In this document: positions 1 through 29,247 of the stretch, piece after piece
How the letters are laid out: the number at the start of each line of letters is the position of its first letter
Numbering within the stretch: the first letter of the stretch is position 1
Program-made: the position numbers and the translations under genes
IMG/VR virus record: IMGVR_UViG_3300025042_000034
Span: 1 to 29,247 of that record
Length of the DNA: 29,247 bases
Direction: 5' to 3' (one strand)
From: a virus
Taxonomy: Duplodnaviria > Caudoviricetes
The notes under the pieces: generated by a model
Seen by the model: the letters and a program-made list of their open reading frames with translations, nothing else
What the model was told of the DNA's origin: nothing
Databases searched by the model: none

Positions 1-1116
1 ATGGGCTCAATTATCTCGCGTAAGCGTAAGAACGGTTCTGCTAGCCACACCGCGCAAATTCGGATTATGCGTGGCGCAAAGACAGTTTATCAGGAAAGCC
101 AAACCTTTGAGCGCAAGGCAGCGGCTACCGCCTGGCTGAAACGACGAGAAGGTGAACTGGCCCAACCAGGCGCGCTTGATCGCGCACTGCGCACTGGCGC
201 GTCCGTGCGCGAGATGATTACCCGATACCTAGATGAATTTGAACGGGTGCAGCCGCTGGGTAAAACCAAGCGAGCCACGTTGAAAGCGGTAGCCGCTAGT
301 TGGTTGGGCGACCTAGCTGATGTTGAGCTGACCAGCCAGCGGTTGGTTGAGTACGCGCACTGGCGGCGTGGCGTTGAAGGAGGGGAGGTGCAGCCGCAGA
401 CCATTGGTAATGATCTGTCGCACTTGGGTGCGGTGATGTCTGTGGCGCGCCCTGCATGGGGTTATGACGTTGACCCGCATGCGATGACTGATGCGCGCAA
501 GGTGCTGCGCAAGATGGGCATGGCTTCACGCAGTAAGGAGCGGGACCGGCGGCCCACGTTGGAAGAGCTGGATCGGTTGATGGACCACTTTGGTGAGATG
601 CATTTGCGGCGCCCTTCATCCATACCCATGCAAAAGATCATTGCGTTTGCGGTGTTCTCTACGCGACGGCAGGAGGAGATAACGCGCATTCGCTGGGCTG
701 ATTTGGATGAAGAAGGGCATCGCGTGTTGGTACGCGATATGAAAAACCCTGGCCAAAAGATCGGTAACAATGTGTGGTGTCATTTGCCTGATGAGGCTTG
801 GGCGATTGTGCAGAGCATGCCTCGTGAGTGCCCTGAGATTTTCCCATTTAACTCGAGTTCAATTTCTGCTTCGTTTACGCGGGCCTGTCATTTTTTGAAG
901 CTGAGCGACCTACGCTTTCACGACTTGCGCCATGATGGGGTGAGCCGGTTATTTGAAATGGACTGGGATATTCCGCGTGTGTCCAGCGTTTCAGGCCATA
1001 GAGATTGGAACTCACTGCGGCGTTACACCCACATGCGGGGGCGGGGTGATAGATATGTAAGTTGGCCTTGGCTTGAACTGGTTCTCGCAGCGCCGTTAAT
1101 CCGGGCGCAAGAATGA
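1..1116 (+). CDS. int: Tyrosine recombinase / phage integrase
   Basis: Catalytic set visible: R (STRRQEEI), K (MKNP), HxxR (HDLRH), H (SGH), Y (RRYTH). Confidence 0.95.
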   Translation: MGSIISRKRKNGSASHTAQIRIMRGAKTVYQESQTFERKAAATAWLKRREGELAQPGALDRALRTGASVREMITRYLDEFERVQPLGKTKRATLKAVAASWLGDLADVELTSQRLVEYAHWRRGVEGGEVQPQTIGNDLSHLGAVMSVARPAWGYDVDPHAMTDARKVLRKMGMASRSKERDRRPTLEELDRLMDHFGEMHLRRPSSIPMQKIIAFAVFSTRRQEEITRIRWADLDEEGHRVLVRDMKNPGQKIGNNVWCHLPDEAWAIVQSMPRECPEIFPFNSSSISASFTRACHFLKLSDLRFHDLRHDGVSRLFEMDWDIPRVSSVSGHRDWNSLRRYTHMRGRGDRYVSWPWLELVLAAPLIRAQE

Positions 1117-1162
1117 AGCTGAGAGAAAAGTTTTAATTTATATATTACTCTTTTGTTATGGT

Positions 1163-1624
1163 TCACCTTGGAGGCATTAGATCCTCGCCTTGCCAGGTAT
1201 CGTTGCCAGGATCTGGATCCAGATATGCCTGAGTCCTTGATGCTAAATCTCGTAGACGTGTGGTAAATAAAAGGTTTAGTTCTGCAGGCAAGGGCTCCCC
1301 GTCGATCGGCATGACAATCCCATGATCGATATGTGCGTGCCCATCAAAGTCCTCAGGTGCATCTTCAAGTTCGCTTCCAGCCTTGCGTATATCCATGGCG
1401 AGAATCGCGCCGAGTCCTGAATAAATTACGTTTCCCGAAACTTGCGATCTAATTTGTTCGCGACATGTTTCCACTCCATGTGGCCTGGCAACAGAAATTA
1501 TCGAACTTCCCTTAGGAGGTCGAAATGCTGCTGGTTTTAATCTTTTCTTCTTTAAATCGTAATGCACTGGTGTTTTTAAGGCCCGAACTATCACTTCTGA
1601 GTCTTCAATTAAAGCGCGTTCCAT
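1163..1624 (-). CDS. Hypothetical protein, putative ADP-ribosyltransferase-fold toxin
   Basis: 153 aa; pattern VIVR...AFRP...ISVAR...G.I.A.DIR..G...P...HAHI resembles small ART-fold toxins (inference); last gene of an AT-rich operon. Confidence 0.55.
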   Translation of the reverse strand: MERALIEDSEVIVRALKTPVHYDLKKKRLKPAAFRPPKGSSIISVARPHGVETCREQIRSQVSGNVIYSGLGAILAMDIRKAGSELEDAPEDFDGHAHIDHGIVMPIDGEPLPAELNLLFTTRLRDLASRTQAYLDPDPGNDTWQGEDLMPPR

Positions 1625-1635
1625 GCGTATATCGC

Positions 1636-2205
1636 TTAAGCAGCAATACGAGAAATGCTCGCATTGCTCATGGTTGGTGATCGGTTAGATTGAGGATACA
1701 AATGATCGTTAACAAAATTACCCATTAAGTGGAAGTCAGCTTGGTTACAATACCCATCCATTATGAATTTATGCTGAGATTCCTTAAGAAGATAAAAAGA
1801 AAACTTTTTTTCACCTATTTCAAGGTGGCTCACGCCCGAGGATGTTTCCCACTCGAATGACACAGTACCGTTAGGATTAGGCGTAATCTCAGGGGCTGGA
1901 GCAATATTTAAAAGGCCGCGTATAGCGCCTAAGCTGTTTTCTATCGTTGAGCTTTGAAATGCGGGAGCACCGTATCCGTCCCAGTCATCGGGCATTTCAG
2001 CTAAGGCGTATACATTGTCGTATGCAAATTTACTTTCGTAAACAGGTATATGCTTAGTAGGAGTTCGTGCAAACTTTCGAGCGTTAATTTCTCGTTTTGG
2101 TACTTCGCCCTTATTAAGCAAGTTTGTTATATGATTAGAAAAATATGAATATATTTCAATGTTAGAGGCTGTGATGTTGCTAAGAGAGGGATAGTTAGTC
2201 ATCAA
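1636..2205 (-). CDS. Hypothetical protein with WDGYGA motif (candidate antitoxin)
   Basis: 189 aa; start overlaps the 3' end of the upstream gene; C-terminal globular-looking domain PDDWDGYGAP...PEITPNPNGTVSFEW; ends in IAA. Confidence 0.7.
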   Translation of the reverse strand: MMTNYPSLSNITASNIEIYSYFSNHITNLLNKGEVPKREINARKFARTPTKHIPVYESKFAYDNVYALAEMPDDWDGYGAPAFQSSTIENSLGAIRGLLNIAPAPEITPNPNGTVSFEWETSSGVSHLEIGEKKFSFYLLKESQHKFIMDGYCNQADFHLMGNFVNDHLYPQSNRSPTMSNASISRIAA

Positions 2206-3001
2206 TTGGCTCCAGTCGATCAGCTATATTTACAATCATGCTTTGGAATATTTTATTCTGAACTTTTTGAGCTAGTTTCAGTGTTGCAAGAATCGAGTTA
2301 ATGTCTGGTGCAATAGGGCTTGCGGCTTGAATGTTAGTATGGACTACAACAGCGCTGCTACCGTTGGCCGATCCTTCGCCTACTGATAATGATAACAGCA
2401 AGCCATCTCGTATAGGTGTGTTCAATTGGAAGTTGTATTTTATAGGATGGCCAGGCTCTTTTAATTCTTCTAGCGCGTCAGGCGTAGATAATACAAACCC
2501 TAGGTCATTCTTAATAAATTCTGAAGGGGACGCACCTCTAACCACTGATTCGTTAAAAGCATCTATATATTGCAAGGAAATATTACTAAATGGCGTTTGT
2601 TGTTCATTCTCTGGACGAGAGGATAAAAGCATCGATATGCCTTCCTTCAGAAATGGAGTAAAGGCTGACCATGAGTCGTAAGGAGGAACCGCATTAGCAG
2701 TGAAAACTCCCGGACCAAGCTGGTAAAGCTCTGCTGCATTTGGAGAGCGCCTTAGACGGTGCGCCACTTGCCCCCCCATTAGAGGAAAGCCGCTTGGTAT
2801 CAGTCTTTCGCTGTGAACACCGCCATTTTGACCTAGCTTTTCATTAAATCGCGAAAGAAGCTTTTCAAACGAGCTAGAGTCGAATATAGGAAACTGTGCT
2901 GGGATACCTGTTGGAGCGCCTGCGAATGGTGAATCACTGCCAGAGTTCCAATGAAGCTCTACGATGACTTCTACAAGAGGAGCGTTTCTATAACGGGTCA
3001 T
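2195..3001 (-). CDS. TIGR04255-family-like protein
   Basis: 268 aa; N-terminal YRNAPLVEVIVEL, central PPYDSW..F and ISLQYID motifs match my recollection of this family. Confidence 0.75.
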   Translation of the reverse strand: MTRYRNAPLVEVIVELHWNSGSDSPFAGAPTGIPAQFPIFDSSSFEKLLSRFNEKLGQNGGVHSERLIPSGFPLMGGQVAHRLRRSPNAAELYQLGPGVFTANAVPPYDSWSAFTPFLKEGISMLLSSRPENEQQTPFSNISLQYIDAFNESVVRGASPSEFIKNDLGFVLSTPDALEELKEPGHPIKYNFQLNTPIRDGLLLSLSVGEGSANGSSAVVVHTNIQAASPIAPDINSILATLKLAQKVQNKIFQSMIVNIADRLEPIDD

Positions 3002-3129
3002 TCGTCCGCCTAATCCTTTAAAATAGCAAATGCTACGGTTGCACTGCTGAGAGACTCTATGTCAACGGTTCATGACATTTAACATCTCAGTCTTCAAGAC
3101 TGCAAGTTCTCCGTAAGCATCCTATCAGA

Positions 3130-3408
3130 TCAGCTTGCACGCTGGTATCTTCCATGAAGCTTGTTATGTTCAGTCATCGCTATGGCCCGTTGGTTGTCCA
3201 GGTATGTGGCCAAGTCCTGCAAATGTACGCCTCGTGCTGACTTCTGGCTGCTTTCTAACCTCACAATAGGCAAATCTATCTCTGTCGACATCACCTTGCG
3301 CTGCAGCTTCTCTACGCTTAAGTGGCTGAAATAATCGGCGCAGACCTTGGGCAGCGGAATCACTACCTGGCCGTCATACTGTGCCATGAGCAGAAATAGG
3401 GTATTCAT
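3130..3408 (-). CDS. Pyocin activator PrtN-family DNA-binding protein (possible excisionase)
   Basis: MNTLFLLMAQYDGQVVIPL...SQKSARGVHLQDLATYLD; SD GAGGA precedes ATG at 3408; last gene of the left operon, near int. Confidence 0.85.
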   Translation of the reverse strand: MNTLFLLMAQYDGQVVIPLPKVCADYFSHLSVEKLQRKVMSTEIDLPIVRLESSQKSARGVHLQDLATYLDNQRAIAMTEHNKLHGRYQRAS

Positions 3409-3791
3409 GCAGTATTCCTCATGGCCGTCAGCGTTGTGGAAAATATTCGTTGCGCATGCTGTGTGGTACAGACTTTGCGGCCCAGCCCAGTCCACGCACC
3501 TGCACGCATTCGGCTACCAAGATTACGATTGTTTTCACGCGGACGGTCAGCGTTGGCGATGACATTTTGATGCCTTTGGAAGACATCGATCATGAGGCAG
3601 AAGAGCACGGGCCAGAGTCGAGAGCGCTGCTCGATCGAGCTTTCCTGGTATTTGTCCAAGTTGGTTACACACTCATTGGCCTCGCATACTTCGCGTAAGC
3701 GGAGGGCGGTGTGTTGCAAGATGGGGACGGCGCGCAGCAGAGAAATTGTTATTTTCTCGCGGCGTTTTCCGACGCTGTGATTGCAGTTCAT
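3405..3791 (-). CDS. Hypothetical protein
   Basis: 128 aa ORF with ATGA stop/start overlaps at both ends, exactly filling the operon gap; no recognisable motif. Confidence 0.5.
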   Translation of the reverse strand: MNCNHSVGKRREKITISLLRAVPILQHTALRLREVCEANECVTNLDKYQESSIEQRSRLWPVLFCLMIDVFQRHQNVIANADRPRENNRNLGSRMRAGAWTGLGRKVCTTQHAQRIFSTTLTAMRNTA

Positions 3792-4453
3792 TCAGCACCC
3801 CCGATTTGATCAGCGTTGGCGTTGAACTCCGCAATCAGTATGTTGATAGGGTTGCCTGGGAACATGTCTGTTGGCCGCAGCGTTGCCTGCATCTCGCGGA
3901 TGTGGTGCGCTGGGGCGTTGGCCAGAGCGTTAAGCACTTGCTTGAGGGCGTCACGTGAGACTGTAACGTGTGTAGCTGGGTTTATCTTAGCCGGTAAGCC
4001 AATTGAGCGTGGCCCATCGGCGTTATCAGGCACCCCGCATTGGCGGGCAACATTTGTGGCGTGCTTTACCTGTTCGGCGCTTAGGGCTACGTGCTCTTCA
4101 ATGCCCAGCGCGCTGCGAATGGCTAGGCCGGTACGGCTGCTGCCCCCTTGGTGGTGGTAGAGAACCCAGAGAAGCATGCCGGTCATGCGCTGGTTGGTGT
4201 ACTCCAGTCGTTCGTAGTCATAAGCCAAAGTCAGGCTGGTGGCGTCGGGCGGATCGGTGAGGGCAGGATTGTTGGCCATCGCTGCCTGAATGTAGTTGGC
4301 GCCGTCCAGCAGCTCTTCCAACAGGTGCTGGAGCCATTGATTCAGGGTCAAGTCTCCGCGCTCGGTAGTGACGCCGTACTTCTCCAGCCCGGCAATGGAG
4401 CGCTCCAGCAGGAGCTGGCGGTTACGCTCTACGTTCTGATCGGGTGAATGCAT
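3788..4453 (-). CDS. Modular phage protein with N-terminal MazG-like (all-alpha NTP pyrophosphohydrolase) domain
   Basis: Start MHSPDQ after SD GGAGG; GLEKYG...WLQHLLEELLDGANY carries an EExxD motif. Confidence 0.6.
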   Translation of the reverse strand: MHSPDQNVERNRQLLLERSIAGLEKYGVTTERGDLTLNQWLQHLLEELLDGANYIQAAMANNPALTDPPDATSLTLAYDYERLEYTNQRMTGMLLWVLYHHQGGSSRTGLAIRSALGIEEHVALSAEQVKHATNVARQCGVPDNADGPRSIGLPAKINPATHVTVSRDALKQVLNALANAPAHHIREMQATLRPTDMFPGNPINILIAEFNANADQIGGAE

Positions 4454-4455
4454 GG

Positions 4456-4659
4456 TCAGACCTCCCGTGCGCAGCTGATGCGCATGAGCTGGGTGTCGAT
4501 GGCCAGCATTTGGTTGCGCAGGTTGTCGATGGTTTTTAGCTGCCGTTCGCGTGCGGCTTCGCCTTTGGCTGGGGTGCGTAGCAGTAAGGCGATGTTGGAG
4601 GCGTGGGCGCTGTGTTGGGCTTTGAGGTCGCGTTCGTGCGCGAGGGGTGCGGTGGTCAT
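4456..4659 (-). CDS. Hypothetical protein
   Basis: 67 aa; ATGA overlap with upstream gene; fills the operon. Confidence 0.7.
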   Translation of the reverse strand: MTTAPLAHERDLKAQHSAHASNIALLLRTPAKGEAARERQLKTIDNLRNQMLAIDTQLMRISCAREV

Positions 4660-5204
4660 GGTTTGCGCACCTCAATGTTGACGCCTTCACTGTGCAGCGG
4701 GTGGGCTGGGGTGTAGATATCTGCCCCTACTAATTGGGAATCAAATTGCTGGCGGAATATAGCGTCAACGATGCGGTGGCCGCTGCTGCTGAGGTTTTTG
4801 GCCTCACGTGCGTCTTTATGCTGGTTGGTGGCGTGCAAGGCTGCTGCGCTGAGGTTGAGTTTGTCTGCCATCCGCTGGAGTTTTTGCAGGTCTGAAGCGC
4901 TTATGGTGAGGCCGCTGGCTTTTGCTGCGGTCAGCTCTTCGTCGTGACGTTGCTGTTGTAGCTCCATCGCTAGTGCGGCGTGGCTGCGTTCTGCGCTGAT
5001 GCGTTGGTTGAGGCCGCGTACGGTACTGCACAGGTCTGCATTGGCGGCGCGCAGTTCTGTGAGCAGGCGTTCTTCAACTGCTTGGCGTACGCGATAGCCG
5101 GCTTGCTTGCCTTTGTGCCAGGCGCAGCGGGTGGCGGTGATGGCGATAATCACCAGTGCTGGAATGATGAAGCACCCGGCGATTAGAAGTTGTTGGTTGT
5201 TCAT
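4656..5204 (-). CDS. Membrane-anchored coiled-coil hypothetical protein
   Basis: Start MNNQQLLIAGCFIIPALVIIAITA (one TM segment) after SD GGGAG; helical coiled-coil-like body. Confidence 0.75.
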   Translation of the reverse strand: MNNQQLLIAGCFIIPALVIIAITATRCAWHKGKQAGYRVRQAVEERLLTELRAANADLCSTVRGLNQRISAERSHAALAMELQQQRHDEELTAAKASGLTISASDLQKLQRMADKLNLSAAALHATNQHKDAREAKNLSSSGHRIVDAIFRQQFDSQLVGADIYTPAHPLHSEGVNIEVRKP

Positions 5205-5277
5205 TGGCTGTGTCTCCCGTGCCCGGCGCCGCGTACGTGGTAGGTGCGGCGCCGGGCTGGCTGGTTGTTGTTGGTGG

Positions 5278-6099
5278 TTAGTTGCCGATGGCGAAGGTGC
5301 CCACGGTGAGCTGGCACAGGCCGCCAATCTCGGCGGTGAGTTTGTCTTTAAACTCCTGGGCCATTTCTTCCTCTTGTTGCTCCTGCATCACCCAGCGCAG
5401 TTTGATGGTTGGCGGTTCGCTGGTAAGGATGCTGATGCGCAGGGTGAAGGTGCGCTCTTCCAGTCCGTCATAGGGCGGGGTGGTGAACAGCAGATCGGCT
5501 GGCTGCTTCTCTGCGTGGGCGGCTTCGATGTTGTCCATGCTGCTGCGCTGCGCGCCGAAGTTAGTTTCGGTGCTAGTGCGCTCAGCCTGCGCCTTGATGG
5601 TGATGGTGCGGATTTTTTGCACGGCGGCAGAGACGGGCATTTCAGTGTCGGTGCTGTCCAGTACCTTTATGAAGTGGTGCCAGTCTTCCATCCATTCGGC
5701 CAGATCGGCTTGCTTGTGAGTACGGCCTGTCATTTGCTGAATAGCTTTGAAGGCGGCGGTGGGTTTGAGCTTGAGTGATGCTTTGTCGTCGCCGTGGCCT
5801 GGCAGGTTCTGGTCGCCGAGGTTGAAGAGGACCGTGCAGCTCATGTCGTCCTGATCAACGAAGCCCTGAGGCAGCGCTTCTGTTTTCTGGTGCTGCTCTA
5901 CATAGGCGCAGAAGTCGCGGAACGACTGAGTGGCCAGACGCCCACGGAAGCGTGCGCGGTAAGCCTGGAGCAGCTCTAGCGATTCCACGCTGAACTGGTG
6001 CGGCAGCAAAATGGCGGGCGTGTTGGTGTCCAACGGTTTGCCGTTGGCTGCGGTATGGGTGGCCGTGATGCGGTCCAGGGTATCGAGTGGCAATGTCAT
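5278..6099 (-). CDS. DUF2303 / YfdQ-family phage protein
   Basis: 273 aa; RFRG...FNLG....PGHGD...QADLAEWMEDW motifs; SD AAGGA. Confidence 0.85.
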   Translation of the reverse strand: MTLPLDTLDRITATHTAANGKPLDTNTPAILLPHQFSVESLELLQAYRARFRGRLATQSFRDFCAYVEQHQKTEALPQGFVDQDDMSCTVLFNLGDQNLPGHGDDKASLKLKPTAAFKAIQQMTGRTHKQADLAEWMEDWHHFIKVLDSTDTEMPVSAAVQKIRTITIKAQAERTSTETNFGAQRSSMDNIEAAHAEKQPADLLFTTPPYDGLEERTFTLRISILTSEPPTIKLRWVMQEQQEEEMAQEFKDKLTAEIGGLCQLTVGTFAIGN

Positions 6100-6141
6100 G
6101 TTGCTTTCCTTGTGGTAGGTGGTTTGGTGTTGCGGTGGTGC

Positions 6142-6486
6142 TTAGCTGCGCGCGGTGACCGGAGCCTGGTCTTTGCTGAACATTTGGCCGGTGGGGTTAT
6201 CTGCAAACAGCTGCAGGCCGTTGGCGGTGAGGTAGAACGGGGTTTCGAGCGCTGTGTCTTCGCGCTTGCTGCCGCGCTTGGTGGGCTCTGTGAACTCCAG
6301 CTTGTGCGCTACTTTGAGCTGGTGAGTTTCGCCGATCTGGCTCATTTCCAGCGTGATGGTGACTTTGCCCTTTTTGCCGTGCTCTACCACGCCGCTGGCG
6401 ACCGCTGACAGGGCGGTGCCGAGCTGCTGGTTGAATACGCCGGCGTTGAGGTTGGCGATGAATTCGCCGGGGTCGGTTGCTTTCAT
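6142..6486 (-). CDS. Conserved phage protein usually paired with DUF2303 (YfdP-like)
   Basis: Start MKATDPGEF after SD AAGGA; KKGKVTITL and PTKRG..RED motifs. Confidence 0.75.
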   Translation of the reverse strand: MKATDPGEFIANLNAGVFNQQLGTALSAVASGVVEHGKKGKVTITLEMSQIGETHQLKVAHKLEFTEPTKRGSKREDTALETPFYLTANGLQLFADNPTGQMFSKDQAPVTARS

Positions 6487-6511
6487 GGTTTGCTTCCTTG
6501 GGTTGTGCCGC

Positions 6512-6760
6512 TCAAGCGGCTTGGCTTTGCTCGAGCTGGGCATCCAGATAGCGGGCCAGCTCTTGCAGGGTGACTATTTGAGGTGCGCGCTGTGACTTGT
6601 GCAGCTGCGTGAGGGTGATGCTGACGGCACCTTCGTCTATGAGGCGCAGCAGGTGCCGGTCGGTTTGGATATGCGGGAAGCACTCGGCGCGCAGCTCTGC
6701 CAACGTGAGGTAGGGCAGGGTGTAGCGGCGGCGCAGCTGCGCGAGGGTGGCGTTGCTCAT
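6512..6760 (-). CDS. Second PrtN-like DNA-binding protein
   Basis: Start MSNATLAQL with ATGA overlap; SQRAPQIVTLQELARYLD parallels SQKSARGVHLQDLATYLD of 3130-3408. Confidence 0.75.
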   Translation of the reverse strand: MSNATLAQLRRRYTLPYLTLAELRAECFPHIQTDRHLLRLIDEGAVSITLTQLHKSQRAPQIVTLQELARYLDAQLEQSQAA

Positions 6761-7155
6761 GCGGCGGGCACCTCTGCAATGGCTAAGGCGGTGTTGCGTA
6801 CGCGCAACAGCTCGACCAGCCCTTGCGGGGTGTGCGCCATTACCTGTTGCTCTACTAGGGTGCCGTTGAGAATGACGGCGACCAGTTCGGTGCCGTCTGC
6901 GCCCGCGGGCGCTACGCACACCGTGAGGTGCTTGGGTAGCTGGGCGCTGACGGCGGCGTAGGCTTCTGCGAGGCGTACGTGCTGCGGTTGAATCAGGCGC
7001 AGGCGGTCTATTACTTCGTTGACCGTGTCGCTGGCGACCTCTTTGCTGATGGTGGTGGGGTGGTCAAAGTGAACCTGCATCAGCTTGAGCACGCCAATGG
7101 CTTGATCAATGATCGGCATGGGGTTGTAGGGTGTGAATTTTGGCTGGTTCATCAC
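6757..7155 (-). CDS. Hypothetical phage protein
   Basis: 132 aa; translationally coupled at both ends; SD AGGAG. Confidence 0.75.
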   Translation of the reverse strand: MMNQPKFTPYNPMPIIDQAIGVLKLMQVHFDHPTTISKEVASDTVNEVIDRLRLIQPQHVRLAEAYAAVSAQLPKHLTVCVAPAGADGTELVAVILNGTLVEQQVMAHTPQGLVELLRVRNTALAIAEVPAA

Positions 7156-7454
7156 GCGGCGTGCTCCTGCGTTGAAGGCACTTGCACTACCTCTACGCCT
7201 AGCTCTTTGGCGAGCCAGAGCAGCCCTTTACTGGTGACGAAGGTTTTGGCGTAGATAACGCCGTTGCCGTTGTTCATCAGCTTGTTGCCGGTGTGCTCGC
7301 GAAGCTGAACGTGAAAGCGCCCGGCGTCTACATCGCTCTGACGTGGCAGGCGGTTGCAGTCCAGTATCTTGCGGCGCTTGAGCTCGGCGATTAGGCGGTT
7401 GCGACCAGTGCTGAGCATTTTGGCGGCGGTGGCCAGGTCGTATTTATGCGGCAT
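7152..7454 (-). CDS. Stand-alone phage antirepressor KilA-C (ANT) domain protein
   Basis: AAKMLSTGRNRLIAELK...LPRQ...GRFHV...KTFVTSKGLLWL is the ANT/KilA-C signature. Confidence 0.85.
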   Translation of the reverse strand: MPHKYDLATAAKMLSTGRNRLIAELKRRKILDCNRLPRQSDVDAGRFHVQLREHTGNKLMNNGNGVIYAKTFVTSKGLLWLAKELGVEVVQVPSTQEHAA

Positions 7455-7683
7455 GGTGGGTCACCGATTTATGCGCCAGATAGCCGCGGTATAGGTGCGC
7501 GTTGTCGAGCAGCTCCATCAGGCGTTGGAACTCTGCGGAATCGATCGCTCGTGCTTCTACCGCCATGTTGAGCGAGCCCAGCCCTTTGCCAAGGTTGACT
7601 CCGGCGCAGTAGCCCGGCTCGCTATATCGCACTTGCTGTAGAGCTCGGGTGATGGCTTTGATGACCGCTTTGCGATTGCTCAT
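7444..7683 (-). CDS. Hypothetical phage protein
   Basis: 79 aa; overlaps both neighbours in the operon. Confidence 0.7.
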   Translation of the reverse strand: MSNRKAVIKAITRALQQVRYSEPGYCAGVNLGKGLGSLNMAVEARAIDSAEFQRLMELLDNAHLYRGYLAHKSVTHHAA

Positions 7684-7973
7684 GCCGCCACCTTCGCCGT
7701 GTCTAGCGTGCCGTTGGCGCAGGCCTCAATCCATTCAGCCACCCGGTGTGCAAGCGTCTCAGCTGGCTGTTTGGGCAGGGTGAGTGTGTTGTGGGTGCCC
7801 TCGGCACGAAAGCTGAGGCGGATATGGTCCGGCAGCTGCGTTATGTGCAGGGTGGCGTGTATGGGCTGCGGCCGAAACGGTGCGCTGATGTTGATCAGCT
7901 TCAGTCTGAAGCAACCCGGTAGGCGCACTTGGGTGTGCAGCAGTTGCTGGGTGACGGCAGTCAGCTGGATCAT
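7680..7973 (-). CDS. Hypothetical phage protein
   Basis: 97 aa; ATGA overlaps at both ends; SD GGAG. Confidence 0.75.
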   Translation of the reverse strand: MIQLTAVTQQLLHTQVRLPGCFRLKLINISAPFRPQPIHATLHITQLPDHIRLSFRAEGTHNTLTLPKQPAETLAHRVAEWIEACANGTLDTAKVAA

Positions 7974-8164
7974 GCGGCGTCATCTCCGGTCCAGGGGCCT
8001 GTGGGCTCTGGGGTGGGAGTTGCGCGCATGGCTGCGCCGCTGCGGTTGCCACCGATGATGATGGCTAGGCCGGTGCGGGCGGTTATGGCTTTTATGTGGT
8101 CTGGATTACTGGCTGCAGTTGGGTGCAGGTAAATCCGGCAGGTAGTACTTGGCTGTGTCCGCAT
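7970..8164 (-). CDS. Small hypothetical protein, first gene of the leftward operon (position of lambda N)
   Basis: 64 aa; directly downstream of the PL-like promoter; coupled to the next gene. Confidence 0.7.
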   Translation of the reverse strand: MRTQPSTTCRIYLHPTAASNPDHIKAITARTGLAIIIGGNRSGAAMRATPTPEPTGPWTGDDAA

Positions 8165-8199
8165 TGTGTTGACCCTGTGTGGTAGGTGGGTTCAACACA

Positions 8200-8241
8200 A
8201 AAATAGCTCAGCTAATTATTTAAGGCAATAGTCCAGCTAAT
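8200..8241 (-). promoter_or_regulatory. PL-like promoter with two repressor operators
   Basis: Minus strand TTGCCT (8228-8223) -17- TATTTT (8205-8200); operators AATAG-N5-CTAAT at 8202-8216 and 8227-8241. Confidence 0.75.
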
Positions 8242-8256
8242 AAATACTTAATATTT

Positions 8257-8994
8257 TTATAGCTCGACTATTTTTCTCTTAGCTTTGCCACAAATTGACC
8301 ACTCTTCGGTCAGCTTGATGATGCGGTCGGGAAAATCTGGGTTGGTTGCTTCCAGATAGAAAACTCCGCCCTCACGACGCAAACGTTTGAGCGTTACGCT
8401 CTGATCGCTGGTGCGTTTGGCGAGCACGATATCGCCGGGGAGGGCTTCGAGTTCGGGATCTATGACTACCCGGTCGCCGGGGTATATGTCTGGCACCATG
8501 CTTGTGCCCTCTACCTTGAGTACGAATGCCCGATTGCTCACTGGGCCTCCTGAGTGAATCCATTCGTCTGCGTCGCCTGGTTGAAAGTTATCAACGGCTT
8601 CGCAAAAAGAGCCAGCTTGAACTTCACCAATCACAGGCAGCATGCGGCCTGCGGTCGGCATGGAGACTACGTTGTCTGATACCAGGTGATCTGCAGAAGG
8701 TTCTTGTATGCGCTGGTTGAGCAGCTTGGCCAACCGTGGGCTGACCTCTTCAGGTAGAAAGTCGAGCGCTTTCGCTAGCTTTAGCAGGGCTTCGATGTTG
8801 AGTGGCATGCCGCCATTCATGTACTGGCTGACGCTGCCTTGCGAAAGCCATCCGCACTGTTCTGCCACCACGTACTGGTTAAGCGTTTTGTCTGCTGCCT
8901 TACGCGCTTTGTAAATGGCTTTTAGGCGTGCGGATTCCTCGTCAATGATGACGCGGTCGACCTCTGGCGGTTTGTTGGGGTAGTCGTTGCTCAT
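8257..8994 (-). CDS. cI: CI-like repressor (HTH plus S24 autopeptidase)
   Basis: HTH (NQYVVAEQCGWLSQGSVSQY), Ala-Gly cleavage site (VQAG), catalytic Ser (GTSM) and Lys (TLKRL). Confidence 0.95.
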   Translation of the reverse strand: MSNDYPNKPPEVDRVIIDEESARLKAIYKARKAADKTLNQYVVAEQCGWLSQGSVSQYMNGGMPLNIEALLKLAKALDFLPEEVSPRLAKLLNQRIQEPSADHLVSDNVVSMPTAGRMLPVIGEVQAGSFCEAVDNFQPGDADEWIHSGGPVSNRAFVLKVEGTSMVPDIYPGDRVVIDPELEALPGDIVLAKRTSDQSVTLKRLRREGGVFYLEATNPDFPDRIIKLTEEWSICGKAKRKIVEL

Positions 8995-9006
8995 GTGTGC
9001 ATCATT

Positions 9007-9078
9007 ATTAATTATACCAATATTGACAAACAGCCAGACTAATAAACCCTTGCGCCTTAAAATTGGTATAGCTAATAT
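9007..9078. promoter_or_regulatory. OR region: three operators with PR and PRM-like promoters
   Basis: 15-bp sites near consensus ATTAG-N5-CTAAT at 9007-9021, 9029-9043, 9062-9076; PR TTGCGC (9050-9055) -17- TAATAT (9073-9078); minus-strand extended -10 TGgTATAAT at 9019-9011 facing cI. Confidence 0.75.
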
Positions 9079-9113
9079 CTAAAGCATTGTTGTTAGACAG
9101 AGGCGATGAAGCC

Positions 9114-9326
9114 ATGAAACTCACCGAAGCAATGCCGCTGAATGAATTTGTGCAGGGACGTAAGCAGGATCAGATTGCCGCCGCGTTGGGTGTTACCCAG
9201 GGCTCGGTTTCTCAGATGATGAACTCTAGCCGTTCAATCTGGGTAAGGGCGCTTCCGGACGGGGGCTACCAAGCTTATGAGGTGCGCCCGATTGGGCGAA
9301 AGCCAGCACAACAGATTGCCGCATAA
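9114..9326 (+). CDS. cro: Cro-like repressor
   Basis: 70 aa, divergent from cI; QDQIAAALGVTQGSVSQM HTH followed by lambda-Cro-like beta region (AYEVRP). Confidence 0.9.
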   Translation: MKLTEAMPLNEFVQGRKQDQIAAALGVTQGSVSQMMNSSRSIWVRALPDGGYQAYEVRPIGRKPAQQIAA

Positions 9327-9355
9327 AACAAACCCTGCTGCTTTGGCGGCAGGGT
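9325..9355 (-). terminator. Intrinsic terminator-like hairpin
   Basis: ACCCTGCTGC/GCGGCAGGGT stem at 9332-9355; TTGTTTT tail on the minus strand. Confidence 0.6.
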
Positions 9356-9487
9356 AGGTGTCAGTGCCAAGGGACCACCTACCACGGAAGACCCTTGACC
9401 CTGACGGGATGATGAGCAGCTACCACACCGCTCATCGCAACAGCCGGCCCCCGACACAGCCAGTGCAGAAGGGGCCGAGCCGCTGTA
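9325..9487 (-). ncRNA. Candidate antisense regulatory RNA (~160 nt, four hairpins)
   Basis: Minus-strand promoter-like TAGCCA (9522-9517) -18- TATGCT (9498-9493); four consecutive stems; the last stem has a T-rich tail only on the minus strand; loops complementary to motifs at left-operon start sites. Confidence 0.5.
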
Positions 9488-9523
9488 GACCAAGCATAAG
9501 CGGTATAACCGCGCCTTGGCTAC

Positions 9524-9546
9524 GGCGTTACAGGGGAATTAACGCC
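9524..9546. promoter_or_regulatory. Palindromic site GGCGTTA-N9-TAACGCC (copy 1)
   Basis: Perfect 7-bp inverted repeat around the SD of the CII-like gene; near-identical copy at 13858-13880. Confidence 0.6.
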
Positions 9547-9547
9547 A

Positions 9548-10036
9548 ATGAGTAGACAACACCTTCTGCCGGACGCTGGACCGGTGCTCGATATCCACCA
9601 GGCCGTTTATGTGGCTGCCCGCGAATGCAGGGGCGGTATGACGGCGTTGGCTGCAACGGTGGTTGTGCCTTACGACACTTTTCAGAAGAAAGTGAGCGTG
9701 GCCAATGCCACCCACCATTTGCTGCTGCATGAGTTTATGGCGGTGGCTGAGGCGGTAGATGATGATCGCATTGATGATGCCTTTGCTCGCGCTCGCGGCA
9801 AGCTACTGTTCAAACCCCAACCGGTACCGGCCACCCGTCAGGCGCTTGAGGCGCTGGGCAAGATGCTGGCTGCTGAGGGTGCGTTTGTTGGCAGCCTGCA
9901 TGAAGGCGTGGCCGACAGTAAGTGGGAGCAGCACGAGGTTGAGAAGCTGGAGCACTGCGCGCATAAGGTGATCAGCGAGATTCTAGGCATCTGCGCGGGT
10001 GCGCGGCAGGCGATGGAGGGCGACAACCATGGCTGA
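9548..10036 (+). CDS. Phage regulatory CII-family protein
   Basis: 162 aa downstream of cro; GGMTALA...TFQKKV.......HHL HTH-like N-terminus and ADSKWEQHEV C-terminus typical of CII-like proteins. Confidence 0.75.
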   Translation: MSRQHLLPDAGPVLDIHQAVYVAARECRGGMTALAATVVVPYDTFQKKVSVANATHHLLLHEFMAVAEAVDDDRIDDAFARARGKLLFKPQPVPATRQALEALGKMLAAEGAFVGSLHEGVADSKWEQHEVEKLEHCAHKVISEILGICAGARQAMEGDNHG

Positions 10037-10259
10037 TGCATGCGATCTGGGCAACGATCGCGCCCAACAGATAATCGATGATGCCCTCGCGGCACGCCGA
10101 CAACAGGCCTCGCGGCCTGTTGTTGATCACCTGTTTTGTGAGTCTTGCGGCGTGGCTATTCCGCCCAAGCGCCGTGAGTTATTGCCTGGTGTTGAGACCT
10201 GCGTGCATTGCCAGGAGATTCTTGAGCATAAGGGGGTGGGCCGTGGCAGACCTGTCTGA
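10029..10259 (+). CDS. TraR/DksA C4 zinc-finger protein
   Basis: MADACD N-terminus; CESC...IPPKRRELLPGVETCVHCQ; SD GGAGG. Confidence 0.92.
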   Translation: MADACDLGNDRAQQIIDDALAARRQQASRPVVDHLFCESCGVAIPPKRRELLPGVETCVHCQEILEHKGVGRGRPV

Positions 10260-11289
10260 TATTACGCTCGATGACTTGGCTGGCCTGCTGGCCCATATTA
10301 ACGCCGACACTGATCGCGACAGCTGGGTGAAGATCGGCATGGGTGTGAAGGCGCACTTCGGCGAAGACGGCTTTAACGATTGGAACAGCTGGAGCCAGAA
10401 CAGCCCTGATTACAAGCCAGCTGATGCGCTGAGCGCGTGGAAGTCGTTCAAAGGCGCGAAGGTAACCATCGGTACGGTGGTGCATTTGGCGAAAGAGGGC
10501 GGCTGGAAGTTTACCAAGCGCGAGCTGACCGCTAAAGAGAAGCGTGAGCGCAAGGCAGAGCAGGAAGCCCGCCGCAAACAGCGCCAAGCTGAGGTTGAAG
10601 CTGACGTAGCCCAACTGACCGCAATGCAGGCTGAGATTCAGAGGATTACCGGTCGGCTGCTGGCGGAGTTTACGCAGGCGCGCGGTAAGAGTGAGTACTT
10701 AGAGCGTAAACAGGTGCCGCCCTACGGTGTGCGGTTTATTACGCGCAATGTGGTGTTGAGCATTGATGCACAGCTGGTGCGCTGTGATTTGTGGACGGGT
10801 GATGATATCGCCCGTTTTTTTGCGAACCTGCCCAACCCAAGGCCCGACCATCACACCTTCATGAAGCTGGACGCGGGCACCTTTCTAGTGCCGCTGCGCG
10901 ATATCGATAAGGTGGTGTGGAGTTTTCAGGCGATATCGGCCAACGGCACGAAGCTGTTTCCTAAGTTTGCGCGTAAGCAGGGCTGCATGCATTGCATTGG
11001 TACGCTGGATGGTGCCGAGGTAATTGTGGCGGCTGAGGGCTATGCAACGGCGGCAAGTGTTGCCCAGGCTAGCGAGTGGCCTACGGTGATGACGGTGGAT
11101 GTGGGCAATATGGCGGTGCTGGCTCGGCAGTTGCGTGCGAAGTATCCGGCGGCGCGGCTGATTTTGGCGGGCGATGATGACCCCAAACCAGACGGTAAGA
11201 ATCCGGGCCGCACTGCGGCTGAAGCTATTGCTGCGGAATTGGGCCTTACGGTGGTGTTCCCGGTTGTGCCTATGCAGGTGGCGGCATGA
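10243..11289 (+). CDS. DNA primase (PriCT-2 plus Toprim domains)
   Basis: Probable GTG start at 10243; DRDSWVKIGMG...WS (PriCT-2); AEGYATA and AGDDD (Toprim). Confidence 0.88.
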   Translation: MADLSDITLDDLAGLLAHINADTDRDSWVKIGMGVKAHFGEDGFNDWNSWSQNSPDYKPADALSAWKSFKGAKVTIGTVVHLAKEGGWKFTKRELTAKEKRERKAEQEARRKQRQAEVEADVAQLTAMQAEIQRITGRLLAEFTQARGKSEYLERKQVPPYGVRFITRNVVLSIDAQLVRCDLWTGDDIARFFANLPNPRPDHHTFMKLDAGTFLVPLRDIDKVVWSFQAISANGTKLFPKFARKQGCMHCIGTLDGAEVIVAAEGYATAASVAQASEWPTVMTVDVGNMAVLARQLRAKYPAARLILAGDDDPKPDGKNPGRTAAEAIAAELGLTVVFPVVPMQVAA

Positions 11290-13019
11290 CGGCGGCGCGT
11301 AAGGTTGATTGGAATGATCTGCATGTTGAGTTTGGCCTGGCGGTAGTACGCGAGCAGCTGCTGGCTGCAGCCAATGAGCCGGTGCGCTCTGTTGCGCCCA
11401 GCGCGGATGATCTTCCCCCGGCCCCATCTGGTACTGAGCCGCCGCCGGCGGCTGAACTAACTGAGGGGTACGGGGAGGGCTGGCATCTGGAGAAGGTGCG
11501 GGCGCGGTTTGCGTTGATTGAGGGCGAGACCAAGGTATTTGATTTGCACCGCCGGGCCATCGTGCGCAAGGCTGGTTTTGAGGCGCTGGTGGGTAAGGCG
11601 CTGGCTAAGCAGTGGTTTGAGCTGCCAGAGAAAAAGGCGATAGACCCAGACAATGCGAAGCGGGTGGAGAATGACGCGAAGTTGGGCAAGCGCTCGAAGG
11701 CGACCAAGGACGGCACTGATGTGTATTGGCGTTATGTGTACCTGGATGGCTCGCAGGATATTTACGACCGCCAGTTACGGCAGCGCTTGCCAGCGGCGGC
11801 GGTGAAGCTGGCTATGGGCGATGGCTTTACGCTGTGGCAGAACAGCGACAATCGGCGGGTGATTCCGTCTGAGAACCTGCTGTTTGATCCGCAGATGATT
11901 GAGAGCCCGGCGGATACGATCAATACCTTTGAGGGTTTGCCGCTGACACCGGTACCGAACGGTTCGGCTTGCGAGGGCATGGTCTGGTTGATCAGCTTTC
12001 TATGTAACGGTCAGAAGGATGCCATTCAGTGGCTGACGCGCTGGCTGGCTTACCCGCTGCAACGGGTGGGCGCGAAGCTGGACACGGCGGTGCTAATGCA
12101 TTCGACCATGGAGGGCTCGGGTAAGAGTCTGTTGTTTGGCGACATCATGCGGCCTATCTATGGCCCTTACGGGGCTACGGTGGGGCAGGCGCAGCTAGAG
12201 AGTAACTGGACGCAGTGGCAGTCGAACAAGCTGTACGGGTTGTTTGAAGAGGTGGTGAGCCGCGATCAGCGTTACAACCAGGTGGGCAAGATTAAGCATA
12301 TGGTGACGGGCAAGACGGTACGGATCGAGAGTAAGTTTGTGAACGGTTGGGAGGAGGCCAACTACATGAACGCGGTGTTTCTCTCGAACGAGATCCTGCC
12401 ATGGCCAATTGGCGAGAATGACCGGCGCATGCTGGTGTTGTGGCCTGAGAAGACGCTGCCCGAGCGAGCGCAAAAACGAATCGGTTATGAGTTGAAGAAC
12501 GGCGGTATTGAGGCGTTCTTTGATTACTTGTTGGAGTATGACCTGGGCGACTTTGACGAGCGCACGCGGCCACCGGCTACGCCTGCTCGGCAGCGGCTGG
12601 TTGAGTTGAGCCGGGCCAGCTGGGATACGTTTTACCATCAATGGAAGGCTGGAGAGCTGGGCGTGCCGTTTGATCTGTGCCGCACGCAGGATCTGCACGA
12701 TCTGTTTCTTGAGTGGTGCTCAAGGCTTAAAGAGCATTCGCTTAGCGAGACGAAGTTCAGCCTATTTGTGTCGACCAAGCCGGACACGTTTAAGTCTGAC
12801 TCACAGATATTCTGGACGGATGACAACGGTGACCGGCGGCGCTCTATCTTCTTTATGCCTTCCCCCGACCCCAACCTTGATATGAGCAATGCCAAGCAGG
12901 TGGGGCGGCAGGTGTATGCGTGGCGATTGGAGGCGCTGAAGGCGGGCTGGCACCCCGATAAGTGGGAGAAGTGCATAGGCTTTGCTGCGCCGCTGGCAGG
13001 GAGTAGGGCTGATGGCTGA
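11286..13019 (+). CDS. SF3/D5-like replicative helicase (DUF5906-like)
   Basis: Walker A EGSGKS, Walker B LFEEV, motif C FLSN, DRR arginine finger. Confidence 0.88.
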   Translation: MTAARKVDWNDLHVEFGLAVVREQLLAAANEPVRSVAPSADDLPPAPSGTEPPPAAELTEGYGEGWHLEKVRARFALIEGETKVFDLHRRAIVRKAGFEALVGKALAKQWFELPEKKAIDPDNAKRVENDAKLGKRSKATKDGTDVYWRYVYLDGSQDIYDRQLRQRLPAAAVKLAMGDGFTLWQNSDNRRVIPSENLLFDPQMIESPADTINTFEGLPLTPVPNGSACEGMVWLISFLCNGQKDAIQWLTRWLAYPLQRVGAKLDTAVLMHSTMEGSGKSLLFGDIMRPIYGPYGATVGQAQLESNWTQWQSNKLYGLFEEVVSRDQRYNQVGKIKHMVTGKTVRIESKFVNGWEEANYMNAVFLSNEILPWPIGENDRRMLVLWPEKTLPERAQKRIGYELKNGGIEAFFDYLLEYDLGDFDERTRPPATPARQRLVELSRASWDTFYHQWKAGELGVPFDLCRTQDLHDLFLEWCSRLKEHSLSETKFSLFVSTKPDTFKSDSQIFWTDDNGDRRRSIFFMPSPDPNLDMSNAKQVGRQVYAWRLEALKAGWHPDKWEKCIGFAAPLAGSRADG

Positions 13020-13021
13020 TG

Positions 13022-13306
13022 TGTCGGGGGTGTCTAGGGTATGTCTACCCTTGCTTTGCCCAACCCTAGACAGCCGAAAGCCGCGTGGTTTGTGGCTTTG
13101 CGAGGTGTTGTCCGGGGTGTCTAGGGTTTACACGCGTGCGCGGGTGCGCGCATTTACATAGTGATGATATTCCGGTTTTTTTCTCATGCGTGAGCAAATA
13201 ACCCTATCAAGCCTAGACACTATAGACAGTTGATTCCAAGTAAATGAAATGTAAAGAGTTTAGGTGTCTAGGGTGCTGTCTAGGGTTAGCCGATATCTGT
13301 CCGGGG
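13022..13306. repeat. Iteron array, probable replication origin
   Basis: 9-mer TGTCTAGGG at 13031, 13118, 13265, 13277; variants at 13022, 13042, 13109, 13298; inverted copies at 13064, 13211, 13220; AT-rich stretches between clusters. Confidence 0.75.
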
Positions 13307-13327
13307 TCTGATTTGAAGGGGAATGCC

Positions 13328-13768
13328 ATGATTGAAGTAGTAGAACGGGCGCTGATTGCGTGGGGTCATGAGTACAGGACGCGGGGCACGGTGGCTGCCT
13401 TGCCGTGCACGCTGGGCGCGGCGATTGATAACAAGGGCGTGATGATTCGTAGCACGGGGAATGTTGGCAGCGGCGGCGGTGTGGGGCTGGAGGCGGGGGA
13501 GCTTGGCGTGGTGGGTAGTGCTGTTGAAGCCGCTCTGGTGCGGATACGCCAGCCGGAGGTTGCAGGTGGGCACGGCAAGGTGGGCATTGAGCTGTCGAAG
13601 CTGGCCCGTGTGCGGTACCTGTCTGACCCCATGCCCTTGGTTGAACATCAGATGAAGCGCATGGCGTGGCGCTCGCCTGAGACCCACCGCAGTAAGCTGC
13701 ATCAGTTGCATGTGCTGCTGGAGCCGCTGTTGCTCAAAGAACTGCCTTGGTTGAAGCGCGCGGCGTGA
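13328..13768 (+). CDS. Probable late-gene antiterminator (Q-like)
   Basis: 146 aa from MIEVVERALIAWG; between origin and late promoter/terminator; C-terminal RVRY and HTH-like region. Confidence 0.6.
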   Translation: MIEVVERALIAWGHEYRTRGTVAALPCTLGAAIDNKGVMIRSTGNVGSGGGVGLEAGELGVVGSAVEAALVRIRQPEVAGGHGKVGIELSKLARVRYLSDPMPLVEHQMKRMAWRSPETHRSKLHQLHVLLEPLLLKELPWLKRAA

Positions 13769-13857
13769 AATAGTTATGACCATTCGTCGGGCGTGTTTTG
13801 GCGCGAAACCATGCTCAACACACCTTGCACACACCGCCCACACAATACGCCGGAAAT

Positions 13858-13880
13858 GGCGTTAATTGGCCCTTTACGCC
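13858..13880. promoter_or_regulatory. Palindromic site GGCGTTA-N9-TTACGCC (copy 2), in the probable late-promoter region
   Basis: Same architecture as 9524-9546; overlaps a possible TTTACG (13873-13878) -17- TAAAAA (13896-13901) promoter. Confidence 0.55.
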
Positions 13881-13983
13881 ATTGGGGGTTGAGGGTAAAA
13901 AGACAGCTATTGTTGTATAGGTGCGTCAGTAAGGCCGCCTTTAAGCTGTGTTTCCCCTGCTGGACTGGCTGCCAGCAACCCCG

Positions 13984-14021
13984 AGCCCCACACATGAGAA
14001 TGTTGTGGGGCTTTTCTATTT
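13984..14021 (+). terminator. tR'-like intrinsic terminator ahead of the late genes
   Basis: AGCCCCACA/TGTGGGGCT stem followed by TTTCTATTT. Confidence 0.75.
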
Positions 14022-14054
14022 CAGCACCAGGGACGATTCAACCCAGGAGCATCT

Positions 14055-14441
14055 ATGAGGATCAACGATATGAGCGAGCCGGCATCAACGGCGCTGGCTG
14101 GCTTCGGGCTGACTAAGATCGCCGGTTTTCTTTTTGGCGCTACTTTCGCGGCTATCGTCGTGATGGCAATGACTCAGCCGAAAAGCACTCGCGAGTGGGT
14201 CGTTGCACTCATCTGCACGGTATTTGCTTCAGTGTGCGGTGGAGCAGGCATGGTGCAGTGGCTTGACCTGCACGCATGGGCTGACCAGTTTGAAGGCATG
14301 GTAGCTCTGATTGGTCTGTGCTTTGTGTGCGGCCTGCCTGCCTGGGTATTTGTGCGGGCATGGTTCGCTTATGCAGATAAGCGCCAAGGCACGTCATTGA
14401 TCGACATAATCAAAGAAATACGTGAGGCGTTGGGGCGATAG
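14055..14441 (+). CDS. Probable holin (three TM segments; second start at 14070)
   Basis: Three hydrophobic segments, charged C-terminus, first late gene. Confidence 0.75.
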   Translation: MRINDMSEPASTALAGFGLTKIAGFLFGATFAAIVVMAMTQPKSTREWVVALICTVFASVCGGAGMVQWLDLHAWADQFEGMVALIGLCFVCGLPAWVFVRAWFAYADKRQGTSLIDIIKEIREALGR

Positions 14442-14443
14442 AG

Positions 14444-14465
14444 ATGCCGCCTTGAGAGGCGGCAT
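14444..14465. terminator. Hairpin between convergent genes
   Basis: ATGCCGCCT-TGAG-AGGCGGCAT perfect 9-bp stem; weak T tails. Confidence 0.55.
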
Positions 14466-14470
14466 TGGGT

Positions 14471-14674
14471 TTATTCCACTGTGAGCGCTTGCTGGATCCT
14501 GTCGGCGTATTCGGATAAACGGTTGAACTCGAGTTGCACGTTAGTGCCCTCAGCGCCAAGAGCCTTTGCAGCGATTACTTCAAGCGCTGCGGCGACCGCG
14601 GCAGCTCTTTTCTCGCTAGGCTCAGAGTCGTTGCTTGAGGCAAGCATAATATTTCTAAATATAGTCTCAGACAT
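14471..14674 (-). CDS. Small moron protein, unknown function
   Basis: 67 aa from MSETIFRN with SD AAGGA; opposite strand to the late operon. Confidence 0.65.
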   Translation of the reverse strand: MSETIFRNIMLASSNDSEPSEKRAAAVAAALEVIAAKALGAEGTNVQLEFNRLSEYADRIQQALTVE

Positions 14675-14818
14675 TTGAACGTTCCTTGTTGAGCAAGTGG
14701 GTGTAGGTTCAACAATGCACCACGCTGAGTGCATGATCAAGTCGACAAGTTTCTATTGATGGACAAATCATAAGTTGGACTAAGTCATGATCAGCGAGAC
14801 TCGGAAGGTGCCTCGGCC

Positions 14819-15553
14819 ATGATGGACGGCAGTATCAGCGTCACTGACCTGGACGATGCGCTGGCCGACCTGAAGCGGCTAGGCCCGCAGAGCAATGCCG
14901 CTTTGGCCTTGGCGCTAAACGAGGTGGGCGCCGAGGCAGTGAAGCAACTGCAGGGCGAGGCGCGCACAGTGTTCGACCGGCCTACGCCTTTCACGATCAA
15001 CGCGTTCCGTGTGCTGTATGCGAAGGCATCACGGCCTGAAGCGGCGGTTTGGATCAAAGACGAGAAGATTGGCGCCGGTGGTGGGCAAGCGCCCGAGGCC
15101 TGGTTTAGTCCGCAGGTGTATGGCGGTGACCGCCGGGTGAAACAGTCGGAGAAGCGCCTACGAGAAAAGGGCATCTTGCCCTCTGGCATGTTCCTGGCTC
15201 CGGGGCCGGGCGCTCGTATGGATGCATACGGCAACCTGTCGCGTGGTCAGATGCAACAGATCCTCTCTGGGCTTAGCGCTGATAACCCATCGGGCTCAAC
15301 CATTGCCGCCAGCCAAAGCCGACGCTCTCTGAAGAAAGGCCACGCTAAGGCGTTCTTCGTGCTCAAGCGGGGTAAGCGTCCCATTGGCATCGCAGAGCGA
15401 CGGGGCAAGACCATGGCTCTGGTGCTGTTGTTTGTGCGGCAACCCAACTACGCCGCCCGCTTCGACTTCTTCCGAGTGGTTCGGCAGGTGGCTGAGAACG
15501 ATGCGCTGGTTGAAGGTGCGATAGACCGGGCCATTGCCAAGGTCCGGCGGTGA
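14819..15553 (+). CDS. Basic phage morphogenesis protein (HK97 gp10 / tail-completion-like)
   Basis: 244 aa; VFDRPTPFTINA and YGNLSRG motifs; sits before the terminase. Confidence 0.6.
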   Translation: MMDGSISVTDLDDALADLKRLGPQSNAALALALNEVGAEAVKQLQGEARTVFDRPTPFTINAFRVLYAKASRPEAAVWIKDEKIGAGGGQAPEAWFSPQVYGGDRRVKQSEKRLREKGILPSGMFLAPGPGARMDAYGNLSRGQMQQILSGLSADNPSGSTIAASQSRRSLKKGHAKAFFVLKRGKRPIGIAERRGKTMALVLLFVRQPNYAARFDFFRVVRQVAENDALVEGAIDRAIAKVRR

Positions 15554-15589
15554 GGGCGTGGGCTTGGTTGGTAGTGCACCGCGCCAGTG

Positions 15590-15712
15590 CGCGGGGGCCC
15601 CTGGAGGTCTGAACGGTCAAGGGTAATTCGGCTCGCGTTTTCTCGCTAGCGGGAGGGTGTGAGACTTAGTTAACTGGGTGAACTGGTTAACCGGGCGTGG
15701 TTAACGGTTAAC
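15590..15712. promoter_or_regulatory. Probable cos/packaging region
   Basis: Non-coding gap before terS; GGGGCCCC palindrome at 15594-15601; GTTAAC at 15669, 15686, 15700, 15707 and GTGAAC at 15678. Confidence 0.5.
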
Positions 15713-15722
15713 AGGTGGCGTT

Positions 15723-16304
15723 ATGGAGACAGCAAGCAAGTCACAGTTCGCGGCGTTGATGGGTTGGTCAAAGCCTTACGTTTCCAAGCTCAGCGGTCAG
15801 GGCCGGTTGGTGCTTGATGACAAAGGCCGCGTGTTGGTCGCTGAGACTAAAGCGCTTCTGGAATCCAGTGCTGACCCAAGTAAGTCTGCCGTTGCAGATC
15901 GCCACCAGCGGGACCGAGTAGAGAAAGGCGTTGGCGTGCACGTTGCACCAGATGCACCCGCAGATACGGCGCCGCCAGCGGCTACGCCCGCTGGTAAGTT
16001 CGATTACCAATCATCCCGCGCTCAGCGCGAGCATTACCTGGCGCAGCTCGCACAAAGCGAAGCCCTCAAGGCGTCGGGTGATTTGGTTGAGCGTGCGGCG
16101 GTAGAGCAGGCTGCTTTTCTTGCTGGTCGCTCACTGCGCGATTTATTGCTGGGACTGCCAAAGCAAATTGCGCCAGACCTGGCCGCCATTACTGACTCTT
16201 GGGAACTCGAACGGATGCTGACCACCCACCTGCGGCGCGTGCTGGAGGATGCCAGCCGCATGAGTGCGGTGGATCTGGACCAGGTGCTGCACCCACCGAA
16301 CTGA
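15723..16304 (+). CDS. terS: Terminase small subunit (Nu1-like)
   Basis: N-terminal wHTH (SKSQFAALMGWSKPYVSKL), coiled coil and GDLVER motif; precedes terL. Confidence 0.85.
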   Translation: METASKSQFAALMGWSKPYVSKLSGQGRLVLDDKGRVLVAETKALLESSADPSKSAVADRHQRDRVEKGVGVHVAPDAPADTAPPAATPAGKFDYQSSRAQREHYLAQLAQSEALKASGDLVERAAVEQAAFLAGRSLRDLLLGLPKQIAPDLAAITDSWELERMLTTHLRRVLEDASRMSAVDLDQVLHPPN

Positions 16305-16308
16305 TGCC

Positions 16309-18306
16309 ATGACGATTGAATACGCGGACGGTGCCGAGCAGTACCGCTCGGCGTATGTGCGAGGCCTGCAGCCTGACCCTGAGCTGTGGACTGACGAGTG
16401 GGCTGATAAGTATATGCGGATCCCGCGTGATACCGGCGCCGCTGAACCAGGGCCATACCGCACGGATCGCACGCCCTATGCACGGGAGCCAATGCGCTGC
16501 CTGTCACCGGGGCATCCGGCAAAGCGCGTTGTGACCAAGGTCGCCTCGCAGATGATGAAAACCCAGATCGCGCTCAACTGGATCGGCAGCATCATTCACC
16601 AGGCGCCGGCCAATATTCTCACCCTGTTGCCCAGCCTTGGGTTGGCCAAGCGGGTCAGCGGTCGGATCGACAAAACCATCAAGGTGACGCCGGTGTTGCG
16701 CGATCGCGTGGCACAGTCTCGCTCGCGTGATTCACGCAACACGCTGGACACCAAAGAGTTTGAAGGCGGCACGTTGTATGCCACCACAGCAGGCTCAGCC
16801 GCCAACCTGGCTGAGGTGTCTGCACGCTATGTATACGGCGATGAGGTCGACCGCTGGGACGTTGATGTTGATAACGAGGGCGACCCGATTGAGCTGGCAG
16901 AAACGCGCGGTACCACCTTTGGCCGCAACGCCAAGTTCTACTTTTCCAGCTCACCCACAATCAAGGGTGTATCGCGAATTGATGACCTGTTTATGCAGGG
17001 CGATCAGCGGCACTTTTACGTGCCTTGCCCTTACTGTGGCGAGCACCAGGTGTTGCGTTGGCAGAACCTGAAATGGGCCAAAGATTACAGCTGGGCTGGT
17101 TACCTGTGCAGCAACCCTGATTGTAGCGGTGCTGGTGCTGGTGCGTTCATCGAAGAGCACCACAAGGGCCAGATGTTGGCTGCAGGCGAGTGGCGCGGGC
17201 ACGCGGAAGGCGACGGCGAAACGGTCAGTTTCACGCTCTCTGCGCTGTATATGCCGCCGGGTTGGTTGGGTTGGACTGACCTCGCGAAGCAATACGACAA
17301 AGCGTCAGTAGCTGCCGCGAAGGGCGACCTTGAGCCGATGCAGGTGTTTTACAACACCCGCCTTGCCGAGGTGTGGGACTCCGCGCAGGAGATGACTAAG
17401 GCCAGTGAGCTAAAAGCGCGCGCAGAAGACTACCGGTTAGGCACCGTGCCCGCCGAGGCTCTGCTACTGACTGCCTCCGTGGATACGCAAGGCGACCGCT
17501 TAGAGCTTATGGTAATTGGCTGGGGCGAGGGCATGGAGCGCTGGGTTGTTGACCACAAAGTCATCCAAGGCACCCCCTCTGATGAGCGCACGTGGGCCGC
17601 GCTGGATGTTGAGCTTAAACAGCGTTACTTGCATGCCTCTGGTATAGAACTGGCAATCCGCGCCACCGCGGTGGACTCCGGCGGCCATCACACCGATGAG
17701 GTGTATCAGTTTTGCCGTTTGCGCCGCTGGCGTAACGTGTTCGCCGTTAAGGGCGCGAGTAAGTCAGGGCGGCCGGTCATTGCCCAGCGGCCCTCCAAGG
17801 TAGACGTGACATGGAAAGGTACCGTTGAGAAGCAGGGCGCAGAGCTTTGGCTGATTGGTACTGACACCGCCAAAGACTGGATCTACAACCGTTATGCGCT
17901 GGGTGAAGGGCCTGGTGCGCTGCACTTTTCCAAGGATCTGGCCGATGACTTTTATGATCAATGTGTAGCTGAACGCAAGATCACCCGCTACGTGAAGGGC
18001 TTCAAACGTCAGGAATGGACAAAGGCTAAGGCCGAGCGAAACGAGGCGCTGGACCTGCTGGTTTACAACCTGGCTATGGCGCACTACTTGAGCATACCTC
18101 GTTATACGTCGGTGGATTGGGAAGGCCTGCGAGCTGCTTTCACACAGCGCAGCCTGTTCTCTGAGCCTGCTAGTCAGTCTGTAAGCACCGATGAGAAGCA
18201 GACTGATCAGGAGTCGCCTCTAGAGCACCAACCACAAACGCCCGCTACTACGGCTAAGCCAACGCGGCGGCGCACATCTCGTAGCGGTTACCTAAACCGC
18301 CGATAG
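16309..18306 (+). CDS. terL: Terminase large subunit (lambda GpA family)
   Basis: RTPY, SQMMKT Walker A, DEVD Walker B, SSPT, VDTQ, DSGG, NEALD motifs. Confidence 0.96.
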   Translation: MTIEYADGAEQYRSAYVRGLQPDPELWTDEWADKYMRIPRDTGAAEPGPYRTDRTPYAREPMRCLSPGHPAKRVVTKVASQMMKTQIALNWIGSIIHQAPANILTLLPSLGLAKRVSGRIDKTIKVTPVLRDRVAQSRSRDSRNTLDTKEFEGGTLYATTAGSAANLAEVSARYVYGDEVDRWDVDVDNEGDPIELAETRGTTFGRNAKFYFSSSPTIKGVSRIDDLFMQGDQRHFYVPCPYCGEHQVLRWQNLKWAKDYSWAGYLCSNPDCSGAGAGAFIEEHHKGQMLAAGEWRGHAEGDGETVSFTLSALYMPPGWLGWTDLAKQYDKASVAAAKGDLEPMQVFYNTRLAEVWDSAQEMTKASELKARAEDYRLGTVPAEALLLTASVDTQGDRLELMVIGWGEGMERWVVDHKVIQGTPSDERTWAALDVELKQRYLHASGIELAIRATAVDSGGHHTDEVYQFCRLRRWRNVFAVKGASKSGRPVIAQRPSKVDVTWKGTVEKQGAELWLIGTDTAKDWIYNRYALGEGPGALHFSKDLADDFYDQCVAERKITRYVKGFKRQEWTKAKAERNEALDLLVYNLAMAHYLSIPRYTSVDWEGLRAAFTQRSLFSEPASQSVSTDEKQTDQESPLEHQPQTPATTAKPTRRRTSRSGYLNRR

Positions 18307-18309
18307 TTC

Positions 18310-18549
18310 ATGAGGTACACGATGAGCACTGCACAGCAGCGCCTGGACAGTGTTCGGGCGCAGATTGATGAGGTCTTGCAAAAAGGCCAGCGGATGCGCA
18401 AAGGCGACCGCGAGCTGCAACGGGCCGAGCTGGCCAGCTTGCGGATGCTGGAGTCTGAGTACATCAAACAGTCTGCCCGCGAAGCTGCCGCCAACTCTGG
18501 TCGGTCTAGGGTTACGCGGCTTTACCACGGGGGCAAAGGAATTCGATGA
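18310..18549 (+). CDS. Head completion protein (gpW-like)
   Basis: Small ORF between terL and portal; GQ...GDRELQRAELASL; start may be 18322. Confidence 0.75.
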   Translation: MRYTMSTAQQRLDSVRAQIDEVLQKGQRMRKGDRELQRAELASLRMLESEYIKQSAREAAANSGRSRVTRLYHGGKGIR

Positions 18550-20018
18550 GCCGCCAACGACTAGTAGCCAAACGTATCCGCAATAGCTACGAGGGAGCCG
18601 GTACCGGTCGCCGTGCAAAGGGCTGGGACGCCCCCGATGTGGCTATCAATAGCGTCTCACTACCCGCATTGCCGCTGCTGCGCAGACGCAGCCGGGCTGC
18701 TGTACGGAACGACCCATATGCGCTTAGCGCGATTACCAAACGGGTCACCAACATCATCGGCACTGGCATCACGCCAAGGCCGCAAATCAAGGATGAGGCG
18801 ATCCGCAGCGCCCTGCAGGAGCTATGGGAAGACTGGGCAGACGAAGCAGACGCTGACGACCGCACAGACTTTTACGGTCTGCAGGCTCTGATTGGCCGCA
18901 TGGTTGAGGAGTCCGGCGAATGCTTTGTACGGTACCGCTACCGTCGTGACGCAGACGGTTTTGTTGTGCCGTTCCAGCTGCAGATCCTACCGGCTGAGTT
19001 TGTGCCTATTGATCGCAACTTCAAAACCCGTCGCGGCAATATCGTGCGTGCCGGTATTGAGTTCGACGCGGTGGGCCGGCGCGCAGCGTACTGGATGTAT
19101 CAGCAGAACCCCGGCGATGCCAACGCGCACTTGGCCGGCTTCAACATGCTGCACCGGATACCCGCAGACCAGGTGCTGCATATCTACGAGGTACAGGAAG
19201 CGGGTCAGTTGCGAGGCATCCCGCGCCTAGCACCAGTGCTACTGCGGCTGCGCTCATTGGATAACTACGATGATGCGGTGTTGTTTAGGCAAGAGGTGAG
19301 CAACCTGTTTGCAGGCTTTATCGTAAAGCCCGCGTCTGAAGGCCCACCCGGCCTGGATGCCGTGACCGGTGAGCCGCTGACCACCGATGCCGACGGCACA
19401 CCGATGGTCGCGCTTGAACCGGGCTCTATGCAGGAGCTAATGGAAGGCGAGAAGGTCGAGTTTTCTGACCCGCCAGACGCGGGCAATACCTACGTGGACT
19501 TTATGCGGCAGCAACTGCAGGCCGCTGCTGCCGGCGTTGAGTTGCCCTATGAACTGCTAACCGGCGACATGAAAGACGTAAGCGACAGGGTACTGCGGAT
19601 TCTGCTGAATGACTTCCGGCGCCGTATTGAACAGCTTCAATTCTCGGTTTATGTGCACCAGCTGTGCAGACCGGTACGGGCTGCATGGCTCGACGCCGCA
19701 GTGTTGTCAGGCGCGATTGACCTGCCGAGCTATGCAGAGCCTGCCAAGCGGCGCGATTACCTGCGCACGCGCTGGATTCCGCAGGGCTGGGCGTATCACC
19801 ACCCCGTGCAAGATGTGCAAGGCAAGCTGCTTGAGATTGGTGGCGGGCTGCTAAGTCGCAGCGAGCATGCGCTACGCACCGGCTATGACGCCGAGGTGAT
19901 CGACAACGAAAACGCTCAGGACAACGCAAGGGTAAAACGGCTCGGCCTAGCTTACAAAGTCGACACCACCGCCGAGACTGAAACCAGCAACAAGAACACC
20001 AATGAAGAGGAACCATGA
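18546..20018 (+). CDS. Portal protein, lambda family
   Basis: YEGA, RSR..VRND, GIEFD..GR..AY and GQLRGIP motifs. Confidence 0.95.
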   Translation: MSRQRLVAKRIRNSYEGAGTGRRAKGWDAPDVAINSVSLPALPLLRRRSRAAVRNDPYALSAITKRVTNIIGTGITPRPQIKDEAIRSALQELWEDWADEADADDRTDFYGLQALIGRMVEESGECFVRYRYRRDADGFVVPFQLQILPAEFVPIDRNFKTRRGNIVRAGIEFDAVGRRAAYWMYQQNPGDANAHLAGFNMLHRIPADQVLHIYEVQEAGQLRGIPRLAPVLLRLRSLDNYDDAVLFRQEVSNLFAGFIVKPASEGPPGLDAVTGEPLTTDADGTPMVALEPGSMQELMEGEKVEFSDPPDAGNTYVDFMRQQLQAAAAGVELPYELLTGDMKDVSDRVLRILLNDFRRRIEQLQFSVYVHQLCRPVRAAWLDAAVLSGAIDLPSYAEPAKRRDYLRTRWIPQGWAYHHPVQDVQGKLLEIGGGLLSRSEHALRTGYDAEVIDNENAQDNARVKRLGLAYKVDTTAETETSNKNTNEEEP

Positions 20019-21196
20019 CCATGAAGAAACACCGGCAATGCATGATTGCCCTGGCGATGGCTGCGGCTGCCTCTTCGCCTTGGCGGATCATGAACAAAGG
20101 CACCGGCGATGCCAGCAAGGACGGCAGCTGGTATCGCATCAACAATGTGGCTGAAGACCCCAGCAAGCCGCTTGAGGTGGAAATCTACGACGAAATTGGC
20201 ACCTGGGGTGTTACCGCTAAACAGTTTGTAGATGAGCTGAAAGCAGCGGATGACGGGCAAAGAAACATCGTCATCGCTATCAACAGCATCGGCGGTGAGA
20301 TGGGTGATGGTTTTGCCATCCATAACGCTCTGCAGCGACTTGGCGAGCGGGTGACCGCGCGCATTGACGGCTTTGCGCTAAGCTCCGCCGGCGTAGTGGC
20401 GATGGGTGCGCACCGCGTGCAAATGCACGACAACGCCATGCTGATGATGCACAACCCTTGGACCTTCGCCGCTGGCGACAGTGAAGAGTTTCGCAAGATC
20501 GCGGACATCATGGATCAGATGGTTGAAGGCATCGTGGCCAGCTTTAAACACCGCACGCTGAATGTGGACGATGCAGAGCTGCGCCGCATGATCAGCGCGG
20601 AAACCTGGTTAACGGCGCAGGAGGCCAAGGACCAAGGCTTTGTTGATGAGGTGCTCAGTGGCGCCGGTAGTGTGAGCAACGCCTCGAGCCTGCGCATCCT
20701 CAATCGTTACAACAACATGCCGGCAGCGGTTAAAGCCCAAATGGCTAATCCACCCGCTGATCCGCCCGAACCAGAGCCAGAACCTGAACCGGATCCGGAG
20801 GGCGATCCGCCAGATATGGTCGCGCTTGCAGCGCTGGCCACGGCGGAGTGTGCCAAAGCCGGCATTGCCGATCAGGCACAAGTGATCATCCAGGCAAGCG
20901 GCCTTAAGGATGAAGCCAGCGTGCGCACTGCTGTGAAGCAGGCCAAGGATGTGCGGGCCCTTTGCATCATGGCCAAGCAACCGGACCTGGCAGCTGGCTT
21001 CATTCAGGACGGCCTGACGCCTGACGTGGCGCGCGGCAAGTTGTTCGACAAGCTGGTTGCTAACAGCGGCCAGGTTGAAATCAACAACCACCCCCCGGTG
21101 GATGACCAGCCAGCGCCAAGCGTTAAGGCTGTTAACCCGAGCGCCGTTTACGCGGCTCGACGTAACAAAACCGCCTCGAAAGGAGCGCAAGCATGA
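20015..21196 (+). CDS. ClpP-type head maturation protease with C-terminal scaffold
   Basis: IYDEIG, INSIGG, DGFALSS, MMHNPW, ETWLTAQEA...GFVD; PE-rich linker. Confidence 0.92.
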   Translation: MTMKKHRQCMIALAMAAAASSPWRIMNKGTGDASKDGSWYRINNVAEDPSKPLEVEIYDEIGTWGVTAKQFVDELKAADDGQRNIVIAINSIGGEMGDGFAIHNALQRLGERVTARIDGFALSSAGVVAMGAHRVQMHDNAMLMMHNPWTFAAGDSEEFRKIADIMDQMVEGIVASFKHRTLNVDDAELRRMISAETWLTAQEAKDQGFVDEVLSGAGSVSNASSLRILNRYNNMPAAVKAQMANPPADPPEPEPEPEPDPEGDPPDMVALAALATAECAKAGIADQAQVIIQASGLKDEASVRTAVKQAKDVRALCIMAKQPDLAAGFIQDGLTPDVARGKLFDKLVANSGQVEINNHPPVDDQPAPSVKAVNPSAVYAARRNKTASKGAQA

Positions 21197-21828
21197 GTAT
21201 CAAAACTGAAGGCGTAAACACCGGTGAATTCCTCCTTTCGGAGGCCAACGGTCAGCGCAGCCGAGCCAATATCGTCATCGCTGCTGGAGCGGGCATTGTG
21301 CTTGCCGGTACCTTACTGGCCGCGATCACAACTGCCAATGCCATGGTGGCAACCGCGGAAGGTGGCAACACCGGTGATGGCACTGTAGGCACTATTGCAG
21401 TAACCAGCTCCGCTGTATCCGGGACTTACACGCTTAACATTACCAAGGCGGCTGCAGGTGCAGGGAGCTTCGATGTAGTCGGCCCTGGCGATAGCGTGAT
21501 TGGTAGCGGGCAAGTTGGTGAGGCGTTTGAGGCGGCAGGCCTGGGCTTCACGGTAGCCGCGGGCAGCGCTGATTTTGTCAAAGGCGACAGCTTCACTTTG
21601 GCCGTGACCGCAAACCTGGGTGAATACGTGCCTTATGACGATGACGGCACGGACGATGGACGTCGCGCCGCATCGGCGATTCTCTATGGTTCTGTGGACG
21701 CTACTGAAACTGACGCCCTGGCTGTTGGCGTAGTGCGGGACGCAGAGGTAGTAGAGCGCCTGCTTATTGGCATGGACGCCACCGGCGCTGCTGATCTTCA
21801 GGCCTTGGGCATCGTTATTCGACCCTAA
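21193..21828 (+). CDS. Head decoration protein (gpD-like) with inserted beta domain
   Basis: EFLLSEANGQRSR...GTLL and DDG...A.AILY motifs flank a Gly/Thr-rich insert. Confidence 0.8.
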   Translation: MSIKTEGVNTGEFLLSEANGQRSRANIVIAAGAGIVLAGTLLAAITTANAMVATAEGGNTGDGTVGTIAVTSSAVSGTYTLNITKAAAGAGSFDVVGPGDSVIGSGQVGEAFEAAGLGFTVAAGSADFVKGDSFTLAVTANLGEYVPYDDDGTDDGRRAASAILYGSVDATETDALAVGVVRDAEVVERLLIGMDATGAADLQALGIVIRP

Positions 21829-21852
21829 CCTGAACTGAAACACTAACCCCTC

Positions 21853-21878
21853 AAAACCTCGCAGCAGCGGGGTTTTTT
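21853..21878 (+). terminator. Intrinsic terminator-like hairpin
   Basis: AAAACCTCGC-AGCA-GCGGGGTTTTTT. Confidence 0.75.
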
Positions 21879-21895
21879 ATTGCTAGGAGCCCACC

Positions 21896-22894
21896 ATGGC
21901 TGAGATTTCCCTTTTTGAAGATGAGGCCTTCAGCGTTCCGGCGTTGCTTGCCGTGATCAATGACGAGCCACAAGTGCCGGGCCAGATTGGCGCATCTGGT
22001 CTGTTTGAAGAAGAAGGTGTGAACAGCACCACCGTCCAGATCGAAAAAGACGGCACCACCCTGGCACTGGTGCCAGCTGCTGCACGCGGCGGCGTAGGTA
22101 TGGCGGTATTGGCCGACAAGCGTCAGCTGATCCCGTTCAACACTGTGCATTTGCCGCAAGTCTTCCAGATTCTGGCGGATGAGATCCAAGGCATCCGCGC
22201 GGTCGGCAGCACCACTGAGCTGCAACAAGCTCAGCGCGTGGTTGAGCGCCGCCTGCAAAAATGCCAGATGCAACTGGACACCACGCACGAATACCAGCGC
22301 GTAGGGGCCATTAATGGTCTGGTGCTGGATGCGGACGGTAAGAACGTGCTGTTGGATATTCATCAGCGTTTTGGCCTCACGCGCCCCAAGGCTTTTTCAT
22401 TCGAGCTCGAAAACCCCGACACAGACGTGAGCGTGAAGTGCGTCGAGGTGCTCGACCTGCAAGAAGATGCGCTGGGCAATCTCAGCGGCGCAGGCGCGCA
22501 TGCATGGTGTGGTCAGGCGTTCTGGAACAAGCTGATCAGCCACAAGAGCGTGCGTGAAGCCTATTTGACCAGTGAAGGTGCCAGCACCTTGCGCGGTGAC
22601 CGCCGGCAGGCGTTCGTGTTTGGCGGCATCCTGTGGGAGCGCTATCGCGGCAAGGTCAACGGCCAACCCTTTGTTGCCACCGACCGCGCCAAGCTCGTGC
22701 CTGAAGGTGTGCCGGGTCTGTTCATCTCTGCGTTTGCGCCGGCGGACTACATGGAGGTGGTTAACACCGAAGGTCTGCCGTATTACGCCAAGCTGGAGCG
22801 CCTGCCTTTTGATAAGGGTATCGCTGGTGAGGCGCAATCCAACCCGCTGCATATCTGCACCAAGCCACTGGCGGTGCGTGAGCTGACCATCTGA
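21896..22894 (+). CDS. Major capsid protein (lambda gpE family)
   Basis: 332 aa; LALVP..RG, ADEIQGIRA, FAPADY, QSNPL motifs; SD AGGAG. Confidence 0.93.
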   Translation: MAEISLFEDEAFSVPALLAVINDEPQVPGQIGASGLFEEEGVNSTTVQIEKDGTTLALVPAAARGGVGMAVLADKRQLIPFNTVHLPQVFQILADEIQGIRAVGSTTELQQAQRVVERRLQKCQMQLDTTHEYQRVGAINGLVLDADGKNVLLDIHQRFGLTRPKAFSFELENPDTDVSVKCVEVLDLQEDALGNLSGAGAHAWCGQAFWNKLISHKSVREAYLTSEGASTLRGDRRQAFVFGGILWERYRGKVNGQPFVATDRAKLVPEGVPGLFISAFAPADYMEVVNTEGLPYYAKLERLPFDKGIAGEAQSNPLHICTKPLAVRELTI

Positions 22895-22896
22895 CC

Positions 22897-23235
22897 ATGG
22901 CTAGCTTCGCAGACCTGACCAACGAGATGGACGACAGCCTGCTGTCGTCGCTCAAGGATGGATGCGTTGACCTGATTACAGCTGCCGGTGTGGTGGCTGT
23001 GGTTGGGGTAGACGCCATCGTTGAACAGGATGTCGAGCGGATCAGCGAGCAGGGCTTTGTCGAGCGCGTAGTCACTATCTGTGTACGCAGGACTCTGCTG
23101 GGCAGCTATGACCGCAAGGGCGCATTCGTCAGTAATGTGGATGAGCCCATTGCCGACCTGGCCGCCAAGCGCTGGCACCTGGATGGCATCGAATCCGACG
23201 ACGGCCACCTGATCACCTTCTACGTGAGACCCTGA
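22897..23235 (+). CDS. Probable head-tail joining protein
   Basis: 112 aa directly after the capsid gene; C-terminal DDG beta strands. Confidence 0.6.
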   Translation: MASFADLTNEMDDSLLSSLKDGCVDLITAAGVVAVVGVDAIVEQDVERISEQGFVERVVTICVRRTLLGSYDRKGAFVSNVDEPIADLAAKRWHLDGIESDDGHLITFYVRP

Positions 23236-23236
23236 T

Positions 23237-23674
23237 ATGCCACTCGATGTGCAAAGTCTGGTGCTCGCAGAGCTGGAGCAGCTGCTGGCATCTGTGCCTG
23301 CGTTCGGTGAGCTGGTGTTTGAAGACAGCGTGCTGCGCGTGCTCGATGCTGCTGATTCGGAACTGCCTGATCAGTTCATCGTACTGCAGCCCGGCGACAC
23401 GCAAGAGCTGGAGCGCGTCGGGCATGGCAGTGTGCGCGAACAAACGACCATCAACATCACCGCGGTAACCAAACTGCGGGGCTTCGCGCCTGTGCTGCGG
23501 GCTGCGCGGCTGGGCATCAAGGTCGCGCTGGCTGGCAACAAAGCCGGGTTAATGACCATGGGCGTGCAAAAGGCGGCGTTTCAATCTGAATCGCCATTGC
23601 CACCCGGTCCCGGCCGTGTGTGGGCCGCTCACGTTCTACCGCTGCAAATCACGTACGTCCAACCCCTGAAATAA
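23237..23674 (+). CDS. Probable tail terminator protein
   Basis: 145 aa between connector and tail tube; C-terminal LQITY strand. Confidence 0.6.
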   Translation: MPLDVQSLVLAELEQLLASVPAFGELVFEDSVLRVLDAADSELPDQFIVLQPGDTQELERVGHGSVREQTTINITAVTKLRGFAPVLRAARLGIKVALAGNKAGLMTMGVQKAAFQSESPLPPGPGRVWAAHVLPLQITYVQPLK

Positions 23675-23685
23675 CCGGAGGCATC

Positions 23686-23883
23686 ATGCCTAAACACAAT
23701 GTCACCCAGGCGTTTCATTACGCACAGGGCGGTGAAGTGCTGCTGTTCAAAAAAGGTGAGCAGGATCTGCCGCCAGCTGTAGCAGAGCACGCCATCAAAC
23801 ACGGGTTTGCACCAGCGCCCAAAACGCCAACCGCCAAGCAAACGGACGCGCCTGCAAAGGCCGAGCCTGCAGCCAAGCAATAA
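23686..23883 (+). CDS. Small phage structural-module protein
   Basis: 65 aa from MPKHNV with SD GGAGG; Pro/Ala/Lys-rich tail. Confidence 0.75.
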   Translation: MPKHNVTQAFHYAQGGEVLLFKKGEQDLPPAVAEHAIKHGFAPAPKTPTAKQTDAPAKAEPAAKQ

Positions 23884-23898
23884 CCAGAGGGACCAACC

Positions 23899-24642
23899 AT
23901 GGCACAAGTAGACCGCTCGTTTGTGGGTGAAGGCATCATCTACGCCCGCGCATATCAGAGCCAGGCCGCATTGCTGGATATTGGCAACTGCGACGCCTTT
24001 AACCTGTCGTACCAAACCAACCGTACCACGCTGCCAAACTTTCGCGGCGGTGGCGGTAACCGCAACGTGCGTGAGCGGATCACAGACGTAACCGCGACCA
24101 TGGGTATGTATGACCTCACGCCAGAGAACGTCGCACGTGTGACCCGCTCGCTGGTGACTGAGGTGCCCACCACCGCTATCGTCGATGAACCGCTGGCCTG
24201 TGAAGGTGTAGTGGGTGAGTTGATCCCGTTCAAGTACTTGCCAGGAATGGAGACTGCGCCCGTGCTGAAAACAGCCGGTGATGATCCGCTGGTTGCAGGT
24301 ACCGACTACCTGCTGAACCCGCACGGCATCATTGTGATGTCTACCACCAACATCACCAGTGCAGGCATAAAGGCCAGCTACACGCCGCGCGGCTCTAGCG
24401 TGCTGCAAATGATGACCGCCCCGGCTGTAGAGCTGGAAATCTACATTGCGGGCCTTAACGATGCACAGAGCGGAGAACCCTTTAGCTTGCGCCCGCGGCG
24501 CATGAAGCTGGGCGTCGTCAGCCAGCTGCAGGTGCTGGGGCAGGAATACCTGAAGCTGGAAGCACCAGGTGAGCTGCTGGCCGATGACACCATCGTTGCG
24601 AGTGACATCAGCAAGTTCTGTGCGATGGAATTGGCGGCTTAG
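23899..24642 (+). CDS. Major tail tube protein
   Basis: 247 aa; G.G..Y, IGNC, GTDY, GLNDA motifs; upstream of the tape measure. Confidence 0.8.
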   Translation: MAQVDRSFVGEGIIYARAYQSQAALLDIGNCDAFNLSYQTNRTTLPNFRGGGGNRNVRERITDVTATMGMYDLTPENVARVTRSLVTEVPTTAIVDEPLACEGVVGELIPFKYLPGMETAPVLKTAGDDPLVAGTDYLLNPHGIIVMSTTNITSAGIKASYTPRGSSVLQMMTAPAVELEIYIAGLNDAQSGEPFSLRPRRMKLGVVSQLQVLGQEYLKLEAPGELLADDTIVASDISKFCAMELAA

Positions 24643-24656
24643 CATATTTTCGCCTA

Positions 24657-24686
24657 AAAGTCTTTTGGCCGCGGCCGAAAGACTTT
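24657..24686. terminator. Long inverted repeat after the tail tube gene
   Basis: AAAGTCTTTTGGCC-GC-GGCCGAAAGACTTT, one G-U position. Confidence 0.6.
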
Positions 24687-24759
24687 GTGCTTATGCAGCG
24701 GCAGAGTTAAGGGGTAGGCCGGTTGACGCCGTCATTCCTTAAGTCGCTGCGAGGGCGCC

Positions 24760-24906
24760 ATGGTGAGTAAAGATCTGGTAAGGATTGTGCTGTTGGGTCG
24801 TATGAATGAACGAGATTCGGGAGTGGTTGGAAAAATAGTGGCTCTCTCAGTACTAGTTATGTCGCTCGGAGCAGCCTTCGCACTGATACTCGCTTCGTCA
24901 TCGTAA
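24760..24906 (+). CDS. Candidate 48-aa membrane peptide (not in the ORF track)
   Basis: MVSKDLVRIVLLGRMNERDSGVVGKIVALSVLVMSLGAAFALILASSS; GAGG upstream; C-terminal TM segment. Confidence 0.4.
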   Translation: MVSKDLVRIVLLGRMNERDSGVVGKIVALSVLVMSLGAAFALILASSS

Positions 24907-25006
24907 TCGTTACAGGGTCACGGCGACGTTGGACGTGGTCGTGTATTTGTGACGCCTGGCCATCATTGGGCTATGATCCTCCTTGACCTCATCAGGGAAG
25001 ATCCAT

Positions 25007-25384
25007 ATGAAATGTCCAAAATGCACATACGAACCGACCATGGCAGAGCAAGCGGATAGCCCCGGCATCTGCCCGCGATGTGGTGTCGTATATTCAAAGG
25101 TGGTAGCGCAACAGATTAAATCGGCGGAGCCAGTGACGGCCGAAACATCAAACAAGTCTTCAAAGGAACAGCGCCGCCAACAGGAGACAGAGGAGTGGCA
25201 TAAACGAATGGATGCTGCGGCCCAGCGCCGAATTGTAATAACTGATATCGATATTCCTTTTGATAGGCTGGTCATGGTAATGACCAAAATGATTTTGGCA
25301 GCTTTGCCGGCTTTGTTCATAGCTAGTCTGATATTGACTGTGATTGGCACCGTGCTTGTCGGTGTAATCCGTAGTTTCTTTTGA
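25007..25384 (+). CDS. Moron: zinc-ribbon membrane protein
   Basis: CPKC...CPRCG N-terminus and C-terminal TM; possible promoter GTGACG (24949) -17- TATGAT (24972); own terminator. Confidence 0.8.
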   Translation: MKCPKCTYEPTMAEQADSPGICPRCGVVYSKVVAQQIKSAEPVTAETSNKSSKEQRRQQETEEWHKRMDAAAQRRIVITDIDIPFDRLVMVMTKMILAALPALFIASLILTVIGTVLVGVIRSFF

Positions 25385-25402
25385 GTTAAATACTGTTCTT
25401 TC

Positions 25403-25430
25403 AAAAAACCCCGCCATCGCGGGGTTTTTT
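25403..25430 (+). terminator. Intrinsic terminator (bidirectional type)
   Basis: AAAAAACCCCGC-CATC-GCGGGGTTTTTT. Confidence 0.85.
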
Positions 25431-25450
25431 ATTGCCTGGAATCCAGCCTC

Positions 25451-28400
25451 ATGAGCATCAAAGATCGCCTGATTCAGTTCGTCCTGCGTGGCAAAGATGA
25501 GCTTTCGCAGGAGGCGCGCAAAGTCTCCAATGCGCTTGAGGATGTGCAAAGCAAAAGCCAGGGGCTGCGTGACGAGTTCGATAAAGCCAAATCAGCCAAA
25601 GGCCTGGTGACTGCATTCCGCACTACCAGTGACACGGCAGACCGAGTGCGCAGCACGCTGGAACGTACACAGCGCCGGGCTGCTGAACTGCGCGAGGAAC
25701 TTGAGAAAAACCCAGGCAGCAAGGGCCTGCAGGTGTCGCTCCGCGAGACCGAGCGCGAGTCTGCCAAGGTCGCGCGGGAGCTGGACAAGGTCACCGCCAA
25801 AACCGCCGAGCTGGAAGCTGCGGCCAGAGCTGCAGAAGTAGACACTCGCGATCTGGCAACCGAAGAGCGCCGCCTGACTGATGAGCTGGATAGAGCCAAG
25901 CGCGCAGTCGGTAACAACACAGATGAAGTGCGAAAGCTTGAGCGTGAACTGCGCAAGGCGTCAAAGGCTTCTAGCGAACATCGCTCGCGGGTAGATGCCG
26001 GTCGGCAGGCTATGTCATCCGGCGCCAAGCAGGTGCTGGCCTTTGCTGCTGCTTATGTCTCGCTGAACGCGGCATTTGGTGTAGTGCAAAAAGGCTTGAA
26101 CCTGGTGCGCGATGGCATCTATTCGATGCTGGCCACCGGCGATCAGTTCGAGGGCATGCAGACCCAGCTCACGGCGCTGATGGGCTCGATTGAGGGTGGC
26201 GAGAAAGCCACCGATTGGATCAAGCAATTCACGCGTGACACACCCCTGCAGCTGCAAGACGTGACGCAGGCGTTTACTTTGCTCAAGGCGTTTGGCCTTG
26301 ACCCGATGGATGGCACGCTGCAGGCCATCACCGACCAGTCTGAGAAGCTGGGCGGCGGGATGGAGAAGCTGACGGGCATCTCGTCTGCCCTTGGCCAGGC
26401 ATGGGCCAAGCAGAAGCTGCAGGGTGAAGAGATTCTGCAGCTGGTCGAGCGTGGCGTGCCGGTGTGGGATCTGTTGGAAAAGGTGACCGGCAAGAATACC
26501 GAGCAGCTTCAAAAGCTCAGCAGCGCGGGCAGGCTTGGCCGGGATGTTATCAGCGACCTAATCAAAGAGATTGGCAGCGCAGCGGAAGGCTCAGCCGCCG
26601 CGAATATGACGCGCCTGACCGGTATTGTCAGTAACCTGAAAGATGTCGCTTCGGACTTTCTGGACCGCATAGCCAGAAGCGGCGCCATGGAGTACGTGAA
26701 AGAGCAACTACTAAGTGTAGCGCAAGCCATCGATCAGATGGATAAAGATGGCCGGCTTGATGCGCTGGCTGAGTCGTTGAGCACGGCGTTCATTCAGGCA
26801 TCGGAGCGGGTGAAGGCCTTCATCACAGATGTGGCAGATGTTGAGTTTGATGAGATCGCTAGTAAGGCAACGGTTTGGCTGAGCGACTTTGGCACCAAGC
26901 TGGATGATGCGCGCATGCGCGTGCAGTTGTTTTTTGCGCCTTTCACAACGCTGTTTCAAGGTTTGGTAGCCGGGTTTGCTGCAGTGGGGCTGGCCGCTGT
27001 TAGTTTCGCTCGAGGGATCGTTGATCCCTTTCTGGCAGCTGGCGAAGCAATCGCCAATGCGTTTGATCTTGATGGTATGCGGGAGCGAATAGCTAGTGCC
27101 CGTAATGGTTTTGCCGAGCTTCAGGGTGCGTTCGTAAACCAGATCGAGGAGTCAGGAAAGAGCATCCGCAATGCCTGGGATGTGACCACCCAACACCAGG
27201 TGCAGCGCTCGCAAGAGGTGACCGCCAAGTTCAAGACCGAAGCAGACCAACAGCGCATGTTGAACCAAGCGCTGGCCGACGAACTCATCAACAACCAGCA
27301 ACGTGTTAAAGAGGCGGCCATTGATGCCGCTATTGCGGGCACTGAGGCCATAGCCGACTTCGCCGAAGCCCAAAAACTGATAGACACAGCCAGCACGGTA
27401 ACCCAGCTGGAAGGGCTACGCGCTGCAATGCTGCGTGCCTACCAAGATGGCGCCATAACCCAGCAAGAATACGCAGCAGGCCTGGGCATTGTTGCCGACA
27501 AGCTAGACGCCATAGCAGGTGAAGCCGACAAAACCGCCAAGTCCCTCTCTGACGTAATCGCCGAGCTGAAAGACTTCGCCGGCGTGCAGAAGGCCATCGG
27601 CAACGCGAAAACCGATGTTGATATCGGCAAGCTGCGGTCGGCCATCACCAAGCTATATGAGGATGGCAAGCTAACTGTCGACGAGTACACAAAAGCCGTT
27701 GCCAATCTGGATAAGCAGCAAGCCAAACTGACCAAATCCACCGGCGACCAGGCGGACGCGCAGAGCAATTTGGAGAAACAGCTACAGTCAGTCAGCGATG
27801 CATTGGCCGCGCAAGCTGATGCAGAAGCGGCAGCGGCATCGGCTCGTGAAGAGCAGCAAGCCGTGTTCCGCGACGCCTTCAGCACCTTCTTTGACGACGT
27901 AATGACCGCCGCTCGTTCGCCTCTGGCGGAGCTGAGTAGCAAGGCGCTGGAGGCGTTCGACTCTCTGCGCGGCATCAGTAGCGTCGATATTGATCTAGAC
28001 ACCAGCAGCCTGGAAGGCACGGCCGCATCGCTCGCGCTAGTGAATGAGAAGGTGGGCGAGCTGCAGTCCGGATTGGATGATCAGTTCAGAGGCCCATTCG
28101 CGCGCTGGGCGGATGAAACCCTGTTCGCCAGCCGGCAGCTGCAAAAGCAGTTTCTTGAGCAGACCGCCACGCTGCAAACGCTCATGCAGGGCTATGACGA
28201 CGGCACGCAAGCGCTGGGTGACTTCACGCGTGAAGCCAGACAGGCCCGCGAGAATCTAGACCTGCTCGAAGAGGCAGACCTTCAGCAGCTGGATGCTGCT
28301 ATTGCCAGCGCCAACCATCGCATGCAAGAGCTGGGCAATAGCAGCCGCACGGCACTGGATGGCCTGCGTGACGAGCTGGACCGCCTGCAGGGCAACACCG

Positions 28401-28741
28401 AGGCCATTGAAAAACGCCGGCTGGAAAGTCGCCAGCGTGATCTGCAGGCGCAAATGGCCGAGGCCCGCGCGGCTGGCAATGGTGAGGCATTGCGCAATTT
28501 GGGTGAAGCCATGAGCGTGCTGCAATCAATCAACAACGAAACCCGCCGCAACAAGCGCGATCAGCCAGCGCAAGCCAGCGCGCCGGGTAGTGAAGCTTCC
28601 GCAGTGCAGCAGTCTACTCAGCCAAGCACGGTTATACGGCTGGAGACCGCACGCGGTAACTCAGTGGATCTGACCGTAGGCGAAGGGCAAGAAGAGTCGC
28701 TGTTGGGCATTCTTGAGCAAGCTGGATTGAGGAGCATGTAA
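25451..28741 (+). CDS. Tail tape measure protein
   Basis: 1096 aa, helical and Ala-rich; tape-measure domain F..DTP..L...ALGQ....KLQGEE..QL.ERGVP. Confidence 0.95.
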   Translation: MSIKDRLIQFVLRGKDELSQEARKVSNALEDVQSKSQGLRDEFDKAKSAKGLVTAFRTTSDTADRVRSTLERTQRRAAELREELEKNPGSKGLQVSLRETERESAKVARELDKVTAKTAELEAAARAAEVDTRDLATEERRLTDELDRAKRAVGNNTDEVRKLERELRKASKASSEHRSRVDAGRQAMSSGAKQVLAFAAAYVSLNAAFGVVQKGLNLVRDGIYSMLATGDQFEGMQTQLTALMGSIEGGEKATDWIKQFTRDTPLQLQDVTQAFTLLKAFGLDPMDGTLQAITDQSEKLGGGMEKLTGISSALGQAWAKQKLQGEEILQLVERGVPVWDLLEKVTGKNTEQLQKLSSAGRLGRDVISDLIKEIGSAAEGSAAANMTRLTGIVSNLKDVASDFLDRIARSGAMEYVKEQLLSVAQAIDQMDKDGRLDALAESLSTAFIQASERVKAFITDVADVEFDEIASKATVWLSDFGTKLDDARMRVQLFFAPFTTLFQGLVAGFAAVGLAAVSFARGIVDPFLAAGEAIANAFDLDGMRERIASARNGFAELQGAFVNQIEESGKSIRNAWDVTTQHQVQRSQEVTAKFKTEADQQRMLNQALADELINNQQRVKEAAIDAAIAGTEAIADFAEAQKLIDTASTVTQLEGLRAAMLRAYQDGAITQQEYAAGLGIVADKLDAIAGEADKTAKSLSDVIAELKDFAGVQKAIGNAKTDVDIGKLRSAITKLYEDGKLTVDEYTKAVANLDKQQAKLTKSTGDQADAQSNLEKQLQSVSDALAAQADAEAAAASAREEQQAVFRDAFSTFFDDVMTAARSPLAELSSKALEAFDSLRGISSVDIDLDTSSLEGTAASLALVNEKVGELQSGLDDQFRGPFARWADETLFASRQLQKQFLEQTATLQTLMQGYDDGTQALGDFTREARQARENLDLLEEADLQQLDAAIASANHRMQELGNSSRTALDGLRDELDRLQGNTEAIEKRRLESRQRDLQAQMAEARAAGNGEALRNLGEAMSVLQSINNETRRNKRDQPAQASAPGSEASAVQQSTQPSTVIRLETARGNSVDLTVGEGQEESLLGILEQAGLRSM

Positions 28742-29115
28742 TGCGGCTAGCGGACATTGAACTGGATGATGACTTCCAGTGGGTCAACGAGTTTGATCAC
28801 AACCCCATCCAGCAAACTATTGAGTACTCGCTGACTGGCGCTTTGCTATTGCAGGAAGGCGTAAAGCAGCAGGGACGCAGTATTGACCTGCGCAGCAATG
28901 GCGGGGTCTGGACACCTCTGTCAGTGGTGAGGCAACTGGAAGCGCTGCGCGATCAGCCCAGCGTACCCATGGAGTTGGTACTGGCTGACGGGCGGGAGTT
29001 TAAAGTTGTTTGGGATCGCAGCGCAGCGCCGTTGGCGGCGGAGCCGCTGGAGAGAGAAACCTATCCCAAGCCTGAGAGCCTGCACTTCATAGAAATGCGG
29101 TTTATCACCGTGTAG
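28741..29115 (+). CDS. Minor/distal tail protein
   Basis: 124 aa coupled to the tape measure (TAATG); W.NEF...Q....SLTGALLLQ.G.KQ.GR.I.L. Confidence 0.7.
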   Translation: MRLADIELDDDFQWVNEFDHNPIQQTIEYSLTGALLLQEGVKQQGRSIDLRSNGGVWTPLSVVRQLEALRDQPSVPMELVLADGREFKVVWDRSAAPLAAEPLERETYPKPESLHFIEMRFITV

Positions 29116-29120
29116 TCTAA

Positions 29121-29247
29121 GGAAGGTCTGAAAAAGACTTCCTGAAAAGGTAAAATGCGTCAGCGCCATTTTCGAGACCACCGCATGAAACAGATGAGCT
29201 TTGCAGACGCCGAATACGCTGGTAAACGTAAGCAGACCCGCCGTGAG
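29121..29247 (+). mobile_element. IS5-family insertion sequence, left end (truncated by window)
   Basis: Terminal GGAAGGTCTGAAAAAG preceded by CTAA (YTAR target typical of IS5). Confidence 0.88.
29185..29247 (+). CDS. IS5-family transposase, N-terminal 21 aa (partial)
   Basis: MKQMSFADAEYAGKRKQTRRE. Confidence 0.9.
   Translation, partial: MKQMSFADAEYAGKRKQTRRE

Follow-up and report, generated by a model that had tools for sequence, protein, structure and literature searches.

Control of lysis and lysogeny in temperate phages of Pseudomonas is usually inferred from lambda gene order, and in lambda itself one nut site lies after PL and another after cro. Among the prophage immunity RNAs, C4 is encoded at the head of the operon under its control, is cut from that operon and is matured by RNase P, while the P4 CI RNA has relatives in SfV and N15. 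In P1 and P7, two short loops of C4 (RF01695; targets RF03163) are described as pairing in trans near the ribosome binding site (RBS) of the antirepressor operon, and sequence variants of C4 as underlying heteroimmunity (PMC12197685). P4 CI is likewise described as a small structured immunity RNA that pairs with two separate sequences (PMC4825925). Other prophage small RNAs are reported to control ant or cII, namely P22 sar, lambda OOP and Gifsy-1 IsrK (PMC12197685, PMC7067206, PMC4825925), of which OOP overlaps the 3' end of cII (PMC7067206). Finally, lambda PRE and phage 186 pE are leftward promoters beside the cII start, convergent with PR, and the CII inverted repeat of the pE-type promoter is placed at -38 and -58 (PMC6593788).

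The window analyzed here, a stretch of 29,247 nt, is a lambdoid prophage of the Pseudomonadaceae type. On its plus strand, cro (9114..9326; PF09048) and a cII of the CP76 family (9548..10036; PF06892) enclose an element that, on our best reading, would work like P1 C4 or P4 CI yet is a member of neither group, as it has no Rfam match and a different layout. It resembles C4, at the sequence level only, in having two segments complementary to two others at the RBS of an antirepressor operon. In contrast to C4, the element is separated from its targets by cro and cI and has its own predicted promoter, and its predicted RNA would hit three or four starts, bear one to five loops for the first of the two boxes described below and be fully antisense to the PR transcript. 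With P4 CI it would share the form of a small structured RNA with two separate pairing sequences; however, CI arises by processing of a primary transcript and, through pairing with the flanking seqA and seqC, brings about termination, whereas the main targets here would be distant translation starts. Unlike OOP, the element lies upstream of cII, and IsrK differs in that it activates its own read-through mRNA. In the literature examined, none of sar, OOP and IsrK is described as targeting several left-operon starts from the cro-cII gap.

The window gave no Rfam match at gathering score (four matches were chance-level, E 6.7-7.9), and no Rfam match fell on the cro-cII element of 10 relatives. 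The covariance models of C4 and c4-a1b1 matched neither the window nor the element of the 10 relatives; a separate cassette in L295 does match them. Only short, chance-level matches were returned by blastn of the gap against phage records, and our search of the literature found no account of a two-box cro-cII element.

Two boxes at left-operon translation starts

The first box, box1 (CACCTACCAC), has exactly four exact copies in the window where 0.05 would be expected by chance, a number reached in 0 of 100 shuffles. Three are on the minus strand, at 8188-8179, 6121-6112 and 5246-5237, and one is on the plus strand at 9376-9385. The second, box2 (GACACAGCCA), also has four exact copies across the whole window (0.11 by chance), at 8159-8150 and 5214-5205 on the minus strand and at 9453-9462 and 27383-27392 on the plus strand. 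The first-pass annotation had described a two-box motif at three translation-start regions of the left operon, and its coordinates proved correct, with copies far above chance. Its spacings between box1 and box2 (19 nt at site 1, 14 nt at site 2 and 22 nt at site 3) were equally accurate, and the boxes that it had placed on the sense PR transcript, 9376-9385 and 9453-9462, are exact copies. In related prophages, box1 occurs at the same three left-operon starts, the orthologous positions at which the annotation had proposed to look. It had made no mention of a one-mismatch variant of box1, CAGCTACCAC, on the plus strand at 9417-9426 in a third gap hairpin, nor of the fourth box2 copy, which sits inside the tape-measure gene. 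An exact scan of viral contigs for the bipartite pattern gave 123 loci, nearly all unrelated, with few belonging to the prophage family.

The box sites head translationally coupled gene blocks. At site 1, the PL mRNA has its predicted 5' end some 5 nt away from box1 (8179..8188, minus strand), and box2 (8150..8159, minus) covers codons 2-5 of the 64-aa first left gene (7970..8164, minus; phrog_13491). This gene heads an overlapping chain that reaches prtN and includes the KilAC-domain antirepressor-like gene (7152..7454, minus; PF03374). Among relatives, site 1 box2 falls in all three reading frames (48, 10 and 7 cases) and is absent in 5/70. Predicted PL (8200..8228, minus) has its -35 TTGCCT at 8228-8223, its -10 TATTTT at 8205-8200 and its +1 near 8193, and a PL-like promoter is present in 62 of 70 representatives. 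The cI repressor gene (HTH_3 and Peptidase_S24) occupies 8257..8994 on the same strand. The site 1 stem (8164..8200, minus; 9 bp, a bulge and 3 bp) exists as described and had been said to bury the Shine-Dalgarno sequence (SD). Since it starts upstream of the predicted PL +1, the SD would be buried only in cI read-through RNA; PL-started mRNA would lack the full stem, and the hairpin is predicted not to form there (mean -4.3 versus -13.9 kcal/mol).

At site 2, box1 (6112..6121, minus) is exact and abuts the SD of the DUF2303 gene (5278..6099, minus) with no stem, while the accompanying 8/10 box2 (6088..6097, minus) did not hold up well: it is weak because the window has 42 two-mismatch copies of box2 and only 14 of 60 representatives conserve a box2 at the DUF2303 start. 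Site 3 is just as first described, with box1 in the loop of a perfect 12-bp stem (5221..5257, minus) and box2 (5205..5214, minus) running from the SD to the ATG (5204) of a 182-aa gene (4656..5204, minus) that has a 4-nt overlap with the next ORF. Here box2 lies immediately 5' of the ATG in 55/58 representatives.

A predicted leftward promoter and small RNA of the cro-cII gap

A leftward sigma70-like promoter is predicted at 9493..9522 (minus strand), with -35 TAGCCA at 9522-9517, an 18-nt spacer, -10 TATGCT at 9498-9493 and +1 near A9486. Such a promoter was found at a constant position upstream of cII in 70 of 75 representatives, compared with 0-6/75 in control windows. The middle bases of the -10 vary among relatives, and a consensus promoter scan of the window missed the site. 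In its predicted place beside the start of a CP76-family cII it resembles PRE and pE, but the 5' leader here has loops complementary to left-operon starts and often a terminator-like end. Just upstream of the -35, a 7-bp inverted repeat (9524..9546), centered near -41 and -57, encloses the cII SD and may be an RNA hairpin or a CII site; its centers are about 16 bp apart, not 20 as in the pE type. Inverted repeats of at least 5 bp stand beside the leftward -35 in 60/75 representatives, with varying loop length.

The small RNA predicted from this promoter would be about 164 nt long (9323..9486, minus) and fold into three hairpins, at 9485-9438 (with anti-box2, 9462-9453), 9436-9411 (with the anti-box1 variant, 9426-9417) and 9405-9360 (with anti-box1, 9385-9376), followed by a terminator-like stem (9355-9332) and a U-rich tail. 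Its predicted fold has a z of -6.85, versus -4.87 for the opposite strand, and the anti-boxes are partly paired in it. An 8/10 box1-like word on the minus strand (9360-9351) lies inside the predicted 3' end and beyond CACC is not conserved in the relatives compared. In relatives, box1 occurs in one to five hairpin loops between cro and cII, and the leftward promoter would yield an RNA of 80-260 nt with loops complementary to both boxes. Terminator-like ends were found in 45/75 representatives on the minus strand (28 when shuffled) and in 11 on the plus strand (5.7 when shuffled). In L004, L186, L209 and L272, SD-bearing leftward ORFs lie directly behind the element. When plain duplex energies of the predicted RNA were compared over 37 starts, sites 1-3 ranked 1, 4 and 5 and were not cleanly separated from the rest.

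The stems that bear the boxes vary freely in sequence among relatives. In the gap stems, pairs that are G-U on the minus strand are favored (51 versus 19 stems, against 10 versus 16 for site 3 stems; Fisher p 0.0036), although the stems in this comparison are not phylogenetically independent and the dereplicated bias (37:12 versus 6:6, p 0.15) is not significant. Site 1 stems lean in the direction of the gap (11 versus 5). A looser stem tally, which showed bias everywhere, was dropped because A/C-rich strands and the over-extension of stems confounded it. For 19 short elements of mixed type, RNAalifold gave a poor register on either strand (-3.99 and -1.1 kcal/mol), and its result went unused. 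Mismatches between gap and target boxes showed no G-U bias in a trans wobble test (9 versus 12).

Two of four shallow RNA runs, with strand-less contigs, have contigs that bridge the leftward promoter, and a third breaks elsewhere. An RNA-library contig of one relative starts at 4763, one base off the predicted +1 (near 4764 in L272), and runs into cI, a weak and strand-less hint. Raw reads of X21, X23 and X24 (2026 runs) placed 0 reads on the stretch and hence give no test, and X3 gave one long, uninformative contig.

Concerted change of the boxes across related phages

With box cores called independently at each site, the site 1 core equals its own gap core in 119 of 120 loci, the site 2 core in 82/90 and the site 3 core in 76/83; box1 thus varies between phages, with natural types such as CTCTCAC and CTCTGAC, and matches within a phage. 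A CII tree of 58 rows places 12 changes in the gap core, 11 in the site 1 core and 12 in the joint state, and 11 of the 12 changes are concerted. The longest shared word is longer with the own than with another phage in each of three comparisons (10.6 versus 7.0, 9.8 versus 7.1 and 9.9 versus 7.5; n=59, 51 and 51). Box2 co-varies too, with a wholly different box2 word in Halomonas phage H4907. Each phage's own 9-mer, taken over 49 loci, has 93 left-arm copies in the mRNA sense, 49 of which are there by construction; none of the remaining three arm/strand classes contains a copy. Independent-pair tests gave a best p of 0.0625, with too few pairs to reach 0.05. The cI/cro cassette is freely swapped relative to box type (AUC 0.51 and 0.57).

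Because the boxes change in concert, the leftward promoter is conserved and the gap stems are minus-biased, these comparisons support the proposal of the annotation that the boxes are targets of its candidate RNA, while the RNA and its pairing remain predicted. We consider it probable (about 0.7) that the boxes are the targets of a predicted antisense RNA that acts in trans to repress left-operon translation and so silence early lytic genes.

Unlikely, in our judgment, is that they are sense-strand sites for a phage RNA-binding protein, be it in nutL/nutR-like antitermination or as a translational repressor with the cro-cII RNA as a CsrB-like decoy. As with lambda N and nut, site 1 follows PL, the gap copies follow cro and the left operon opens with a small ORF. 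Both transcripts carry the boxes with the same sense-strand sequence and in loops of hairpins, modules of the gap resemble those of site 3 in sense, and the plus strand also folds well. Box type goes with the lineage of several genes (AUC 0.88-0.96), and the trans wobble test gave no signal. However, the locus has extra sites at internal starts, the conserved leftward promoter would be left unexplained, and the site 1 hairpin would be missing from PL-started mRNA. Across 64 homologues, the 64-aa ORF shows no arginine-rich motif (never more than 4 Arg per 10 residues), and it does not co-vary with the boxes: it is 92% identical in L238 and L196, whose boxes differ in the gap and at sites 1 and 2, and 37% identical in L246 and L238, which have the same box. 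L246 and L196 are 86-91% identical in Ant, p8889, PrtN and CII, yet their boxes differ, and no tested protein tracks the box in this trio. The idea that the boxes are nut-like sites for an antiterminator such as ORF 7970-8164 is therefore disfavored, since the ORF lacks the motif, the box does not track it and the sites stand at several starts rather than once per operon. The predicted fold of the ORF is beta-alpha-beta at low confidence (pLDDT 61.7); fold searches with this model gave nothing meaningful (best E 0.56, best Z 2.2), and its Atlas matches were hypothetical proteins, under 0.9.

Probable antisense repression of the left operon

Under antisense repression, leftward transcription from the promoter-like site between cro and cII would produce the small RNA, whose 5' loop (anti-box2) would cover the SD-to-start region or the first codons while a 3' loop (anti-box1) would dock 15-25 nt upstream. 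This loop-box pairing would block translation at the left-operon starts. With a head gene blocked, the overlapping genes that follow it would fall silent as well: from the 64-aa ORF to KilAC to prtN, DUF2303, and everything from the 182-aa gene on. Leaky expression from PL, from cI read-through and from PR would likewise be dampened. Since the predicted RNA can pair along its full length with the stretch of PR transcript that separates cro from cII, firing of PR would titrate it away and release the left operon. The promoter might be constitutive, making an immunity RNA of the lysogen, or CII-activated, making a PRE/pE-like leader.

An IsrK-like role, in which the antisense RNA would open the site 1 and site 3 hairpins and so activate translation, is improbable; IsrK is reported to activate an ORF coupled to an antirepressor gene (PMC4825925). 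The site 1 stem does cover the SD when the RNA reads through from cI. However, pairing at box2, which sits either between SD and ATG or on the first codons, would keep the ribosome out, and box1 of site 2 abuts its SD with no stem to open. Very improbable is a leftward promoter merely PRE/pE-like for cI, with the repeats as DNA-level sites or duplication products lacking an RNA role: its position, the CP76-family CII, the inverted repeat flanking its -35 and the contig extending from the predicted +1 into cI all suit this, but the copies are strictly strand-specific and go with translation starts, the stems that carry them vary freely in sequence, the copies themselves are preserved in three reading frames, and their concerted change spans a cI/cro cassette that is freely exchanged.

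Antisense repression may, more tentatively, be part of a programmable RNA switch beside CI/Cro in a widespread prophage family found in Pseudomonadaceae and Halomonas. The cro-cII gap would supply a modular antisense RNA with several loops that silences every independent left-operon start, the PR transcript would cancel it on induction, immunity groups would exist at the RNA level, and extra loop types would reach other targets or competing phages. If true, a common prophage family uses an RNA-RNA code kept matched across an exchangeable cI/cro cassette, providing a second, RNA-based immunity layer beside the repressor protein, with groups predictable from a 7-mer, and natural orthogonal RNA/target pairs. 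It would also account for the cro-cII gaps of 130-400 nt that carry no annotation in the genomes of this family. A homologue of the family CII is present in 62 of the 401 Pseudomonadaceae genomes searched, a count that includes a more distant CII class.

Paired boxes at the heads of left-operon blocks

The window is a lambdoid prophage with integrase, left operon, cI, cro, cII, primase, terminase, portal and capsid genes. The cI gene lies on the minus strand (8994-8257), and a 221-nt gap separates cro (9114-9326, plus) from cII, a CP76-family gene running from 9548 on the plus strand whose product is 93% identical to a CII of Pseudomonas neustonica. The left operon contains DUF2303, two PrtN-like genes and a KilAC gene. 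Genes overlap by 4-11 nt throughout the chain from the 64-aa ORF (7970-8164) to prtN, and real intergenic gaps occur only before p204 (25 nt), DUF2303 (42 nt) and a 182-aa gene (73 nt). Therefore, the starts of the 64-aa ORF, DUF2303 and the 182-aa gene (sites 1, 2 and 3) head three of the four blocks that initiate independently. The remaining one, p204, lacks a box in the window; box2 is found there in 37 of 51 dereplicated related loci.

Two 10-nt words recur at these starts. Box1, CACCTACCAC, occurs four times without mismatch (minus strand 8188, 6121 and 5246; plus strand 9376), as does box2, GACACAGCCA (minus strand 8159 and 5214; plus strand 9453 and 27383). Upon shuffling, 0.05 and 0.11 copies are expected, respectively, and none of 100 shuffles reached four. 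The copy numbers are far over this background, and the coordinates, box gaps (19, 14 and 22 nt) and 12-bp stem reported in the first-pass annotation were all confirmed. Its 8/10 box2 at site 2 is weak, since the window has 42 two-mismatch copies and this match is no better than background. A one-mismatch box1 lies in a third hairpin (9417-9426, plus). The box2 copy at 27383-27392 falls within the tape-measure gene, lacks a neighbouring box1 and is probably due to chance.

Elsewhere, the left arm carries two PrtN-like/excisionase genes (3130-3402 and 6512-6760), and three minus-strand ORFs adjoining integrase (1163-3001), for which Pfam and PHROG gave no matches, are possible cargo or defence genes. 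The primase (10078-13019) is split over two overlapping ORFs, PriCT-2/Toprim and then DUF5906, that jointly match one 802-position PHROG model; one relative (L001) has a ~1 kb insertion near the start of the first.

Concerted change across relatives

We compared 179 related loci with cII (131 unique) and an enlarged set of 213 with a defined gap, from which 75 representatives were drawn at 85% identity. The core was called independently at each place using one generic pattern, boxes outside the pattern being excluded, and at least seven box1 7-mer types were found. Box1 occurred at the orthologous starts and matched the same phage's gap: the commonest gap core was also the core of site 1 in 119/120 loci (83 of which share one box1 type), of site 2 in 82/90 and of site 3 in 76/83, where some misses are a mis-picked downstream word. 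At each of the three sites, the longest shared word was longer with the gap of the same phage than with the gaps of other phages (10.6 vs 7.0, 9.8 vs 7.1 and 9.9 vs 7.5; n = 59, 51 and 51). A quick CII tree of 58 rows has 12 changes of the gap core, 11 of site 1 and 12 of their joint state. Independent pairs changed in the same direction in 2/2, 5/6, 2/2 and 2/3 cases and never in the opposite one, none reaching p 0.05.

For the 49/75 representatives with a shared word of at least 9, 93 copies of the own 9-mer lie on the left arm in the mRNA orientation, 49 of them by construction, whereas the opposite strand and the right arm have none (362 and 274 kb). By raw count, 88 of the 93 lie 12-61 nt upstream of an ATG. 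Box2 changes in concert too (types GACACAGCCA, CACAGCAC, GACACAACCA and CACATGCAA); in the first ORF it uses all three frames (48/10/7) and is absent in 5. Halomonas phage H4907 (L380 6040-6300) carries CCCACCAC with a different box2, GCAAACC(A/G)ATG, in both the gap and left-operon starts; judged by sequence, this is the same layout, and the system reaches beyond Pseudomonadaceae. The boxes are a real, conserved, co-varying two-part signal at the RNA level. Box type goes with the flanking genes (AUC 0.88-0.96) and not with cI or cro (0.51, 0.57); thus the boxes stay matched when the immunity cassette is exchanged, and part of the concordance reflects descent.

A phage protein could instead recognize the boxes, as in the earlier suggestion of nut-like sites for an antiterminator such as the 64-aa ORF product. 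This ORF is conserved, with a low-confidence beta-alpha-beta model, but an arginine-rich motif is absent from 64 homologues and the box does not follow it: L238 and L196 share 92% of the ORF and differ in their boxes, whereas L246 and L238 have the same box and share 37%. L246 and L196 likewise differ in their boxes while Ant, p8889, PrtN and CII are 86-91% shared. In this trio, none of the phage proteins compared tracks the box, and the antiterminator reading is disfavoured.

Several loci show variations. In four gaps (L291, L338, L296 and L276), inspection by eye shows a main loop that corresponds to sites 1 and 2 and secondary loops of a different type, e.g. GCCTCACCAGC, that correspond to the same phage's site 3, suggesting target-specific loops. 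In L372-L376, another prophage family whose CII is distant, the gap loops are of the CCACCAC type, a matching word precedes the first left gene, and cro is followed by clear leftward terminators in 4/5. For the more distant DUF2303 loci (L300-L334), a quick scan of the 21 unique non-cII loci gave no clear matching opposite-strand box.

A predicted leftward RNA and the site 1 leader

The gap is predicted to encode a minus-strand RNA (~9486 to ~9323) from a promoter at 9522-9517 and 9498-9493. Minus-strand TAGCCA-17/18-TAnnnT, whose -35 word was picked post hoc, is found at a distance of 27-29 nt from the start of cII in 123/131 loci. A generic sigma70 rule gave 31/35 on the minus strand vs 14 on the plus strand and ~10 in shuffles, and at a fixed window 70/75 representatives vs 0-6 in 14 control windows. 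L281 and L375, as well as their relatives L353 and L378, apparently have the whole gap cassette in duplicate, with the promoter-like site further left, after one copy only.

The RNA is predicted to form three hairpins that carry anti-box sequences in their loops, and to end in a terminator-like structure (z -6.85; the opposite strand scores -4.87). Terminator-like ends occur in 45/75 representatives on the minus strand (shuffled 28) and 11/75 on the plus strand (shuffled 5.7). Anchored gap stems favoured plus-strand A-C, that is minus-strand G-U (51 vs 19); site 3 stems leaned the opposite way (10 vs 16; gap against site 3, Fisher p 0.0036), and site 1 stems leaned with the gap, contrary to the strand pattern (11 vs 5). 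When helices were counted more strictly, the ratios were 49:13 vs 17:18 with all loci included (p 0.003) and 37:12 vs 6:6 among representatives (p 0.15). Mismatches between gap and target boxes showed no wobble bias (9 vs 12, 27 transversions). Within the 3' end of the predicted RNA, an 8/10 box1-like word, CACCTACCCT (minus 9360-9351), could pair with its own anti-box1 loop. Four gaps (L004, L186, L209 and L272) have a leftward ORF with an SD right behind the element, 182-206 nt from cII, and rightward ORFs after cro as well; L004, L209 and L272 share a related 68-aa leftward ORF facing the rightward one (L272 ~4910-5110, plus), and the L186 ORF differs.

Over 12.7 kb, L272 and P. aeruginosa phage LPPA56 share 99.8% identity. 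Contigs of this stretch are present in 14 RNA runs; three raw-read runs had 0 reads on it. Among four shallow contig runs, one (X2) includes a contig from 4763 to 6069, which begins a single base ahead of the predicted +1 (4764); X14 is interrupted at 4703-4802, and X13 and X1 bridge the promoter site. As contigs reveal neither strand nor start, the X2 start is a weak hint in favour of the leftward RNA.

At site 1, the left promoter PL is predicted in 62/70 representatives, with +1 inside the 5' arm of the stem (8164-8200). The proposal that this stem buries the SD stands as a prediction for cI read-through RNA (mean fold energy -13.9 kcal/mol) and not for PL-started leaders, which fold weakly (-4.3 kcal/mol). 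A terminator-like element between cI and the first ORF was found in only 17/45 short intervals. We infer that read-through RNA would bury its own SD, and PL mRNA would expose box1 near its 5' end for the loop.

Proposed action and known systems

In our preferred reading, which we put at roughly 70%, the leftward RNA would pair through two loops with box2 and box1, blocking initiation at the heads of left-operon blocks, including that with the KilAC gene. Being itself complementary to the transcript of the right promoter PR, it would be titrated by PR. The idea that the boxes are RNA targets agrees with their sequence, positions and co-variation. Plain duplex energies rank the three sites 1, 4 and 5 among 37 starts, so pairing by sequence is not enough to set them clearly apart.

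The mode of action would resemble P1 C4 (PMC12197685) and P4 CI (PMC4825925), but the element has no Rfam match and differs in layout. The c4 and c4-a1b1 motifs are listed in PMC2864571, and OOP and STnc6030 are described in PMC7067206. Titles and abstracts of mostly open papers yielded no description of this element, which may yet be listed as an unnamed motif. Apart from the element, L295 has a true C4 RNA with a c4-a1b1 site on the cII side (2334-2527), and L272, L282 and L290 have RT-15 RNA motifs in their left arms.

Lastly, an inverted repeat surrounds the cII SD (9524-9546), with varying arms in 60/75 representatives. PMC6593788 describes binding of the phage 186 CII to a pE inverted repeat at -38 and -58; the window's repeat is centred near -41 and -57, encloses the SD and may be an RNA hairpin or a CII site.

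Follow-up and report, generated by a model that had tools for sequence, protein, structure and literature searches.

A conserved multi-hairpin element in the cro-cII gap of Pseudomonadaceae phages and its probable function as a trans-acting antisense RNA against the left early operon

The gap between cro and the cII-like gene of the temperate phage analysed here contains a real, conserved element, and comparison with related phages suggests that this element probably gives rise to a trans-acting antisense RNA that blocks translation of the left early operon. The original prediction of a minus-strand antisense RNA directed at the left-operon start sites is thereby strongly supported on comparative grounds, namely by covariation, strand bias, the promoter and the joint change of seeds and targets. 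The window, by which we mean the whole 29,247-nucleotide stretch of DNA analysed, carries the gene set of a temperate phage as judged by Pfam and PHROGs, with an integrase at 1-1116 and a leftward early operon running from 8164 to 3130 that encodes a KilAC-domain antirepressor-like protein (7152-7454, minus strand), two PrtN/excisionase-like proteins and one DUF2303 protein. The switch region consists of a cI repressor gene (HTH_3 and peptidase S24 domains; 8257-8994, minus strand), cro (PF09048; 9114-9326, plus strand) and a CP76-family cII-like gene (PF06892; 9548-10036, plus strand), the last followed by a zinc-finger gene and then primase genes. CP76 is presumably the CII family of phage 186, and a PDB profile search with it returned no match of the 186-CII type. 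The left operon is headed by a promoter candidate (TTGCCT-17-TATTTT, 8200-8228, minus strand), and three repeated operator-like sites at 8200-8272 overlap both this candidate and the end of cI. The two PrtN/excisionase-like genes (3130-3408 and 6512-6760, minus strand) are paralogues within one operon, and the interval between integrase and left operon (1163-3001, minus strand) holds three cargo ORFs of 153, 189 and 268 aa with an apparently lower GC content, which possibly form a defence or toxin-antitoxin moron.

The predicted RNA comprises approximately 162 nt of the minus strand (9325-9486) and lies entirely inside the gap, which extends from the cro stop (9326) to the cII start (9548). 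It folds into four hairpins in a row with no closing stem between the 5' and 3' ends: H1 (9438-9485) carries a loop seed that we call B (9462-9453), H2 (9411-9436) exposes a UGGUA loop core, H3 (9360-9405) carries a second seed, A (9385-9375), and the terminator-like H4 (9325-9355) consists of a hairpin at 9355-9332 and a U-rich tail (seven U in eight) adjoining the cro stop codon, although it is absent from the list of a consensus scanner for terminators. On the minus strand the region 9325-9490 has a minimum free energy of -93.3 kcal/mol (z -6.74) and none of 200 shuffled sequences is equally stable, whereas the plus strand reaches -73.0 kcal/mol (z -4.61), which is a good fold as well. The minus strand contains four, two, two and zero G-U pairs in H1 to H4, respectively, while a C-A mismatch of H4 on this strand becomes U-G on the plus strand, and both the hairpin series behind a promoter-like pair and the opposite strand preference of H4 are thus as originally described. 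A pairing of the H3 loop with the bases right before H4 can be drawn in the window and is not conserved in relatives.

The promoter-like pair (9493-9522, minus strand) consists of a -35 box, TAGCCA, at 9522-9517 and a -10 box, TATGCT, at 9498-9493 separated by 18 bp, and it places the predicted transcription start near 9486. The pair is omitted by the consensus scanner, as it matches the consensus at eight of 12 positions against a cut-off of nine. It is nevertheless found as TAGCCA-17/18-TA(T/C)NCT across relatives although the spacer sequence varies, and its distance to H1 is likewise fixed. Its location just 5' of a cII-type gene, convergent with pR and aimed at cI, is that of pE of phage 186 and pRE of lambda. 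Immediately beyond, one base short of the -35 box, ends a 23-bp inverted repeat (9524-9546) with half-sites near -41 and -57, which is a candidate CII site; it keeps the same register in relatives and is imperfect in several of them. According to the available text of PMC6593788 and PMC8538670, pE of phage 186 has an inverted repeat at -38 and -58 to which CII binds, and CII drives the transcription of cI; the half-sites there are 20 bp apart, against 16 bp here. The ribosome-binding site of cII, on the plus strand, falls within the repeat, which could alternatively form a hairpin across it, and in our analysis we regard CII dependence of the predicted RNA promoter as about an even bet. On the plus strand the promoter region itself (9488-9523) can form a hairpin, its spacer being variable yet self-complementary in most relatives, and this structure may belong to the cro-cII message.

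The complements of the seeds are confined to the left operon. A 10-mer complement of H1 occurs exactly at 8159 and 5214, a 10-mer complement of H3 at 8188, 6121 and 5246, and a 9-mer complement of H2 at 8185 only, with no other copies on the entire minus strand and 0.01-0.05 copies expected for each. The first target (8150-8189, minus strand) has box A at 8189-8179 (-25 to -15, in the loop of a leader hairpin) and box B at 8159-8150 (+6 to +15), on either side of the start of the operon's first gene, which encodes 64 aa (7970-8164, phrog_13491) and heads the coupled block containing the KilAC gene. The second (6112-6123, minus strand) is a box A immediately 5' of the Shine-Dalgarno sequence (SD) of a yfdQ-like gene (5278-6099, DUF2303), and the third (5205-5246, minus strand) combines box A at 5246-5236 with box B at 5214-5205 in the interval between SD and ATG of the gene 4656-5204. 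These sites are situated approximately 1.2-4.3 kb from the predicted RNA, beyond cro and cI and behind a separate promoter candidate. The original claim that the loops are exact complements, in colinear order, of motifs at three start sites holds with respect to exactness for H1 and H3, but the order A then B is seen at two of the three starts, the yfdQ start having box A only, and the H2 match at 8185 overlaps the H3 match and is therefore not a third colinear contact. In an accessibility-aware scan of the left transcript the five A and B boxes rank 1, 2, 3, 4 and 6 (-10.9 to -8.5 kcal/mol), compared with best sites of -6.9 and -7.4 kcal/mol on two control strands, while boxed and unboxed starts could not be told apart by the plain duplex energies of entire hairpin arms. 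The yfdP start in the window is without an exact box (yfdP and yfdQ are named after the annotation of phage PG1). Atlas searches with the first and third target proteins returned no function, and the first, used as a single query, was found in one of 401 class-wide genomes.

That seeds and boxes belong together is best seen among the relatives, which are Pseudomonadaceae prophages and phages. From 145 loci with more than 5 kb of upstream DNA, 50 representatives were chosen, and in the 48 of these with a classified seed the left sense strand holds on average 1.74 own-class complements for A and 2.00 for B against 0.17 and 0.38 complements of other classes, own-class sums that none of 20,000 permutations reaches. 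Seeds and left-operon boxes co-vary as the original prediction had it: where both seed class and first left gene could be assigned, the seed corresponds to the leader box in 37 of 39 relatives, the remaining two being without a class box and none being discordant. The nine seed classes, which are single-base variants, require 14 changes on the CP76 tree, although it should be mentioned that the classes were defined after inspecting the data and that the loci are related. Seed and box differ together in the sister pairs L014/L015, L004/L069 and L076/L131, and module exchange may be behind some of these changes. Furthermore, when five new contigs were retrieved solely by the target pattern, four proved to contain the RNA with the seeds of the window, the miss being L175, where the target pattern matched and the related genes were not found, and in L182 a seed outside the class list still matches its own leader. 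Mismatches between seed and target show no G-U bias after normalising (22 of 759 versus 10 of 199 opportunities); apparent wobble support from the raw counts (50 versus 22) was discarded, since it is a composition effect that is gone once normalised. With regard to expression, the run contigs for one relative, L021, which is not the phage of the window, are low-depth or probably DNA, are without strand or ends, and have no bearing either way.

The boxes are furthermore tied to translation starts. Of exact 7-mer box matches in the left sense strands, 223 of 322 lie at start sites, as compared with 0 of 25 and 1 of 25 on control strands, and the boxed gene families are the first left gene, yfdP, yfdQ and homologues of 4656-5204. 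Box A is found approximately 20-27 or 40-47 nt 5' of the start, and box B either in the interval separating SD from start codon or at positions +5 to +10. When start sites of the window and four annotated phages were divided into free-standing ones (at the head of an operon or preceded by a gap of at least 20 nt) and coupled ones (overlapping or close), a box was present at 18 of 21 free-standing but 0 of 37 coupled starts, a comparison in which the 20-nt cut-off was picked after two of the five phages had been inspected, the phages are related and three window start codons were our own choice. One of the three free-standing starts without a box is that of a Turba gene for which the annotation lacks the true upstream neighbour. 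As far as sequence can tell, this distribution suggests that the RNA addresses places of fresh ribosome loading.

Such pairing could be genuine and still have another outcome, in that the RNA would open leader hairpins and activate some targets, or in that the left leader would pair with loops of the pE transcript and thereby control termination at H4 and establishment transcription of cI. At target 1, box A overlaps the strand of the leader hairpin that pairs with the SD, so that binding of A alone might open the site instead of blocking it and the sign of regulation there depends on box B. The promoter, moreover, points at cI, and several long-form relatives have further A and B hairpins past H4, mostly with their own seed, so that H4 is probably leaky and, by their sequences, probably read through in these phages; a reading of H4 as the strict end of the RNA is not supported by them. 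Box B is, however, mostly located in the SD-start interval or just within the gene, where pairing should block ribosomes, and the occurrence of boxes at four separate start sites fits the mRNA as the target. We therefore consider a different outcome of the pairing rather unlikely, and blocked translation of the left operon remains the preferred reading.

The structure and its strandedness were assessed within a collection of 168 loci with a CP76 gene, of which 141 are distinct and have sufficient upstream DNA. Promoter, B loop and A loop follow each other in this order on the minus strand in 128 of these 141, and the element takes the form of two hairpins, of doubled A hairpins or of the four hairpins of the window. 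In 13 long-form RNAs, 88.6% of the cells are paired and 23 of 47 pairs have two-sided changes, and this covariation beats all 500 shuffles and all slid controls; for 23 short forms the values are 83.6% and 12 of 27 pairs, where both pairing models were derived from the same sequences' own folds and the counts are thus biased in their favour. RNAalifold found no consensus structure in the short-form alignment, for which reason our search model R3 uses sequence only; with 30 candidates per genome evaluated in 151 genomes of the family, it matched seven, several of them loci already in the set by sequence, and this count is neither an estimate of prevalence nor independent support. In the 43 representatives in which a -10 box was found by pattern, the minus strand is the more stable one in 42, and its z is the lower of the two in 36. 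G-U cells outnumber A-C cells on the minus strand by 72 to 16 in one count and by 72 to 27 in another. The UGGUA core of H2 is constant while the A seed changes, and no consistent target of its own was found across relatives, which speaks against H2 as a specificity loop as first suggested.

The relatives also present some peculiarities. In L002, L116 and L125 an extra A-type hairpin is found on the cro side of H4, with a seed, UGGUGAG, that has no match to their own start sites yet is a complement of boxes belonging to other seed classes; it is either a relic or a means of cross-phage targeting. The CP76 proteins of the window and L002 are 93% identical, whereas the cro genes look unrelated in sequence and the flanking seeds and boxes are the same. 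Approximately 9 kb to the left of cII, L139 (1011-1201) and L163 (596-786) have matches to the Rfam RT-15 RNA on the minus strand.

A further possibility is that the boxes are read by protein, that is, that A and B are sense-strand sites of a phage RNA-binding protein, acting in nut-like antitermination or as a translational repressor titrated by copies on the cro-cII message, and that they change together with this protein. The nutR site of lambda does sit in the cro-cII gap, the plus strand folds well and displays the same boxes in loops, and the wobble comparison is not in favour of base pairing. In addition, L124, L132, L136, L139 and L140 have tandem units of a B and an A hairpin between the cII start and the promoter match, and hence seeded hairpins 5' of the promoter. 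Nonetheless, G-U bias and stability point to the minus strand, as do the conserved promoter and its fixed distance from H1, and it is difficult to reconcile protein recognition with at least nine single-base seed classes that switch repeatedly between sister phages. Whereas nut and put sites are sense-strand elements just 3' of each early promoter, the structure here favours the strand antisense to the cro-cII message, and the boxes keep their position relative to start codons and not to promoters, including start codons within the operon, at a distance of 2-3 kb from the promoter. Recognition by protein thus seems quite improbable. That the element should be a matter of chance repeats, a DNA-level element or a small protein gene is highly improbable and largely refuted by covariation and by the joint change of seed and box: hairpins do form easily in GC-rich DNA and two short ORFs overlap the region (9275-9493, minus strand; 9358-9555, plus strand), but only 0.01-0.05 copies are expected per box, the G-U bias is not accounted for, and a coding role is rejected since all reading frames are interrupted by stops in most of ten long-form loci and none stays open across relatives.

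Returning to the antisense RNA, transcription would start near 9486 on the minus strand, the A loop of H3 would form a kissing contact with box A and the B loop of H1 would pair with box B, and the ribosome-binding site would thereby be clamped or covered and initiation blocked. Through polarity the effect would reach coupled genes, the antirepressor-like and excisionase-like ones among them, and since the boxes head translationally coupled blocks, most of the left operon would be silenced by three or four contacts. The expected outcome is a push towards lysogeny: as the promoter occupies the position of a CII-activated establishment promoter, the RNA may act at establishment rather than in the secondary immunity of the lysogen that was first suggested, and it probably favours or stabilises lysogeny alongside CI. 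A need for tight control of the left operon is hinted at by the E. coli cluster containing yfdQ, whose overexpression inhibits initiation of host replication, an effect mainly traced to YfdR (PMC4776307, in its available text).

The closest functional parallels are C4 of P1 and P7, CI of P4 and CA of N15, in which two short exposed seeds likewise face two boxes near the ribosome-binding site of an operon containing an antirepressor (the accessible parts of PMC5320573 and the P1 annotation). In these systems too the seeds vary between phages, and those of N15 and P4 resemble the commonest A seed of the present family. C4 is however a three-way junction with a closing stem and a tetraloop as opposed to consecutive hairpins, and RNase P releases it from a transcript that it shares with its target, where it lies between a1/b1 and a2/b2, whereas the present RNA has its own promoter candidate and distant targets and, unlike C4, matches three or four separate start sites. 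In agreement with the original impression that no described family is involved, Rfam gave no C4 (RF01695) match in the window or 15 related loci and no match of the C4 clan up to E 10 over 9200-9650, while P1, P4 and N15 as positive controls gave C4 matches at 69-79 bits together with isrK or c4-a1b1. From its sequence, the RNA would then work like C4 and CI but is not a member of RF01695.

IsrK and c4-a1b1 (RF01394, RF03163) resemble the present RNA in that their hairpins, which are found in phage leaders, expose short loops, and H2 resembles the second hairpin, the b1 target, of Pseudomonas c4-a1b1 rows in the part of the PMC2864571 supplement available; neither family matches the window or the 15 relatives, and no C4 gene follows the present RNA. 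The Pseudomonas C4 RNAs given in the same source have a b' element that is complementary, over 7-9 nt, to H2 of the window and of long-form relatives, and H2 could be either a relic or a decoy that captures C4 RNAs belonging to other elements. Small phage RNAs that adjust the decision between lysis and lysogeny by base pairing are furthermore known in OOP and aQ of lambda and sar of P22, but according to the accessible text of PMC12197685 these have one phage target each, and OOP and aQ act in cis, OOP on cII mRNA. The present RNA differs from OOP in lying upstream of cII with no overlap and in matching several distant start sites through its loops. The available text on 186 pE mentions no seeded hairpin RNA in its leader (PMC6593788), and the accessible portions of the phage sRNA review PMC12197685 and of bioRxiv 2024.10.31.621285 contain nothing similar. 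We found no published description of this RNA family in searches of the openly accessible literature; the family is thus probably undescribed, its novelty being provisional.

A broader and more tentative proposal, which we regard as possible though doubtful, is that phages of Pseudomonadaceae possess a family-wide RNA arm in which a CII-induced multi-hairpin RNA would silence the whole left operon at each independent entry point. The swappable seeds, of which there are at least nine variants, would in that case form a code apart from CI and its operators, the seed class could set a second immunity group, and non-self loops could hit other phages. If the antisense RNA is borne out, widespread temperate phages of Pseudomonas, including the isolates PG1, vB_PstS-pAN, LPPA56 and Turba, control a whole early operon by a trans-acting, seed-coded RNA, and a layer of RNA would be added to the textbook switch in none other than its classic cro-cII gap. 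The phages would furthermore constitute a natural series of co-evolved seed and target pairs usable for direct swap tests, and superinfection immunity groups may then rest on RNA seeds besides repressors.
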